Source: Dehalococcoidia bacterium
Lineage (GTDB): Bacteria > Chloroflexota > Dehalococcoidia > Bin125
DNA: 64,000 nt
NCBI GenBank assembly: GCA_963555985.3
Contig: OY820591.1
Location: 3,040,001-3,104,000, forward strand
Direction of reading: 5' to 3'
The notes beneath the pieces were generated by a model, which did not search any database, was not told where the DNA came from, and was given only the letters and a program-made list of their open reading frames with translations. Within the stretch, counting starts at the first letter, position 1; each line of letters starts with the position of its first letter. Shown piece after piece: positions 1 through 64,000 of this stretch. Made by a program: the position numbers and the translations under genes.

Positions 1-910
1 CGGTCACGGCCCAGGCGGCGCGGTACATGATGAAGCGGGAGCCGTCGACGTCGGTGATCATGTCGGCGGCCTTGTGCTGGATCGCCTGGAAGGAGCCGAT
101 CGGGCGACCGAACTGGATGCGCTCCTTGGCGTAGTCGACCGAGATCTCGAAGTCGCGCTGGGCCAGACCGACGAGGTAGGCGCAGTAGGCGACGGTGTAA
201 TAGCGCTTGGCGACCTCGATGATCTGCCAGGCTCCGCCTTCGGGTCCCAGCAGCGCATCGGCGCCGACGCGGACGCCGTCGAGCTTGACCTCGCACTGCT
301 TGTCGGCGGCGATGGTCTGGAGGACGGTCGTGCTAAGGCCCTCGGCGTTGCCGGGGACGAGGAACATCGAGACGCCCTCATCGCCTTCGGAGCCGTCGGC
401 GCGAGCGACGACGAGGATGGTGTCGCTGACGTGGGCGTCGGGGATGAAGAGCTTGGTGCCGTTGAGCACGTAGCCGTCGCCGTCGGCCTCGGCGGTCGCT
501 TCGATGCCGGTGCTGTCGAAGCGGGCGGAGGGCTCGGTGAGGGCCAAGGTCATCACGTGCTGACCGGATGCGACAGCGGTGCAGTACTGCTGCTTCTGGG
601 CGTCGCTGCCGATCGCCTCGACGAAGGCCGAGGTGAGCACGGTATTAATGAACGGACCTGGCACGAGAGCGCGCCCGAATTCCTCGAGCAGGACGCAGAA
701 GTCGAGGAAGGTGAGACCTTCGCCGCCCAGGTCTTCGGCGGTCATCAGGCCCATCCAGCCCTGCTCGGCCATGCCGTTCCAGAGGTCGTCGGTGTAGCCG
801 CGCTCGTCCTCTTCCATGTCGCGGACGAGTTTTTCGGTGCATTCGTTGGTCAGGAAGTCGCGCGCGAAGTTCTTCAGCAGTTCCTGCTCTTCAGTCAGTC
901 CCAGGTCCAT
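1..910 (-). CDS. Acyl-CoA dehydrogenase family protein (3' end runs off the window)
   Basis: Not in the ORF track. The minus strand from ATG at 910 reads MDLGLTEEQELLKNFARDFL..., later YAKERIQFGRPIGSFQAIQHK, typical ACAD motifs. Confidence 0.92.
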   Translation of the reverse strand, partial: MDLGLTEEQELLKNFARDFLTNECTEKLVRDMEEDERGYTDDLWNGMAEQGWMGLMTAEDLGGEGLTFLDFCVLLEEFGRALVPGPFINTVLTSAFVEAIGSDAQKQQYCTAVASGQHVMTLALTEPSARFDSTGIEATAEADGDGYVLNGTKLFIPDAHVSDTILVVARADGSEGDEGVSMFLVPGNAEGLSTTVLQTIAADKQCEVKLDGVRVGADALLGPEGGAWQIIEVAKRYYTVAYCAYLVGLAQRDFEISVDYAKERIQFGRPIGSFQAIQHKAADMITDVDGSRFIMYRAAWAVT

Positions 911-1059
911 GGGTTCCTCTCCCTGGCGGATCGGTCGTCCGCCCAATTCTGCGCTGTGCAGCATGACCCCGCCCCACGGCGGGCAACGTGTTTGAGGCTA
1001 TCGGATAGGTGGATAGCGCGCTAGGGCAGAGACTTGCGCGGGGGCATTTGGGCGAGTCG

Positions 1060-1111
1060 CCTCCCCTGTCGCTATGTGACATCTCCCCCCCGCAGTGCGG
1101 GGGGAGAGGAG
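1060..1111 (-). repeat. REP-like palindromic element, family A (reverse orientation)
   Basis: ctcccctgtcgctatgtgacatctccccccc-gcagtgc-ggggggagag is an imperfect reverse complement of the copy at 17844-17895. Confidence 0.8.
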
Positions 1112-1277
1112 AGCGGAGGGGCGTGTTGAATTGAGACGATCTGTTAATTGGATTACAGTTCTGTCGTTTCGACTTGAGGTGCGGAACCTTAGTTCATTAG
1201 AGTGCAATGACCAGATAGGAAATTGGTTGCGCTGCGATTCACAGTAGCACGACCTCATGCGATTGGGAGCGCGTTCG

Positions 1278-1736
1278 ATGACGGAAGCGGTTGGCCTGGA
1301 TCACCAGCGGATCATTCCTTACCTGACCTACGCCGACGCGCCGGCGGCGATTGAGTGGCTTTGCCGGGTGTTCGGGTTCGAGGAAGTGCGGCGGATGCCG
1401 GTCGGGGATGGCCGGATCGGACATGCGGCGCTGAGCTTCAACGGGGATCAAGTCATGCTCGCTTCGGTGTTCGAGGAGGCGGGCACGTTCTCGCCCCGGG
1501 ATTTGCCGGGCATTCACCAACAGATCTCCGTCTATGTGGACGACGTTGACTCGCATTTCGCACGTGCTCAAGCCGAGGGAGCGGAGATTCTGGCGGAGCC
1601 GGAAGACCAGTTCTGGGGGACGCGCTCGTATTGGGCGCAGGACCTCGAAGGGCACCGCTGGACGTTTCAGCAGCAGCTTCGAGTGGTGAACGACGCCGAG
1701 GCCGCCGCCGCGATGGAGGCGGTTTCATCGCGCTAG
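1278..1736 (+). CDS. VOC/glyoxalase (PhnB-like) family protein, paralog 1
   Basis: IIPYLTYADAPAAIEWL...GHAAL...VYVDDVDSHF...PEDQFWGTRSY...DLEGHRW. Confidence 0.9.
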   Translation: MTEAVGLDHQRIIPYLTYADAPAAIEWLCRVFGFEEVRRMPVGDGRIGHAALSFNGDQVMLASVFEEAGTFSPRDLPGIHQQISVYVDDVDSHFARAQAEGAEILAEPEDQFWGTRSYWAQDLEGHRWTFQQQLRVVNDAEAAAAMEAVSSR

Positions 1737-1795
1737 CAGGTCTCGAACGAACCAGTAGATCGAGACGGCCCGGAGCCGTCGGAAAGGACAGGAAG

Positions 1796-2260
1796 ATGGT
1801 TCAGAACCCACCGGAAGGCAGCCAGCGGATCGTGCCGTACCTCAACTACTCGGATCCGAAAGCGGTGATCGAGTTCTTGATCGACGCATTCGGCTTTGAG
1901 CAAGGTCTGCTGATCGAGGGCCCCGATGATTCGATCGGCCACTGCGAACTGCTGCTGGGCGGCGAAACAGTGATGCTGTCCAGTGAGTTCGCCGAGGGCG
2001 GCTTGAGCAGCCCGAAGTCGTTGGGCGGCGTTCATGCCTCGGTCATGGTCTACGTCGATGACGTCGATGCGCACTGCGAACAGGCCAGGGAGGCCGGCGC
2101 GCAGATCGTGCAGGAGCCGGCTGACCAGTTCTATGGCGATCGCACCTACCGCGCGCTCGATCCCGAGGGCGTGGGCTGGGACTTCCATCAGCATGTGCGC
2201 GATGTCACACCGGAAGAGATGGCCGCCGCAGCCGCAGCGATGGCTGAGATGGGTGAGTGA
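1796..2260 (+). CDS. VOC/glyoxalase family protein, paralog 2
   Basis: ATG at 1796 after a purine-rich RBS; IVPYLNY...YVDDVDAHC...PADQFYGDRTYRALDPEG. Confidence 0.9.
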   Translation: MVQNPPEGSQRIVPYLNYSDPKAVIEFLIDAFGFEQGLLIEGPDDSIGHCELLLGGETVMLSSEFAEGGLSSPKSLGGVHASVMVYVDDVDAHCEQAREAGAQIVQEPADQFYGDRTYRALDPEGVGWDFHQHVRDVTPEEMAAAAAAMAEMGE

Positions 2261-2264
2261 GATC

Positions 2265-2723
2265 ATGACGGAACCAGCACCAGCGGCGGCGCAGGGGGTT
2301 GTGCCGCAGTTGTCCTACGACGACGCGCCGGCGGCGATTGAGTTTCTCTGCCGGGCGTTCGGGTTTGAAGAGGACTATCGGCTGGAGATGCCGGGCGGCA
2401 GCATTGGTCACGCCGAACTGCACTGCAACGGGGCCAGGATCGCGCTGGCCTCGCACTGGCCGGAGGGCGGGCTCGGCAGCCCGCGCTCGCTGCCGCATCT
2501 GCACGCCTGCTACATGCTCTACGTCGACGATGTCGATGCGCACTACGAGCGGGCGAAGGCGGAGGGCGCGGAGATCATCCAGGAGCCTGAGGATCAGTTC
2601 TTCGGCGACCGGACCTATCGGGCGCACGACCTCGAGGGCCACCGCTGGTGGTTCCACCAGCATCTGCTCGAGGTCTCGCCCGAGGAGATGAACGCCGCGA
2701 TCGAGGCAATGGCGTCGGAGTAG
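2265..2723 (+). CDS. VOC/glyoxalase family protein, paralog 3
   Basis: ATG at 2265; VVPQLSYDDAPAAIEFL...PEDQFFGDRTYRAHDLEGHRW. Confidence 0.9.
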   Translation: MTEPAPAAAQGVVPQLSYDDAPAAIEFLCRAFGFEEDYRLEMPGGSIGHAELHCNGARIALASHWPEGGLGSPRSLPHLHACYMLYVDDVDAHYERAKAEGAEIIQEPEDQFFGDRTYRAHDLEGHRWWFHQHLLEVSPEEMNAAIEAMASE

Positions 2724-2741
2724 CGCCGGCGAAGGCTACGC

Positions 2742-3587
2742 CTACTCTCCGTAGACGACTCGGTGCGTGGCCTCAACCCGCACCACTACGCCCTCGGTGA
2801 GGTCGTAACCGTCGTCGCGCTCGTCCGGGTACTTGTCCAGCTTCCAGTAGAGCGGGGTGAGTTCGTCGAGCATCTGATGCCCCTCTACTGCTGTCAACGT
2901 CGCGCGGCCGCGCACTTCTGTGTAGCGGTAGGGGTTCGCTTCGTCGTGGATGCTCACGGCGATCGCGGGATTGCGGCGCAGGTGCAGCGTCTTCAGGGTC
3001 GTCGGCATCGTCCAGAACTCGATGTCGTCCTCGCCGCCGCCGGAAGCGCGTCGGTGCCAGACGACCGAGGATCGCGGCTGACCAGTCGAGCTGACCGTCG
3101 CAATGTGGGCGAAGTGGGGCGGGTTCAGCAGGTCGGTGCCCGGCTCCGGCGGATCGACCACTTCTTCGGGCGTGAAGTCGAGCGTGACCGCGCGCTCGAC
3201 GCTGACCGTGACGCCCCAGCCGTCGGCTGAGCCTTCACCCTTGTTGGGGTAGTCCACGCCGATGTAGCTGCGGGAGATCTCGTCGACGTCGTCCCAGGAG
3301 GTGCGGGGCGAGAGCGAGGCCGTACCAACGATCTCCAGCGTGCGATAGGGGTTCGAGGCGTCGTGGACGGAGATGGCGACGCGCGGCTCGCGCTGCATGT
3401 TGAGCGACTTGCGGTAGCGCTGACCGGTCACGAAGTAGACCGACGACACCGATCCATCGGGATTGACGGTTTCGGGCCGGAACCAGACGACCGAAGATTG
3501 AGGCGAATCGTCGCGGTTGACGGTGACGATGTGAGCGAAGTGGGGCGCGCCGCAGAGGTCGGCGAATTCGGGCGGGACGGTTGCCAT
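2742..3587 (-). CDS. PPOX-class (likely F420-dependent) oxidoreductase with two tandem split-barrel domains
   Basis: Two copies of PHFAHI(V/A)TV..G.P.SSVVW...K...(L/M).R.P.(V/I)A.S.HD..NPYR..E(I/V).G.A. Confidence 0.85.
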   Translation of the reverse strand: MATVPPEFADLCGAPHFAHIVTVNRDDSPQSSVVWFRPETVNPDGSVSSVYFVTGQRYRKSLNMQREPRVAISVHDASNPYRTLEIVGTASLSPRTSWDDVDEISRSYIGVDYPNKGEGSADGWGVTVSVERAVTLDFTPEEVVDPPEPGTDLLNPPHFAHIATVSSTGQPRSSVVWHRRASGGGEDDIEFWTMPTTLKTLHLRRNPAIAVSIHDEANPYRYTEVRGRATLTAVEGHQMLDELTPLYWKLDKYPDERDDGYDLTEGVVVRVEATHRVVYGE

Positions 3588-3624
3588 GGGGATCTCCTAT
3601 ACGGCGCGGGGTCAGGATCGGCGG

Positions 3625-4449
3625 TCAGCCGACGCGGTGGGTCGTCTCCACCCGGATTGCGACACTGTTCATCTCGCTCACGTCCATGGGGAACTCGTCC
3701 AGCTTCCAGTAGAGCTGCGTCAACTCGTCGGCCATCCGGCGCCCGTCGATCGGGGTGATCTGCGCCTGTCCCCGCAGCTCGGTGTAGCGGTAGGGGTCGA
3801 CCTCGTCGTGGATGCTGACGGCGATCGCGGGGTTGTTGCGCAGGTGCCTGGTCTTGAGCGTTTCGGCGCTGGTCCAGAACTCGATATCGTTCTCGCCACC
3901 GCCCTCAGGTCGTCGGTGCCAGACCACGGATGAGCGTGGCTGACCGGTCGAACTGACCGTGGCGATGTGGGCGAAGTGAGGCGGGCTGAGCAGATCGGAG
4001 CCGGAGGCAGGGGGATCGACGGAGGGCGGTTGCGGGCCGTCGTTGGGCAGGGTGACGCGGTCGATCTCGACGGTCACGTGCCAGCCGGCGGGATCGTCGC
4101 CCTTGAAGGGGTAGTCGCGACCCATGTACTGGTTTGAGAGTGCGTCGAGCGCGTCCCACGAAGTGCGCGGCTCCATCGAAGCGGTGCCGACGATCTCGAG
4201 CATTCGGTAGGGCTGGTCGGCGCCGTGGATCGAGAGCGCCACGCGCGGCTCGCGCTGCATATTGAGCGCCTTGCGGTAGCGCAGCCCGGTGACGAAGAAG
4301 ATCGATTCGACTGCGCCGTTGTCGGCGACGCGCTCGGGCCGGATCCAGATCGGCGAGGACTGCGGCGAGCCGTCGCGGTTGACGGTGACGAGGTGAGCGA
4401 AGTGAGGCGCGCCGACGAGGTCGGCGTGTTCGGCTGGGACAGATGCCAT
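3625..4449 (-). CDS. PPOX-class (likely F420-dependent) oxidoreductase, two-domain paralog
   Basis: Same duplicated motif set; closely similar to 2742-3587. Confidence 0.85.
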   Translation of the reverse strand: MASVPAEHADLVGAPHFAHLVTVNRDGSPQSSPIWIRPERVADNGAVESIFFVTGLRYRKALNMQREPRVALSIHGADQPYRMLEIVGTASMEPRTSWDALDALSNQYMGRDYPFKGDDPAGWHVTVEIDRVTLPNDGPQPPSVDPPASGSDLLSPPHFAHIATVSSTGQPRSSVVWHRRPEGGGENDIEFWTSAETLKTRHLRNNPAIAVSIHDEVDPYRYTELRGQAQITPIDGRRMADELTQLYWKLDEFPMDVSEMNSVAIRVETTHRVG

Positions 4450-4522
4450 GGGTCAGTCCTTTGCAAATCGCAGAGGCGGGGCCATAACCCCGCCTCTGTG
4501 GCTGTTTCTGACCGATTGATGC

Positions 4523-6166
4523 CTAGCGGCTGAGGGTCGCCGAGTAGCCGCCGAAGCGGGCTTGGCCGGGCATGGCGTGCTGCTCGACCTCGACGTTGAC
4601 GACGGCGGGCAGGCCGGATTCCATCGCCCGCTCGATCGCAGGGCCGATCTCTTCGGGCTTGGTCACGTGCTCGCCGTGTCCGCCGAGCGCGACCGCGATG
4701 TCCTCGTAGCGCTGTCCGTAACCGAGCGGTCGGCCTGGCGTGTCGTTCGAGCCTGCGGTCCAACCGGCGTTGTTCGAGATCACGATCGTGCCCGGCAGGT
4801 TGTGCCGGACCATCGTATCGATCTCCTGGCAGTTCATCAGGAACGAGCCGTCGCCGACGAAGCCGATCACCTGCCGCTCCGGGGCGGCGGCCTTGGCTCC
4901 GAGCACGTAGGGCAGGCCCACGCCCATGCAGCCGTTGGGGCCGGGGTTGAGCCGGCCGCCCTCGGCGTAGGAGGGGATGTACTGGCGCGCGAAGGCCAGC
5001 GTCGCATTGCCGTCAACGCAGACGATCGCGTCGCGATCCATGCGCTGCACGACCTCGTCGGCCAGGCGCAGCGGGTGAATCGGCACGGTGGACGAGTGCG
5101 CCTGTTCGAGCGACTGCTGGCGGCGGTTGTCGTCCGACTCGCGCAGTTCGGCGAGCCAGCCGGTCGGCCCGGTGAGGCCGGCCTCTTTGGCGGCCGCGGT
5201 CAACGCGACCAGCGCGCGCTTGGCGTCGGCGACCATGCCCACTGCCGCTTCCTTGTTGTGACCGATCTCAGTCGGGTCGGTGTCGACGTGGATCACCTTG
5301 AGGTCGGGCGCCCAGCGCGGGGGCAGACCGGAGCCGACGACGAAGTTGAGGCGGGTACCCACGACGAGCGCCACGTCTGCCTCGCGGAACGCCTTGCTGC
5401 GAGCAGCGATGAAGCAGAGGTCGTGGTCCTCGGGGACGACGCCGCGACCCTGTGGGGTCGTGTAGAAGGGGATGCTGGTCGTCTCGACGAACTCTTGGAG
5501 TTCAGCCGAGGCATCTGACCAGAAGATGCCGGTGCCGGTCAGCACGATCGGGCGCTCGGCCTTGGACAGCAACTCAATCGCTTCCGTGACCTGGTCGGGG
5601 TCGGCGCCCGGTCGGGAGCGTGCCGCGCCTGCGTCGGGGAACCAGACGGTCTCGTCGTCCGACTGCTGGTAGAGGGTGTCGCCAGGTAGATCGAGATAGG
5701 TCGGGCCGGGCTTGGGTCCCTGCGCCTCGCGGTAGGCGAGGTTGAAGAACTCGGGCATCCGCGCCGAGTGCGTCACACGGCTGGCCCAGCGAGTGACCGG
5801 TACCGCCATCGCCAGCTGGTCGTACTCCTGGAAGTCGTCCCGCTCGAATGACGAGAACGCCGCCGCGCCACCCAGGGCGACCATCGGTACGCCGTCGAGG
5901 TAGGCGTTGGCGACGCCGGTGAGCAGGTTGGTCGTGGCCGGTCCGGAAGCGGCCATGCAGACGCCGGGCAGGCGCTTGACGCGGGCGTAGCCGTGCGCGG
6001 CCATCGCTGCACCCTGCTCGTGTCGGCAGTCAATTGTGCGGATGCCGTGCTCGGCGGCGAAGCCGGCGGCCTCAATGATCGGGCCGCCCATGATGTAGAA
6101 GAGGTCCTCAACCCCCTCGTTCACCATCTGGCGGGCAAGCAGTTCGGAGCCCATCTGGTCGGGCAT
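4523..6166 (-). CDS. Thiamine diphosphate-dependent enzyme (2-hydroxyacyl-CoA lyase / oxalyl-CoA decarboxylase-like)
   Basis: CRHEQGAAMAA, SGPATTN, GCMGVGLPY, and the GDGSF...NN TPP-binding motif. Confidence 0.9.
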   Translation of the reverse strand: MPDQMGSELLARQMVNEGVEDLFYIMGGPIIEAAGFAAEHGIRTIDCRHEQGAAMAAHGYARVKRLPGVCMAASGPATTNLLTGVANAYLDGVPMVALGGAAAFSSFERDDFQEYDQLAMAVPVTRWASRVTHSARMPEFFNLAYREAQGPKPGPTYLDLPGDTLYQQSDDETVWFPDAGAARSRPGADPDQVTEAIELLSKAERPIVLTGTGIFWSDASAELQEFVETTSIPFYTTPQGRGVVPEDHDLCFIAARSKAFREADVALVVGTRLNFVVGSGLPPRWAPDLKVIHVDTDPTEIGHNKEAAVGMVADAKRALVALTAAAKEAGLTGPTGWLAELRESDDNRRQQSLEQAHSSTVPIHPLRLADEVVQRMDRDAIVCVDGNATLAFARQYIPSYAEGGRLNPGPNGCMGVGLPYVLGAKAAAPERQVIGFVGDGSFLMNCQEIDTMVRHNLPGTIVISNNAGWTAGSNDTPGRPLGYGQRYEDIAVALGGHGEHVTKPEEIGPAIERAMESGLPAVVNVEVEQHAMPGQARFGGYSATLSR

Positions 6167-6213
6167 CGTTTGGTCCTCTCTGATATCTCCCGGCGCGGCG
6201 CGCCAGTCTGGAT

Positions 6214-6504
6214 CTAGTCGTCGACGTCGTACCGGTGCAGGACCGGGCGTCCTGTCAGAAACTCTCGGATTCCCGCCATCCCCGCCATTGCCTGCGAGGT
6301 TCCGTGCGCGGTCAGGTCTGCTTCCGTGGCCCAGTTCTCGAAGAGCAGGTAGCGCGTGCCGTCATCGACGCTGCGGAAGAGGTCGTAGTTGTTGCAGCCG
6401 GCGTCTTCCGCCTTGACCTTGGCGGTCGCTCCCGCCATGAAGGTCTCAAAGGCCTCGTTCTGGCCTTCCCCGATCGTGAATTCGACGGTCAATCCGATAG
6501 CCAT
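6214..6504 (-). CDS. Antibiotic biosynthesis monooxygenase (ABM) / putative quinol monooxygenase
   Basis: EDAGCNNYDLFRS...YLLFENWATEADLTAH; 96 aa; RBS gggag. Confidence 0.85.
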   Translation of the reverse strand: MAIGLTVEFTIGEGQNEAFETFMAGATAKVKAEDAGCNNYDLFRSVDDGTRYLLFENWATEADLTAHGTSQAMAGMAGIREFLTGRPVLHRYDVDD

Positions 6505-6563
6505 GCGGTACTCCCTCTGCGTTTGCTGAGACTGTCAAGCGGCTGCGCGAATAATAGCGGTCT

Positions 6564-7397
6564 ATGCTGCGAGCCATGCTGGAATTGCTGCGGATGGACG
6601 GCAAGCGGGCGATCGTGACCGGGGCCGGTCGCGGTCTGGGCCGTCAGATGGCGCTGCATCTCGCCGACGCGGGCGCTGATGTGGTCTGCGCAGCCCGCAC
6701 CGAAGCCCAGATCGCCTCAGTCGCCGCAGAGATCGAGGCGCGAGGACGCAAAGCGCTCGTGATCCCCACCGACGTCACCGATTCCTCGCAGGTGGACGCG
6801 CTAGTTGACCGCACAATTGCTGAATGGGGCGGTTTCGAGGTGATGATCGCGAATGCTGGCGGCGGCGGCTCGTCCGCCGGCAAACACGTGACCCAAGTCT
6901 CGGACGCCGACTGGCGCGACACGGTTGACATCAATTTCTCCAGTGCCTTTTACTGCGCCCGCGCCGCCGCCCGTCATTTCCAAGAGCGCGGCGGCGGCAA
7001 CATCATCACGGTCGCCTCGGGCACCGCCCTGCGCGGCGACGCGCGGCTGATCGTCTACGGCGCGGCTAAGGCGGGCGTGATCACGCTCACGCAGGCGCTC
7101 GCTACCCAGCTCGCGCGTGAGCAGATCCGCGTCAACTGCATCGTGCCCGGCTTTGTGCTCCAGCGAACCCTGCATGAATCCGAAGAGATCGAGCTAGCCC
7201 GCAATCAGGGATCACGCATTCCGGTTGGTCGCGTGGGTGAAGCGTGGGAGTTGGGGCCGCTGGCGGTCTACCTCGCCTCCGACGCATCGGCCTACGTCAC
7301 CGGCGAGGCGTTCGTGATCGACGGCGGCGGCTTAGCCGGAGGTCTGGCTCCAACCGGTTGGGACATCACCAGCGGGATTGGCGGAGTATCGAGATGA
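6564..7397 (+). CDS. SDR family oxidoreductase (canonical)
   Basis: TGAGRGLG, ANAGG, YGAAK. Start may be 6576. Confidence 0.92.
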   Translation: MLRAMLELLRMDGKRAIVTGAGRGLGRQMALHLADAGADVVCAARTEAQIASVAAEIEARGRKALVIPTDVTDSSQVDALVDRTIAEWGGFEVMIANAGGGGSSAGKHVTQVSDADWRDTVDINFSSAFYCARAAARHFQERGGGNIITVASGTALRGDARLIVYGAAKAGVITLTQALATQLAREQIRVNCIVPGFVLQRTLHESEEIELARNQGSRIPVGRVGEAWELGPLAVYLASDASAYVTGEAFVIDGGGLAGGLAPTGWDITSGIGGVSR

Positions 7398-8188
7398 GCG
7401 ATCGCAATCCGCTGCCGCCGCCCGCAGTGGCCGCAGGCAAACTGCAAGGCTTTGACCTGAGCGGACGGCGCGTGATCGTCTACGGAGCCGAGCGTCCCGC
7501 CGCCGCTGCTGCGGTCGAAGCCTTGCGGGAGGCGGGAGCGCTGGTCGGCGTGACCAGCGCCGCCACCGACGGCACATCGCTCTTCCGGCTCAAGAAAGCC
7601 GCAGCCGGCGGCCCCACCGAAGCCGTGGATCTCGCCAACGGCACCAATGTGCAAGTGGCGACGCGCAAACTGAGCAAGGAGCTCGGCGGCCTCGACGCGG
7701 CGATCGTCGCGCCCGGCCTCTGGCACACCGGCCCGATCACGAAGACGCTCGATGCCGATGTCCAGCGCGTGCTGGCCGCCAATCTGGGCGGGGTCTACGC
7801 CGCCTTCCGCAGCGCCAGCCGTGAGTTTCGCGGCGGCCCCGGCCGTCTGCTCGCGCTGCTTGACGCGCCCGCCGTCAGAGGCCTCACCAACCTCAGTCTC
7901 TACGCCGCCTCCCAGGCAGGCGTGATCGGCCTCGTGCGCGCGCTGAGCCAGGAACACGCCCCCAACGGGATCACGGTCAACGCGATCGTCAGCGGTTGGA
8001 CGGATGCGAGCGTGGGCCGAGGCCCGACCGCGGTCGAGGACAACCTGCTGCTGCGCTTCATCCCCTTGCGCCGCTTCGGAACGGGGGAGGACGTAGCGCC
8101 GCTGGCGGTCTATCTGGTGGGCGGGGCAAGCGGCTACGTGACGGGTCAGGTGTTCCAGGTGGACGGCGGGGTCTTGAAGCATCTGTAG
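7394..8188 (+). CDS. SDR-fold protein with degenerate cofactor and catalytic motifs
   Basis: ATGA overlap with the upstream SDR; YGAERPAA replaces TGxxxGxG; YAASQ replaces YxxxK; C-terminal YVTGQVFQVDGG. Confidence 0.85.
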   Translation: MSDRNPLPPPAVAAGKLQGFDLSGRRVIVYGAERPAAAAAVEALREAGALVGVTSAATDGTSLFRLKKAAAGGPTEAVDLANGTNVQVATRKLSKELGGLDAAIVAPGLWHTGPITKTLDADVQRVLAANLGGVYAAFRSASREFRGGPGRLLALLDAPAVRGLTNLSLYAASQAGVIGLVRALSQEHAPNGITVNAIVSGWTDASVGRGPTAVEDNLLLRFIPLRRFGTGEDVAPLAVYLVGGASGYVTGQVFQVDGGVLKHL

Positions 8189-8295
8189 ACCGTCAAAGGC
8201 GACCTGGATTCGATCCCGATCCAGTCGTTATCGCGCACGCAAAACAAAGGATATGACGTAAACTTATTCTCGCTGCGTGATCGGACAAAGGAACT

Positions 8296-9495
8296 ATGCG
8301 CGGTCGTCTAGTGCATCAGGTCTGGCAGAGCGAGCCGTCCTCCCTTGCGCCCCGGCGCTTCCGTCGGGAGTGCGGCTACGAAGCGTTCATCCCTGACTCG
8401 CTCGATGTGGCGCAATTTCGCTTGCCGATCGACGTCGCCGCAGATCTCGCTGACGCCGAGAGCGCGATCCAGCGGTTGCAGCAGCACGACGACCGCTTGC
8501 TCGATCCGCTCGCACACCTGCTCATGCGGACTGAGTCGATCGCATCGTCACGGATCGAAGGGATACAGGTCGACGCCCGTCAACTCGCCCGTGCGGAGGC
8601 CCGCTTGCGCGTCGGGCGGCGCGTTGGCGCCCAAGCCCGCGAAGTCATCGACAACATCGAAGCAATGCAGCTCGCAATTGGGGATGCGGCGAAGGTCGAA
8701 CAACTGAGCACTCGCGAGTTGCTCAGCGTCCATCACACGCTCATGCGGCGGCGATTGCAGTCCGCGGGCCGGATACGCACATCGCAGAACTGGATCAGCG
8801 GCAACGACTACAACCCGTGCGGCGCTGACTACGTGCCCCCACCCGCCGAGTACGTCGCTGAGTTGATGGATAACCTTTGCGCGTTCTGCAATTCCGACGA
8901 GGTTCCGCCGCTCTTTCAGGCAGCAGTCGCTCATGCACAATTTGAGACGATTCACCCATTCGAGGACGGCAATGGTCGTACCGGGCGCGCCCTCGTCCAC
9001 ATTTTGCTGCGGCGACGCGGGCTCGCGCCGAATATCGCGCCTCCGATCAGCGTGGCGCTCTCGCTCAACCGTCGTGCCTACATCGGCGGGCTGACCGCGT
9101 TCCGCGCCGATGACCTTGACACATGGCTGCTGCAGTTTGTCACCGCTGCGGGGCGAAGTGTGCAGCTTGCGGAGCATTACCGCGCGTCAGTGACCGAGCT
9201 GCTGACCGACTGGCGTCAGCGGCTGCGCGCCGGTGCGAATCCCCGCTCCGACGCGGCCGCCTGGATGATCATTGATGCGCTGCCGGCATATCCGGTCCTG
9301 AACCGCGCCGATGCGACTGACCTCACTGGACGCAGCCTGCCAGCAGTCGATCATGCGCTACGACAGCTTGAGACAGCGGGCGTACTGATTCCCGTGCGTC
9401 ACGACTCTCCCAGCCGCCGAAGCTGGGAGCCCGCTGGTCTCTTGGATCTCATCACCGCTCTTGAGTCGGGCGAGTCCATCGCGCCGCGAGCGTGA
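8296..9495 (+). CDS. Fic family protein
   Basis: Canonical HPFEDGNGRTGR motif; ESIASSRIEG; C-terminal HTH-like region. Confidence 0.93.
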   Translation: MRGRLVHQVWQSEPSSLAPRRFRRECGYEAFIPDSLDVAQFRLPIDVAADLADAESAIQRLQQHDDRLLDPLAHLLMRTESIASSRIEGIQVDARQLARAEARLRVGRRVGAQAREVIDNIEAMQLAIGDAAKVEQLSTRELLSVHHTLMRRRLQSAGRIRTSQNWISGNDYNPCGADYVPPPAEYVAELMDNLCAFCNSDEVPPLFQAAVAHAQFETIHPFEDGNGRTGRALVHILLRRRGLAPNIAPPISVALSLNRRAYIGGLTAFRADDLDTWLLQFVTAAGRSVQLAEHYRASVTELLTDWRQRLRAGANPRSDAAAWMIIDALPAYPVLNRADATDLTGRSLPAVDHALRQLETAGVLIPVRHDSPSRRSWEPAGLLDLITALESGESIAPRA

Positions 9496-9549
9496 GCGAG
9501 TCCCTTAGACTGACCCCACCGACCTCTACTGATAGCCAGGAGACCCCTC

Positions 9550-10431
9550 ATGACCGACTTCGAGAACATCCTCTACGAGGTACGCGACCGTAAGGCCTAT
9601 GTGACGCTCAACCGACCAGAAAAGCTGAACGCCCTCTCGATCGCCCTCCAGGACGAACTCTCTGAGGCAATGTGGGAGGCGGACAACGACACCGGCGTCC
9701 ACTGCGTGATCCTCAGCGGGGCCGGACGCGCGTTCTCCGCCGGCTACGACCTGACCGGTTCGACCCGCGACTCGCAGGAGACCTACGACAAGGTCTACCG
9801 CGGCCGCGTCAGCTTCGACGACGACACCTGGGGCATGGAGAAGGCCCAGCGCGCGCGGATGGCCATCTTCGACATGCACAAGCCGGTGATCGGCAAGGTG
9901 CATGGCTACTGCCTCGCCGGCGGCACCGACCTCGTGCTGCTCTCGGACATCATCATCGCCGCCGAGGACGCCGTGATCGGCTTTCCGCCCGTCCGCGCGA
10001 TGGGCGCTCCGCCGGCGCACATGTGGCTCTACCACGGCGGGCCGCAGTTCGCCAAGCGGATGCTGCTGACCGGCGACTCAATCTCGGGCGCTGAAGCGGC
10101 GCGGCGCGGCCTGGTCTACGACGCGGTGCCCGCCGACCAGCTCAACGACACCGTCGAGGAACTCGCCGACAAGATGGCGATGATCGACCACGAGTTGCTT
10201 TCCGCGAACAAGCGGATCGTCAACCTCGGGCTCGAAATCATGGGCGCGCGCACGCTCCAGCGGCTCGCCTCCGAGAACGACGCCCGGGCTCACCTCGCGC
10301 CTGCCGTCCAGGAATTCGGCAAGATGTCGCGCGAGAAAGGCCTCAAAGCCGCGCTCGAATGGCGCGACAACAAGTTCGGCGACGGGCGTGGATCCACCGC
10401 AGCGCAGCAGCGCAAGGCGGCAGCGACGTAG
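9550..10431 (+). CDS. Enoyl-CoA hydratase/isomerase (crotonase) family protein
   Basis: TLNRPEKLNAL, AFSAGYDL, KPVIGKVHGYCLAGG. Confidence 0.93.
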   Translation: MTDFENILYEVRDRKAYVTLNRPEKLNALSIALQDELSEAMWEADNDTGVHCVILSGAGRAFSAGYDLTGSTRDSQETYDKVYRGRVSFDDDTWGMEKAQRARMAIFDMHKPVIGKVHGYCLAGGTDLVLLSDIIIAAEDAVIGFPPVRAMGAPPAHMWLYHGGPQFAKRMLLTGDSISGAEAARRGLVYDAVPADQLNDTVEELADKMAMIDHELLSANKRIVNLGLEIMGARTLQRLASENDARAHLAPAVQEFGKMSREKGLKAALEWRDNKFGDGRGSTAAQQRKAAAT

Positions 10432-10437
10432 GTCATC

Positions 10438-11244
10438 ATGGCTACTCCCGACCGATTCCGACTCGACGGTCAGGTCGTCCTGCTCACCGGAGCAGGACGC
10501 GGCCTCGGCCGCGCCATGGCAATGTCCTATGCCGACGCCGGGGCCAAGGTCGCCGGCGCCTCGCGTACGTTGTCGCAGCTTGAAGAGACCGCCGCCCTCG
10601 TCGCCGAACGCGGCGGCGAGGCGATTTCGATCGCCACCGACGTCACCGACCCGCAGGCCGTCCAGGCGATGGTCGACGCCACGCTTGATCACTTCGGGCG
10701 CGTCGACATCCTGATCAACAACGCCGGCGGCGGCGCTGAGGGCGATGGCTCGCCGCTGGAGCAACTGACCGACGAGCAGTGGCGCTGGGGCATCGACATG
10801 AACCTCACCTCGCAGATGCTCTGCGCCCGCGCCGTCCTCCCCCACATGACCGAGCGCGGCTCGGGCGTGATCATCAACGTCGCCAGCGGGTTCGGTCTGC
10901 GCGGCGGCCGCGACAACTGGATGTACGTCTCGGCCAAGGCTGGCGTGGTCAACCTCACGCGCTCGCTGGCGGTGACGTATGGTCCCGCCGGCGTCCGCAC
11001 CAACTGCATCGCGCCTGGCATCTTCCCTCACACCGAGCAGGCGCTCGCGCGTTGGCGCGGCGGACGCTTCATCCCCGTCGGGCGCGTGGGACTGGCCTGG
11101 GAGATGGGCCCGCTCGCGGTCTTCCTCTCCTCCGACGCCGCCGCCGGCATCAACGGCGAGACGATCGCCCAGGACGGCGGCGGACTCGCCATGATCGGCC
11201 CGACCGGATGGGCCCCGAACGTCCCTCTCACGGAGCCGGTCTGA
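10438..11244 (+). CDS. SDR family oxidoreductase (canonical)
   Basis: TGAGRGLG, NNAGG, YVSAK. Confidence 0.92.
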   Translation: MATPDRFRLDGQVVLLTGAGRGLGRAMAMSYADAGAKVAGASRTLSQLEETAALVAERGGEAISIATDVTDPQAVQAMVDATLDHFGRVDILINNAGGGAEGDGSPLEQLTDEQWRWGIDMNLTSQMLCARAVLPHMTERGSGVIINVASGFGLRGGRDNWMYVSAKAGVVNLTRSLAVTYGPAGVRTNCIAPGIFPHTEQALARWRGGRFIPVGRVGLAWEMGPLAVFLSSDAAAGINGETIAQDGGGLAMIGPTGWAPNVPLTEPV

Positions 11245-12050
11245 TGCCCGACGAATTTGTACCCACTCCCAATCCCGAGCCGGCCGACGATCCGTTCCGC
11301 CTGAGCGGACGCGCGGGGCTCGTGGTCGGCGCGGGCGACCCGCTCGGGCGCGCCGCTGCGGTTGCTCTCGCTGAAGCCGGCGCGGATGTCGCCGTCGCCA
11401 GTCTGCGCGCCGGACCGCAAGAGGTCATGCGGGTCAACTCAGTCGCCAACGAGGTCTGGTCGCTGGGACGCGGCAATGCCGCAATCACGCTCGATGCAAC
11501 CTCTCCCGCCAGCGTCGATGCAGCCGTCGGGCGGGTGCTCTCCGAGTTCGGGCGGCTCGACATCCTCGTCAACGCTGCCGATCTCGTGGCCGCGGCTCCG
11601 CTCGAAGCACTCTCACCGGCCGACTGGGATGCCATTCTCGGCGCGAACCTGATCGGCCCGGCGCTCGTCGCGCGAGCCGCCGCCGCCCCGATGAAAGAAG
11701 TCGGCTACGGACGGATCATTAATCTGGTCAGTGTGCTCGCCGCGCGCGGCGTCGCCAACACCACCGCCTACGCCGCCGCGCACGGCGGCTTGCTCTCACT
11801 GAGCCGTGCGCTCTCCCAGGAGTGGGCGCGAACCGGCATCACGGTGAACACAATCCAGGTCGGCATCTACGAGGGTCAACACGGCTTCGGCGAGGGCGAC
11901 GCAGCCCAATCCGTCTCGCGGATGCTCCCCGCCAAAGCGCTCGTCAAGCCCGCCGACGTCGGCGCAGCGGTCGTCGGGCTGGCCTCCGACAGCGGTTTCA
12001 TCACCGGCGAAACTCTCGCGGTTGACGGCGCCGCCACCGCCCGCGTCTGA
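11244..12050 (+). CDS. SDR-fold protein with degenerate catalytic motif
   Basis: TGATG coupling to the upstream SDR; VGAGDPLG; YAAAH replaces YxxxK; FITGETLAVDG. Confidence 0.85.
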   Translation: MPDEFVPTPNPEPADDPFRLSGRAGLVVGAGDPLGRAAAVALAEAGADVAVASLRAGPQEVMRVNSVANEVWSLGRGNAAITLDATSPASVDAAVGRVLSEFGRLDILVNAADLVAAAPLEALSPADWDAILGANLIGPALVARAAAAPMKEVGYGRIINLVSVLAARGVANTTAYAAAHGGLLSLSRALSQEWARTGITVNTIQVGIYEGQHGFGEGDAAQSVSRMLPAKALVKPADVGAAVVGLASDSGFITGETLAVDGAATARV

Positions 12051-12091
12051 GCTGGAATTCGATACGCTCATTCCCTGAGGGGTGGTTCCGT

Positions 12092-12652
12092 ATGGGCCAG
12101 ATGATGGAGTTCGCCTTCGAAGAGCATCGGATCGCCGATGCAGCCTGTTATTTGCTATCGCGCTATGACGGGCCGATGTCCTATCTGAAACTGTCCAAAC
12201 TGTTGTATCTCGCCGATCGCAAGTCGCTGCTTGCGCAAGGTGCGACCGTCACTCGTGATCGCTTGGTTGCGCTGGCGGACGGCCCAGCAGTAGAGCAAGT
12301 GCTGAAGCTGGCAAGGGGGCACGAACTGCCTGCGAACTCGTGTTGGCCTCAACATGTCACGCCGTCCGAGCACGGCTGCGTTGGCGCAGTTGGTCATGGG
12401 GAATTGGGTTGGCTGCCGGAGTTCTCGCGGCGCATGATCAACGAGGTCATGGCTGAATACGGCTCGCTGACCGACGCCGAATTGATCGAACTCACCCGCG
12501 GGCTTCCGGAATGGGAAGCGCCGCAGGCCGGCTCGTGTCTGATCGATCCGGCGGCGATCATGCGGTTGGAAGGTGTACCGGAAGAAGACATCGCCGAGGC
12601 GGCCAGTCTTGCCGCAGCGCACCTGGAGTTGATGCTGACCGTGAGGGAATGA
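12092..12652 (+). CDS. Panacea (DUF4065/SocA-like) antitoxin domain protein
   Basis: MSYLKLSKLLYLADRKSL...GP...YG.LT..ELIELT..LPEW pattern. Confidence 0.8.
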   Translation: MGQMMEFAFEEHRIADAACYLLSRYDGPMSYLKLSKLLYLADRKSLLAQGATVTRDRLVALADGPAVEQVLKLARGHELPANSCWPQHVTPSEHGCVGAVGHGELGWLPEFSRRMINEVMAEYGSLTDAELIELTRGLPEWEAPQAGSCLIDPAAIMRLEGVPEEDIAEAASLAAAHLELMLTVRE

Positions 12653-13044
12653 TCAGGATCGGTGATACCTTCTTTGGCTCAGTCTTTGGCCGTGACCCCG
12701 ATGGCCACCTCTGGGTCGTCATCAGCGAACCCACGCCTGAAGGCTGGATCGCAGTCGTGAACGTGACCACGCACCGTCCGGGCCGCCTTTGGCATGACGA
12801 GTCTTGCGTCCTCGTGCGCCCCGGCGACCATCCCTTTCTTGTGCGCGAGAGTTGCATCGCCTACCTCTACGCCGACCTGACGATGGTCGCGGAGCTTGAG
12901 CGCAAGCTCGGGCATGAACTCGATCCGCGCGAGCCTGTTCCGCAGCGGCAGTTACAGCGAATTCAAGACGGTGCGCTGGCCTCCCTCAATGTGGCGCCCA
13001 ACGTCAAGTCTGTCATCCGCGCGAGTCGTGAAGCGGATTCGTAG
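12649..13044 (+). CDS. Hypothetical protein, possible PemK/MazF-like toxin
   Basis: ATGA overlap with the Panacea gene; IGDTF...HLWVVIS...VVNVTT...GDHPFL.RESCIAY. Confidence 0.6.
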   Translation: MIRIGDTFFGSVFGRDPDGHLWVVISEPTPEGWIAVVNVTTHRPGRLWHDESCVLVRPGDHPFLVRESCIAYLYADLTMVAELERKLGHELDPREPVPQRQLQRIQDGALASLNVAPNVKSVIRASREADS

Positions 13045-13069
13045 CTGATCCGCCGATTCCTCTCGCCGT

Positions 13070-14458
13070 TCACTCCCCCGACAGCGCCTCAATCACCGCC
13101 TGACGCTCAGACTCACCGCCCCTCGGGGGAATGCTGAAGCCGCCCGAGATATCGACATCGTGCCAGTCCGCTGCAGCTCGAACCGCGTCAACGTCCAGGT
13201 CTTCGCTGTAGCGTTCCCAGATCACGAGCAAACGCTCGATGAAGCGCGGGCCATGCCTGGGCGCGAGATAGTACCGGCTCGCTGCATCCAGCTCCGCCGA
13301 GAGGCGAAGCATCGCGTGCGCGGCTTCGTGCAGCACGACGGCCGCGGTCATGCCGGCCGGAGCCAATTCGATCGTGTGCGATTCCGAGTTGTACATGCCG
13401 ATGTAATCCGTATCGCTCGGCGCGGCGGCGACGGCCGGCGGTTCCGTCGTGTCGCCGTAGAAATCCCGATAGAGCGCCTGCACGATCCGTGCAGCCTGAC
13501 CCATTGTGATTCGCTCCGACCAGCGCGGCGGCAGGTGGTTTGCGACCACTTCCTGCTCCCAGTCGTAGCTCTGGTACTGCTGGTTGTCGACCGGGTCGTC
13601 CGGCTCCGGTGGGTGTGCGACCCAGAGCACCCAGCGCAGGCGCGTTCCGGCGGCGTCGCAGCCGCCCGCCTCCTGCTCCTGCTGCCAGACGCTGTGGAAA
13701 CCGTGCAGCAATCGAACCTCTCCGCATTGGTTTTCCAGCAGCGCGCCGTCCACTGCCGCGCTGACGTTGCCCTCCACGACTCTTGCTTCCAATACTCCGC
13801 CTTCGCTGTGATACGGGATCGCCAGCGTCGTGCCCGCCTGCCACGCGCGCTCGTCAGCCCGATCGAGGTCGCAGATTCTCCCCGCCGAGAGTGAGCGCCA
13901 GTCGCCGCGGCCGCTCGCTTCGGGGCGCAGGTCGAGCCTCAATTCGGCGCAAGCGCCCTCGATCCGCAGGGCCGCCCGGAGCAGCATCGGCCTCGAATCG
14001 CCGGGCGTGATCTCGAACTGCGGCCCCGTGTCTGTGCAGCCTGCGGCGGCTGTGGGCGCGGCTACGGTCAGCTTCGACTCGGCACCGACGCCAAGTAGCA
14101 GGACGCCGCACTCAGGCTCGACCGCCTGACGCGACGCTCCTTCCAAGCCGAAGCCGGCCCCGCCTGCCCCGATCCTGACCACGCCGAGCGCCTCAACTGC
14201 AACTTCCGAACTCTCCCACCAACCCTCCCCCGCGTCGGCGAGTTGCAACTCGTGCTTCTGCGGCAGCACACGCGCATATGAGACTGACTCGGAACCGCGA
14301 AATTCCAGGCCGACCGCCAGCGAATCTTCTCCCATACGGCTGACGACGACTCGCGCCTCAGCCGCCGATCCCGCATCCGGTACGGCGTCCCCGCCGCAGG
14401 CGACCGCGATCCCCAGGATCGCAATCAAGATCGCTCCAAGCGGCACGCGCCTAAGCAC
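13070..14458 (-). CDS. Putative lipoprotein with C-terminal HEXXH zinc metallopeptidase-like domain
   Basis: Lipobox-like IAVAC; VVLHEAAHAML followed by HGPRF. Confidence 0.7.
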   Translation of the reverse strand: MLRRVPLGAILIAILGIAVACGGDAVPDAGSAAEARVVVSRMGEDSLAVGLEFRGSESVSYARVLPQKHELQLADAGEGWWESSEVAVEALGVVRIGAGGAGFGLEGASRQAVEPECGVLLLGVGAESKLTVAAPTAAAGCTDTGPQFEITPGDSRPMLLRAALRIEGACAELRLDLRPEASGRGDWRSLSAGRICDLDRADERAWQAGTTLAIPYHSEGGVLEARVVEGNVSAAVDGALLENQCGEVRLLHGFHSVWQQEQEAGGCDAAGTRLRWVLWVAHPPEPDDPVDNQQYQSYDWEQEVVANHLPPRWSERITMGQAARIVQALYRDFYGDTTEPPAVAAAPSDTDYIGMYNSESHTIELAPAGMTAAVVLHEAAHAMLRLSAELDAASRYYLAPRHGPRFIERLLVIWERYSEDLDVDAVRAAADWHDVDISGGFSIPPRGGESERQAVIEALSGE

Positions 14459-14513
14459 CGACTGCCTCCGTCCCTCCGACAGTTACCCTAATCCCGAACG
14501 CCCACCTACGGAG

Positions 14514-15938
14514 ATGACGCACATGGCTCTGCCCACCGATTCCTGGGGACACCCGCTGACCGCCAATCCCGCCGCCGCTGAGGCCTACCGCGACGGTGTC
14601 GACCGGATGCTCGCCTACCTGCCCGAGGTGGAGGAATCGCTGGAGCGCGCGATCGAGCTCGATCCCAGCTTCGCGCTGCCCCATAGCCAACTCGGACTCT
14701 TCTATCTCTTCCGCGGCAACCCCAAGCGTGCCAGCGAACTCGCGGAGGAGGCAGCCAATCTCGCCGACCGCGCCAGCGAGCGTGAGCGCAGCCATGTCGC
14801 CATCCTCGGCGCGAGCGTGCGCGGTCAAGGCTCCAAAGCGCCCGAATGGATTGACCAACATCTGCGCGACTATCCCAGCGACGCACCCGTTTTAATGCAG
14901 TGGTTCGGAGCCAACTTCTACAACGGCGGACCGAACAAGCGCGAGCGGATGCTCGAACAGTTCGACCGGCTCGCCCCGCACTACGGCGACGACTGGTGGT
15001 TCCTCGGCTGGCACGCCTTCGCCAACCACGAGTCCGACCAGCTCGAAATCGCACGTGTGCTGGTCGAACGCAGCGCCGAACTGCGCCGCGAAAACGGTCA
15101 GGCCGCCCATGCAATGGCGCACGTCTTCTTCGAGGAGCACGATGTCGAAGGCGGCTCCGGCTGGCTCGGCGACTGGCTGACCGATCATCCCCACCGCGCC
15201 GGCTTCCACCGCCATCTCACCTGGCACCAGGCCCTCTTCCTGCTCGCCAACGGACGCCGCAGCGACGCGCTCGAACTGCACGACGACATCATCCGCCCCG
15301 GCGCTGACCCGCACGGCGACGCGCTCGGCGGCGTCGCCGATTCCGCCTCCTTGCTCTGGCGCTGCCGCCTCCACGACGGCGACGAAGCCTTCGACTGGCG
15401 AGCCATCGCCGATCTCGCCGACGGCGCATTCCCCAAGCCCGGCGTCGCCTGGGTCGACGTCCATCGCGCGATGGCGCTGGCGGCATTGGGAGACGAGGTC
15501 GGTCTGGGCAAGCTGCTCGACGGACTCTCCGAGGCCGCCAAGCGCGGACACGCCATCGCCGGCGAAGTCGTCGCCCCGACCGTAGAGGCGCTCTCCGCCT
15601 TCGGACAGGGCGACTACGCTACCGCCGCCGACGGTCTGGATGCCGTCCGCGATCGCCTGGTCGAACTCGGAGGCTCCAACGCCCAGCGCGACGTCTTCGA
15701 AGAAACCCTGGTCGAAGCCCACCTGAGAGCCAGGAATCTTGAGCGAGCGTTTGAACTGCTCAACGACCGCCTCAGTGGCGGCGCAACCGCGCGCGACCTC
15801 TTCCGCCTCGGCCGCGCCCAGACCGCGCAGGGTCAGCTCGAAGCCGCCAAAACCTCCTTCCGCCAAGCCCGAGACCTCTGGCAAGACGCCGATCCCAATG
15901 CCGCCGACGTCCAAGCCCTCCGCGAGGCCGCCGCATGA
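14514..15938 (+). CDS. TPR protein, TTC38-like
   Basis: AAHAMAHVFFE, HLTWHQALF, DSASLLWR, LGGSNAQRDVF motifs. Confidence 0.8.
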   Translation: MTHMALPTDSWGHPLTANPAAAEAYRDGVDRMLAYLPEVEESLERAIELDPSFALPHSQLGLFYLFRGNPKRASELAEEAANLADRASERERSHVAILGASVRGQGSKAPEWIDQHLRDYPSDAPVLMQWFGANFYNGGPNKRERMLEQFDRLAPHYGDDWWFLGWHAFANHESDQLEIARVLVERSAELRRENGQAAHAMAHVFFEEHDVEGGSGWLGDWLTDHPHRAGFHRHLTWHQALFLLANGRRSDALELHDDIIRPGADPHGDALGGVADSASLLWRCRLHDGDEAFDWRAIADLADGAFPKPGVAWVDVHRAMALAALGDEVGLGKLLDGLSEAAKRGHAIAGEVVAPTVEALSAFGQGDYATAADGLDAVRDRLVELGGSNAQRDVFEETLVEAHLRARNLERAFELLNDRLSGGATARDLFRLGRAQTAQGQLEAAKTSFRQARDLWQDADPNAADVQALREAAA

Positions 15939-16294
15939 CTCGTAGCTGCGCCCAGATTCAGCCCGCCACTCCCCGCCCAGACATCCTCGTTGAGGAAGAT
16001 GTTGGCGCGGATCGTGAGAGCGAGCTGGAAAAGCGCTACCACCTCTTCCTCCACGACTCTGACGACCACACCTACGAATACGTGATCGAAATGCTCGGAG
16101 CCGTCTTCGGCTACAGCAAGGAAAAAGCGTTCGCCATCGCCTCAATGATCGACGGTCACGGCCGAGGAATCGTCGAAACCGCCGACTACAACACAGTCAA
16201 GGATCACCAGGATCAGATCCACGGCTGGGGCCCCGATCCGAGGATCGCCCACTGCAAGGGGTCGCTCTCAGCGACGATCGAGGAAGCGCCGTAG
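15935..16294 (+). CDS. clpS: ATP-dependent Clp protease adaptor, ClpS family
   Basis: YHLFLHDSDDHTYEYVIEML..VFG.S.EKA..IA..ID..GR.IV; ends LSATIEEA. Confidence 0.8.
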   Translation: MTRSCAQIQPATPRPDILVEEDVGADRESELEKRYHLFLHDSDDHTYEYVIEMLGAVFGYSKEKAFAIASMIDGHGRGIVETADYNTVKDHQDQIHGWGPDPRIAHCKGSLSATIEEAP

Positions 16295-16329
16295 TTCCTG
16301 TACACATCGGCGGTCGCCAATCCGAGACT

Positions 16330-16428
16330 CCGTCATTGCCGCGCTCCGCCGCGGCAATCTCGCTGCGTTCTGCACCGACGTCCGTGCTCGACTCAGCGAG
16401 ATACCCGCGGCAAGCGCGGGTATGACGG
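16330..16428. repeat. REP/REPIN-like palindromic element, family B (CCGTCA...TGACGG)
   Basis: ccgtcattgccgcgctccgccgcggcaatctcg...cgagatacccgcggcaagcgcgggtatgacgg; homologs at 35309 and 52238. Confidence 0.85.
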
Positions 16429-16505
16429 AAGAGGCGCGGGGTCAGAGGGATCCGGCCAGAGTTCGGCTACCCTCCCACCAATCCAACCCGCCAAAGGAAC
16501 CACCA

Positions 16506-17834
16506 ATGGTCCGACTCTCCGACCTCCACCCCGAAGAAGCCCAGGGTATGCGCAACGCGATCCAGCGCTTCGCGCAGTTCGACATCGGCACGACTCCCTG
16601 GCTCACTCCGCCCCCGCTGGCGGAATCCAAGATCGCGCTGGTCACGACCGCTGCACTCCACCGCCGCGACGACCGCCCCTTCCGCTTCGGCGACCACGGC
16701 TACCGCCTGATCCCCGACGACATCGACCCCGCCGAGCTCGTCCAGACTCACGTCAGCGTCAACTTCGACCGCACCCACTTCCAACGCGACCACAACGTCG
16801 TCCTGCCGCTCGATCGGCTGCATGAACTGGTCGAGCTGGGCGAAGTCGGGGTTGCCTCCGAGTGGCACTACTCGGTGCAGGGCGCAAGTCCAAACCCGGC
16901 CGCGTTCGCGCAGGCCGGCGCGGACATCGCCCGCCGCATGGTCGACTCGGGCGTCGCCAGCGCGCTGCTCGTACCGGTTTGACCGGCCTGCACGAGCGCC
17001 GTCGGCGCCCTCTCACACTTCCTCCAGCAACACGGAATCGCCACCACCGGCATCAGCCTGATCCGCGAACACACCGAGGTGTTCAAGCCGCCGCGCGCGC
17101 TCTGGGTTCCGTTCCCGCTCGGACGGCCCCTCGGCATCGCCGACGATCCCGACTTCCAGCGCGACGTGCTCCGCAGCGCACTAGGCCTCCTGGAGACTGC
17201 GACCGAGCCCACGATCGCGGACTACCCCCAGGACGCGCCCGACGGCGGCGGAGACGGTGTCTGGGCTTGCTCCATCGCCTTGCCGCAACCTGAGTTGAGC
17301 GATCTCGAATCCGCTCTACGCGCCGAGGTCGATCTGCTCACCCCCTGGTACGACGAGGCGCGCCGACGCCGAGGCCGAACCACCGTCGGCATCAGCGGCG
17401 CGACGCCCGAGCAAATCGACGACGTCGTGTCGTTCATCGTCGCCATCGCCGAGGGCTCCGGGTTCAGCGAAGTTCCCGCCGCCGCAACCGCTCCCAACTG
17501 GACCCACAAGATGCCGCTGCTGACTCGCTTTGTGGTCGAAGACCTGCGCGCCTTCTACCAGGAGGCCGTCACCTCGCAGCCCGGTTCGGGCGCGCCCTCA
17601 CAGCACGACATGCACAGCTGGATTTTCGAAGAAACCGCGCTCGGCGAAGCGATCCGGCAGGTCGGTCAGCAGATCACCGACGCAGGCGAACCGCGCCTGA
17701 TGCGGATGCGAGGCTTCATCGTCCCCGAGGGCTTCTGGAAGGGCGAGGTCTCCTGGGGCCGTCCGCCCGAAGGCGTCCACCCGATCGACTTCATTCGCAG
17801 CGCCATCCCCTATCTAGTCGGCGAAGAGGCGTGA
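16506..17834 (+). CDS. Selenoprotein, D-proline/glycine reductase selenoprotein B (PrdB/GrdB)-like, with C-terminal extension; TGA at 16980-16982 read as Sec
   Basis: ORFs 16422-16982 and 17079-17834 are in the same frame and separated only by one TGA. Read-through gives LLVPV-U-PACTSAVG...GIATTGISLIREHTEVFKPPRALWVPFPLGRPLG (UxxC). N-terminal part has IALVTTAALH and DHNVVLPLDRLHEL. Confidence 0.88.
16994..17012 (+). promoter_or_regulatory. Candidate bacterial SECIS hairpin
   Basis: gagcgcc-GTC-ggcgccctc stem-loop; the G-initiated apical loop starts 19 nt after the UGA. Confidence 0.6.
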
Positions 17835-17843
17835 GCCCACGAT

Positions 17844-17895
17844 CCTCTCCCCCCGCAGTGCGGGGGGAGATGTCACGAAGTGACAGAGGGGGGTC
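17844..17895 (+). repeat. REP-like palindromic element, family A (forward)
   Basis: cctctccccccgcagtgcggggggagatgtcacgaagtgacagaggggggtc: two adjacent hairpins. Confidence 0.85.
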
Positions 17896-17979
17896 CGGCA
17901 AGACACCCGATAGACCGCCGCTGCAAGCGATCGCTAGGCTCACTCCACCCCGCGCCGACCGCGCCAGCGAGAATCCGCC

Positions 17980-20160
17980 GTGCCCCAATCATCCGCGCTC
18001 GACCCCCTCCACGACGCCCTCAACCAGCACTTCGGCTTCACTGACTTCCGACCCCAACAACGCGAAGCCATCCAACACATCCGCGACGGCGGCGACGCGC
18101 TCGTGCTCATGCCCACCGGCGGCGGCAAGTCCCTCTGCTACCAGCTTCCCGCCGTCCTCTCCGACGGACTCACCGTCGTCGTCTCCCCATTAATCGCGCT
18201 GATGCAGGAGCAGGTACAGGCGCTGCGCGCCAACGATCTCCGCGCCGCCTATCTCAACAGCACGCTCACCACAACCGCCGCCGCGCAGATTGAGCAGATG
18301 GTCGCCAACGGCGACATCCAACTCCTCTACGCCGCCCCGGAGCGGGTCAACACGCCCCGCTTCACCTCATTACTCGAACGCCGCCCGCCTGCGCTCATCG
18401 CCATCGACGAGGCCCATTGCATCTCCGAGTGGGGACACGAATTTCGCCCCGACTACCGCGAACTGCGCCGCCTCACCGCTCAGTTCCCCGATGTGCCTGT
18501 CGCCGCTCTCACCGCAACCGCCACGCCTCAAGTCCAGCGCGACATCGTCGACCAGCTTGACCGCCCCCGAATGCAGCGCTTCGCCACCAGCTTCATGCGT
18601 CCCAACCTCACGCTCCGGATCGTGCCCAAGCGTGAGTCGGTTGAGCGTCTGATTGAGCGGCTGCGTGAGCTTCCGCGCGAATCCGCGATCGTCTACTGTC
18701 GCTCCCGCTCAAGCGCCGAAGACACCGCCGCCAAACTGCGCAGCGCCCGTATTCCCGCTGCCCACTACCACGCCGGCATGACCGGCGACGAGCGAGCCCG
18801 CGTCCAGGACGAGTTCAGCAGCAGCCAGACTCCGGTGATCTGCGCCACGATCGCTTTCGGCATGGGTATCGACAAGCCCGACATCCGCCTCGTCGCCCAC
18901 CTCGATATGCCCCCCTCAATGGAGGGCTACTACCAGGAGACCGGCCGTGCCGGACGCGACGGCGAGCCGTCCGAATGCCTGCTCTTCTACACCCGTGGCG
19001 TCTGGGCGCAGCAGCAGTACTTCCTCCGCCAAATCCGCGACGAACGCGAGCGCGAAGCGCGCATCCGCCGCCTGCGCCGGATGATGGACTTCTGCGAGCA
19101 GCAATCCTGCCGCTGGTCGACCATCCTCAAGTACTTCGGCGAGCAGCCGCCATCCGAGTCCTGCGGTCACTGCGACAACTGCCTGGGCGAGGAGGAGGCG
19201 CCGGCCGATGCCGCATCGCCGAGACTCGTCGATCCCGCCGACCCGCCGGGGCCGCCGGGACAGGACGCGCAGCAACCGCTCAGCCCCGAAGAAGACCGGC
19301 TGTTCGAGGCGCTGCGAGCGGAGCGGTCGCGGCTGGCGAACGCGGAAGCAACCTCGGCCTACATCGTCGCCAGCAACCGGGAGTTGTCGGACATTGCGCG
19401 TCGCAAACCTCGCACGATCGCGGAACTGATCGAAATCAAGGGTATCCGTCACCGCAAGGCGGCCCGGTTCGGCCAGCAGCTGCTCGACGTGGTCGCGCAA
19501 CACTCGCAAGAAGCGGCCGACACCTTGGAGGAGACAGCGGACGAGACAGCCGGAGAGATGCAATTGACGCTCGACACGCCGCCCGAAGCCTGGCAGCAGC
19601 GCTTCAACGCCCTCGCCGCCTGGCGCAGCCTGACCAGCGACAACGAACAGTGCGATCCCTCCGACCTCCTCAGCTTCCCCGCCATGCGGGAAGTCGCCGA
19701 GCACACGCCCTCCTCAATCGAAGCGTTGTCGGCGGTGGACGGCGTCGGCGTACTTGCCATTGAGCGCTACGCCGAGGAACTCGCGCTCATCCTCGGCATC
19801 CAGCCCAAGCCCTCGGAACCGCCGCCGCCAACCTCCCGAACCTCAGATGCCGCCCCAAGCTGGCAAGTCAGCGCCGACCTCTACCAGGACGGCCACACCA
19901 TCCTCGCCATCGCCGAGCGCCGGATGCTCTCCCCGGGAACGGTGGCGTCGCACCTGACTACCGCCCTGCGCAATGGACTCGACATCGACCTCAATCCGGC
20001 GCTCCCCTCAACGAAACAGATCCAGGCCGTGCGCCGCGAACTGGGCCGAGACCCCGACGCCAGCATCGCCGACCTGCAAGAGCGCCTCGACCACCGCCTG
20101 TCGCATCCCGAGATCAGGCTCGTCCTGGCTCATCTGCACCCGCCGATGCTAAGTGACTAG
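17980..20160 (+). CDS. recQ: RecQ family ATP-dependent DNA helicase (two HRDC-like domains and C-terminal HTH)
   Basis: MPTGGGKSLCYQ, DEAHCISEWGH, ATIAFGMGIDKPD, YYQETGRAGRDG, CGHCDNC. Confidence 0.93.
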   Translation: MPQSSALDPLHDALNQHFGFTDFRPQQREAIQHIRDGGDALVLMPTGGGKSLCYQLPAVLSDGLTVVVSPLIALMQEQVQALRANDLRAAYLNSTLTTTAAAQIEQMVANGDIQLLYAAPERVNTPRFTSLLERRPPALIAIDEAHCISEWGHEFRPDYRELRRLTAQFPDVPVAALTATATPQVQRDIVDQLDRPRMQRFATSFMRPNLTLRIVPKRESVERLIERLRELPRESAIVYCRSRSSAEDTAAKLRSARIPAAHYHAGMTGDERARVQDEFSSSQTPVICATIAFGMGIDKPDIRLVAHLDMPPSMEGYYQETGRAGRDGEPSECLLFYTRGVWAQQQYFLRQIRDEREREARIRRLRRMMDFCEQQSCRWSTILKYFGEQPPSESCGHCDNCLGEEEAPADAASPRLVDPADPPGPPGQDAQQPLSPEEDRLFEALRAERSRLANAEATSAYIVASNRELSDIARRKPRTIAELIEIKGIRHRKAARFGQQLLDVVAQHSQEAADTLEETADETAGEMQLTLDTPPEAWQQRFNALAAWRSLTSDNEQCDPSDLLSFPAMREVAEHTPSSIEALSAVDGVGVLAIERYAEELALILGIQPKPSEPPPPTSRTSDAAPSWQVSADLYQDGHTILAIAERRMLSPGTVASHLTTALRNGLDIDLNPALPSTKQIQAVRRELGRDPDASIADLQERLDHRLSHPEIRLVLAHLHPPMLSD

Positions 20161-20296
20161 CTGGGGCCTACCCGCTTCGTCATTCCCGCGTAAGTGGACA
20201 CTCGCCTCGCCAACTACCGAGAAGAGATGTGCTATCATGTCGACCGAATCGTCGATGCTGTTTCTTTGGCATCGGCAGTCAGCAAGAGGATGGAAC

Positions 20297-20503
20297 ATGA
20301 TCGACCTAACCCACGCTCCACAGCGATGCGCCTGCTGCGGACACAACGAGACCATGTATCAGTTCGTTCGAGAGCAGATCGCGACCGGCGAATTGCTGAT
20401 CCCTGCCTGCCCCTCATGCCAAGGCCAGTGTGACGCCCTCTCTTTCGTTGGTGACTTGGAGGCCCTTCGGCAGCGACCCTGCCCACGTCTCCAGGCTGCC
20501 TGA
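20297..20503 (+). CDS. Small Cys-rich (zinc-ribbon-like) protein
   Basis: RBS-like agaggatgga before ATG; CACC and CPSC motifs; 68 aa. Confidence 0.5.
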   Translation: MIDLTHAPQRCACCGHNETMYQFVREQIATGELLIPACPSCQGQCDALSFVGDLEALRQRPCPRLQAA

Positions 20504-20668
20504 TCTCAGATCCACTTTATGGAGTTGATCTGGTGGCGTTGGTCTCATCGCTGCCGACGCACCCCTTTCCGCAGAGGCGCTAACCTCCGCTAAGGTGCTG
20601 TCGACACAGAATTGTGGGTGAAGGCAAGTTTGCCGCGGAAGCACCTACAGTCTGGAGGGTGGCCTGCG

Positions 20669-21694
20669 ATGGCACTACTGGACGTGCTTGTGAGAGTTGC
20701 GGGAGAGATTCCTAGGACCCAGCGCGAACTGGACTCTCTCAGCGAGGATGACGCGAGAGGTGAACTCATCGACCCGATTCTCGTCGAGTTAGGCTGGCGC
20801 AGCCCTAAGAAAGTGAGTCGCAGCTACCGTGCTGGAGAGCAAAAGAAAAAGAAGCCAGATTACGCACTATTGGACGACAACGGCACGCCGCTAGCGTTTA
20901 TCGAAGCGAAGGCTCCGGGACAGAAGCTGGCCAATCACGTGGAACAGTTGCGAGAGTACGCCGAACTCGAAGATGTAGATATCTGCGCCCTGACCAATGG
21001 AGTGTACTGGTGGCTATACTTGCCTCGGGAACCTGGTGACTTCGAGGAACGACGATTCGCAACCCTCGATGTTTCACTGTGGTTCGCAGCCCCCTCTGCT
21101 GACCTGGTACTAGAAGAGACTCTCGGATACGAGAGCCTCACAACAGGTGCCGCCGTTGGGAATGCGAAGAAGTTGCTCGAGGCGCGCAAGCGCGATGAAC
21201 GGCGACTCGCTGAGATTCCTCGGGCTTGGCAACGCCTCGTGAACGATTCCGGCACCAGCCTTTTTGATCTGGTTGCGGAGGAAGTGTTTCAGTCGATCGG
21301 CCAGCGGATACGACCAGCCGAGTTTCGTAGGGCTTTGCCACACCTCTTCGACGAAACTGATTCCCGCTCCCAAAGACATGTCACTGTAACGTTTTCGGAG
21401 ATCTTCGGCGCGGTAAACAACTATTGCTATTCCACGTATGAAGACAGCGTCCACGACAATCGTACCGCCCAAAGGCTCGCGAGAGACCTCGTGGTGTACC
21501 TAGCTCACAAGCACACTGGAGCGTCCTTTGTCGAGTTGGGGAAGCGAGTAAGTGTAGATGGCCACGAAAACGTGCAACAGAGAATCCGTCGTGTCGACGA
21601 GCAGATCAACTCGACCCATGACGGGGGCATAAGAGCAAGAACGATTCGCCGGTGGCATCGAATGATCTGTGAGCGACTTCAACTCGACCCTTGA
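20669..21694 (+). CDS. HsdR N-terminal-like PD-(D/E)xK nuclease fused to a DnaA C-terminal-like HTH
   Basis: LIDPILVELGW...KPDYAL...FIEAK...QLREYA...LTNGVYW; C-terminus ARDLVVYLAHKHTGASFVELG. Confidence 0.8.
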   Translation: MALLDVLVRVAGEIPRTQRELDSLSEDDARGELIDPILVELGWRSPKKVSRSYRAGEQKKKKPDYALLDDNGTPLAFIEAKAPGQKLANHVEQLREYAELEDVDICALTNGVYWWLYLPREPGDFEERRFATLDVSLWFAAPSADLVLEETLGYESLTTGAAVGNAKKLLEARKRDERRLAEIPRAWQRLVNDSGTSLFDLVAEEVFQSIGQRIRPAEFRRALPHLFDETDSRSQRHVTVTFSEIFGAVNNYCYSTYEDSVHDNRTAQRLARDLVVYLAHKHTGASFVELGKRVSVDGHENVQQRIRRVDEQINSTHDGGIRARTIRRWHRMICERLQLDP

Positions 21695-21771
21695 GTCGGA
21701 TTCGACAAGAAGTCTTTCGAACGAATGTCAGCGGAATGGAAGCCGCTCACTGTAATGGCAGCTTCCTTGAG

Positions 21772-22014
21772 CTAGCGGCGACGATAGCCCCTATGGCGCC
21801 CCGGTCTCCGTCGCTGCTCCTCGGCTTGTCGGTCGAGCAGAGCCATAGCCTGTTTCGTCCGTGATCGAATCTCCGCTGCGGAGAATGCAGAATCGCAATA
21901 GGGACAAGCGATGGTGTCCTTGCCCTCCACATCACGGGTGAGTTCGACAAAGACTGCCCTGCACTGAGGGCACCAAAACGACTCCTTCTGTCCGACACCG
22001 ACTGTTCTTGCCAT
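21772..22014 (-). CDS. Small zinc-ribbon protein with basic tail
   Basis: RBS caggag; CPQC and CPYC; 80 aa; directly downstream of lhr. Confidence 0.65.
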   Translation of the reverse strand: MARTVGVGQKESFWCPQCRAVFVELTRDVEGKDTIACPYCDSAFSAAEIRSRTKQAMALLDRQAEEQRRRPGRHRGYRRR

Positions 22015-22060
22015 GATGGTCTCCTGAGATACATCTGCGACCGCCTGAGGCGACAGACCG

Positions 22061-25000
22061 CTAGTCCGCCGCCACAGACCCCGACAACGCCTCCGACTCC
22101 TCCACTGCCCCATCCACCAGCGTCACCGTCCCGCCCAGACGCGAGGGCACCTTCGCGCCCGGCAACAAGATCCCCACCAGGTTGCACGGATCCGCCGCCG
22201 CGATCACCACACGCTCGCCGTCCAGCGCTTTGCGCCGCACCGCCCGCAACTGATCGAGCGCTTGCGGCAACGCAAACTGTTCCCCGATCAGACCCTGAAT
22301 GAAGCGACCGCCCCGAATCTCACCACGCGCCTCCAGGCGGCGCAGCGCACGCAGAATCTCCCGCCAGGCGAGAGTCAGACTCTCCCGCGTCGCCAACTCG
22401 CGCGAGATCACCCCGTAGCGCCGCAGCAGGAGCACAGCCATCCGCTCGGCCAACTCATCCGCCTCTTCCACATCCACCGGCGGCGGCGCAACCGGCGACA
22501 ACGCCGCCCAGCGACCGGCCGGACCTTCCCCGATGAACACCCCGCCCCCGCCATAACGCGGACGCCGCCGCCGACCGTTACGAGCCGGACGAATCAGTTG
22601 CCGCAAGCCCTGGAATCCGTCCGCATGAGCCAACCCCGACGCGACCAACTCGCGCAGCCCGTTCTCCACATCCGTCGCGATCCGTCGCGTGCCGTCCACC
22701 AATTCATCGAAGAACAGCGCCCCGCGCTCGTTCAGCATCCGCAAAATCTGGCTCGCGGCCCCGCCGTCGGCATGAACCTGCTCGGCGACATCCGGTTCAG
22801 GCGGCGGCGCAGACCGCCCCCGAGCCGCCGGCGCTGGCGCAGGACGCCGCACCGCCGCCAGCAGCGAGCGGAAATCCCGCCGCAACGCCAGTGTGATCGG
22901 CGTCGACTTGGTCGGCGCGCGCCGCGCCGCCCGAGGCGTCAACCGCGCCCACGCGATCTCCCCCGCCAAACACAGTTCGTCCAACCACGCCTCCCGATAG
23001 TCCGCCACGCGCGGAGCCAGCAGATCCCGCTCCCAGGCAGCCGCCGGCGCCTCAAACCCCTGCAACTGCTCGATCACCGCCCGTACCCCCGCCTTGCCCG
23101 TCAACCGCGTATCCGGTGTCAGCCGCTGCCAGCGCAGCAGGAAGCGCAGGTACTGCTGCACCGTGACCGGCTCGATCTCCGCTCGCAACCGAGCGATCGT
23201 GTAGCGGTGAATCCGCGCCAGCAGCCGCCGGTCGCAATACTCTTCCTCGCTCTCGTCCAGGAACTCCGGCGGGCTAAACCGTCCCCGCATGACCTCGCCA
23301 TATGCCTCAAGCTGTTGCAGCGCATAACCCACATCCCGCGCCGACAACCCGCACCGCCGCGATAATCCAGCCGCTGTAATCGGCCCCACCACCTCCATAT
23401 GACCCCGCGCCAGCCGCAGCCGCGCATCCTCCCGGTCTGCAACCTCGATCAACGCCGCTTCAGGCACCTCCAACGCCGGCTCGATCACCGCTTCCGGCAA
23501 CAGCAACTGAATCGCCGACAGGTGCTCAGCCGCAAACCAGACCGCCCCGTCCTCTGTCCGCGCCAGCGCCGCCCGACCCTCCGCAACCAACGCTTCCGCC
23601 AACGAGCGCACATGCGACAGGTTCCGCTCTCCCAACGCCACCAGCGAGATCAGCAACTCATGCAGCTCGTCCGCATCACGAACCGGCGGCAACGCCTCCT
23701 CCCGCACCCGATCAATCGCGTCCGGATCCAGCCGACCCAGATCCCGCTGCTGTTCCGGCAGCGTCCGCCGCGTCATCACCGCCCGCGCCCGCCGCTCCTC
23801 CAACGGAGCATCGTCGAGAAACCCGAACGGGTTCACGTTGATAATGCTCTGAGCCATCGGCGAGGGCGTCACCGTATCCCGAGCGTGCAGCCGAATTTCG
23901 CCGCGCTCGATCCGCTCCAGCACTCCCACTAGCGCATCGGTATCGACCGCCTCATGCAGACAGTCATCCATCGTTTGCGCGATCAGCGGATGATCGGGCA
24001 CTTCCAACGGGCCGGCCAGATTCTCCTGACACCCCACCTGAGCCGGGAACACCGCCGCCAGCAAATCGTCCGCGATCATCCGCTGCAAATTCGGCGGTAC
24101 TTCCTTCCCTCCGCGACGCCGAGGCACCGCCAGCGCCCGCGTCGCCGCCCAGCGCCAGCGCGTATTCCAGAACGGCGCGTACAACACCGCCTGCCGCAGC
24201 GACTGCTCCGCGTTCTCCGCCGACAGATAGCCAAACGCCTCCTCCAGCGGGAACGACTGCGACGGTCCCAGCGAGAGGATGATCCCCTCCTCGTTCGCCG
24301 CCGCCTGCAACTCGAAGTCGAAGCGCACGCAGAAGCGCTTACGCAGCGCCAGCCCCCAGGCCCGGTTCACGCCCGAGCCGAACGGCGCATGAACCACCAA
24401 CTGCTGACCGCCCGCCTCATCGAAAAACCGCTCAAACACCACATCGGTATCCGAGGGCATCACCTGCAACGCATCCTGCGCCGAACCCAGGTACTCGATC
24501 ATCTGCTCCGCTGCGACCGAGTTCATCCCGCACTCGCGCTGCAACCGCGCCGAAGTCGATTCCGCATCGTCAATCGTCTCCGTCACATCCCGCCGCAGAC
24601 AACCCACCTCACGCGACAACTCAACGCTCCGTCCGGGCGCTTCGCCCAGCCAGAACGGAATCGTCGGCGGCAACCCCTGCGCGTCCTCCACTCGCACCAC
24701 GCCCTTGCTCTCGACCCGCCGGATCCGCCACGAAGTGCTGCCCAACAGAAAAATATCCCCCGCCTGCGACTCAATCGCAAAGTCCTCGTTCACCGTCCCG
24801 ATGAACGCACCCTCCGGCTCCTTCACCACCCGAAAATCGCCGGTCTCCGGGATCGTCCCCCCGTTCACGATCGCCGTCAGCCGCGATCCGCGCCGCGCCC
24901 GCACCATCCCCTGGATCCGATCCCGATGCACCAGCGGCCGCGAACGCCCCCCGCCTTCGCCCACGCCGGTCGCCAGCATCTCTACGGTTTCGTCAAACGT

Positions 25001-26368
25001 CTCCCGCGCCAGCCCCCGATACGGCGCCGCCCGCCGGAAACGCTCGTACAACTCGTCCTCGCTGCACGATTCCGCCGCCGTCTCCGCCACGATCTGCTGC
25101 GCCAGCACCTCAATCGGCGCCTCCGGCTGCCGAATCCGATCCAGATCCCCGCTCTGCACCGCCCGCACCATCGCAGCGCATTCCACCAGTTCGTCCAGCG
25201 AGGTCGGGAACAGCGCCCCGTGCGGTACCCGCCCCAGCGCGTGACCCGAACGCCCTACCCGCTGCAAGAACGTCGCGATCCGCCGCGGCGAACCGATCTG
25301 ACAAACCAGATCCACGCTGCCGATATCAATCCCCAACTCCAACGAAGCCGTCGCCACCACCGCCTTCAGATCGCCCGCCTTCAGCCGCTCCTCCATCACC
25401 TGCCGACGCTCTTTCGCCAGCGACCCATGATGCCCTGCCACATTCTCCTTACCCACCCGCTCCCCCAGCCGGTGCGCCACCCGTTCCGCCAGCGCCCGTG
25501 TATTCACGAAGATCAGCGTCGTCCGGTGCTGAACCGCCAGTTCCGCCAGCCGGTCGTAGATGCTGTCCCACAACTCATGCGTCGGGATCGCCGGAATCGG
25601 AACATCGGTCGTCTCGATCCACAGCTGCAACTCCCGCTTGTGACCCAAATCCAAAATCCGGCAGGGCAGGGCCGCGCCCTCTTCGTCCACCCCCGTCAAA
25701 AACGCCGCAATCTGATCCATCGGCTTCTGCGTCGCCGACAACCCAATCCGCACCGGACGCCGCTCGGCCACATGATCCAACCGCGCCAGCGACAACGCCA
25801 AATGCGATCCCCGCTTATCCCGCACAACCGCATGAATCTCATCCACGATCACCGTCGTCACCGTGCGCAGCACCGCCCGGCTTTGTTCCGCCGTCAGCAT
25901 CAGGTACAACGATTCCGGCGTCGTAATCAAAATGTGCGGCGGATTCTTCACAATCGCCCGCCGCTCCGACTGCGGCGTATCCCCCGTGCGCAACCCCATC
26001 CGGATCCGCGGCAGCGTCACCCCCCGCTCCTCGGCCAGCGCCCGAATCTCCCGCAGCGGCTCCTCCAGGTTCCGCCGGATATCGCTCGAAAGCGCCTTCA
26101 ACGGCGACACATACAAAATCCGCACCTCATCCGGCAGCGCCCCCCGCTCCCCCTCCCGAACCAGGTCGTCAATCCCCGCCAGAAACGCCGTCAGCGTCTT
26201 CCCCGATCCTGTCGGTGCCGCCAACAACACATCCCGCCGGGTCCGAATCGCCGGCCACCCATCCTCCTGAGCAAACGTCGGCGCGCCAAACCGCCCCACG
26301 AACCAGTCCCGAACCAACGGATGAAAATCGTCCAAAGCGGACACCGGAGGAGAATCTGCCTGACTCAT
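22061..26368 (-). CDS. lhr: Lhr-family DEAD/DEAH-box helicase
   Basis: APTGSGKT, ILITTPESLYLML, DEIH, ATASLELGID, QRVGRSGH; C-terminal LLRRYGV...LEARGEIRGGRF. Confidence 0.92.
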   Translation of the reverse strand: MSQADSPPVSALDDFHPLVRDWFVGRFGAPTFAQEDGWPAIRTRRDVLLAAPTGSGKTLTAFLAGIDDLVREGERGALPDEVRILYVSPLKALSSDIRRNLEEPLREIRALAEERGVTLPRIRMGLRTGDTPQSERRAIVKNPPHILITTPESLYLMLTAEQSRAVLRTVTTVIVDEIHAVVRDKRGSHLALSLARLDHVAERRPVRIGLSATQKPMDQIAAFLTGVDEEGAALPCRILDLGHKRELQLWIETTDVPIPAIPTHELWDSIYDRLAELAVQHRTTLIFVNTRALAERVAHRLGERVGKENVAGHHGSLAKERRQVMEERLKAGDLKAVVATASLELGIDIGSVDLVCQIGSPRRIATFLQRVGRSGHALGRVPHGALFPTSLDELVECAAMVRAVQSGDLDRIRQPEAPIEVLAQQIVAETAAESCSEDELYERFRRAAPYRGLARETFDETVEMLATGVGEGGGRSRPLVHRDRIQGMVRARRGSRLTAIVNGGTIPETGDFRVVKEPEGAFIGTVNEDFAIESQAGDIFLLGSTSWRIRRVESKGVVRVEDAQGLPPTIPFWLGEAPGRSVELSREVGCLRRDVTETIDDAESTSARLQRECGMNSVAAEQMIEYLGSAQDALQVMPSDTDVVFERFFDEAGGQQLVVHAPFGSGVNRAWGLALRKRFCVRFDFELQAAANEEGIILSLGPSQSFPLEEAFGYLSAENAEQSLRQAVLYAPFWNTRWRWAATRALAVPRRRGGKEVPPNLQRMIADDLLAAVFPAQVGCQENLAGPLEVPDHPLIAQTMDDCLHEAVDTDALVGVLERIERGEIRLHARDTVTPSPMAQSIINVNPFGFLDDAPLEERRARAVMTRRTLPEQQRDLGRLDPDAIDRVREEALPPVRDADELHELLISLVALGERNLSHVRSLAEALVAEGRAALARTEDGAVWFAAEHLSAIQLLLPEAVIEPALEVPEAALIEVADREDARLRLARGHMEVVGPITAAGLSRRCGLSARDVGYALQQLEAYGEVMRGRFSPPEFLDESEEEYCDRRLLARIHRYTIARLRAEIEPVTVQQYLRFLLRWQRLTPDTRLTGKAGVRAVIEQLQGFEAPAAAWERDLLAPRVADYREAWLDELCLAGEIAWARLTPRAARRAPTKSTPITLALRRDFRSLLAAVRRPAPAPAARGRSAPPPEPDVAEQVHADGGAASQILRMLNERGALFFDELVDGTRRIATDVENGLRELVASGLAHADGFQGLRQLIRPARNGRRRRPRYGGGGVFIGEGPAGRWAALSPVAPPPVDVEEADELAERMAVLLLRRYGVISRELATRESLTLAWREILRALRRLEARGEIRGGRFIQGLIGEQFALPQALDQLRAVRRKALDGERVVIAAADPCNLVGILLPGAKVPSRLGGTVTLVDGAVEESEALSGSVAAD

Positions 26369-26454
26369 ACGTTTCGTACTCTATCTGGCAAAGAGCCAAC
26401 ACGCCAGAGGTCTACCCTCTCTCTCCTCTGGAGACTTGCACGCAAACCCTGATC

Positions 26455-26575
26455 GATCTCCCCCTCAAGGGGGAGATGCCCCAACGGGGCAGAGGGGGTG
26501 AGAACACCGCAGTCCTCTCCGGTACACCAGCTCTCCTCCTCAGTTAAGGGGAGGTCACGCAGCAACAGAGGGATC
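26455..26575 (+). repeat. Two degenerate family A REP-like copies (forward)
   Basis: atctccccctcaagggggagatgccccaacggggcagaggggg and ctctcctcctcagttaaggggaggtcacgcagcaacagaggg. Confidence 0.65.
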
Positions 26576-26750
26576 TGGACGAACACCTCACCGCACATTC
26601 CCACCCACTATGTACAGACCGCCCACCCACTTGCCAAACCAGACAGTCCATGTGAACGTATGCACGGAAGACCAAGAACGTCGCCCAACGCCGCACAACG
26701 GCTAGCGTGAGATCAGCGGATCACCGACCACCGCAAACCGGAGCACATCC

Positions 26751-28346
26751 GTGAACCTCCGCAACCGCACCATCTACATCGGCGACAACCTTAAGCGTCT
26801 GCGCGGCATCGACAGCGACTCCGTCGACCTCATCTATCTCGATCCGCCCTTCAACAGCCGCGGCGAGTACCAGTGGCCGATCGGCACCGACGAACTCGAC
26901 TGGGACGACGGCCCCACCGACGAGGACGACCTCGACGATGAAGCCCTGGAGAATCTGATCGGCGGCAACGGCATCGACAAGTTCAAGGACGCCTTCACTC
27001 TCGACGATCTCGACCAGCGCACCTTGCAGGAACTCTTGGACAACGGCGAACCCGCCGGCTACGTGATCGCGGCGGCGGGCGCAGCGGTCGGACCGGGCAC
27101 GCAAGCCTACCTCACCTTCATGTGGGAGCGCCTGGTCGAAATGCGCCGCATCCTCAAGCGCACCGGCAGCATCTACCTGCATTGCGACGACACCGAAGGC
27201 TTGTGGCTAGGAGCCCTCATGGACGCCATCTTCGGGCGATCCAGCTTTCGCAACATGATCACCTGGCAGCGCACCAGCGCTCATAACGACGCAGGCGGCT
27301 TTGGACGAATCGCGGACCATCTCCTGTTTTACGCAATGTCAAACGAATCTCTATTCGATCGTGAGGGAGTCGCGCGCGCGCTCGATCGCGGCTACGTGAC
27401 GAGGGAATACAGTCGCGGCAGAGATGACCCCAGAGGCCGATGGCGGCGAAGCGACTTGACCGGCCCCGGCATTTCCGTCGGCGAGAGCGGCCAGCCCTGG
27501 CGGGATTACAACCCCACTGAGATCGGACGCTGTTGGTCGGTACCGCGCGCAATCGGACGGGGCGAGTACGCCGATTGGATCGCCGAGAACATCATCCCGG
27601 GCTACGAAGAGATTGAGGGCGTCCACGACCGCCTCGACGCTCTCGATGCCCACGGCCTCATCCATTGGACGCGAACCGGCACGCCCGAACTCAAGCGCTA
27701 CCTGGCGGCTACGGCCGGACAGGTGCCCGGCACGATCTGGGCCGACATCAATCCGGTCGTGGCTGGCTCCAAAGAGTGGCAGCCCTGGGACACCCAGAAG
27801 CCATTGGCCCTGCTCGAGCGCGTGATCGCCGCCTCCTCCCGACCGGGCGACATGGTGCTCGATCCCTTCTGCGGCTGCGCCACCGCCTGCGTCGCCGCCG
27901 AGCGCCTCAATCGCCAGTGGGTCGGCATGGACCGTTCCCCCCGCGCCGGCATCCTCGTCCGCAAACGCCTCCGCGAACAGGACGAAGGCATCGCCATCTG
28001 GGCCCACGACGTCAACGTCACCCGAGCCGTCCCCACGCGCACCGACATCACCGAACCGCCCCTGACCAGAGCCGAACTCAAAGCGGCCTTGTTCGAGCGC
28101 CAGTCGGTCGCCGCCGACCACTACCCGATCCCCCACGCCCTCTGCGCCGGCCCGGGCTGCGACACCGCCTTGCCCATCCACCTGCTCGAAATCGACCGTA
28201 TCCGCCCCGGCGCCGCTGGCGGCGAGTACACCCCCGACAACACCCAACTCCTCTGCGGCTGGTGCAACCGCGTCAAAGGCAACCGAGACATGGACTACCT
28301 CGCCGCCCGCATCGCCCAACGCCGCCAAACAGAAGCCGGGACCTAG
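26751..28346 (+). CDS. DNA methyltransferase (N6/N4, beta class) fused to a C-terminal HNH-like domain
   Basis: YLDPPFNS (motif IV), TQKPLALLER, VLDPFCGCAT (motif I); CAGPGC...IDRIRP...GG...NTQLLCGWCNRVKG. Confidence 0.9.
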   Translation: MNLRNRTIYIGDNLKRLRGIDSDSVDLIYLDPPFNSRGEYQWPIGTDELDWDDGPTDEDDLDDEALENLIGGNGIDKFKDAFTLDDLDQRTLQELLDNGEPAGYVIAAAGAAVGPGTQAYLTFMWERLVEMRRILKRTGSIYLHCDDTEGLWLGALMDAIFGRSSFRNMITWQRTSAHNDAGGFGRIADHLLFYAMSNESLFDREGVARALDRGYVTREYSRGRDDPRGRWRRSDLTGPGISVGESGQPWRDYNPTEIGRCWSVPRAIGRGEYADWIAENIIPGYEEIEGVHDRLDALDAHGLIHWTRTGTPELKRYLAATAGQVPGTIWADINPVVAGSKEWQPWDTQKPLALLERVIAASSRPGDMVLDPFCGCATACVAAERLNRQWVGMDRSPRAGILVRKRLREQDEGIAIWAHDVNVTRAVPTRTDITEPPLTRAELKAALFERQSVAADHYPIPHALCAGPGCDTALPIHLLEIDRIRPGAAGGEYTPDNTQLLCGWCNRVKGNRDMDYLAARIAQRRQTEAGT

Positions 28347-28359
28347 TCGGCTGTGCCCT

Positions 28360-28659
28360 CTAGCCAAACCCCAAAATGATTCCCACCGCCAGCGCCGTCC
28401 CCGCCAGCAGAATCCCTACCGCCTGCATGATCAGCTTCACGATCCGCGCCTCACGCTCCGCTGCCCGCGCGTCCGCCTCCGCGATCGCCCGCAGCACTCG
28501 CCCGATCTCTAGGCTCAGTCGATCCTGCGTCGCGTACTCCGAGAGCGCTTCACTCATCTGCTCCTCCAGCTCCTGAACAAACTCCGTCGCCGGCTCCGCC
28601 TCCGCAATCTGCCCACCCACCAGGATGTCTCGCAACCGCGCCGTATTGAAGATCGCCAT
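28360..28659 (-). CDS. Small coiled-coil protein with C-terminal TM helix (DUF1640/CCDC90-like)
   Basis: MAIFNTARL...ATQDRL...IMQAVGILLAGTALAVGIILG. Confidence 0.6.
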   Translation of the reverse strand: MAIFNTARLRDILVGGQIAEAEPATEFVQELEEQMSEALSEYATQDRLSLEIGRVLRAIAEADARAAEREARIVKLIMQAVGILLAGTALAVGIILGFG

Positions 28660-28860
28660 TACAACCCCCTCAGCACCAGCATACCGACCGAACAGCTCAC
28701 CAGGACACATCCCCAACTTGATCACCGAACATCAGTGCTTGTAAGATCGACGATCCATTCCCGCGCCAAACCCGCCGTAAAGCTCCCATGCCCGCCATCC
28801 AAACGCCCCAACACAGACCAACACATCCTCAAACAACCCCCCTCCAAACCCAAACACCAG

Positions 28861-29015
28861 CGAACGCCACCGAACGGAATCGAACGGAATCGAACACCAC
28901 CGAACACCTAAACCTGAACAAACCTGAACGCCCCGATCGCCAATACCCCAGAAAACACAGGAGATCCGTGATTTCGAGCGCCCGAAAAAATTCTCCGCTG
29001 AACACCTGAACACCG
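28861..29015 (+). repeat. 10-bp-periodic direct repeats (CGAACnnnnn x5, AACCTGAAC x2) plus AAAAAATTCT tract
   Basis: cgaacgccac cgaacggaat cgaacggaat cgaacaccac cgaacaccta aacctgaaca aacctgaacg. Confidence 0.8.
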
Positions 29016-29047
29016 CTACTCTCAGCCATACCCCGAAGGAGCCGACC

Positions 29048-30358
29048 ATGACCACCCAAATCGACTGGCAGCCCGTCTTTGACCAGGCCCTTGACTACTT
29101 CGTCAACTACCTCCAGATCAACACCACCAACCCTCCGGGCAACGAGAAACCCGCCGCCCGCTGGCTCGGCGCCATCCTCGCCGACGAAGGCATGGAGGTC
29201 GAGTACGTCGAAATCCAGCCCGAGCGCGAAGCCGTCTTCGCCTGGCTGCGCGGCGACGGCTCCAAGCGCCCGATGATGCTCTGCAACCACACCGATGTCG
29301 TCCCCGTCGAGGAGGCCTACTGGACCAAGCCCGCCTTCGAGGGCCACATCGAAGACGGCAAGGTCTACGGGCGCGGCGCGGTCGACATGAAGGGCTGCGG
29401 CATCATGCACCTGATGACCATGCTGCTGCTCAAGCGCCACAACGTCCCCCTCAAGCGCGACCTCGTCTTCTGCGGCGTCCCCGACGAGGAGGCCGGCTCA
29501 GTCTGGGGCATGGACTGGCTCTGCAAAAACCGCCCCGACCTCGTCGATGTCGAGTTCGAACTCTCCGAGGGCGGCTCCGGCTCGACCCAGCTGATGGGCG
29601 AAGAGGCCAACATCTTCTCCGTCGCCACCAACGAAAAAGACATCTGCTGGCTCCAACTCACCTCGATCGGCACCCCGGGCCACGGCTCCCGCCCCCACTA
29701 CGACAACTCCGCCGTCCACCTCGTCAACGCGCTCTCCAAGCTGGCCGCCTGGGAGCGACCCGTCACGATCACGCCCTCGACCCAAGTCTGGCTCGATCGC
29801 CTGATCGAGGAAGGCCATCTGCCCGCCCTCGAGGACGAAGACGAACTGGCCGCCCTGATCACCGAGCATCCCGGTACCCACGCCATGTTCATCAACACGC
29901 TCAACGTGACCATGGTCAACAGTGGGATCAAGGCCAACGTGATCCCGGCCAAGTCCGAGGCCGTGATCGATTGCCGCCTGCTCCCCGGTCAGGACCGCGA
30001 GGACTGGCGGCAACAGGTCATCAGCGTGATCGACGACGACCGCATCGAGGTCGAATTCTCCGGCTGGGACCAGGACCAGCCGGTCGAAGTCGATTGGGAC
30101 ACCGAACTCTACCGAACCATCGAAACCGTCGTCACCGATGCAGTCGAAGACGCCACCGTCGTCCCCAGCACCTGCGTCGGAGGCACCGACAACCGCTTCC
30201 TCCGCCAGCAGGGCATCCCCGCCTACGGCTTCATCCCCGTCCTCCTCACCCCCGAAGAAGCCGCCGGCTTCCACGGCAACGACGAGCACATGTCCATCGA
30301 AAACCTCAACATGGGAGTCGAGCTCACCTACGAAATCGTCCGCCGCATGGTGACGTAG
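29048..30358 (+). CDS. M20/M25/M40 family metallo-hydrolase
   Basis: NHTDVVP, GRGAVDMKG, DEEAG, GGTD, HGNDE. Confidence 0.92.
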   Translation: MTTQIDWQPVFDQALDYFVNYLQINTTNPPGNEKPAARWLGAILADEGMEVEYVEIQPEREAVFAWLRGDGSKRPMMLCNHTDVVPVEEAYWTKPAFEGHIEDGKVYGRGAVDMKGCGIMHLMTMLLLKRHNVPLKRDLVFCGVPDEEAGSVWGMDWLCKNRPDLVDVEFELSEGGSGSTQLMGEEANIFSVATNEKDICWLQLTSIGTPGHGSRPHYDNSAVHLVNALSKLAAWERPVTITPSTQVWLDRLIEEGHLPALEDEDELAALITEHPGTHAMFINTLNVTMVNSGIKANVIPAKSEAVIDCRLLPGQDREDWRQQVISVIDDDRIEVEFSGWDQDQPVEVDWDTELYRTIETVVTDAVEDATVVPSTCVGGTDNRFLRQQGIPAYGFIPVLLTPEEAAGFHGNDEHMSIENLNMGVELTYEIVRRMVT

Positions 30359-30389
30359 CCGGCAGCGTTGCTCAGCGGAGGAGGCATCA

Positions 30390-30749
30390 ATGGGCGCGAT
30401 TCTTGCACAAGTGACGATCAGCAATCCATCCGATCGCGAACGGCGGTGGGAGGGCGAGTTCCTGATCGACAGCGGCGCCATCGACACGGTGGTGCCGGGC
30501 GTGCATCTGCGGGAGATCGGAATCTTGGTGGCCGAGACACGGCGCTACACGATGGCCGACGGCCGCGTGAGTGAGCTTGACGTCGGCGTCGCACAGGTTG
30601 AATTCATGGACGGTCACGCCGGCGTGACGGTCGTCTTCGCCGACGACGGTGTGCGACCCCTGCTGGGCGCGACGGCGATGGAGTCGCTCGGCATCGAGAT
30701 TGACATGCGCACCGAGGAGCTGCGGCGGCTGCCTGCGGTGCAGCTTTGA
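30390..30749 (+). CDS. Clan AA (retropepsin-like) aspartic protease
   Basis: LIDSGA catalytic motif; PLLGATAMESLG. Confidence 0.85.
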   Translation: MGAILAQVTISNPSDRERRWEGEFLIDSGAIDTVVPGVHLREIGILVAETRRYTMADGRVSELDVGVAQVEFMDGHAGVTVVFADDGVRPLLGATAMESLGIEIDMRTEELRRLPAVQL

Positions 30750-30754
30750 CGGAG

Positions 30755-31426
30755 CTACTGCATCTTCGAGTACGGCAGCGGATTCAGAAAGTAAATCTCC
30801 TCCTCCGGAGCGTGTTCCCGCAACGGACCAATCACGTCCGCCAATGCATCCCCCGGCTGGTACTGCATCATGAAGTCCGGACCGTTCGGCATAATCCAGA
30901 GGTCGGTCAGTTCACCCGTCCGACCAATCCGCGACGCGTACGCGGTCGCCAATTGCATCGCGCCTGCGCCCTCCAGCGTGTCGACGAGCGTGCCGATCGT
31001 GTCAATCGCCGGCAACAGTCCCCCGGTGCTCGTCTGCAACACCGCCAGCATGTACTGGCGCGGAGAGTCCGGCTCAGCGTTCAGCGCCGCCTCCAGCCGC
31101 GCTTCCGTCCCGTACGAGACGCTGTTGGTGAACTTCGTGATCTCCTCGATCTCAAGCTGCCCGCGCAGCTTGTCGACCGCCGACCACAGCGCCGTGTCCT
31201 GCCCCAGCGACGCCAGGCACTCTTCGGCGTGGGCCATGCTCTCGTAGCGGTGAATCGACAAATCCCAACCCATCTCCCCGCCGGTGACCTTCCAGCCCCC
31301 GATCAGGTCGATCCCGTGCCGCTCCATCGCCGGCACGACCGTGTCGGCGTAGAAATCGACGAACAGGTCGAAGGCGGTGTTGGTGATCGGCTTGATCCGG
31401 TGTCGGACTTCGAGGAATACGCTCAT
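30755..31426 (-). CDS. NIPSNAP-like protein (two alpha/beta-barrel repeats)
   Basis: VPAMERHGIDLIGGW..TGG; IGRTGELTDLW; ends LNPLPYSKMQ. Confidence 0.7.
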   Translation of the reverse strand: MSVFLEVRHRIKPITNTAFDLFVDFYADTVVPAMERHGIDLIGGWKVTGGEMGWDLSIHRYESMAHAEECLASLGQDTALWSAVDKLRGQLEIEEITKFTNSVSYGTEARLEAALNAEPDSPRQYMLAVLQTSTGGLLPAIDTIGTLVDTLEGAGAMQLATAYASRIGRTGELTDLWIMPNGPDFMMQYQPGDALADVIGPLREHAPEEEIYFLNPLPYSKMQ

Positions 31427-31477
31427 GCTGAAACTCCAGTCGTGCTGCTTCCGTTCGCGCGCAGGCTAGACGGTTTC

Positions 31478-32380
31478 TCAGATCGACGGTGCCAGCGCCG
31501 CCAGGAAGTCATACGTCCGCTGCCGCGCGGCAGCGTTGGGGCCGTCTACCGCCGCATAGAAGTCGGTCACGCCGAGGTCGCGCCAACGGATCAGCTCGCG
31601 CTCGACCTCCTCCTCCGAGCCGACGATCGCCACCCCGCCCGGATCCTCCGCCCCCGAACCCTGGATCACCCGCTGATACGACGGCAGCGTGTTGTACATC
31701 GCAAACACCCGCGCCACCCGCTCCCGCGCCCGATCCGGATCGGTGGTCAGTGCGACCGGAACCCCCGCGATCACACGTGGATCAGGGCGTCCTGCTTCCG
31801 CCGCTGCCTGGCCCATCTCCGGGATCACCACCTCCTCGATCCACTTCGGCCCGCACAGCCACAGCGCCGTCCCGTCCGCCAGACGCCCCGTCACCCGCAG
31901 CATCTGCGGCCCCAGCGCCGCCACAATGATCGACGGCGCTTCACAGTCCGGCAACTCCAACTGCGAATGCACCTGAAACGCCTCGCCCTCGTGATCGACC
32001 TGCTCGCCCTGCATCAGCGGACCCAGGATCTCCAGGTATTCCCGCATATGGCGGACGACGTTGCCGAAGTCCAACCCCCACGAGTCTTGGATCACGATCT
32101 GATGCGACAGCCCCAAGCCAAGCGTGAAGCGTCCCCCGGCAGCCGCGTTGACCGCCAGCGCCTGCTGCGCCATCGCCACCGGATGCCGTGTGTAGGTTGG
32201 GATCACATAGGTGCCCAACTCGATCTCGGTCGTCTCGCCCGCTGCAAGCGCCAGCACAGTCATCGCGTCATGCCCCATCGAAGGCAGAAACGCGCCTGCA
32301 AATCCATCCGCTTCCAGCTGCTGCACCGACCCAAGCTTGTCGGCCAGAGTCTGGCCCGACGGCGGAGCAATGATCCGCAT
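31478..32380 (-). CDS. LLM-class F420-dependent oxidoreductase
   Basis: IELGT.VIPTYTRHPVAMAQQA, GRFTLGLGLSH, AALGPQML; RBS aaggag. Confidence 0.9.
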   Translation of the reverse strand: MRIIAPPSGQTLADKLGSVQQLEADGFAGAFLPSMGHDAMTVLALAAGETTEIELGTYVIPTYTRHPVAMAQQALAVNAAAGGRFTLGLGLSHQIVIQDSWGLDFGNVVRHMREYLEILGPLMQGEQVDHEGEAFQVHSQLELPDCEAPSIIVAALGPQMLRVTGRLADGTALWLCGPKWIEEVVIPEMGQAAAEAGRPDPRVIAGVPVALTTDPDRARERVARVFAMYNTLPSYQRVIQGSGAEDPGGVAIVGSEEEVERELIRWRDLGVTDFYAAVDGPNAAARQRTYDFLAALAPSI

Positions 32381-32491
32381 GGTCAACTCCTTTACGAGCT
32401 CTCAATTCGTCCGTTGCCAATCGCAGTATCGCGCACTCAACTCGTTACCCTGCCCGCGACGCGAATCACCCAACCCGAAAGGAACCCCCAA

Positions 32492-33391
32492 ATGGCATCG
32501 GCTGAATTGCAGAAGGTCCTGGCGCTGATGGCGGAACGCCCCCTCGGCGCAGGCAACCCCACACTCGAGGAAATGCGAGCCGGAATGGAGGCGGGCGCCT
32601 TCCCCGCCACCGAAGCCGCGACCGTCACCCCCGTTGACGCCAACGGCGTCCCCGGCGAATGGGTCACCGTGCCCGAATCCGACCCCAACCGGCGCTTGCT
32701 CTACGTCCACGGCGGCGGCTACGTGATCGGTTCGGCCCTCACCCATCGCCGGCTCTGCGAGGACATCGCCCGCGCCGGCGGCTGCGCCGTGCTCAACCTC
32801 GACTACCGGCTCGCACCCGAGCACCCCTTCCCCGCCGCCGTCGAGGACGCGATTGAGGGTCTGAAGTTCATCCAAGCCAATGGTCCGGACGGTGCAGGCG
32901 CGGCCGACGCCACCTTCGTCGCCGGTGACTCGGCCGGCGGCGGACTGACGATCGCCACACTGCTCACGGCGCGAGCTCAGGGCGTCGACCAGCCCAACGC
33001 CGCGGTCGGCATCTCCGCCTGGACCGACCTCGCCATCACCGGCGAGACCATCCAGACCCGCGCCAGTGTGGATCCGCTGATCAGCGACCCGTCAATGGTC
33101 AGCGGCATGGCCCAGACCTACCTGGGCGACGCCGACGCCGATGACCCGCTCGCCTCGCCGCTCTACGCCGACTACGCTGGTCTGCCCCCGCTGCTGCTTC
33201 AGGTCGGCGACCACGAAGTCTTGCTCTCCGACACCACCCGCGTGACCGAGAAGGCTCGCGCCGCCGGCGTCGACGTCACCGAAGAAGTCTGGGACGAGAT
33301 GTTCCACGTCTGGCACCAATTCGCCCCCATGCTCCCCGAAGGCCAGCAGGCCATCGAGCGCATCGGCGAGTTCATCAACCAACACGCCTGA
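32492..33391 (+). CDS. HSL-family alpha/beta hydrolase (esterase), paralog 1
   Basis: HGGGY, DYRLAPEHPFPA, GDSAGG, MFHVW; start at 32492 after aaagga. Confidence 0.93.
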   Translation: MASAELQKVLALMAERPLGAGNPTLEEMRAGMEAGAFPATEAATVTPVDANGVPGEWVTVPESDPNRRLLYVHGGGYVIGSALTHRRLCEDIARAGGCAVLNLDYRLAPEHPFPAAVEDAIEGLKFIQANGPDGAGAADATFVAGDSAGGGLTIATLLTARAQGVDQPNAAVGISAWTDLAITGETIQTRASVDPLISDPSMVSGMAQTYLGDADADDPLASPLYADYAGLPPLLLQVGDHEVLLSDTTRVTEKARAAGVDVTEEVWDEMFHVWHQFAPMLPEGQQAIERIGEFINQHA

Positions 33392-33430
33392 CGTCCCAAT
33401 CTGACGACGCGGCGCGAATGGAGTCGGAAG

Positions 33431-34330
33431 ATGGCATCGGCGGAGCTTGAGCAGGTACTGGAGCTGATCGCGAACCGGCCGGCCATCGAGGGCAATCCCA
33501 CGCTCGAGCAGATGCGGGCGAATATGGAAGCGCATGCCTTCCCCGCGACTGACGCTGCCACCGTGACGCCGGTTGAGGCGAACGGCGTGCCGGGCGAGTG
33601 GGTGACAGTGGCCGAATCAGACCCGAACCGGCGCGTGCTCTACTTCCACGGCGGCGGGTATGTGTTCGGCTCACCGATCACGCATCGGCGGCTCTGTGAA
33701 GACATCGCTCGGGCAGGCGGGTGCGCAGTCCTCAATCTCAACTACCGGCTCGCCCCCGAGCATCCCTTTCCGGCCGCCGTCGACGACGCCATTGAGGGAC
33801 TCAAGTTCATCAGGGCGAACGGGCCGGAAGGCGAGGGCGCGCCCGAATCGACGTTCGTCGCCGGGGACTCGGCCGGCGGCGGACTAACGCTCGCCACTCT
33901 GCTGGCAGCGCGCGACCAGGGTGTCGATCAGCCCAATGCTGCCATCGCGATCTCCGCCTGGACCGACCTGGCGATCACGGGCGAATCGGTTATCTCGCTC
34001 GCCGACGGCGATCCGCAAAAGAGCAGCGTGCCGATGCTTGAGAACCTAGCCGTTCAATATCTCGGTGGCGCCGACGCCGACAACCCGCTCGCCTCCCCGC
34101 TCTACGCGGACTACGCCGCTCTGCCGCCGCTGCTGCTCCAGGTCGGCGGCGCCGAGATGTTGCTCTCCGACACGACCAGAGCCGCAGAACGCGCCCGGCT
34201 GGCCGGCGTCGACGTAGTGGAAGAAGTCTGGGACGAGATGTTCCACGTCTGGCACCTCTACGCACCGATCTTGCCCGAAGGTCGGGAGGCCATCAACCGC
34301 ATCGGCGAGTTCATCAACCAGCACGCCTAG
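33431..34330 (+). CDS. HSL-family esterase, paralog 2
   Basis: HGGGY, GDSAGG, MFHVW. Confidence 0.93.
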   Translation: MASAELEQVLELIANRPAIEGNPTLEQMRANMEAHAFPATDAATVTPVEANGVPGEWVTVAESDPNRRVLYFHGGGYVFGSPITHRRLCEDIARAGGCAVLNLNYRLAPEHPFPAAVDDAIEGLKFIRANGPEGEGAPESTFVAGDSAGGGLTLATLLAARDQGVDQPNAAIAISAWTDLAITGESVISLADGDPQKSSVPMLENLAVQYLGGADADNPLASPLYADYAALPPLLLQVGGAEMLLSDTTRAAERARLAGVDVVEEVWDEMFHVWHLYAPILPEGREAINRIGEFINQHA

Positions 34331-34363
34331 ACAAACCACCACCCAGCGAAACGGAGCCAAACC

Positions 34364-35284
34364 ATGCCCTCAGTCGAGTACCAACAAGTCGTCGAAGCAA
34401 TGCGAGCCAACGCCGACAGCATGATCAGCGAGGGGCTGACGCTCGAAGAGCAACGTGTGGCGATGGAAGAGGGATTTGTCTTCCCGCTCCCGGACGATCT
34501 CACCCTCACATCCGTGGACGCCAACGGCGTCCCCGGCGAGTGGACCGTACTGCCCGATTCCGATCCCAACCGTCGCCTGCTCTACGTCCACGGCGGCGGC
34601 TACGTGCTCGGCTCGATCAAGACCCACCGCCGCCTCGTCTCCGACATCTGCCGCGCCGCCGGCTGCGTCGCGCTCAGCCTCGACTACCGGCTCGCGCCGG
34701 AGCATCCTTTCCCCGCCGCTGTGGACGACGCGATCGCAGGCCTGGAATACATCTGGGCGAACGGTCCTGATGGCCCCAGCGAGGCCGAGACCGTCTTCGT
34801 CGGCGGCGACTCCGCCGGTGGCGGCCTCACGCTCGCCACCTTGGTCGCCGCCCGCGAGCGCGGCGTGCGAATGCCCACCGGCGGAATTGGGCTGTCCGCC
34901 TGGGCCGATCTGGCTGCCGGCCCGGAGGAACTGTCGGCGTTCGGACTCGATGATCCGACCATCCCCGACAACACCGTCGCGATCACCGCCTCGCAGGAGT
35001 GGGCGGCCATGTACGCCGGCGACGCCGATCGCACCGATCCACTAATCTCGCCGATCTTCGCCGACTACACCGGCATCCCGCCGATGCTGCTCCAGGCCGG
35101 AGCCGTCGAGATGATCTGTCGCGACACCGAGCGAGTCGCCGCCCGCGCCCGCGAAGCCGGCGTGGAGGTGACCGAAGAGGCCTGGGACGACATGTTCCAC
35201 GTCTGGCAAGCCTTCGCCCCCATGCTCCCTGAAGGCCAGCAGGCCATTGACCGGATCGGCGAATGGATCCGGGCGCACGCATAG
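34364..35284 (+). CDS. HSL-family esterase, paralog 3
   Basis: HGGGY, GDSAGG, MFHVW. Confidence 0.93.
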   Translation: MPSVEYQQVVEAMRANADSMISEGLTLEEQRVAMEEGFVFPLPDDLTLTSVDANGVPGEWTVLPDSDPNRRLLYVHGGGYVLGSIKTHRRLVSDICRAAGCVALSLDYRLAPEHPFPAAVDDAIAGLEYIWANGPDGPSEAETVFVGGDSAGGGLTLATLVAARERGVRMPTGGIGLSAWADLAAGPEELSAFGLDDPTIPDNTVAITASQEWAAMYAGDADRTDPLISPIFADYTGIPPMLLQAGAVEMICRDTERVAARAREAGVEVTEEAWDDMFHVWQAFAPMLPEGQQAIDRIGEWIRAHA

Positions 35285-35450
35285 AGAGATTTGCCGTAAA
35301 TCAAAGTTCCGTCATACCCGCGCTTGTCGCGGAGCCTGTCCCCGCGAAGGCGGGGATCACTCGCCGTTATCTGCACCGTCGTCGCCAGCACTGCGAGATT
35401 GCCGCGGCGGAGCTCGGCAATGACGAAAAAACGACCTACGCGAAGCTCTC
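35284..35450. mobile_element. MITE-like element carrying a family B REP and a nested small palindrome
   Basis: Imperfect terminal inverted repeats gagagatttgccgta / tacgcgaagctctc; family B REP at 35309-35425; nested agcctgtccccgcgaaggcgggga at 35333-35356. Confidence 0.6.
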
Positions 35451-35463
35451 CAGGAGCAACACG

Positions 35464-36366
35464 ATGCCATCACCCGAACTCGAACAAGTCCTCACCCTCA
35501 TCGCCGAACGCGCCGCCTCAGTCCAGATCACCGAACTGACCGACATGCGTGCGCTCGCGGAGTCCTACGCTTTCCCGCCCACCGACGCCGCGACGATCAC
35601 CCCGGTCAACGCCGGAGGCGTACCCGGCGAATGGGTCACCATCGCCGAATCGGATCCGAAACGCCGGCTGCTCTACGTCCACGGCGGCGGTTACATCCTG
35701 GGCTCGCCCCTGATCTACCGACGCCTCTGCGAAGGCATCGCCAAGTCCGGCCGCTGCGCCGTGCTCAACCTCGACTACCGGCTCGCGCCTGAGCATCCCT
35801 TCCCGGCCGCAGTCGAGGACGCATTGAAGGGGTTGACCTTCATCCAAGTCAACGGACCCGGCGGTACGACCGCCGCTGATGCGGTCTTCGTCGCGGGAGA
35901 CTCCGCCGGCGGCGGACTCACGCTCGCCACTCTGCTCGCCGCCCGCGAGCGCGGACTCCCTACTCCCACCGGCGCAATCGCGATCTCCGCCTGGACCGAC
36001 CTCGCCCAAACCGGCGACTCCATCCACACCCGCGCCGACTCCGATCCGCTCCTGACCGACGCCGCCGTGCTCGACGGAGCCGCTATGGCCTATCTCGGCG
36101 AACAGTCGCCCGACCATCCCTGGGCCTCACCTCTACACGGAGACTTGGCCGGCTTACCGCCCCTGCTCCTACAAGTCGGCGACCGCGAGATCCTGCTCGA
36201 CGACACCCGCCGCTTCGCCGCCAAAGCCCGCGAAGCCGGAGTCGAAGTCACCGAAGAAGTCTGGCCCGACATGTTCCACGTCTGGCACGACTTCGCCCCC
36301 ATCCTCCCCGAAGCCCAAGAGGCGGTAGAACGGATCGGAGAGTGGATCACAGATCGCGCGAGATAA
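35464..36366 (+). CDS. HSL-family esterase, paralog 4
   Basis: ATG at 35464 after caggag; HGGGY, GDSAGG, MFHVW. Confidence 0.93.
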   Translation: MPSPELEQVLTLIAERAASVQITELTDMRALAESYAFPPTDAATITPVNAGGVPGEWVTIAESDPKRRLLYVHGGGYILGSPLIYRRLCEGIAKSGRCAVLNLDYRLAPEHPFPAAVEDALKGLTFIQVNGPGGTTAADAVFVAGDSAGGGLTLATLLAARERGLPTPTGAIAISAWTDLAQTGDSIHTRADSDPLLTDAAVLDGAAMAYLGEQSPDHPWASPLHGDLAGLPPLLLQVGDREILLDDTRRFAAKAREAGVEVTEEVWPDMFHVWHDFAPILPEAQEAVERIGEWITDRAR

Positions 36367-36456
36367 CAAATCTGTCGACTTGACCTCTTGTAGTATGCTT
36401 GTTCGCAGACTAGGCTCCATTGCAGAGGTTCGATCAGCCGGGGGCTTCGTCGCCGC

Positions 36457-37353
36457 ATGTCCAGGAGAGACATGATGTCAACCGAACAGCAGCCGTACGC
36501 CGATGGCGCGTTGTCGGAACGGGCGCACACTGCGAGTCTGGCCGAGACTGAACAGTCGGCATTGAATTGGCAGCGCACACTCAACGACAGCGGCGCAGCG
36601 CGGAAGCCCTTGGGCAAAATTCACCACGGCGACTGCATTGAGGTAATGCGCGACTTGCCGGCGGAGTCGATTCGCGTGGTCGTGACCTCACCGCCCTACA
36701 ACATCAAGAACAGCACCGGCAACGGCCTCAAGAACGGCAACGGCGGCAAGTGGCCAACAGCCGCACTCCAGCAGGGCTACCGCGACCACGACGACGCCAT
36801 GCCGCACGACGAGTACGTCGCCTGGCAACGCGAATGCCTCAGCGAGATGATGCGCCTGCTGCGTCCCGACGGCGCGATCTTCTACAACCACAAATGGCGC
36901 GTCCAAAACGGCCTACTCCAGGATCGCGCCGACATCGTCGACGGTTTCCCTGTCCGCCAGATCTTGATCTGGCAGCGCGCCGGCGGCATCAACTTCAACC
37001 CCGGCTACTTCCTCCCCAACTACGAGGTCATCTACCTCATCGCCAAGCCCGACTTCCGCCTCGCCCCCAAAGCCAACGCCGCCGGCTGCGTCTGGCGCAT
37101 CACCCAGGAGAGCGGCAACCCGCACCCCGCCCCCTTCCCGATCGAACTGGCCTCCCGCTGCATCGAGTCGGTGGGCGCAGGGCCGGTACTAGACCCGTTC
37201 ATAGGCTCGGGCACGACCGCGATCGCAGCTGAGAGAGCCGGTCTGGAGTGGGTCGGGGTTGAGCAGTCGTCCGAGTACGTGGCAATGGCCGAAGAACGCC
37301 TCGCACGTTGGCGGAACGGGCTGTGCTCAGAGCCCTCTCCGATGATGAATTGA
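36457..37353 (+). CDS. Orphan site-specific DNA methyltransferase (beta class, probably N4-cytosine)
   Basis: HGDCIEVM, VTSPPY, HPAPFP, VLDPFIGSGTT. Start may be 36472 or 36475. Confidence 0.9.
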   Translation: MSRRDMMSTEQQPYADGALSERAHTASLAETEQSALNWQRTLNDSGAARKPLGKIHHGDCIEVMRDLPAESIRVVVTSPPYNIKNSTGNGLKNGNGGKWPTAALQQGYRDHDDAMPHDEYVAWQRECLSEMMRLLRPDGAIFYNHKWRVQNGLLQDRADIVDGFPVRQILIWQRAGGINFNPGYFLPNYEVIYLIAKPDFRLAPKANAAGCVWRITQESGNPHPAPFPIELASRCIESVGAGPVLDPFIGSGTTAIAAERAGLEWVGVEQSSEYVAMAEERLARWRNGLCSEPSPMMN

Positions 37354-37382
37354 ATGCTCGCCTGCTAGAACGCTTGCTGCTC

Positions 37383-37590
37383 GTCCACGCCTGGTACGAT
37401 TTCGCGCCCATCCTGCCAGAAGAGACCTGCGCGTAATCTCAAATTCCGTCATTCCCGCGCAGGCGGGAATCCATCCGGCTATCTGCTCAGCAAGCACGAA
37501 AACTGATCGACTCCCGGCGATCAATGATGTACGCGCAGGTCTCCGGAAGCAGTGGAATGGATCGGTGAGTGGATTGGAGAACACTGCCGA
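37383..37590 (+). pseudogene. Remnant 3' end of an HSL esterase gene, interrupted by a MITE
   Basis: VHAWYDFAPILPE-[insert]-EAVEWIGEWIGEH matches the paralog 4 C-terminus FHVWHDFAPILPEAQEAVERIGEWI. Confidence 0.8.
37422..37543. mobile_element. 122-bp MITE with perfect 14-bp terminal inverted repeats
   Basis: gagacctgcgcgta ... tacgcgcaggtctc; contains ccgtcattcccgcgcaggcgggaatcca. Confidence 0.8.
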
Positions 37591-37611
37591 ATTGGAGCGC
37601 TTGACAAGCTT

Positions 37612-37780
37612 GGGCAAACCTTGCAAGATCGCAGGTGCGGGCCTTGCGCCTGCCAAACGCCCCCGTCGTCCGGTGCATCCGCTGCGCCCTACGGCGGGGC
37701 CTTCATTTCTTATCAAAGATTCTCAGTCCCTAAGCAACAGGAAATCTTTGCAACATCGTCGTTTCCGTCATTCCAGGCTT
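37612..37780. repeat. Degenerate GTAG-type REP pair and further MITE-end remnants
   Basis: gcaggtgcgggccttgcgcctgcc ... gctgcgccctac; gaaatctttgcaacatc resembles the MITE end at 45781. Confidence 0.45.
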
Positions 37781-37866
37781 AACCGCCTTGTATACCGTCG
37801 AGTCCGCGATCTGACGCGCTACATCTCCATCTGATCACATCCCCTTACGGCTAGCGGAGAAGATGC

Positions 37867-38463
37867 TCACGACGTCCCCCGCCGCGCGTCGAGCCGCCAG
37901 GCAATCTCTTGCTCCTGCTCACGGTACGCCCGCTCGCGCCGCAGTTCGGGCGATTCGAACATGTCAGGTTGATCGAGCTTCCGCTCGCGCATCAGCCGCT
38001 GCACAAGCTGCTCCTGAGATTCCAACGCGCCATCGGCGCGAATGTGGACAACATCAACGCCGGCGGCATCCAACGTTCGCCCCAGCAGAATGCCCCGGTG
38101 GCAGGAGAGCGGATCAGCTTCGGCGCACATCAGCGCAGTCGGCGTGCGCTCGGCGTCTGCGACGGCGCGGTGCAACGCTTCGGAGAACGCGGGCTGAGCA
38201 GCGACGCGGGCATACACCACCCGACCCTCCGCATAGCAGGCCGGATCGGTCGGCCTGGCCCCAAGCGCCACTCCTGCGAATTGATAGGCAAGACCATGCC
38301 GTCGCAGCAGCGCCTCCAGCGCCTCTCGATTGAACCAGGTCGTATAGGCGCTGTAGGGCTGCGCCCGCACGTCGATTATCAGCCCGATGCAGTGCTGCAA
38401 GAGCAGTGCGACAAATGCGTCAGGCTGGTGGTTCGAGTGTCCGACGGTATAGACGCGCGGCAT
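37867..38463 (-). CDS. DUF488 domain protein
   Basis: YTVGHSNH, IDVR..PYS, LMCAEADPLSCHR. Confidence 0.88.
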   Translation of the reverse strand: MPRVYTVGHSNHQPDAFVALLLQHCIGLIIDVRAQPYSAYTTWFNREALEALLRRHGLAYQFAGVALGARPTDPACYAEGRVVYARVAAQPAFSEALHRAVADAERTPTALMCAEADPLSCHRGILLGRTLDAAGVDVVHIRADGALESQEQLVQRLMRERKLDQPDMFESPELRRERAYREQEQEIAWRLDARRGTS

Positions 38464-38478
38464 CGGCGTTCATTCGCG

Positions 38479-39840
38479 CTACGGATAGAACAGCTTCTGC
38501 GCCGCCTTGCGCAACTCGCCCCGAAAGTCCGGATGCGCCACCGCGATCAGCTCCTCCGCTCGCTGACGCACCGTCTTCCCCAGCAACCGCGCGATCCCGT
38601 ACTCCGTCACCACCGTATCGGCGATGTCACGCGGCACCGTGACGATCTGGCCGGGGTCGAACTGGGCCATGATCGTCGAGATCGTGCCGTCGCGGTTGGT
38701 CGAGGGCAGCACGGTGACCGAGCGGCCCTTCGGCGCGAGGTAAGCGCCCAAGGCGAAGGCCAGGTGACCTCCGACGCCTGCGTAGACCCGCGGGCCGATC
38801 GTGTGCACCCCGAGCTGACCGCTCAGATCGGCCGTCAGCGCCCCATTAATCGCGACGATGTTCTCGTTGCGCGCAATCTGCCGAGGATCGAGCAGATATT
38901 CAATCGAGTACGTCTCAAACGCGGGGTTGCGATGCACCGTGGCGATCTCGTCGGGCGTGTTGCCGATCACCGTCGCGACGAACTTGTCCGGATGCGTCTT
39001 GGAGTACTTGCCCGTGATGATGCCCCGCTCGACCAGCGGGACCAGTCCCTCGGTCGTGAGCTCGGCGAAGTAGGAGAGATTCTCCCGCTCGTCGAACGCG
39101 CCCAACCGCGCCAGCGCGCCCGAGTGCGAGCCGACGCCGACCTGGATCGTGTCGCCGTCCTGGACGAGCTGCGACACGTAGTGAGTGAGGCCGAGGTCGA
39201 CCTGATTCGGCTCGGGGAACTCAAGGTTGACCATGACCGGCGTGTCGGCCGGCACGAAGCAATCGATCTCGGAGACGTGCAGCCAGGAGTCGCCGAAGGT
39301 CTCGACCACGTGGTCGTTGACCTCCGCGATCACCGTCTTGGCTCGCTTGGCCGAGGTCACACCGTCCCAGACCGAGCTGCCCAGCGAAACGAAGCCAGCT
39401 TCGTTCGGCGGAGTCGTGCGAATCTGCAGCACGTCAATCGGCCAGGCTTCGTCCTCGCGGCCTGCGTCCCAGGCCTTGTGAATGCCGACCAACCAGTACG
39501 GGTGGTAGTCGGCGATGCCGGCATTGACGGCATCGCGGTCGAACAGCGTACCGAACTGCGGCGCGACGCTGAACGCCGACATCATCTCTTCAGTGAACCA
39601 GCCGGCATCGGGCACGACGATGCCGCGCACCTCAACGCCCTCAAGTTCGTCGCTGCGAGCGACCAGCGCTTGCAGGATCGGCAGCGAAGCGTGTCCCGGC
39701 GGAATCCAGAGGTGATCGCCCGAGTTGAACATTCCGGCGGCCATCTCAGGCGTGGCTAGCCGTTCGGCGTACACGTCGCGCCAGTTGATCGCGGGATCGA
39801 AGCGAGTAGTGCCGGGTCGGAGATACGAAGACATGCTCAT
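38479..39840 (-). CDS. Acetyl-CoA hydrolase/transferase (4-hydroxybutyrate CoA-transferase-like)
   Basis: DGDTIQVGVG, AINGAL.ADLSGQ, GVGG, VVTEYGIA.L.GKT..QRAEELIAVAHPDFR. Confidence 0.9.
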   Translation of the reverse strand: MSMSSYLRPGTTRFDPAINWRDVYAERLATPEMAAGMFNSGDHLWIPPGHASLPILQALVARSDELEGVEVRGIVVPDAGWFTEEMMSAFSVAPQFGTLFDRDAVNAGIADYHPYWLVGIHKAWDAGREDEAWPIDVLQIRTTPPNEAGFVSLGSSVWDGVTSAKRAKTVIAEVNDHVVETFGDSWLHVSEIDCFVPADTPVMVNLEFPEPNQVDLGLTHYVSQLVQDGDTIQVGVGSHSGALARLGAFDERENLSYFAELTTEGLVPLVERGIITGKYSKTHPDKFVATVIGNTPDEIATVHRNPAFETYSIEYLLDPRQIARNENIVAINGALTADLSGQLGVHTIGPRVYAGVGGHLAFALGAYLAPKGRSVTVLPSTNRDGTISTIMAQFDPGQIVTVPRDIADTVVTEYGIARLLGKTVRQRAEELIAVAHPDFRGELRKAAQKLFYP

Positions 39841-39946
39841 CGGCGTGCTCCAGGTTTGCTGCTTAAGCCCGTTCATCGGCTCAGCGGGAGGTTAGACTCG
39901 GACACAAAGGTACCGAACAACTGCGATCAGGCAGAGGAGGCTCAGC

Positions 39947-41137
39947 ATGGCGACCGACGGACGGATGGATTTCGGCATTTTCATGGCTCCCTTTCACCGC
40001 GTCGGCGAGAATCCCTCGCTGGCGATGCACCGTGATCTGGAGTTGCTGGAGTGGCTCGACCAACTCGGCTACGACGAGGCCTGGATCGGCGAGCATCACT
40101 CCGCCGGTTGGGAGCTGATCGCTTCGCCCGAGGTCTTCATCGCCGCCGCCGCCGAGCGCACCCGCAACATCCGCCTCGGTACGGGCGTGGTCAGCCTGCC
40201 CTACCACCACCCGCTCATGGTTGTGGATCGCATGATCCAGCTCGACCACATGACCCGCGGCCGCGCGATGATGGGCGTCGGCCCCGGCGCGCTCTCCTCC
40301 GACGCGCGGATGATGGGCATCGATCCGCTCTACCAGCGTCAGCGCATGGACGAGTCGCTGGAAGCGATCCTCGCGCTGCTCAAGCAGGACGGGCCGGTCA
40401 ACATCGAGCGCGACTGGTTCGAACTCGTTGACGCGCGGCTGCAAGTGTCGCCTTACACGAAGCCGCATTTCGAGATGGCGGTCGCCAGTACCGTTTCCCC
40501 CTCCGGACGCCAGATCGCGGGCAAGTACGGGATCGGGATGCTCAGCATCGGGGTCTATCTGCCCGAGGGGCGCAGCAACCTCGAGGGCCAGTGGCTTGAG
40601 GTTGAGGAGGCCGCCGAGCGTCACGGGCAAGAGGTCGACCGCAACAAGTGGCGCATGGTCTTGCCGATGTACATCGCCGAGACGCGCGAGCAGGCCTTCA
40701 ACGAATGCCGCGAGGGCTGGCGCGCCTGGCAGCTCGACTACTTCCGCGACACCTTGCAGGCATTCGTCCCCGGTATGGCGGAAACGCCGGAGGGCGCCGT
40801 CGAGTCGGGCGGCGCGATCATCGGCACGCCTGACGACGCGATCAACGCCATCGAGATCCTGCAAGAGAACTCGGGCGGTTTCGGCGGTCTGATGATGCTC
40901 GCCCACGAGTGGGCCAACCGCGAGGGCATCCGCCGCTCCTACGAGCTCTTCGCCCGCTACGTCGCCCCCCGCTTCCAGGGCCAGCTCGGCTCGATCGAGG
41001 GCACACAGCAGTGGGTCGCCGCCGGCGGCGGCGCAGTCTCCTTCAGCCGCAACGACGTCCTGGCGAAGGCGTTCCAGGATGCCGGCCAAGAGGTGCCGGA
41101 GTTCTTGCAAGCTCCAGCGGAGGCGGCGTCGGACTAA
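39947..41137 (+). CDS. LLM-class flavin-dependent monooxygenase (limonene 1,2-monooxygenase-like)
   Basis: FGIFMAPFH, WIGEHHSAGWE, IRLGTGVVSLPYHHP. Confidence 0.9.
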   Translation: MATDGRMDFGIFMAPFHRVGENPSLAMHRDLELLEWLDQLGYDEAWIGEHHSAGWELIASPEVFIAAAAERTRNIRLGTGVVSLPYHHPLMVVDRMIQLDHMTRGRAMMGVGPGALSSDARMMGIDPLYQRQRMDESLEAILALLKQDGPVNIERDWFELVDARLQVSPYTKPHFEMAVASTVSPSGRQIAGKYGIGMLSIGVYLPEGRSNLEGQWLEVEEAAERHGQEVDRNKWRMVLPMYIAETREQAFNECREGWRAWQLDYFRDTLQAFVPGMAETPEGAVESGGAIIGTPDDAINAIEILQENSGGFGGLMMLAHEWANREGIRRSYELFARYVAPRFQGQLGSIEGTQQWVAAGGGAVSFSRNDVLAKAFQDAGQEVPEFLQAPAEAASD

Positions 41138-41201
41138 GGCTTGTTCCGATCGACGCGCCGGCGTCGGCTTCTGCCTGCACCGGGGATGCTGCGGGGCTGT
41201 G

Positions 41202-43103
41202 TTAGCGGGCCGCAATCGTGATGGTGTAGGAGCCGCCAGGGGCGCTGTATCCGCGGACTTCCAGGTAGTAGACGCCCGAGGCGGGGGCTTCCCAATCGAT
41301 GCGTGAGGCCAGTGAGTCTGCGTGATCGTCGTTGAATGCCAACTCCTGCCCGGCGGCGTCGTACAACGTGATGACCGAATCTTCCAGCGTGTCGAGAGTG
41401 ACGTCGATCTGGTAGGACTGTCCCTGCTCAGCTTCGAACGCGAAGTAATCGCTGTCGTCGGCGTATTCGAGTGCGCCTGGCAGCGCCTCGCCGACTGTGG
41501 CAGCGGTGGCGTCAGCGGTTGAATCGCCATGGTCGTCGACGATGTCGGAGAGGCTGACGGTCAGGGTGTAGGAGCCGGAGCCGTAGCCGGTGACCTGCGC
41601 GTAGTGCGAGCCCGACGCGGAGGCCCTCCAGACGATGCGCGAGGCCAGTGAGTCTGCGTAATCGTCGTTGTAGGCCAGTTCCCAGCCGGCGGCGTCGTAC
41701 AACGTGATGACCGAATCTTCCAGCGTGTCGAGGGTGACGTCGATCTGGTAGGACTGTCCCTGCTCAGCTTCGAACGTGAAGTAATCGCTGTCGTCGGCGT
41801 ATTCGAGTGCACCTGGCAGCGCCTCGCCGACTGTGGCAGGGGTGGCGTCGGCGGTTGAATCGCCATGGTCGTCGACGATGTCGGAGAGGCTGATGGTCAG
41901 GGCGTAGGAGCCGGAGCCGTAGCCGCTGACCTGCACGTAATGCGAGCCCGAGGCGGAGGCCCTCCAGACGATGCGAGAGGCGAGCGAATCGATCTGGTCG
42001 TCGTTGTAGGTCAGTTCCCAGCCGTCGGCGTCGAACAGGGTGAGGATCGAGTCGTCCAGCGTGTCGAGGGTGACATCGATCTGATAGAACTGGCCTTGTT
42101 CAGCCTCGAACACGAAGAGGTTCCGGTCGCTCTCGTCTGCGAGCGTGCCCTGGGCGGCCTGGCCAACGGTCAAGACAACGGCCTGCTCGAAATTGAGTGA
42201 AGCTTCCGATTCAACGGATGTCGCCTCAACTGCATCGGACTCAGCAGTGACCAGGCTCGGAACGCAGGTCAAGAGGCCGATGACCATGGTCTCGCTCGCG
42301 TCTGAGTCTTCCTCAGCGTCGATCACGGCAGCCCAGTCGCTGTCGGCCGCCCACTCTTGCAGGCAGGCAACCTCGTCTTCGCTCAGATCTTCCAGCTCAG
42401 CGCCGAACCCGCTCAGTACGACGGTCAGAAGGTAGTTCGGGATGCAGTTGAAGAAGTCCGCGAGGAACGCGGCCAGTACGGACTGGTCGTTGGCGTCGTT
42501 CATCGCGGCGGCGAGCAGGGCGGCCGGATCGAGGTCCGCGATCGACTCGTTCAGGCAGGACAGCTCGCTCTCGCTCAACTCCACATCAACGCCTTCCAGC
42601 AATCCTGCGATGATGCTGGCGAGGAAGAGGGCGCGGGCGGTCTCGGGCGCGAGACAGGCGAATGCGGTTACTTCCCACTGCTGCGGGTTGTCCTCGCTGA
42701 GGACGGGTCGGCGGAGGGCTGATTCGAGCTGATCTGCGCCCAGCTCGCTGCGGAGACACGACTGCTCGGAGTCGGTGAGGGTGTCGAATACTTCCTGCCA
42801 CAGGGTGTCGCGATTGATCTCGAGTTCGGCGACGACAGCGGTTGGCTCCTGCGTGGACTGCTCAGCCGGTCGTCCGGAGGTCTCGGTCGTCGCGGATTGT
42901 TGGGCAGCGGATTGCTGGGCAGCGGGTTGGGCGTCGGCGGTCTCGGCGGCCGTTTGCTGGTCGGCCGTTTGCTGGGCGGCCGTTTGCGAATCGGCCGCTT
43001 CGGGCGCTGATGGCGGGTCGTCGCCGCAAGCGCTCAGGACGAACGCGACGGCGAACGCGAGGAGCAGAACAGGCGCGAGCGAGGGGAATCGAGCGACAGT
43101 CAT
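41202..43103 (-). CDS. Lipoprotein with Cys-paired helical repeats and three PPC (pre-peptidase C-terminal)-like domains
   Basis: Lipobox LSAC; 112-aa (336-bp) repeats DDHGD...DYF.FEAEQGQ.YQIDV...YNDD...SRI.W.A..SG..Y..V.GY. Confidence 0.85.
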   Translation of the reverse strand: MTVARFPSLAPVLLLAFAVAFVLSACGDDPPSAPEAADSQTAAQQTADQQTAAETADAQPAAQQSAAQQSATTETSGRPAEQSTQEPTAVVAELEINRDTLWQEVFDTLTDSEQSCLRSELGADQLESALRRPVLSEDNPQQWEVTAFACLAPETARALFLASIIAGLLEGVDVELSESELSCLNESIADLDPAALLAAAMNDANDQSVLAAFLADFFNCIPNYLLTVVLSGFGAELEDLSEDEVACLQEWAADSDWAAVIDAEEDSDASETMVIGLLTCVPSLVTAESDAVEATSVESEASLNFEQAVVLTVGQAAQGTLADESDRNLFVFEAEQGQFYQIDVTLDTLDDSILTLFDADGWELTYNDDQIDSLASRIVWRASASGSHYVQVSGYGSGSYALTISLSDIVDDHGDSTADATPATVGEALPGALEYADDSDYFTFEAEQGQSYQIDVTLDTLEDSVITLYDAAGWELAYNDDYADSLASRIVWRASASGSHYAQVTGYGSGSYTLTVSLSDIVDDHGDSTADATAATVGEALPGALEYADDSDYFAFEAEQGQSYQIDVTLDTLEDSVITLYDAAGQELAFNDDHADSLASRIDWEAPASGVYYLEVRGYSAPGGSYTITIAAR

Positions 43104-43248
43104 TCGGCGGCCCTCTCAGAGTGCGCTGATCGGAGAACGCGCCTCAATGTTCTTGCTCGGCCGGATCGGATGAAGCCGGCCCACCACCCCATGGTAGTCA
43201 GCAGACATGCCGGTGGCAGATTCGGGGCTCGAGGCTGCCCGGGAATGC

Positions 43249-43947
43249 TCACCACAGCAACGAGTCGCCAAGCTCCCGTAGTTGGCGGCGGTGGTGCTGC
43301 GCGTCGGGCATGACGCTCTCGACGAGGGCCCAGTATTTGGGGCTGTGATCCGGCTGAATCAGGTGGCAGAGCTCGTGCACCACGACGTAGTCGATGATTT
43401 CAGGCGGGGCGAAGATCAAGCGCCAGTTGAAGCTGAGCGTGCCTCTGGATGAGGCGCTGCCCCAGCGGGTCTTCTGATTGCGAATCTGGAGGCGCTTCGG
43501 TTGTACGCCGACAATCGGCGACCAGTGTTCGACTTGGGCGGTGAAGTGGTCGCGAGCGTACTCGCGCAGCCAAGCTTCGGCATACGCGGCGCGTTCCGGT
43601 TTCGAGACATCGACCCGGAAGCGCTCGCCGTCGAACTGAAACGGGGCCAGACTGGCCTCAACCGGATAGCGAACGCCAAGCAGCGGCAGCAAGCCGCCTT
43701 CACCCAACTGGGATCGCAAACCGATCGGGCGCGCGCTGTCCAGATGCGACGCGATCCAGTCGGCTCGCTGCGCCACGAACTCTGCAATCTGCTGTTGCGG
43801 CGTTCGCGCCGGCGCGAGCACGCGAACCCGGTCACCCTCGATCGAGATCGTGACGTTCTTGCGGCGGCGCGGGCTGCGGTGCAACTCGTAGCTAATCCGG
43901 CGACCGTTGACGGTCGCCTGGCGTTCGCTCGGACGGCCGCAGGGCAC
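43249..43947 (-). CDS. YgjP/DUF45-like zinc metalloprotease
   Basis: IRNQKTRWGS, FNWRL, YVVVHELCHL...HSPKYW. Confidence 0.88.
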   Translation of the reverse strand: MPCGRPSERQATVNGRRISYELHRSPRRRKNVTISIEGDRVRVLAPARTPQQQIAEFVAQRADWIASHLDSARPIGLRSQLGEGGLLPLLGVRYPVEASLAPFQFDGERFRVDVSKPERAAYAEAWLREYARDHFTAQVEHWSPIVGVQPKRLQIRNQKTRWGSASSRGTLSFNWRLIFAPPEIIDYVVVHELCHLIQPDHSPKYWALVESVMPDAQHHRRQLRELGDSLLW

Positions 43948-43949
43948 GG

Positions 43950-45242
43950 TCAGGTCCCGTTGGCAGCGCGGCTGAAGGCGGTACCCAGCCGCTCGGCGGC
44001 ATCCGGGAGCTGCTCAGCAGGCGGCCAGCTATAGGAGAGACGGAGCGACTCGCCGTCGTCGCCGGGATCGCGGCGGGGGTAGAAGTTGTGGCCGGAGGGG
44101 AAGGTGAGACCGTCTTCGGCGGCGATGTCGCGCACTGAGTCGGCGGTTAGGCCCTGGCGGAGCTTGAGCCAGAGAAAGAAGCCGCCGCTGGGAGCAGCGA
44201 GATCGAAGTAGGGCTCGCCGTAGGGATCGAGCGCCTCGATCAGGGTTTGGGCCTTGAGCGCGTAGAGGCTGCGCATCCGGTCGGCGTGCTCGCGGAAATC
44301 GCCGCGCACCATGTATTCGTGGAGCATTCGGTGCAGGAGGGGGCTGTTGCCCATGTCGAAGCGAGCGGGCACCATCGCCTGGATCCAGTCCGGCCGGGCC
44401 TGGACCCAGCCGACCCGCAGGCCGGTCGCGATCACCTTCGAGAAGGTGCCTACAGTGAGCACGCCCCAGCCGTCGGTCAGTTCCGAGAGTGTGGGCGGAG
44501 GCGGTGCGTCGAAGTAGAGCTCCGAGTAGGCGTGATCCTCCATCAGCAGGATCTGCCGGCGGGCCGCAAGCTCGATCAGGTCGAGCCGCCGTTCCAGCGT
44601 CATCGTCAGACCGGTCGGATTGTGGAAGGTGGGCTGGGTATAGATCAGCTTGACTCGCTCGCCCTCAGCTTCGAGCCGGTTGATGGTGGATTCGAGTTCG
44701 TCCAGGCGAATGCCCTCGTCGTCCATGCCAACGCCGACCACGTTGGCCTGCTTGCCCCGAATCGTGCGCAGCGAACCAGCGAAGGTGGGGATTTCGGTGA
44801 TCACGACATCGCCCGGATCGAGGAAGGAGGCGCAGATCGACTCGATCGCGCCGGCGGCGCCGTTGGTGAGCAGGTACCAGTCGGCATTGGGCTGGGCGGG
44901 ATGGTTGCGAGCGAAGTAGCGGGCCATCTCGTCGCGCAGCGGTTCGAAGCCCTGCGCGCCGCCGTAGACCAGTGCGGCGTCGCCCGGTTGCTCCAGAACC
45001 CGGCCGATCGCGGCCAGCAACTGCTCGCGCGGCTGGGTCTCGGCATCGGGAATGCCCGCGCCGAGCGAGATCGGCGGCCTCCCGCTGACCGGCGCTCGGC
45101 CCGAGAGGCCCCACTCGGTCATGTTGCCGGCGGTCATGCCGCGTGTCGAGATACTCGTGCCGAGCAGCGAAGGGAAGCTCTCCCAGGCCTCGCGCGCCGC
45201 TTCCACGGCGCGGCTATTGAGCGGGGCGGTCGGATTGGGCAT
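43950..45242 (-). CDS. PLP-dependent aminotransferase class I/II (2-aminoadipate transaminase-like)
   Basis: PTFHNPTG, EDHAY, GTFSKVIATGLRVGW. Confidence 0.92.
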   Translation of the reverse strand: MPNPTAPLNSRAVEAAREAWESFPSLLGTSISTRGMTAGNMTEWGLSGRAPVSGRPPISLGAGIPDAETQPREQLLAAIGRVLEQPGDAALVYGGAQGFEPLRDEMARYFARNHPAQPNADWYLLTNGAAGAIESICASFLDPGDVVITEIPTFAGSLRTIRGKQANVVGVGMDDEGIRLDELESTINRLEAEGERVKLIYTQPTFHNPTGLTMTLERRLDLIELAARRQILLMEDHAYSELYFDAPPPPTLSELTDGWGVLTVGTFSKVIATGLRVGWVQARPDWIQAMVPARFDMGNSPLLHRMLHEYMVRGDFREHADRMRSLYALKAQTLIEALDPYGEPYFDLAAPSGGFFLWLKLRQGLTADSVRDIAAEDGLTFPSGHNFYPRRDPGDDGESLRLSYSWPPAEQLPDAAERLGTAFSRAANGT

Positions 45243-45349
45243 GTGGATCTCCTGCACTGGAGCGTCTGCGGCAACCAACTCAGCTTAGGGGAGGTTCCAG
45301 GCAAGCTATGAATGGCGAAATTGGGAGTGTTGCGACGGTCTCCACTGGG

Positions 45350-45520
45350 CGGATGGAAGAATTTTTGGGCGGACGAGGCGAATTTTGCGGCTGTGGGCGG
45401 GGAATTGGGCGTCAGGTAGTCCGGATTTGTCCAGAAAAGTTCCGATTCGGCGGGATTTGGGGCTGTTTGGAGCGGAATTGCGAGTGTGGATCCGGGTTTG
45501 TCTCGCTTTGTCCAGGTGGG
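45350..45520 (-). repeat. G/T-rich intergenic tract with 10-bp-periodic (G/A)GACAAA units and AAAAATTCT motif (reverse orientation)
   Basis: Minus strand: ctggacaaag cgagacaaac ccgga; ctggacaaat ccggac; cccaaaaattcttcc. Confidence 0.55.
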
Positions 45521-45680
45521 CGGCGGCGGTCATGGCGGGTTCCGTTGGCGGTGGGCGCGGGAGTGAGTGCGGTTGATCGTATACGGACGGGCGTTCTGTG
45601 GCGGATCCGGGTTCTGGGCGGGATGTTGCGGGGGGCACAGTTGGGTTGGAGGCGGCGATTTCGCGGGGTGGGTGGGGCGG

Positions 45681-46000
45681 ACCCCCTCTGTCCCCCGCCT
45701 TCGCGGGGGCAGGCTCTACGTGACCTCTCCCCCCGCAGAGGGGGGAGAGGGGAGCTCGCGGCGAGTGATCCCCGCCTACGGAGAGCTTTGCAACATCCCC
45801 GATCTGAGCGTTTCGTCATTCTTGCAAACGCGAGAATCCACGTCTCACTCGATACGCCGCATGGATTCCCGCGTTCGCGGGAATGACGGAAACGGGGGTT
45901 TTGCAACGGCCTCCCTGCGCGGGGACAGGCTCGGCAGTGCGGGAGGAGGGGGGAATGGATTCGGCGCATCTCCCCGCAGTGCAGGGGGAGGAGAGGGGAT
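45681..46000. mobile_element. Nested repeat cluster: family A REP with inserted small palindrome, and a 133-bp MITE inside a second palindrome
   Basis: MITE at 45781-45913 (gagagctttgcaacatcccc ... gggggttttgcaacggcctc) flanked by cctacg and cctgcg; internal cgtcatt...gggaatgacgg. Confidence 0.75.
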
Positions 46001-46031
46001 AGTGGAGGAGTATCCCTTGTAGGATCGCGCT

Positions 46032-47054
46032 ATGGCACAGGACATTCAGCTCGGCGTGCTCGACCAGATCCCGATCCGCTCAGGCGGTACCGCAGCCACC
46101 GCGATCTCGGAGACCTTCAAACTCGCCGAGACCTGCGACCGTCTCGGCTTTTCGCGCTACTGGCTCGCCGAGCATCACAACGCCGGCTCGCTCGCCTGCG
46201 CCTCGCCCGAGCTGTTGATCCCTCAGGTCGCCGCCCACACCGAGCGAATCCGGGTCGGTTCGGGCGGGATCATGCTGCCCCACTACAGCTCGCTCAAAGT
46301 GGCCGAGAATTTTCGCACGATCACGACTCAGTTCCCCGGACGGATCGATCTCGGGGTCGGACGCGCCCCCGGCTCCGACGGACGCACCGCGCGGGCGCTC
46401 GTGCATGGTCCGGGGGCGCTGGGAATCGACCACTTCCCCGAGCAGCTGCTCGACCTCTACGGCTGGCTGGCGGACGACCTGCCGCCTGACCATCCCTACC
46501 GCGACGTGCGCGCGGCTCCGCCCGACGCGCCGATGCCCGAGCTGTGGCTGCTGGGATCGTCGCACTACGGCGGACACGTTGCCGCCGAGTTGGGCTGGTC
46601 GCACTGCTTCGCCCACTTCATCTCGCCCGAAGGCGGCGAACAGGTGGTGCGCAAGTACCGGCAGCGATTCCAGCCCTCACCCGTCAGTTCGGAGCCGCGC
46701 GCTTCGTTGGGCGTCTCGGTCACGGTTGCGCCCACCAGCGAAGAGGCGGAGCAGCTCTGCTGGAGCCGCTGGTGCTGGCGGATCAAGGGCAACCGAGGCA
46801 TGAGAGGCGGCATCCCCTCGGTCGAGGAAGCGCTCAACTTCCCCTACACCCAGCCGGAGTTGGACTACCTCGGCTACATGCAGGGACGCAGTATCCACGG
46901 CAGCCCCGAGCGGGTGCGGGAGAAGCTGGAACAGCTTGCAGCGACCTACGATGTGGACGAGTTCATCGTACTCACGATCACCTACGACTTTGAGTCGCGA
47001 GTGCGCTCGTACGAGTTGCTGGCGGAAGAGTTTGGGATGCTGTCCGGGAACTAG
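46032..47054 (+). CDS. LLM-class luciferase-like oxidoreductase
   Basis: VLDQIPI, YWLAEHHN, IRVGSGGIMLPHYS.LKVAE.F, GRIDLGVGRAPG. Confidence 0.92.
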   Translation: MAQDIQLGVLDQIPIRSGGTAATAISETFKLAETCDRLGFSRYWLAEHHNAGSLACASPELLIPQVAAHTERIRVGSGGIMLPHYSSLKVAENFRTITTQFPGRIDLGVGRAPGSDGRTARALVHGPGALGIDHFPEQLLDLYGWLADDLPPDHPYRDVRAAPPDAPMPELWLLGSSHYGGHVAAELGWSHCFAHFISPEGGEQVVRKYRQRFQPSPVSSEPRASLGVSVTVAPTSEEAEQLCWSRWCWRIKGNRGMRGGIPSVEEALNFPYTQPELDYLGYMQGRSIHGSPERVREKLEQLAATYDVDEFIVLTITYDFESRVRSYELLAEEFGMLSGN

Positions 47055-47175
47055 CAATCTTCTCTTCCCCGTTCGAGGTCTATGCGTTCGACCGTTTTCG
47101 GCGTCCCAACACCGCACAAAGCGGTAGAATGGCTGAGCCGGAAATACGCCGTGCGAGCGGCCAAGAGGAGGACGG

Positions 47176-47466
47176 ATGCGGGACGCGGAAACTCCAACCC
47201 CCACCCGCCGGTCTGCTGAAGAGACTGCCCGCTTGGGTGACGAGCTCTATGAGAGCGAGATCCGGCAGCAGGTGGAGGCGGAGCACCAGGGCGAGGTGGT
47301 CGCCATAGATGTGGACAGCGGCAGCTGGGCGATTGGCGACAACGTGATCGCGGCGTCGGAGCGCCTGCGCGCGCAGAGCCCGGACGCGGTTGACGTTTGG
47401 CTGCTTCGAGTGGGACACCGGGCGCTGCATCACTTTGGCGGACGTCCTCTGCGGAGCGTCGAGTGA
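47176..47466 (+). CDS. Small hypothetical protein of the type usually upstream of clan AA proteases
   Basis: EETARLGDELYESEIR..VE..H.G.VVAIDVDSG.W...LLRVG. Confidence 0.75.
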   Translation: MRDAETPTPTRRSAEETARLGDELYESEIRQQVEAEHQGEVVAIDVDSGSWAIGDNVIAASERLRAQSPDAVDVWLLRVGHRALHHFGGRPLRSVE

Positions 47467-47549
47467 TCGCAGGCGCAGTGAACGCCGCGTACGAACCCGT
47501 CGTGCCGCTGACCATGACTCCGGCATTGGCGACGGAGTTGAGCTCGTAG
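47463..47549 (+). pseudogene. Internally deleted clan AA aspartic protease remnant
   Basis: GTGA overlap; MIAGAVNAAYEPVVPL/TMTPALATEL* lacks the central DTG segment. Confidence 0.55.
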
Positions 47550-47556
47550 AGACTTC

Positions 47557-48978
47557 CTAACCCAGCCCAGCCGTATCCAGCTGATGTAGACGCAACATCT
47601 CCGCTACTACTGATCGCACTCGCTCGAAATCCGAAGGTTTCCGTCCCTCGAACACCACGGTCAGATACGGCGTCGTGTTCGACGCTCGAATGATTGCCCA
47701 GGCGCCCTCCGCGACGCTTGACAGGTCAATCCGCGCCCCGTCGATCTCGTTCACCGGCCAACGCTCGCGCGCATAGGCGGTGATCCAGTCGACCATCTCG
47801 AACTTGCGCTCATCGGCGCAGGCGATCTTGATCTCCGGTGAGATTTCGTAGCTCGGAATCCGCCCGATCCGCTCGTCCAACGACCCGCGCGAGGCGAGCT
47901 GCGCGATTCGGCAGGCGGTGCGCACGGCGTCGTCGGTGATGTGGGGCGGATCGTCGATTTGGTGAAAGTAGTGCGTGCTCGCTTCGCCGCCGAAGGCGAT
48001 CTGGTTGCGTTGCATCGCGTGTTTGCCCAGCGAGTGCCCCACCGGTCCGAAGATCGCCCGTCCGCCCTGCTGATGGATCGCGTCGATCACCGCTTGGGAG
48101 GTCTTGACGTCGATGTGAATGTCCGAGTTGGGACGGCGTTCGAGCCAGTCGCAGGCGAGCAAGGCCAGCACCGCGTCGGGCGCGACCCGGACTCCGCGCC
48201 CGTCGACCAGACCGATCCGGTCTCCGTCGCCGTCGAAGGCGAAACCGAGATCAGCTCCCACTGCGGAGACAAATGCGGCAAGTTGGCTCATGTTCTCCGC
48301 GTGCTGCGGATCGGCGGCGTGCGTGGGATTGGGGTCGTTCAGGTCGTCGTTGATCGCCTGCACCTCAGCCCCGCAAGCCCGCAACGCCCGCGCCGCCGTC
48401 AACGATGTCACCCCATTACCCGGATCAACGACAATGCGCAGCGGACGGGCGAGCGGGTAAGTCTTGGCCAGTGATGCGACGTACTGAGGGATCGGGTCCC
48501 AGTTCTGGATGCGGCCGCGCTCGTACGGTACCGCCGAGATTCCACGCTCGATTCGGAGGCCAATCTCCCGGATCAACTCGGGCAGGACCGGCGTTCCCCC
48601 CGGCTCAAGCAGCTTGATCCCGTTGTCGGCGGGTGGATTGTGGGAAGCGGTGATCGCGATCCCGCCCGTCGCGCGTTCGCCGCTCAGCTCCGCCGCCGCC
48701 CAATAGACCAGCGGCGAGGGCGCGCGCCGAATATCAACGACCTCGACTCTGGCTTCACGCAGACCGCTGCTGGCCGCCTTCTTGAGACTTGGCGTGGTGT
48801 GGCGCTGATCTCCGCCGATCACGGCGCGATCCGTGTCCCAACGCTCGCGCAGCAGCTCTCCGTAGGTTCGCGCGATGGCGTGCGCGAGCTCAGGCGTGAG
48901 CTGCGCGTTGTCGCCTGCGGCGCGACCGCGAATGTCGTAGGCGCGAAAGATCGTCCAGGGCACGGAAATCGGCTTCAT
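47557..48978 (-). CDS. Phosphomannomutase/phosphoglucomutase
   Basis: IFRAYDIRG, TASHNP, FDGDGDR, GGEAS.H. Confidence 0.92.
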   Translation of the reverse strand: MKPISVPWTIFRAYDIRGRAAGDNAQLTPELAHAIARTYGELLRERWDTDRAVIGGDQRHTTPSLKKAASSGLREARVEVVDIRRAPSPLVYWAAAELSGERATGGIAITASHNPPADNGIKLLEPGGTPVLPELIREIGLRIERGISAVPYERGRIQNWDPIPQYVASLAKTYPLARPLRIVVDPGNGVTSLTAARALRACGAEVQAINDDLNDPNPTHAADPQHAENMSQLAAFVSAVGADLGFAFDGDGDRIGLVDGRGVRVAPDAVLALLACDWLERRPNSDIHIDVKTSQAVIDAIHQQGGRAIFGPVGHSLGKHAMQRNQIAFGGEASTHYFHQIDDPPHITDDAVRTACRIAQLASRGSLDERIGRIPSYEISPEIKIACADERKFEMVDWITAYARERWPVNEIDGARIDLSSVAEGAWAIIRASNTTPYLTVVFEGRKPSDFERVRSVVAEMLRLHQLDTAGLG

Positions 48979-49023
48979 GGTTGTCTAGGCTACGCCCGCG
49001 AGGGCTTTGACGAACGGGAGGCG

Positions 49024-49704
49024 ATGGTGGAGTCGATCGATCAGGAACGCGCACTCTTCCGCTTCCTCAGCAAATCCGCCCGCAAGGGCGAACTGGCGGA
49101 GCGCAACGGCGCGCTGGCGCGTTTCGGACCTGATGCGGGCGAGGTTGACCTGGACACGGTTGCAACGGCAATGCAGGCGCGGATCGAGTCGATCTACGAG
49201 GATGCACCACCGCTCTCGCTGCTGCTGACGGACGCAAATGCGGAGCAGTTGGCCTCGATCCGCGCCTACGACTGGGTGCCGGTCGGCATCTACGTCTTCG
49301 GCCTGCCCGCTACCAAGACCCGCTCCGGCACCGCCGAGAGCACCGCGCACCGCAATCTCAAGGAGTGGGTCGCCGCCAACCCCGAACGGGTCGGAGCGCC
49401 CAGCCGAGCCTGGGCCATCACCGAGCGCTGGTTCCCCTCCGGCGACGAGTCGGATGTGGCGTTTCTGACCGAGAATGAGGCGCTGGTGGTGGAGGTACGC
49501 CCGTCTGGGGCGCACGAGCACGAGTTGAGGCAAGCCGTGTTCGCGCTGGTCAAGTTCCGCGCGGTGATCGAGGCGGAATCGCTGTTGATGGGCATCGAGG
49601 ATTCGGTGCGGGTAATGCTGGTCACGCCCGATGCGGTTTCGGAGACCGTGACCGCATTGGCCGAGCAGTTGTCGGTTGAGGTGCTGATTGCAGGGCCGCA
49701 CTAG
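49024..49704 (+). CDS. Hypothetical protein with C-terminal PD-(D/E)xK-like nuclease fold
   Basis: ESTAHRNLKEWVAANP...E.WFPSGDESDV...VVEVR...FALVKFRA. Confidence 0.6.
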   Translation: MVESIDQERALFRFLSKSARKGELAERNGALARFGPDAGEVDLDTVATAMQARIESIYEDAPPLSLLLTDANAEQLASIRAYDWVPVGIYVFGLPATKTRSGTAESTAHRNLKEWVAANPERVGAPSRAWAITERWFPSGDESDVAFLTENEALVVEVRPSGAHEHELRQAVFALVKFRAVIEAESLLMGIEDSVRVMLVTPDAVSETVTALAEQLSVEVLIAGPH

Positions 49705-51152
49705 TCGATCCACTGCGGCCCGATCAGTGGCGGCGCACTGATCTGTTCGATTGCTCCGACTTCGGAATAGCGCTCTAAGACTTCGAGCAACTCCTCGCTC
49801 AGGCGTTGGTAGGACGCTTCATCATCCGTCTCAAAACGAAGACTCAGCGCCGGCGCCGTGTTCGACGGACGCGCGTGAACCCAGCCGTCCGCGAACGTGA
49901 TCCGCGCTCCATCGGAGCGATCGATCTTCGTGTGTGCCCGCTTGGCGAAGTGATCGCCGATTGCGTCCGCGATTGCCGCCTTGCGCTGATCGGGGCAAGG
50001 CAGGCGCAGTTCCGGCGAGATCGGACGGGCGCGGATCTCGGCGAAGTGCTCGGCCAGCGAGCGCCCGCTGCGAGCGAGCAAGTCGGTCAGGGCGCAGGCC
50101 GCATAGACGCCGTCGTCGAGCCAGGGATACCGTTCGCCTGCTCGATATTCGGGGCCAAAGATGATGTGTCCGCTGGTCTCGCCGCCGAACGCGATCCGTT
50201 CCGCTCGCATCCGCCGCCGCGCGAAGGAGTAGCCCGTGCGCTCGAAGAGCGGCTGTCCGCCATGCCGCGAGATGTACTCGGCAGCGCTCGTCGAAGTCTT
50301 GCGATCCAGCAGAATCGCCGCTCCCGGCTCGTGCTCAAGCAGCGGACGCGCCAGCAGGGCGCTCAGCCAATCCGCCTCATAGCGCCGCCCCAGATGATCG
50401 AGCACGCCGATCCGATCCCCGTCCCCGTCCCAGGCGATGCCGCAGTCGAGCCCGAGCCTGCGCACGGCGCGGGCGAGCGGTTGCGTCGTTTGCGGGTCTT
50501 GCGGATCGGCGTGGTGATTGGGCGCGCCTGCGCGCGGGATCGTATGTAGGGCATGGACGCTCGCGCCGGCGCTCTGAAGCGCGCGCGCTCCCGTCAGACA
50601 GGGTGCCCCATTGCCCGGATCAACGCCGACGCGAAGCCCGCCCGCCTCCCCGAAGCGGTCGGCCAGCATCTCCAGATAGGGAGACAGGGCGTCAACCTCT
50701 GTTCGTTCGCCCCGAACTGCGAGCTGTTCCGCCCCGACCGCCCCAGCCAAGTCCGCGACTGCCGCGATCTCGTCCGGCAAGAGCGGGGCTGCCTCTGCCC
50801 CAATCAGCTTGAACCCGTTGAACTCCGGCGGATTGTGACTGGCCGTCACCACCAGCCCGCCCCCCGCCCCAAGCCGATCAACCGTCCAGCCCACAACCGG
50901 AGTCGGCGCAAGCCCTACCGCATACACATCAAGACCAGCGCCCAGCGCCCCCTCAAGCGCCGCCGCATAGAGCATTGGCGACGTAGCCCGAGTGTCGTGC
51001 CCAATCACAACAGTCTGAGCGCCCAGCCGACGCACCCACTGAGCAAACGCCGCCCCAATCCGCCAGGCGCCCGCTTCGTCAATCTCCGCCGGAGCCAGTC
51101 CGCGAATGTCATAAGCCCGAAAGATGTGGCGCGGAAGCTGAGCGGAAGCCAT
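49701..51152 (-). CDS. Phosphomannomutase/phosphoglucomutase, second paralog
   Basis: IFRAYDIRG, TASHNP, WDGDGDR, GGETSGH. Confidence 0.92.
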   Translation of the reverse strand: MASAQLPRHIFRAYDIRGLAPAEIDEAGAWRIGAAFAQWVRRLGAQTVVIGHDTRATSPMLYAAALEGALGAGLDVYAVGLAPTPVVGWTVDRLGAGGGLVVTASHNPPEFNGFKLIGAEAAPLLPDEIAAVADLAGAVGAEQLAVRGERTEVDALSPYLEMLADRFGEAGGLRVGVDPGNGAPCLTGARALQSAGASVHALHTIPRAGAPNHHADPQDPQTTQPLARAVRRLGLDCGIAWDGDGDRIGVLDHLGRRYEADWLSALLARPLLEHEPGAAILLDRKTSTSAAEYISRHGGQPLFERTGYSFARRRMRAERIAFGGETSGHIIFGPEYRAGERYPWLDDGVYAACALTDLLARSGRSLAEHFAEIRARPISPELRLPCPDQRKAAIADAIGDHFAKRAHTKIDRSDGARITFADGWVHARPSNTAPALSLRFETDDEASYQRLSEELLEVLERYSEVGAIEQISAPPLIGPQWID

Positions 51153-51259
51153 ACTCCCACTCTACGAAGAAGCACCGGAACAACGGACAGGTGACCGAGA
51201 CCGTCGCCAGCCGACCGCCGCCAACGGCTACGCTTCGCCTGTATGAACGGAGACCCGAC

Positions 51260-52228
51260 ATGGCTTCAATCGAAGCAATGACCACTGCCGCGACCGCCTT
51301 CGTCGCCAGTCTTGACGATCAGCAGCGCGCCAAGACCGTCTACGACTACCTCGATGGCGAGCGCATCTTCTGGTACTACCCGCCCACCAACCGCCACGGG
51401 CTGCCGCTGCGCGACATGACCGCATCCCAGCGCGAACTCGCCTACGAACTCATGCGCGCCGGACTCTCGGAACGAGCCGCGCGTCAGGCCGAGCAGATCA
51501 TTGACCTCGAAATCATCCTCGGCGAGATCGAGACCGGCGCGGGCATCAAGACCTTCGTGCGCGACCCGGAGCTCTACTACTGGACCATCTTCGGCGACCC
51601 CGCCGGTACCGACACGCCCTGGGGTTGGCGCGTCGAGGGGCATCACATCTCGCTCAACTACAGCCTCTGGGATAACCAACTGCTCTCGATCACCCCGTTC
51701 TTCTTCGGCTCCAACCCGGCCGAAGTGCGGCACGGGCCGCAGCAGGGACTGCGCATCCTCGATCAGCGCGAAGACCTCGCCTACGAGCTGATGCGCGCGC
51801 TCGACGGGGAACAAGCCGAGCAAGCCACCATCTATCCCGAAGCGCCCTGGGACATCCTCACCTTCAACGCCTCCCGCGCCGTCTTGCCCGCCTACCAGGG
51901 ACTCCCGGCCGCCGAGATGGACGCCGATCAGCAGGCATTGCTGCGCCGCCTGGTTGATCTCTACGTCGATCAGGCCGCGCCCGAACTCGCCGCCGACCGC
52001 CGCGCCAAGATCGCCGCCGCCGGCTTCGATGGTATGCACTGGGCCTGGGCCGGACCCGTCGCCGACGGCGAGCCGCATTACTATCGGATTCACGGCGGCG
52101 ATTTCGTCGTCGAATTCGACAACCGCCAGAACGGCGCCAACCACATCCACTCAGTCTGGCGCGATGTGGAGAACGACTTCGCCAACGACGTCCTCGGCGA
52201 GCACCTGCTCCTCTACCACGTGCTCTAG
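51260..52228 (+). CDS. DUF3500 domain protein
   Basis: RDPELYY.TIFG.P, WGWRVEGHHISLN, HYYRIHG, ANHIHSVWRD.ENDF. Confidence 0.88.
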   Translation: MASIEAMTTAATAFVASLDDQQRAKTVYDYLDGERIFWYYPPTNRHGLPLRDMTASQRELAYELMRAGLSERAARQAEQIIDLEIILGEIETGAGIKTFVRDPELYYWTIFGDPAGTDTPWGWRVEGHHISLNYSLWDNQLLSITPFFFGSNPAEVRHGPQQGLRILDQREDLAYELMRALDGEQAEQATIYPEAPWDILTFNASRAVLPAYQGLPAAEMDADQQALLRRLVDLYVDQAAPELAADRRAKIAAAGFDGMHWAWAGPVADGEPHYYRIHGGDFVVEFDNRQNGANHIHSVWRDVENDFANDVLGEHLLLYHVL

Positions 52229-52237
52229 CCGCTCATG

Positions 52238-52332
52238 CCGTCATACCCGCGCTTGCCGCGGGCATTTCGCCGCGTTCTGCACCCTCGTCGCCAGCACATC
52301 GAGATTGCCGCGGCGGAGCGCGGCAATGACGG
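52238..52332. repeat. Family B REP/REPIN-like element
   Basis: ccgtcatacccgcgcttgccgcggg...gagattgccgcggcggagcgcggcaatgacgg. Confidence 0.85.
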
Positions 52333-52360
52333 AGATAGACATCCTGGAGGGAAGTAGGGA

Positions 52361-52702
52361 ATGTTCCACTACGAACGCGAGAGCCGAACCCCCCACTCGG
52401 AGTGCTACCTGATCGAAAATGAGACGGGCAGCCGCGCCCGCGTCGACCTCCACTTCGCGCCGCCGCTGGTCTACGCCACCCTCTGCGTGCCCGAAGCCTG
52501 GGCCGAAGAGGACATCCAGGACGTGATCGTGGACATTGACGATCGGCTCGCCAGCACCGCCGAGCCACTCCGCGAAGACCTGATCGTCACGGTCTGGCGC
52601 GGAGTCGAAGTCGGCGTCTATTCACAGGAAGAACCCGGAGAGCGCGACGGCGCGGCGTCGGACGGCCTCTCCGCCGATGCGTTGGGAGTCTTGAATGGCT
52701 GA
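52361..52702 (+). CDS. Small acidic hypothetical protein
   Basis: Purine-rich RBS; ERESRTPHSE.Y...RVDLHF...IDDRL...VTVW.G; overlaps the next gene. Confidence 0.75.
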   Translation: MFHYERESRTPHSECYLIENETGSRARVDLHFAPPLVYATLCVPEAWAEEDIQDVIVDIDDRLASTAEPLREDLIVTVWRGVEVGVYSQEEPGERDGAASDGLSADALGVLNG

Positions 52703-53114
52703 CGAGGCGACACCGGGCGTTGAGAACGAGCGCGAAGTCGCCGACGCGCTCTCACTCCTGTTCGACGGACACGTCGATCAGATGATGCCGCCGGAGGAGA
52801 TCGGCGAGTTCCACGACTTCATCCGCGAAGAGGCGCTGATGCGCCGACGCTTCGCCGTCTCCTTTCGGCTCGAATGCCGCTGTCTCGCCTGGATCGGCTA
52901 CTCGCTCGCCAACGTCGTCACCCACGAGGACGGAATCGAGTTCAACGCCCGCCCAATGCAGACCTACGTCCCCGATCACGAACCCGACGTCGAACACCCC
53001 GAAGGCGCCACCGAAGACCCGCCCGAACAGTTCCTCGAATGGCCGATCTGGCCGCTCGAGATCTACCAGGACGAGCTGGAAGAGGAAGAAGACGAAGACT
53101 GGGACGAGGAATGA
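52695..53114 (+). CDS. Small acidic hypothetical protein
   Basis: Overlaps both neighbours; very acidic C-terminal tail. Confidence 0.7.
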   Translation: MADEATPGVENEREVADALSLLFDGHVDQMMPPEEIGEFHDFIREEALMRRRFAVSFRLECRCLAWIGYSLANVVTHEDGIEFNARPMQTYVPDHEPDVEHPEGATEDPPEQFLEWPIWPLEIYQDELEEEEDEDWDEE

Positions 53115-53842
53115 GCGCAGCCAACAGCCGCTTCGCCGCTGTCTTCTTCGACTTGGACGGTACCCTCGTCAGCGAACGGATCGGCGTCCGCGAAGCCCGA
53201 ACCGCCGTCGCTGCGCGCATGATCGAACTCGGCGTCTGGGATCGCCCTGCCGACGCCTTCGCCGATCTGGTCGAAGCCACAATCCAGGACATCCTCCACG
53301 ACAACGACTGGCACTGGCCGCCTTGGCTCAGCTCGGAAGAGTGGCTGCGGCGCACCCTGGCCGCCGGAGAAGTCGAGCTCTACGGCGACGAACTGACCGA
53401 GCTGAGCCGGCTCTACCGCAAGCAGCGCATCGCCCGCGCCGCCGCGATCGCCGGCTGGCAGGCAGCGTTGGAGGCCGCCCGAGCGCACGGCCCAATCGGC
53501 GTGATCACCAACTTCTCCGACGGCGAGATGCAGCGCGACAAGATCGCCTCCGCCGGCCTGGCCGGACAGTTCGACGGCGTCTTCATCTCCGGCGAAGTCG
53601 GCATCGCCAAGCCCGAACCGGGCATCTTCGAGCACGCCTGCCAAGCGTTCGGCGTGCCAATGAGCGATTGCGTCCACATCGGCAACTCCGTCATCTCCGA
53701 CGTCGACGGCGCCCTCGCCGCCGGCATGACCGCCGTCCTGGTCGAAGAGGACGATCGCGAACGTCCCCAAGACCTCAACGGAGAGGTCGTCTGGTGCGAG
53801 GATCTATACGCGGTAGCGGGGTGGCTCGGGGTTGAGGGGTGA
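53111..53842 (+). CDS. HAD-superfamily hydrolase
   Basis: FDLDGTL, ITN, KPEPGIF, IGNS..SDV.GA. Confidence 0.9.
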   Translation: MSAANSRFAAVFFDLDGTLVSERIGVREARTAVAARMIELGVWDRPADAFADLVEATIQDILHDNDWHWPPWLSSEEWLRRTLAAGEVELYGDELTELSRLYRKQRIARAAAIAGWQAALEAARAHGPIGVITNFSDGEMQRDKIASAGLAGQFDGVFISGEVGIAKPEPGIFEHACQAFGVPMSDCVHIGNSVISDVDGALAAGMTAVLVEEDDRERPQDLNGEVVWCEDLYAVAGWLGVEG

Positions 53843-54180
53843 GCGAAGATCGTCCGCGGCCGTGGGAGGGCCTCACGATTAGCGAGAGCGGGCTGCAAAA
53901 GATCAACCAGCGAGGCTACACCCTTGATGATGCAGAGGCCGTGCATGAACGCGATCCGTTCTGGGCCTGGCAAGAAGAAGGCGAGTACGTGGACGGGAGT
54001 GGCCACCTGGTCCGAACAAAGCCGCGCTGGCGCATGGTCGGTCGCGGGCCAAGAGGCGTGATCTTGTCGGTGGTCATTGAATTGCCAGGGGCAAGCGGAA
54101 CATCGGAGGTGGTATCGATCTTCGAGGCGTCGGCTCAGGATCAGGTTCGCTACGCTCTGTGGAGAAGGAGAAGGCGATGA
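53839..54180 (+). CDS. Possible BrnT/RelE-fold toxin
   Basis: K...RGYTLDDAEAV...RWRMVGR...G.ILSVV...VVS.FEAS..D..RY. Confidence 0.55.
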   Translation: MSEDRPRPWEGLTISESGLQKINQRGYTLDDAEAVHERDPFWAWQEEGEYVDGSGHLVRTKPRWRMVGRGPRGVILSVVIELPGASGTSEVVSIFEASAQDQVRYALWRRRRR

Positions 54181-54491
54181 CGGACTCTAGGCAAGCGTGG
54201 CTTGAGTCCCTCGATCCTCGCGTGCGTGCGGATGTTGAAGCTGAAATCGCGTTCTATGAAAACCCGGACAACTACGAACTAGTCGATTTCGATGACGATT
54301 GGGAACCGCCCAAAGAAGGCGGTATGGGACTGACAGTTGAGTTCAGCAGCGAGGAGATCAGAACGCTCTCGAAGGCATTCGGAGCGTCGGTGGAGATGTT
54401 CGAGATCATGCACGACACGCTCATGGAGCGAGCGCAGGTAATCCTGGCCGAGCGCGGCGATCCCGAGTCCGAGACCGTCGCGGCGGACTGA
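54177..54491 (+). CDS. Possible antitoxin (acidic)
   Basis: ATGA overlap with the upstream gene; EAEIAFYE...LTVEFSSEEIRTL. Confidence 0.5.
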   Translation: MTDSRQAWLESLDPRVRADVEAEIAFYENPDNYELVDFDDDWEPPKEGGMGLTVEFSSEEIRTLSKAFGASVEMFEIMHDTLMERAQVILAERGDPESETVAAD

Positions 54492-54504
54492 TCGCCGACC
54501 CGGC

Positions 54505-55872
54505 TTACTGCCCTTCGATGATCTCGACGAGACCGCGGCTAAAGCTTTGGGCGTCTCCCTCGCCGGCGATTAGGGCATTGAGCGCGATCGCGAACGGATC
54601 GTCGGGACCGAGCGCTTGCACGAACGACTGCGCAATCTGGATCAACGCGGCCGAGGTGAGCAGGCGGGTTTCCAACTGGATGTTGCGGCCCAGACCGGCG
54701 AAAGCGTCGATCGAGAACGCCTCTCCCCACGCCTTGCGCAGCGCCATCACGGTCAGGTAGGACTGCGTCTGCGGAGCATCGGTGATAGAGAACGCGAGCT
54801 CGCCGCTGAGCAGTGCGGAGAGCACGGGGAAGCCGAGTCCGACCGTGCCGAGGACGGGCGCTTCGTCGGAGACGACTGATTGCATCGACTCCAAGGCCAA
54901 GAGCGCCGTGTTCGCGTTGAGCGTGAGGATGGCCCCGACCTGGTGCTCGGCCAGGGCGGCAGCGATCGTGGCTGGGCGATCCGGCTCGTCGCTGATGTTG
55001 AGCGTATGCACGTCGCCCGTCCAGGCCGAGGCCAAGCCCTCGCAGCGCTCGGTCAGGCCGATGTTGACGGTTTCGTGAATGATGCAGAGCAGATCGCCTT
55101 CCACGCCCAGGTCGGCGAATGCGCGCGCGGCGGCGCGTCCCAACCCCGGTTCGTCCAGCGAGATGTGAGTGGAGATGCCGCGCACGAGGCTGCCGGAATT
55201 GAACGTGATCACGGCCACGCCCGCTTTCGAGGCTTCCTGGAGCGCCGGCACGACGGCCTCGGGATCGGCGATCGTGCTGGCGATGGCTTCCGCGCCGTCG
55301 GCGACGCATTGACGGATGGCGGCGGCCTGCTCGGGTCCGGTTTCGTTCATCGAGCCGCGCAGCCGCACGCCGAGCTGCTGCGCCGCAGTCAGTGCGCCGT
55401 TGTAGGCCGTCTGCCAGAAGAAGTCGTCCGGCGTGCCGTGCGTGACGAAGCAGAACAGCGTGTCGGGAGCGTGCTGTTCGGGCGAGGTGGAGGGCGTGTG
55501 GAAGCGGTAAGGGCCGAGCTCGCCGATGCCTGGATGAACCGCCGCAGCCGACGCAGAACCCACACCGACCGCGCTGCTGCTGTGCCACACATCGAGCTCG
55601 CGCTCCGCCGGCAGGAATCGGCGATCGGGAGTAGCCGTCATCCACTCCCCGGCCGCGTCGCGCGACTGCACCGACACTTCAATCCGCTCGTCCGCCCGCT
55701 CGCGCACGAGCACCCGAACCTGCGTCGTCCCGTCCGCATCTTCGGAGCGGGCGCTCTCCATCGGCAGCAAACCGGACAGCAGCACAGCGGCGACAGCCGC
55801 CGCCGTGAGCACGAAGCCAACGGCAATGCCCGCGAAGAAGCTGCGGCGCGGTAGACGAGCGTGCGGAGTCAT
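54505..55872 (-). CDS. Sugar-type periplasmic binding protein with extra N-terminal module
   Basis: FVTHG...DFFW, VITFNSG, ISLDE, ERCEG; RRSFF (Tat-like) signal. Confidence 0.82.
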   Translation of the reverse strand: MTPHARLPRRSFFAGIAVGFVLTAAAVAAVLLSGLLPMESARSEDADGTTQVRVLVRERADERIEVSVQSRDAAGEWMTATPDRRFLPAERELDVWHSSSAVGVGSASAAAVHPGIGELGPYRFHTPSTSPEQHAPDTLFCFVTHGTPDDFFWQTAYNGALTAAQQLGVRLRGSMNETGPEQAAAIRQCVADGAEAIASTIADPEAVVPALQEASKAGVAVITFNSGSLVRGISTHISLDEPGLGRAAARAFADLGVEGDLLCIIHETVNIGLTERCEGLASAWTGDVHTLNISDEPDRPATIAAALAEHQVGAILTLNANTALLALESMQSVVSDEAPVLGTVGLGFPVLSALLSGELAFSITDAPQTQSYLTVMALRKAWGEAFSIDAFAGLGRNIQLETRLLTSAALIQIAQSFVQALGPDDPFAIALNALIAGEGDAQSFSRGLVEIIEGQ

Positions 55873-55977
55873 ATCGAGCCTCAGGCAATCCGGCGGACTG
55901 GGACGGCCTCGCAACGAACGGCGACCGCGCAGTCAACGCCGGATCAGAATAAGGCCAAGCATCGCCCGCGACGGCGC

Positions 55978-57285
55978 CTACTTGTTCGGATCGTGCCGCT
56001 CGATCGCCGCCTCCAGTGCCGCGATATAGGTCGGCAGCACCTCCCGGAACTGCCCGCTGAGGCGCGTCAGAATCGCGTCCACGTCCTTTTTCAGCACGAC
56101 CTGCGGAGCGAGCGCGATGTCTCTTGTGCCGGAGATCAGGCCGTCGTCGTTGAAGGGCAAGCCGTGGACGAGCAGCATCAAGGGCACGATGAGGTGTCCC
56201 TGACTCTGGGGTTGATCCCAGATGCTGAAGGCGACCACGCCGTGGTAGAGGAGAGCGGGCAGGTCGGGGAAGCTGGAGCCGATCGCGCCGAGCACGATGT
56301 CGTCGCGGCCGGCGAGCGCTTCGGCGGCGAGGAAAGTGGTGTTGGCGTTCAGAGTGAGCACTCCCGCGTGGCCTGTGGCGGCGGCGCGGATCGCAGCGAT
56401 TTTGTCGGCCTCAGCCGAGATGTTGTAGACCTCAACTGCGCCGTCGTGATCGGCTTCGAGCGCGGCGCAACGTTCCTCCAGCCCGATGTTGGCGCGTTCG
56501 TGAATGACGCAGAGCAGGCTGCCGTCCACGTTCAGGCTGGCGAACTGTTCGGCTGCGATCTGGCCGGCGCGAGTTTCGTCGATGGCGAGATGCATCACCG
56601 AGCGAACGCTGGGCGCGTCGTAGCGGCCGGAATTGAAGGTCACGATTCGGGTCGGGTTACCGTCGGCCAGGGCGAGCGCGGGGCGGAGCGTCTCGATGTC
56701 GGCCAGGGTCGTGGCGACTACGGCTGCATCGTCTTCAATGCACTCGCGAATCGCGTCGGCTTGGTCGCCGCTTTCTTCGTGCAGCGACGCGCGCAGTTGG
56801 ATACCGAGTTGGAGCGCTGAGGTAGAGGCGGCGTCGTAGACGACGCGCCAGAAGAGATCGTCTTCCGTACCGTGGGTCACCAGGCAGAAGAGCGTGTCGG
56901 GAGTGACCGGGCGGGTGGCGGTCAGACCCTCGCGGTAGCTGAAGGGTCCGAGTTGGTGGGGCTGCTGGAAGCGATTGATGGGGGCGTCGCGCAGCAGGGA
57001 CAAGGAGAGCGGGCTGCTCGCGCGCCAGACGCCCGGTTCGCTGTCGGCGGCGAGGAAGCGGGCTGCGGGCAATTCGCGCTCGCCCCAGCCGGCGTCGGAG
57101 CGCTGCTGGAGTCCGACTTCGACTCGCCCGTCTTCCAGCGGTCGGGCGACCACGCGGACGTCGCCATCGTCGCTATTGGCAGCCCAGAGCACGCCGAGCG
57201 TGACCGCACCGATCAGGATGCCGGCGCAGACCAGCAGAAGTGAATGGATGCCGCGGGGGGGGGGAGAAAACGAAGAGCGAGACAT
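55978..57285 (-). CDS. Sugar-type periplasmic binding protein with extra N-terminal module, paralog
   Basis: LVTHG...DLFW, IVTFNSG, LAIDE, ERC, DQP..QG. Confidence 0.82.
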   Translation of the reverse strand: MSRSSFSPPPRGIHSLLLVCAGILIGAVTLGVLWAANSDDGDVRVVARPLEDGRVEVGLQQRSDAGWGERELPAARFLAADSEPGVWRASSPLSLSLLRDAPINRFQQPHQLGPFSYREGLTATRPVTPDTLFCLVTHGTEDDLFWRVVYDAASTSALQLGIQLRASLHEESGDQADAIRECIEDDAAVVATTLADIETLRPALALADGNPTRIVTFNSGRYDAPSVRSVMHLAIDETRAGQIAAEQFASLNVDGSLLCVIHERANIGLEERCAALEADHDGAVEVYNISAEADKIAAIRAAATGHAGVLTLNANTTFLAAEALAGRDDIVLGAIGSSFPDLPALLYHGVVAFSIWDQPQSQGHLIVPLMLLVHGLPFNDDGLISGTRDIALAPQVVLKKDVDAILTRLSGQFREVLPTYIAALEAAIERHDPNK

Positions 57286-57430
57286 GCTTGGGATCCTTGC
57301 GGGGTGGGCGGCTACCAGAAACGTTGCGAACGCCGCGCGGATGCTAACCCGCCACTACAGCGAAACTGCTCGACGAACGATACAGATTTTCTTCATTCAG
57401 CGCAGGTTGAATTCCAGTTGCGGGCGTCGG

Positions 57431-58387
57431 TCAGGATTTGCGCGCGACGGCGCGTTTGGACGCTGCGACGACCGCTTCGGCGGTCAGACCGTACTGATCC
57501 AGCAGCGCCCCCCACGGACCCGACTGGCCGAACGTGTCGTGGACGCCGACCTGTTCCATCGGCGCGGGGCAATGCAGCGCGAGCGTCCGCGCGACCCCCG
57601 ATCCCAGCCCGCCGATCACGTTGTGCTCCTCGGCGCAGACGATCGCGCCGGTCTCTTGCGCAGCGTGGAGAATGGCGTCCTCATCCAGGGGCTTGAGCGT
57701 GGCCAGATTCAGAACCCGCGCCTCGATCCCCTCCTCAGCCAGCGCATCAGCCGCGCGCAGCGTCGGTTCGAGCATCAGCCCGCACGCGATCAGCGTCACG
57801 TCCGCACCGTCGCGGAGTTGGTCAGCCTTGCCCAACTCAAAGCGCGCGCCCTCCGTGTAGACGACGGGCAGCTTGGGCCGCCCGACGCGGATGTACCAGG
57901 GCTGCTCGTCTTCGGCAGCAGCCAGTAGCGCCGAGCGCGCTTCTACTACGTCCGCAGGCACAACCACGTTCATGCCGGGCAGCGAGGTCATCAGCGCCAA
58001 GTCTTCGATCGCCTGCGCCGACGCGCCGTCCTCACCCACCGAAACGCCCCCGTGCGAGGCGACCAGCTTGACGTTCATCCGCTGCTGCGCGATCTGAACG
58101 CGAATCTGGTCGAAGCAGTGGCCGGGCATGAAGACCGCAAAGGAGGCCGCGTAGACGGTCTTGCCGGTCGCCGCCAGTCCGGCCGCGATGCTGATCATGT
58201 TGGCTTCCGCAGCGCCGACCGTGAACCAGCGCTCAGGGAACTCGGAGGCCAGCTTGTTGCCGCCGGTGGAGGCGGAGAGATCGGCGTCCAGTGCGACGAT
58301 GTCCTTGCCCGCGCGGGCGAGTTCGAGCAGGGTTGGCCCGTAGGCTTCGCGGGTTGCGGCGGGCGGCTGGACGGCTTGAGTGGTCAT
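57431..58387 (-). CDS. Transketolase, C-terminal subunit
   Basis: ATREAYG, DADLS.ST, VGEDGASAQ, EEHNVIGGLG. Confidence 0.93.
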   Translation of the reverse strand: MTTQAVQPPAATREAYGPTLLELARAGKDIVALDADLSASTGGNKLASEFPERWFTVGAAEANMISIAAGLAATGKTVYAASFAVFMPGHCFDQIRVQIAQQRMNVKLVASHGGVSVGEDGASAQAIEDLALMTSLPGMNVVVPADVVEARSALLAAAEDEQPWYIRVGRPKLPVVYTEGARFELGKADQLRDGADVTLIACGLMLEPTLRAADALAEEGIEARVLNLATLKPLDEDAILHAAQETGAIVCAEEHNVIGGLGSGVARTLALHCPAPMEQVGVHDTFGQSGPWGALLDQYGLTAEAVVAASKRAVARKS

Positions 58388-59274
58388 CAGGCGCTCCCCC
58401 TGCCGGCATGGTGATTCGCGCTGCGCTTGAGGCCAGCCGCGATCTCCGTAAGCGCTTGCTCAAGCTGTTCGTCCGACGGCCCCTTGCCATGCCAAGCCGC
58501 CGGATTGCTCGCCATAAAGGAGACGCCCTTGCCCTTGACCGTCTCCGCGATCACGACCTGCGGCGCGCCAACGGTGTCGCGGGCGGTCGTGAGCGCCTCG
58601 CAGACCGCCGAAACATCATGCCCGTCCACATCATGCACGCCCCAACCGAACGCAGCCCACTTCTCGGCTACCGGATCCAGGCGCATGATCTCGTCACCGG
58701 GGCCGTCGTTCTGGAAATGATTGCGATCGACCACAGCTGTGATCCGGTCCAGGCCGAAGTGAGTGGCCGACATCGCCGCTTCCCAGTTCTGACCCTCGTT
58801 CAGTTCCCCGTCGCCGAGCACGCAGAAGACGTTCGCGTCAGTCCCGTTGAGGCGATGGCCCAGCGCCAGACCGACGGAGAACGACAGCCCCATGCCCAGC
58901 GCCCCGCCCGACATCTCCACGCCGGCCGGTCGCCCCCGCACCACGTGTCCCTGCAAGGGGCTGCCGAGGCTGCGGAAGCCGGACAGCAGCTCCGGCTCGA
59001 AGTAACCGGCCTCAGCCAGGGTCGCGTAGACCACCGGCGTCGCGTGGCCTTTGCTGAGGATGATCCGGTCGCGTTCGGGCCAATCGGGATGCTGCGGATC
59101 GTGCCTGGCCACGCCGCCGAAATAGAGGGCTGCGAAAATCTCCACCGCCGAGAGCGAACCGCCCGGATGCCCGGACTGGGCGGCATGAGTCATCGAGACG
59201 ATGTGGGCGCGAACGCGCTTGCAAATCTCTTCGAGTTGCGCGTGGTCGCTGACGGGCGCTGGGGAGTCGGCCAT
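58387..59274 (-). CDS. Transketolase, N-terminal subunit
   Basis: SGHPGGSLS, DR.ILSKGH, GDGELNEGQNWEA, T.KGKGV. Confidence 0.93.
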   Translation of the reverse strand: MADSPAPVSDHAQLEEICKRVRAHIVSMTHAAQSGHPGGSLSAVEIFAALYFGGVARHDPQHPDWPERDRIILSKGHATPVVYATLAEAGYFEPELLSGFRSLGSPLQGHVVRGRPAGVEMSGGALGMGLSFSVGLALGHRLNGTDANVFCVLGDGELNEGQNWEAAMSATHFGLDRITAVVDRNHFQNDGPGDEIMRLDPVAEKWAAFGWGVHDVDGHDVSAVCEALTTARDTVGAPQVVIAETVKGKGVSFMASNPAAWHGKGPSDEQLEQALTEIAAGLKRSANHHAGRGSA

Positions 59275-59356
59275 GGGCGAGCAGGTTCCGGGGCTGTGAA
59301 AACGGGTGCGGAATTTATGCTAGTGGCGCACACTGACTGCGGATAGGCGAAGATCG

Positions 59357-59926
59357 TTGCGGTTGTTTACTGAAGCCATATTGCCCGCAGCGGCGTTATC
59401 GGAAGCCGCTCAAGCGAGCGAAGACTTGCGGCGCGAGTTGGGCGCGACGGCGGACGCCGTGCGCTGGGTGCGTCCCGAGGCGGTGCATCTCACCCTGCGC
59501 TTCCTGGGTGAGATCGACGAACAGCGAACGCCCGCAATTCGGGCCGCCATGACCCAAGCTGCGTCGGCGACGGGGCCGATCTCGCTACAAGTGAGCAGCC
59601 CCGGCGTCTTCGGAGGCCGGCGTCCGCGCGTGCTCTGGGTCGGGCTCGACGGAGAGCTGGATCGTCTGAACCGCTTGGCCGAACGACTGGACGAAGCGCT
59701 GACCGACGCCGGGTTCGAGCCCAGACAAGGCGCGTTTCGCCCCCATGTCACGCTGGGCCGGGTCCGGCGCGGCGCCTCCCGCAGCGAGCTCGCCCAGATC
59801 GCCAGGACGGTGGCGAACGCGCCGCCGCTCGAGGCCGAGACGGTCGTGACCGGAATCGGACTGGTGCAGTCTCAATTGACGCCGACAGGCGCGAACTACC
59901 GCCGCCTGGCAGTGCTGGAGTTGTAG
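59357..59926 (+). CDS. thpR: RNA 2',3'-cyclic phosphodiesterase
   Basis: RLF.., HLTLRFLG, PRVLWVG, FRPHVTLGR (two HxT motifs). Confidence 0.9.
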   Translation: MRLFTEAILPAAALSEAAQASEDLRRELGATADAVRWVRPEAVHLTLRFLGEIDEQRTPAIRAAMTQAASATGPISLQVSSPGVFGGRRPRVLWVGLDGELDRLNRLAERLDEALTDAGFEPRQGAFRPHVTLGRVRRGASRSELAQIARTVANAPPLEAETVVTGIGLVQSQLTPTGANYRRLAVLEL

Positions 59927-59962
59927 GATGGAATTGGCTCGTACAGATAGAGGGAGGCGGCG

Positions 59963-60220
59963 ATGCAGAGCAGCTTGATCTCGAAGATCGAGAAGGCCCG
60001 GATCTACGCCGAGCAAGCCGATCGATTTCATCTCACCGCGTTGTCTTGCGAGGTGCGCGGGGACTCGACCACTCACATCGTGACGTTGGGCGAGGACGGC
60101 TGGGGTTGTGATTGCTTCTTTTTCCAGGACGCGGGCACCTGCTCGCACGTGATGGCGATTGAGCGCCACTTCGAGCGCTATCTGCCTGAGATCTACCGCC
60201 CGGTCGTGGTCAGCGCCTAA
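59963..60220 (+). CDS. Small SWIM zinc-finger protein
   Basis: SSLISKIEKARIYA...CDC.FF....TCSH; strong RBS ggagg. Confidence 0.82.
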   Translation: MQSSLISKIEKARIYAEQADRFHLTALSCEVRGDSTTHIVTLGEDGWGCDCFFFQDAGTCSHVMAIERHFERYLPEIYRPVVVSA

Positions 60221-60222
60221 GC

Positions 60223-61230
60223 TCAGCGGCGCCGGTTCCAGGCCTCGGCGCGCTGATTGAAGATCTCCGCATCGGCGCGCCATTCGGGATAGCCGATCTG
60301 TCCGTTGTCGGTAAGCCAGTCAATCCGTTCGTCGATGCAGGAGCGAAGCGCATCCGCGCCGGCGGGGAGCACGAAGCCGCCCCGTTCGACCGCAGGATCG
60401 AGCGCGGTCACCAGGAAACGTCCGTCTGAAACGTAGGCTGCATCGCTGTTCCCGATCTCACCGCGAGCGAATGCGTCGATCCGGCCCTCGGCGAGCGCAT
60501 TGAGATACGCCTCCTCGTCAGTACCGAGATAGAGCACCTGAGGACTGCTGTCGTCGGCCGGCAGCAGGCGGGTGCGTTCGGCCAGCAGCGCAGACTGTTC
60601 AGCGGCGTCAATCCGGTAACGCTCGCTGCCGTCCGCGACGATTTGGCCATCGGCAGTGTCGATCCGAACACCGGCCCTGAGCACTCCTTCATCGTCGGCC
60701 AACCCGCTCAGCTGGAGGAGACGGGCTTCGCCGGTCGTACCCCGCACAGCGCCCACGCGGTGTTGCGCGTTGAGGTCGTCGTGACTACGGATCCGTTCGG
60801 CGTCCTCAGCGCGAATCAGTAAGGACTGGCGAAAGCTGATATGTCCGCTCGTGAAGGCGACGACAGTGCGGCCGGAGGCGTCGCGAGTGCGGCTCTCGAG
60901 GATCGTGATCCCTCCCCCAGCCATGTCATAGTCGGGTCCCGCAGGCGCGAGCCAGATCCCAGGCCAGACATCGATCGGAATGCGCTCGAAGCCAAGCCGG
61001 GTATGCTCCATCGCTTCGAGCGCCGTCAACAAATCCGCCTCGTAGCCGAGATGACGCTGATAGCCGGCGGCGTTCGGGTCGCTCTCGGCGCTGTAGCTGA
61101 CCGGCTCGAAGGACGCGAAGAACCCATAGCGGAGGAGCGTCTCTTCATCCGCGCAGGGGCGCGGGTCCTGAGCGCCGCAGGCAACGAAGACGAAGAGCGC
61201 AGCGCCGCAGAGCAAGCTGAAGCGGATCAC
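60223..61230 (-). CDS. Substrate-binding lipoprotein (amino-acid SBP type)
   Basis: GTG start overlapping the fabF stop; lipobox FVAC; GYEADLL, GGITI, GAVRGTTGE. Confidence 0.75.
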   Translation of the reverse strand: MIRFSLLCGAALFVFVACGAQDPRPCADEETLLRYGFFASFEPVSYSAESDPNAAGYQRHLGYEADLLTALEAMEHTRLGFERIPIDVWPGIWLAPAGPDYDMAGGGITILESRTRDASGRTVVAFTSGHISFRQSLLIRAEDAERIRSHDDLNAQHRVGAVRGTTGEARLLQLSGLADDEGVLRAGVRIDTADGQIVADGSERYRIDAAEQSALLAERTRLLPADDSSPQVLYLGTDEEAYLNALAEGRIDAFARGEIGNSDAAYVSDGRFLVTALDPAVERGGFVLPAGADALRSCIDERIDWLTDNGQIGYPEWRADAEIFNQRAEAWNRRR

Positions 61231-62492
61231 TGGACGCGGCGGAACACCAGGCAGGCATTTTGCCCGCCGAACCCGAATGAGTTCTTGAGCACCGTATTCA
61301 CCGTCGCCGCTCGCGCGACGTTCGGCACGTAGTCGAGATCGCAATCCGGATCCGGGGTCGTGTAGTTGATCGTGGGATGGATGCGACCGTCCGTGATCGC
61401 GCGCACCGCAGCGATCGATTCCAGGCCTCCCGCGCCGCCGAAGACATGCCCGATCATCGACTTGGTCGACGAGATCGGCACATGATGCGCGGCTTCGCCC
61501 AGCGCCTGCTTGATTGCCCGCGTCTCCGAGGCGTCGTTCAGCGGCGTCGAAGTCCCATGCGCGTTCACGTAATCGATCTCCTCAGGCGCGATTCCGGCAT
61601 CCTCGATCGCCCAGTTGATCGCCCGCACCGGCCCTGCGCCGTCGGCATCGGGCATCACCAGATGATGCGCATCGGCGGACGATCCAAAGCCCGCGATCTC
61701 CACCTCGTAGTCCACCCCCCGCGCGCGGGCGGAGGCTTCCGATTCGAGCACGATGATGCCCGCGCCCTCGCCGGGTACGAACCCGTCGCGATCCGCGTCG
61801 AACGGTCTGGACGCGGCGGTCGGATCCTCATTCTTGGTCGTGAGCGCCCGCATCACCGCGAACCCGCCCAGCCCCAGCTGGCAGAACCCCGCCTCGGTGC
61901 CGCCGCTGATCACGATGTCCGCCTGACCATTGCGAATCACGTTGACCGCATCGCCCAGCGCCTGCGTGCCGGCGGCGCAGGCCGTGACCACGGTCGTGTT
62001 GTAGCCCAGCAACCCGAACTGCATCGCAATGTTCGCCGCCGCCATATTCGGCAGCACCTTGGGCAGGAAGAGTGGATCCAGCCGCATCCCCCCGCGCTCA
62101 AAGAGCGTCCCCGCCGTCTTCTGGATTTCGGGGTAGCCGCCCGCTCCGTTGCCCAGCACCACCCCGATCCGGCTGCGATCGAGTGAATCGAGGTCGAGCT
62201 TCGCGTCCTCAATCGCTTCTCGTGCGGCCGCGACTGCGAACTGCGTGAAGCGGGCCATCCGCCGCGCCGACTTGCGATCCATAAAGTCGCGCGCTTCAAA
62301 GTCGCGGATCTCAGCCCCGATCGTGCAGCTGAAACCGCTCACATCGAAGTTCTCGATCGGGACCACCGCGCTGTCGCCGTTGAGCACGTGATTCCAGAAC
62401 AGGTCAACGCCCGGCCCATAGGCCGACATGGCGCCTATGCCGGTGATGACGACGCGGGGCCGATCAGATGGCGACTGAGCTGGCGTAGTCAT
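61227..62492 (-). CDS. fabF: Beta-ketoacyl-ACP synthase II
   Basis: RVVITGIG, TACAAG, NAHGTST, KSMIGH, NSFGFGG. Confidence 0.95.
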   Translation of the reverse strand: MTTPAQSPSDRPRVVITGIGAMSAYGPGVDLFWNHVLNGDSAVVPIENFDVSGFSCTIGAEIRDFEARDFMDRKSARRMARFTQFAVAAAREAIEDAKLDLDSLDRSRIGVVLGNGAGGYPEIQKTAGTLFERGGMRLDPLFLPKVLPNMAAANIAMQFGLLGYNTTVVTACAAGTQALGDAVNVIRNGQADIVISGGTEAGFCQLGLGGFAVMRALTTKNEDPTAASRPFDADRDGFVPGEGAGIIVLESEASARARGVDYEVEIAGFGSSADAHHLVMPDADGAGPVRAINWAIEDAGIAPEEIDYVNAHGTSTPLNDASETRAIKQALGEAAHHVPISSTKSMIGHVFGGAGGLESIAAVRAITDGRIHPTINYTTPDPDCDLDYVPNVARAATVNTVLKNSFGFGGQNACLVFRRVQ

Positions 62493-63973
62493 TGCGTGGG
62501 ATCCTGGGCTGGCTCAATGATAGGCAGGTTCGGATCGAGCTCCTGGTTGGGCGCGCGCAGATCGGCAGCCAGCGAGAGCGAACCGAGCGCCAGGATGAGA
62601 TCTCCGGGCTGCGCCAGTTCCAGCGCTCCCGCGAGCGCATCGGCGGGCTCCGGCGCGACGTAAACCGATCCCTCCCAGCCCGCAAACGCCGCCGCTACCT
62701 GCTCCGCGCTGCGCGCGCGGGGATGATCGGAGCGCGTTGCGAAGACGGCTTGGGCGCGGGGTCGAATCGCTCCCGACATCGTGTCCAGCGCCTTGTCTCC
62801 GAGCGCCCCAAAGATGACCAATAACCGTTGGTGCGGGAAGTACTGATCGCAAGCGTCAAGCGCCCGCTCTACCGACTCGGCATTGTGCGCGCCGTCGATC
62901 ACAATGCGCGGCAGCGGCTCACGCTCCACGCCCGCCGGCGGCGTCCAACTCTCGGGTAACGGCAGCTCTTCCAAACGACCGGGCCAGTCAACCGTCGCCA
63001 GACCCCGATGCAGCGCCTCGCTCGAGATTTCCAGACCGCTCGCGGCGAGCTGATCAATCGTCGCAACCGCCGTGATCGCATTGTCAAGCTGATGCTCGCC
63101 CAGCAGCGGCAGCAGATAGAGCGAATGCGGCGACTCGGTCGGTCGCGGCTGACTGCGTTCCACCCGGAACCACTGACCCCACGGTTCGACTCCGGCACTC
63201 GTCCAGCGGTAGCGCTCCGCCACATCAACCAGTGGGATCGGCAGATCGTCGGCGACATCGCGGACAACCGCAGCCGCCCGCGGCCGTCGCTGCGGAGCAA
63301 GCACGGCGGCATGGGTGCCGGCCGTCAGAATCCCCGCCTTCTCGCCTGCGATCTGCGTAATCTTCTTGCCCAGGATGTCCGTGTGCTCATAGGAGAGCGA
63401 GGTAATCACGGCAGCGTCTTTCTCGCCGAACACATTCGTCGAATCCAGCCGTCCGCCAAGTCCGACCTCGACAACCTGGACATCCACCTGATGCTGCCGA
63501 AAGGCGTGGAAGGCAAGCGCGGTCAGAATCTCAAAGGTGCTGACATGGCCGGGATCGTCGGCGAGCTCGGCAGCCACGACCGGCTGCAATTCCGAGCAGA
63601 GCCGCGCGAACTCCTGATCGGGCAAGGGCGCGCCGAGAATCCGAATTCGCTCCGCAAAACTGTGCAGATGCGGACTCGTGAACAATCCTGTCCGATATCC
63701 CGCCTCACGCAGCACCGACTCGATCATCGCGGCGGTGGAGCCTTTGCCTTTTGAGCCGGCCACATGCACCGTGCGCCGTCCGTGCTGCGGTTCGTCCAGC
63801 CGGCGCAGCAGCGAGCGAATCCGATCCAGCGCGAAGTCGGGCTTCGAGCGGCGCGGTCCCGAGCCGCGCTCGAAATCGGCGTGACTCATCAGCCAAGCCG
63901 CCGCCGACTCGTAGCCGGCAAACCGTGCAGCTCTTGGCTGTTCGACTTCGCTGGAATGATCGGTATCGCCCAT
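62489..63973 (-). CDS. folC: Folylpolyglutamate synthase/dihydrofolate synthase
   Basis: HVAGSKGKGS, FTSPHL, EVGLGGRLDSTN, WPGRLE, DGAHN. Confidence 0.94.
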   Translation of the reverse strand: MGDTDHSSEVEQPRAARFAGYESAAAWLMSHADFERGSGPRRSKPDFALDRIRSLLRRLDEPQHGRRTVHVAGSKGKGSTAAMIESVLREAGYRTGLFTSPHLHSFAERIRILGAPLPDQEFARLCSELQPVVAAELADDPGHVSTFEILTALAFHAFRQHQVDVQVVEVGLGGRLDSTNVFGEKDAAVITSLSYEHTDILGKKITQIAGEKAGILTAGTHAAVLAPQRRPRAAAVVRDVADDLPIPLVDVAERYRWTSAGVEPWGQWFRVERSQPRPTESPHSLYLLPLLGEHQLDNAITAVATIDQLAASGLEISSEALHRGLATVDWPGRLEELPLPESWTPPAGVEREPLPRIVIDGAHNAESVERALDACDQYFPHQRLLVIFGALGDKALDTMSGAIRPRAQAVFATRSDHPRARSAEQVAAAFAGWEGSVYVAPEPADALAGALELAQPGDLILALGSLSLAADLRAPNQELDPNLPIIEPAQDPTQ

Positions 63974-64000
63974 GGACAGCCCGCCTTCGTCTGGATTTGA

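Follow-up and report, generated by a model that had tools for sequence, protein, structure and literature searches.

The 64,000 nucleotides of the Dehalococcoidia genome analysed here (the window) contain a gene that raises an unusual question, namely why a nuclease resembling those of restriction enzymes should end in what looks like the DNA-binding domain of DnaA. The initial annotation, made by eye, proposed that the encoded protein (P0001) was such a fusion, that it might be directed to DnaA-box-like or origin-like sequences and that it might act against plasmids or phages. The fusion is genuine, with profile, BLASTP and fold evidence confirming that P0001 is made up of three parts, a HsdR_N-type PD-(D/E)xK nuclease, a helical connector and DnaA domain IV (Table 1). 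How the C-terminal domain was acquired, what it may bind and what the protein may do are considered in turn below.

Table 1. The nuclease-DnaA_C fusion gene, its parts and its neighbours, with positions in the window.
Feature	Position	Strand	Basis
Nuclease-DnaA_C fusion gene (P0001), 341 aa	20669 (ATG)..21694 (stop)	+	ORF and translation
HsdR_N/RecB-like PD-(D/E)xK core, residues 1-135	20669..21073	+	Pfam PF04313, conservation, fold
Catalytic codon D64	20858-20860	+	nuclease core
Catalytic codon E79	20903-20905	+	nuclease core
Catalytic codon K81	20909-20911	+	nuclease core
Catalytic codon Q93	20945-20947	+	nuclease core
Catalytic codon Y97	20957-20959	+	nuclease core
Alpha-helical connector, residues 136-228, long helix 161-192	21074..21352	+	model secondary structure, conservation
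Disordered linker, residues 229-240	21353..21388	+	pLDDT <50 for residues 229-237
DnaA domain IV homologue (HTH), residues 241-341	21389..21691	+	profiles, BLASTP, fold, tree
recQ, 726 aa (DEAD, Helicase_C, RecQ_Zn_bind, 2 HRDC, HTH_40)	17980..20160	+	Pfam, synteny
Zn1, 68-aa 7-Cys ORF, upstream of nuclease, in cassette	20297..20503	+	conserved in L004
Zn2, putative 80-aa CxxC...CxxC ORF, downstream of lhr, in cassette	21772..22014	-	translation
lhr, 1435 aa (DEAD, WH_Lhr, DEAD_assoc, WH3/WH4_Lhr)	22061..26368	-	Pfam
Strain-variable cassette: recQ 3' third, Zn1, nuclease, Zn2	19257..22060		blastn of C2 against window

The ATG was taken as the start of the gene because in the homologue alignment all homologues start at this 'MAL..' methionine; a TTG at 20612 offers an alternative, longer start, and a GGAGG lies approximately 10 nt 5' of the ATG. 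The AlphaFold model of P0001 (pLDDT 85.3) shows two independently folding domains either side of a linker with pLDDT below 50. When the whole model was compared with the PDB using Foldseek no match was found at E<=0.001, the DnaA and HsdR matches being there but weakened by the two-domain nature of the query, and the domain-level fold matches were resolved with VIA-align.

The N-terminal part of P0001 matches Pfam HSDR_N (PF04313) with an E-value of 8.9e-11 and 42.4 bits against a curated cut-off of 25.1, and the motifs picked out in the initial annotation are all present, with KPDY containing D64, IEAK containing E79 and K81 and QLREY containing Q93 and Y97, followed by TNG. These five residues are invariant in an alignment of 27 homologues, while across 149 sequences D64, E79 and Q93 are invariant with K81 and Y97 conserved in at least 90%. 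Q93 and Y97 form the QxxxY motif of RecB/HsdR-type nucleases. The fold of model residues 1-160 is matched by BpuSI (3s1s; VIA Z 13.6), a HsdR fragment (3h1t; Z 12.9) and DrdV (7lo5; Z 12.5). The catalytic residues are thus intact in the translated gene and P0001 is predicted to be active as a nuclease. The connector that follows is marked by the conserved residues L152, A166, P184, W187 and L198, and nuclease and connector together (residues 1-228) constitute the constant N-module of the family described below.

The nuclease domains of Type I HsdR and Type IIG enzymes (3h1t, 2w00, 3s1s, 7lo5) share their fold and the D...ExK plus QxxxY set with P0001, and in BpuSI the N-terminal nuclease likewise leads into a helical connector. 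In contrast to these enzymes P0001 has no SF2 translocase, methyltransferase or specificity domain, being only 341 aa long and ending in a domain of DNA-binding type. No SF2 helicase/translocase was detected in P0001 with Pfam or NCBIfam, the match to NF046051 being confined to positions 1-102 of 768.

The match of the C-terminal domain to Pfam Bac_DnaA_C (PF08299) spans profile positions 4-68 of 69 but at 19.2 bits (E 0.0012) lies below the cut-off of 31.5, which is exceeded by the relatives P0005 (39.6 bits), P0029 (34.2 bits) and P0039 (78.8 bits). TIGR00362 for DnaA matches P0001 with an E-value of 7.4e-5 over profile positions 331-425 of 437 only, and as such the AAA+ domain III and the N-terminal domains I-II of DnaA were not found. 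BLASTP aligned residues 241-339 with residues 377-476 of the genome's own DnaA at 33% identity (E 3e-13), the real dnaA being located elsewhere in the genome (G000 C1, ~64 kb). In fold the model matches four DnaA structures with Z 9.3-11.1, the best being 1j1v (Z 11.1, rmsd 3.0, 88 of the 94 residues of 1j1v aligned), against Z 5.7 for the next unrelated HTH protein. The by-eye likeness to a DnaA C-terminus, for which comparison with the DnaA_C fold had been proposed as the check, is therefore confirmed as true homology to DnaA domain IV (1j1v, 3pvp, 8btg, 1l8q). A word-based search using the last 106 aa recovered P0001 and P0002 alone, which reflects the sensitivity limit of that search and not absence.

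When the P0001 C-domain was compared with 151 Chloroflexota genomes, the DnaA of its own genome scored 45.6 bits with every other match at 22 bits or less, making the host DnaA the closest DnaA to this domain, C-terminal helix included. In the tree the host DnaA branches as sister (100/99) to an eight-member nuclease clade (98/90), with derived residues common to the two. All this marks the domain as a copy from the DnaA of the host lineage itself. The possibility that the fusion was a one-off degenerate product does not hold, since it recurs in a clade of nine sequences around P0001, eight of them full-length, and in a second group of three (P0039, P0176 and P0177) in which the DnaA domain is near-canonical. 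The placing of P0039 in the tree, apart from the P0001 clade and grouped with the DnaAs of another genus, indicates two independent captures from the DnaA of this bacterial family. The eight full-length clade members have an intact ORF and 66 invariant positions, including all of the catalytic residues and, in the core of the C-domain, A271, L274, Y277, A279 and L337. Scanning of metagenome contigs with the DnaA_C-type alignment recovered 255 relatives among 589 stretches with no further DnaA_C-type locus, such that the genomic context for this type comes from the window and a second locus, L004, only.

To what extent the captured domain still resembles DnaA at its DNA-reading positions was assessed by comparing positions at least 85% conserved in 38 DnaAs with the eight clade members. 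The basic-loop Arg pair and the R-D-H-T-T-V..H helix are the elements of DnaA that contact DNA, as described for 1j1v. In all eight members other residues stand in place of the DnaA-invariant R and D that precede the recognition-helix His, and this His is kept in five, with the next DnaA-invariant His/Gly positions and the Arg pair lost in the clade and the later H of the motif lost in all or most of the eight. The recognition helix of P0001 (G298-H-E-N-V-Q-Q-R-I-R-R-V309) reads V-D-G-H-E-N-V-Q-Q in place of the DnaA motif, and at the reading-head residues each clade member is unlike the others. The hydrophobic core alone is kept. As the box-reading residues are lost or variable in the clade, targeting of canonical DnaA boxes is unlikely for P0001, contrary to what had been suggested initially. 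Such targeting is plausible only for the P0039 group, in whose three members neither the basic loop nor the R-D-H-T-T-V helix has been altered. The C-domain of P0001, whose helix is rich in Arg and whose net charge is +2, is predicted to bind DNA; those of P0002 and P0029 are also net positive, while in four of the eight clade members the domain is net negative (-3 to -8), a poor fit with DNA binding in those members.

P0001 belongs to a parent family in which no fewer than 882 cluster representatives match at E<=1e-10; relatives are also encoded by 382 candidate stretches from collections with one genome per species. This parent family is common in sponge-symbiont MAGs and concentrated in sponge-symbiont bacteria of several phyla. 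Members such as P0006 and P0038 are named only 'hypothetical protein' or 'type I restriction endonuclease, partial', and neither the family nor a DnaA_C-nuclease fusion was found described in the literature searched, with subscription journals and supplements lying outside that search. The best 150 representatives in phmmer align over approximately residues 1-215 of P0001 and an HMM of the N-module matches all 147 cluster representatives among the matches listed. Most often the tail is a SeqA C-domain, which reads methylated DNA of the GATC type and was found in 87 of the 147 listed cluster representatives and 66 of 72 genome loci and was assigned from a profile match to SeqA structures (E 3.8e-6) and fold matches (Z 10.0 and 9.6). 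These nuclease-SeqA_C proteins have an N-module 30-49% identical to that of P0001, the same length class and linker position and, in some relatives, the same position next to recQ, but they end in the SeqA C-domain where P0001 ends in DnaA_C, and the SeqA_C HMM gave no match to the DnaA_C-type members.

Clustering of the family tails, leaving out 10 of 151 that were shorter than 60 aa, divided the remaining 141 among 32 BLAST clusters, of which the three largest have 93, 9 and 3 members, and other tails match Mrr_N (one member), HTH_23 and a PD-T4-3-like domain. A recent swap is apparent between P0039 and P0181, which share 87% identity across residues 1-234 and show no relationship beyond. 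The family therefore consists of a constant N-module and a swapped C-terminus, with linker residues 229-240 as the junction at which C-terminal domains are exchanged. The GC3 of the nuclease gene is below that of its flanks in 63 of 70 family loci (mean difference -0.117). No partner gene was found for the whole family, the commonest neighbour cluster occurring in 10 of 72 loci. A phage-borne gene is not evident, as in the phage collection only the nuclease core had matches, to four phage records at less than 40% identity, and the match to a PHROG 'endonuclease' is likewise limited to the nuclease core of P0001.

In the window the fusion gene lies between recQ and lhr in the lower-GC patch noted in the initial annotation, with a GC of 0.54-0.60 over approximately 20000-22000 against 0.65-0.70 in the flanks and a nuclease GC3 of 0.60 against 0.80-0.83. 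Contig C2, a second haplotype in the same MAG, lacks the cassette by blastn and has 1576 unrelated bases instead. Both forms occur in public runs, variant contigs ending near 19272 and beginning near 22125, and contigs from four runs, representing three samples, contain the P0001 sequence without any difference. Around the cassette no notable direct or inverted repeats were found at the ends, and transposon-like insertion is thus not indicated. The strain variability of the locus points to a low-GC cassette exchanged between strains at the recQ-lhr junction. In this bacterial family the junctions between the nuclease gene and recQ are tight in both gene orders, overlapping or separated by 7-21 bp, and lhr is 74-80% identical in eight related loci.

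Of the two zinc-ribbon genes that were initially described as flanking the nuclease, both exist as small Cys-rich ORFs, but the zinc-ribbon Pfam matches of Zn2 are all sub-threshold, and no homologue of Zn2 was found in related loci. Zn1 is conserved in the one other available DnaA_C-type locus, its counterpart at 3601-3807 of L004 having the same length and 51 of 68 residues identical, and was not found in 40 relatives at useful E-values. Zn1 has weak matches to DUF6510 (E 0.0065) and to a Lar-like PHROG (E 0.0054), the latter too weak to be used in naming it a Lar-like restriction-alleviation protein. With recQ, Zn1, Zn2 and lhr as the neighbours, no hsdM or hsdS was found adjacent to the nuclease, and the nearest methyltransferase, a N6_N4_Mtase (26751-28346) located 5 kb away, is also present in the nuclease-lacking haplotype C2.

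Comparison of P0001 with PADLOC-DB 2.0 gave partial N-terminal matches to REase_I and IIG models (best E 1.2e-6, residues 35-111) and none to a full-length system protein model. A PADLOC-matching neighbour lies within two genes in 22 of 71 family loci, and 31 of 250 neighbour proteins (12%) match a PADLOC model compared with 3 of 56 window ORFs, a baseline that is small and not independent; many of the neighbour matches are to untested candidate systems or methyltransferases. The defence-neighbour signal of the family is weak. The strong PADLOC matches of RecQ and Lhr (DpdF, DpdJ, BrxH) were taken as generic helicase similarity, there being no other dpd gene in the window. The anti-plasmid or anti-phage role put forward initially is plausible in view of the modularity, low GC3, strain variability and defence neighbours, but finds no full-length PADLOC model behind it, and P0001 may serve in defence or genetic conflict.

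The explanation that we favour, and regard as evenly balanced between right and wrong, is that P0001 is an accessory, stand-alone, modular restriction-like endonuclease with an exapted DnaA targeting domain. Residues 1-228 would form the cutting unit, joined by the flexible linker to an exchangeable C-terminal DNA-binding domain that would set the position of the enzyme on DNA. In the P0001 lineage domain IV from the DnaA native to the host lineage would have taken the place of the SeqA C-domain and the box-reading residues would then have diverged, such that a target other than the canonical DnaA box is predicted for P0001; this is most likely a new DNA sequence, a complete lack of DNA binding being less likely. 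No protection of the host genome was identified, which counts against this explanation if the C-domain still reads a DNA sequence. FokI, as well as DpnI, Mrr and other Type IV/IIM enzymes, have separate recognition and cleavage domains, and P0001 has this Type IV/IIS-like layout, with predicted recognition and cleavage domains in one stand-alone polypeptide. It would share with them the logic of tethering a nuclease of little or no specificity to a DNA reader, its own activity being a prediction; its domain order and families differ from theirs. A precedent for the recruitment of DnaA domain IV to another DNA-processing enzyme is provided by the Y1/HUH TnpA_REP-like proteins, in which, as reported, members of subclass 2.1.2 carry a C-terminal Bac_DnaA_C or HTH_23 domain that in the case of DnaA domain IV may have evolved a new target (PMC6006769). 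Their catalytic domain differs, being a HUH tyrosine transposase compared with PD-(D/E)xK in P0001, and the passages describing them give no evidence of capture from the host's own DnaA (PMC6006769).

The tight recQ junctions in both gene orders could mean a repair role, and on this basis P0001 might be a RecQ/Lhr-linked housekeeping nuclease that acts on stalled forks or gaps in partnership with RecQ, in the manner of RecJ in the RecF pathway, with the SeqA_C or DnaA_C domain bringing it to newly replicated or origin-proximal DNA. In keeping with this, in 10 of the 77 genome loci, each from a Chloroflexota/Dehalococcoidia MAG, the nuclease adjoins the recQ orthologue (upstream of it in seven and downstream in three, the latter being the order in the window, and frequently with stop and start codons that overlap), recQ adjacency is also seen in G152, G157, G161 and G172, both swapped-in domains stem from replication-origin regulators and the cassette includes the C-terminal third of recQ. 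This is nevertheless unlikely, as the recQ orthologue has no adjacent nuclease in 6 of 11 same-family genomes and in haplotype C2, the family is not next to recQ outside the lineage of P0001, and the atypical GC3 is family-wide and divergence fast (nuclease 61% identical between the window and L004 compared with 75% for recQ). Similarly unlikely is that a mobile nuclease family, in copying the DNA-binding domain of the host DnaA at least twice, gave rise to origin-directed nucleases able to find host-type DnaA boxes, with the P0001 clade as a later stage of an arms race. The P0039 group would then be a restriction device against invading host-DnaA-dependent replicons, or a suicide or replication-control switch at oriC, and the reading head of the P0001 clade would have been rewritten in each member to escape self-targeting or chase new targets; alternatively the P0001 clade would be a DnaA-mimicking decoy with Zn1 as regulator.

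Somewhat less likely is a DnaA-like domain that does not bind DNA but acts as a protein-interaction module, either an autoinhibitory lid on the nuclease or a decoy or sensor that mimics DnaA domain IV towards some factor of phage or host, possibly with Zn1. The loss of DNA-reading residues from a domain whose hydrophobic core and C-terminal helix are conserved would fit, as would the negative charge in half of the clade and the co-occurrence of Zn1 with DnaA_C-type C-domains, seen at both loci available for them but not at loci of the SeqA type. However, those two loci are related (72% nucleotide identity), no partner has been identified, all other identified C-domains of the family are DNA binders and P0001, P0002 and P0029 have the opposite charge. 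Less likely still is a domain that continues to read DnaA boxes, cutting at or near the origins of DnaA-dependent plasmids and phages or at the host oriC. Its descent from the host-lineage DnaA and the charge and Arg-rich helix of P0001 speak for this, and for P0039, P0176 and P0177 it is credible because they keep the box-reading residues, but the replacements in the P0001 clade, different in every member, tell against it, and the enzyme would need to spare the host's DnaA boxes from self-cleavage, with no protective mechanism evident. It is very improbable that P0001 is a decaying remnant, a chance fusion drifting to loss with no current function. The C-domain does evolve fast to below the Pfam cut-off, the gene is absent from the sister haplotype and the public runs containing the sequence include none recorded as RNA; against this stand the intact and conserved ORFs of the clade, the identity of the sequence across samples and the confidence of the model.

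If the reading of P0001 as a modular restriction-like endonuclease holds, it defines a large family in which a nuclease module that stays constant is combined with about 30 alternative domains at the C-terminus, in a sponge-symbiont community that is reportedly rich in defence genes (PMC5649159, PMC5099237). It would also identify an unusual event, the exaptation onto a nuclease, and this twice, of the DNA-binding domain from DnaA, a protein essential to the host. With one capture near-canonical and the other diverged at exactly the DNA-reading positions, the two provide a natural series for specificity change in the DnaA-type HTH, and the SeqA_C and DnaA_C versions could, on the same reading, give small single-chain nucleases directed by methylation state or sequence.

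The gene of P0001, the nuclease-DnaA fusion, encodes 341 aa from an ATG to a stop codon; an upstream TTG start giving a longer ORF is possible, the 'MAL..' methionine is the start shared by all P0001 homologues in the alignment and GGAGG lies ~10 nt 5′ of the ATG. The nuclease and DnaA-like motifs quoted in the initial annotation were all found in the translation. P0001 scored 42.4 bits (E 8.9e-11) with Pfam HSDR_N, whose cut-off is 25.1, and matched HSDR_N_2 at E 1.1e-4; PADLOC gave only partial matches, to the N-terminal parts of Type I/IIG restriction enzymes. An AlphaFold2 model (27 homologues as input) had a pLDDT of 85.3, low confidence being confined to linker residues 229-237, and in an all-against-all structural search residues 1-160 resembled BpuSI (Z 13.6), an HsdR fragment (Z 12.9) and DrdV (Z 12.5). 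D64, E79, K81, Q93 and Y97 are invariant across the 27 homologues, and because D64, E79 and Q93 are invariant and K81 and Y97 at least 90% conserved across 149 sequences, the nuclease looks active.

The C-terminal likeness to DnaA, at first proposed by eye, was borne out by structure and sequence. Residues 240-339 matched E. coli DnaA domain IV with its DnaA box (1j1v; Z 11.1, rmsd 3.0, 88/94 residues) and the DnaA of B. subtilis, M. tuberculosis and Aquifex (Z 10.5, 10.2 and 9.3), with the next unrelated helix-turn-helix proteins being DeoR (Z 5.7) and TrpR (Z 4.9). Pfam Bac_DnaA_C matched over profile positions 4-68 of 69 at E 0.0012 and 19.2 bits, under its 31.5 cut-off, and NCBIfam TIGR00362 (DnaA) matched residues 219-318 (E 7.4e-5). 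The genome's own DnaA (478 aa, contig C1 at ~64 kb) is 33% identical to residues 241-339 (E 3e-13), aligned right to its last residues.

P0001 is a rare variant in a family that is large and modular. Word-indexed searching gave 28 relatives and exhaustive phmmer 2667 cluster representatives at E<=1e-3, with 882 of them at E<=1e-10 and 20 at E<=1e-30. Among the phmmer matches, only P0003 (partial), P0029, P0030, P0031, P0005 and P0032 matched P0001 over its full length, the remainder sharing only residues ~1-215, the nuclease and helical connector (N-module). An HMM of the N-module matched 147/147 listed representatives and one of the commonest C-terminal domain 87/147, together with 66/72 genome loci. 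This commonest domain is identified by sequence and modelled structure as a SeqA C-domain, with Pfam SeqA matching 10/85 scanned representatives at E<=0.01, the family profile matching SeqA structures at E 3.8e-6 to 5.4e-5 and the model of the family member P0006 (pLDDT 89.9) matching V. cholerae and E. coli SeqA (Z 10.0 and 9.6; rmsd 2.3-2.4). From 151 proteins, 141 tails of at least 60 aa (10 shorter tails left out) formed 32 BLAST clusters, comprising 93 tails of SeqA_C type, nine of DnaA_C type, three of Mrr_N type and other small clusters; further tails carry HTH_23 or sigma-70 region 4. P0039, a DnaA_C-type nuclease outside the P0001 clade, is 87% identical to P0181 over residues 1-234 and unrelated beyond, and C-terminal domain swapping is seen, in aligned sequence, to occur at the linker. 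Members of 460-500 aa (P0024, L028, L043 and L045) seemingly have two tandem SeqA_C-type domains, from the P0024 alignment row. In source databases the family members go by 'hypothetical protein' or 'type I restriction endonuclease, partial'.

When the C-terminal 106 aa of P0001 were compared with 151 Chloroflexota genomes, the own DnaA scored 45.6 bits (E 1.7e-11) and all others <=22 bits. In a maximum-likelihood tree combining domain IV of 38 DnaAs from relatives with nine nuclease C-domains, which has a short alignment (117 columns), several long branches and a midpoint root, the C-domains of P0001, P0002, P0004, P0005, P0029, P0030, P0031 and P0032 formed one clade (98/90), sister to host DnaA (100/99), with that of P0039 apart amid DnaAs from a different genus of this family. 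In every bootstrap tree the nuclease/DnaA label has to change twice. The kinship of clade and host DnaA is independently supported because two rare residues are shared, a Cys for Arg and an Ala for Gly (each of the replaced residues being present in 95% of DnaAs), found in 6/8 and 7/8 clade members, respectively. The nearest N-module relatives of P0039 bear other C-termini, so that the DnaA domain appears to have been captured at least twice. As the architecture recurs in the eight-member clade and in P0039 with its close relatives P0176 (88% identical to P0039) and P0177 (75%), the fusion is not the one-off product that the initial annotation had held out as its refuting case.

Features in the window, with related loci named where the positions are theirs
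Feature	Position	Strand	Remarks
Fic/DOC-family protein	8296-9495	+	PADLOC SoFic, E 3.5e-73
Segment with second copy on C2	14802-29691		
251-aa protein	17079-17834	+	no Pfam, PADLOC or PHROG match; conserved (63-69% identity) in five related loci, where it directly precedes the recQ/nuclease pair; duplicated in L007
recQ	17980-20160		PADLOC DpdF, E 1e-181
Variable segment	19257-22060		between recQ residue ~425 (19256) and the lhr stop codon (22061)
Low-GC patch	~20000-22000		GC 0.54-0.60
Alternative TTG start	20612		
P0001	20669-21694	+	nuclease-DnaA_C fusion
lhr	22061-26368		PADLOC DpdJ, E 0
N6_N4_Mtase DNA methyltransferase	26751-28346	+	just past lhr; relatives adjoin the nuclease in L061 and lie close to it in L017 and L008; present also in nuclease-less haplotype
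Type II MTase-like ORF	36457-37353	+	DNA methyltransferase
Second N-module paralogue	L002 1423-2400 (source genome C1, ~2.705 Mb)		325 aa, 40% identity over residues 25-136; C-terminus without Pfam assignment
N-module with PD-T4-3-like domain	L070 2827-4053		matches C-terminal half of single-gene defence protein PD-T4-3, E 4e-42
Two tandem nuclease paralogues	G152 C3 766139-769930		directly 3′ of recQ

The nuclease lies in a strain-variable cassette. Contig C2 (13.7 kb), from the same MAG, is 97.6% identical to the window up to the lhr stop codon and 94.4% identical leftwards from recQ residue ~425, having in between 1576 unrelated bases against 2804 in the window, which comprise the recQ C-terminal third, the small Cys-rich ORFs Zn1 and Zn2 and the nuclease. 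C2 is without the nuclease, with a frameshifted recQ 3′ part ~41% identical, and represents either a co-assembled strain or some of the 7.5% contamination of the MAG. Logan contigs from four public runs, covering three samples of one study, match the cassette exactly, and one run also has variant contigs that stop near 19272 and start near 22125, consistent with the coexistence of two haplotypes. L004, the sole further DnaA_C-type locus available, is 72% identical in nucleotides across Zn1, there a 68-codon ORF with all seven cysteines conserved, and the nuclease; Zn1 was not found among 40 relatives searched. The low-GC patch remarked on earlier was confirmed against GC of 0.65-0.70 either side, with a nuclease GC3 of 0.60 against 0.80-0.83 in the flanks, and GC3 is under that of the flanks in 63/70 loci (mean difference -0.117).

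A profile scan of genome contigs found relatives encoded in 382/400 candidate stretches, with 77 loci kept, mostly from sponge-symbiont MAGs of Dehalococcoidia, Acidimicrobiia, Spongiisociaceae, Poribacteria, Latescibacterota and Gemmatimonadota, and a few from archaea. No family-wide conserved neighbour was found among 72 loci, the commonest neighbour cluster occurring in 10/72. Counting PADLOC matches at E<=1e-10 within two genes of the nuclease and excluding RecQ/Lhr-type helicases, 22/71 loci have a defence-model neighbour; 31/250 neighbouring proteins match against 3/56 ORFs in the window, a suggestive, roughly two-fold excess that depends on a small non-independent baseline and, for the most part, on candidate systems. 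The models are PDC-M30/M41 pairs (seven loci), HEC-06, HEC-09, Csx1, AbiEii, SoFic, PDC-S01, S11, S37, mad2, mad3 and several methyltransferases. In four Acidimicrobiia loci (L016, L022, L033 and L044) a DUF5131 protein (PDC-M30B/M41B, E ~1e-105) directly adjoins a SeqA-type nuclease, often accompanied by its partner PDC-M30A/M41A.

In the window lineage the nuclease always adjoins a recQ orthologue (HRDC x2 + HTH_40) near lhr, lying upstream of recQ in L005, L007, L008, L010, L014, L015 and L046, with several junctions ranging from an overlap to 7 bp, and downstream in L004, L006, L009 and the window. The main rival reading, a RecQ-coupled repair role for P0001, is weakened because co-occurrence is patchy, the nuclease being beside recQ in only 5/11 same-family genomes with a recQ orthologue of at least 55% identity. 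The convergent recQ-lhr pairing is conserved throughout the lineage. The orthologues in L005-L010 likewise match DpdF and DpdJ; no further dpd gene was found near recQ/lhr and the matches are probably generic helicase similarity.

The eight-member clade was compared with the 38 DnaAs at positions where conservation among the latter reaches at least 85%. In the clade the residues of the hydrophobic core (Y, L, S, I, V) are retained, the recognition-helix R and D are each replaced in 8/8 members, one recognition-helix H is retained in 5/8, a later H in 1/8 with the invariant G following it in 4/8, and the basic-loop Arg pair is absent. The diverged positions are presumably the DnaA-box contacts in 1j1v. 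One aligned block differs in every member (GHEN, RRRN, EHAT, NHAS, SHSS, PEMT, PETT, RHPT), and C-domain net charge is +2 in P0001 and +5 to -8 across the clade against a DnaA mean of +2.9. As the reading residues are replaced, the canonical DnaA box is probably not what P0001 reads, and it may read something new, with the C-domains of acidic members perhaps reading nothing; the diverged domain may otherwise have a non-DNA, decoy or regulatory role. The targeting of DnaA-box-like sequences suggested initially is thus credible for the P0039 group, in which the canonical recognition residues are kept, but not for P0001.

Fusions of Bac_DnaA_C to Y1/HUH TnpA_REP-like proteins have been reported, with the remark that a new target may be recognised (PMC6006769), and SeqA domains have been noted joined to RAMA domains in the setting of restriction-modification (PMC4738411); the literature searched yielded no account of an HsdR_N nuclease with a SeqA_C or DnaA_C fusion. 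The best-supported reading of sequences and models is that P0001 would be a stand-alone, horizontally exchanged, restriction-like nuclease, of a family in which the C-terminal module would set the nuclease target and, in P0001, would be an exapted, re-specified DnaA domain IV.
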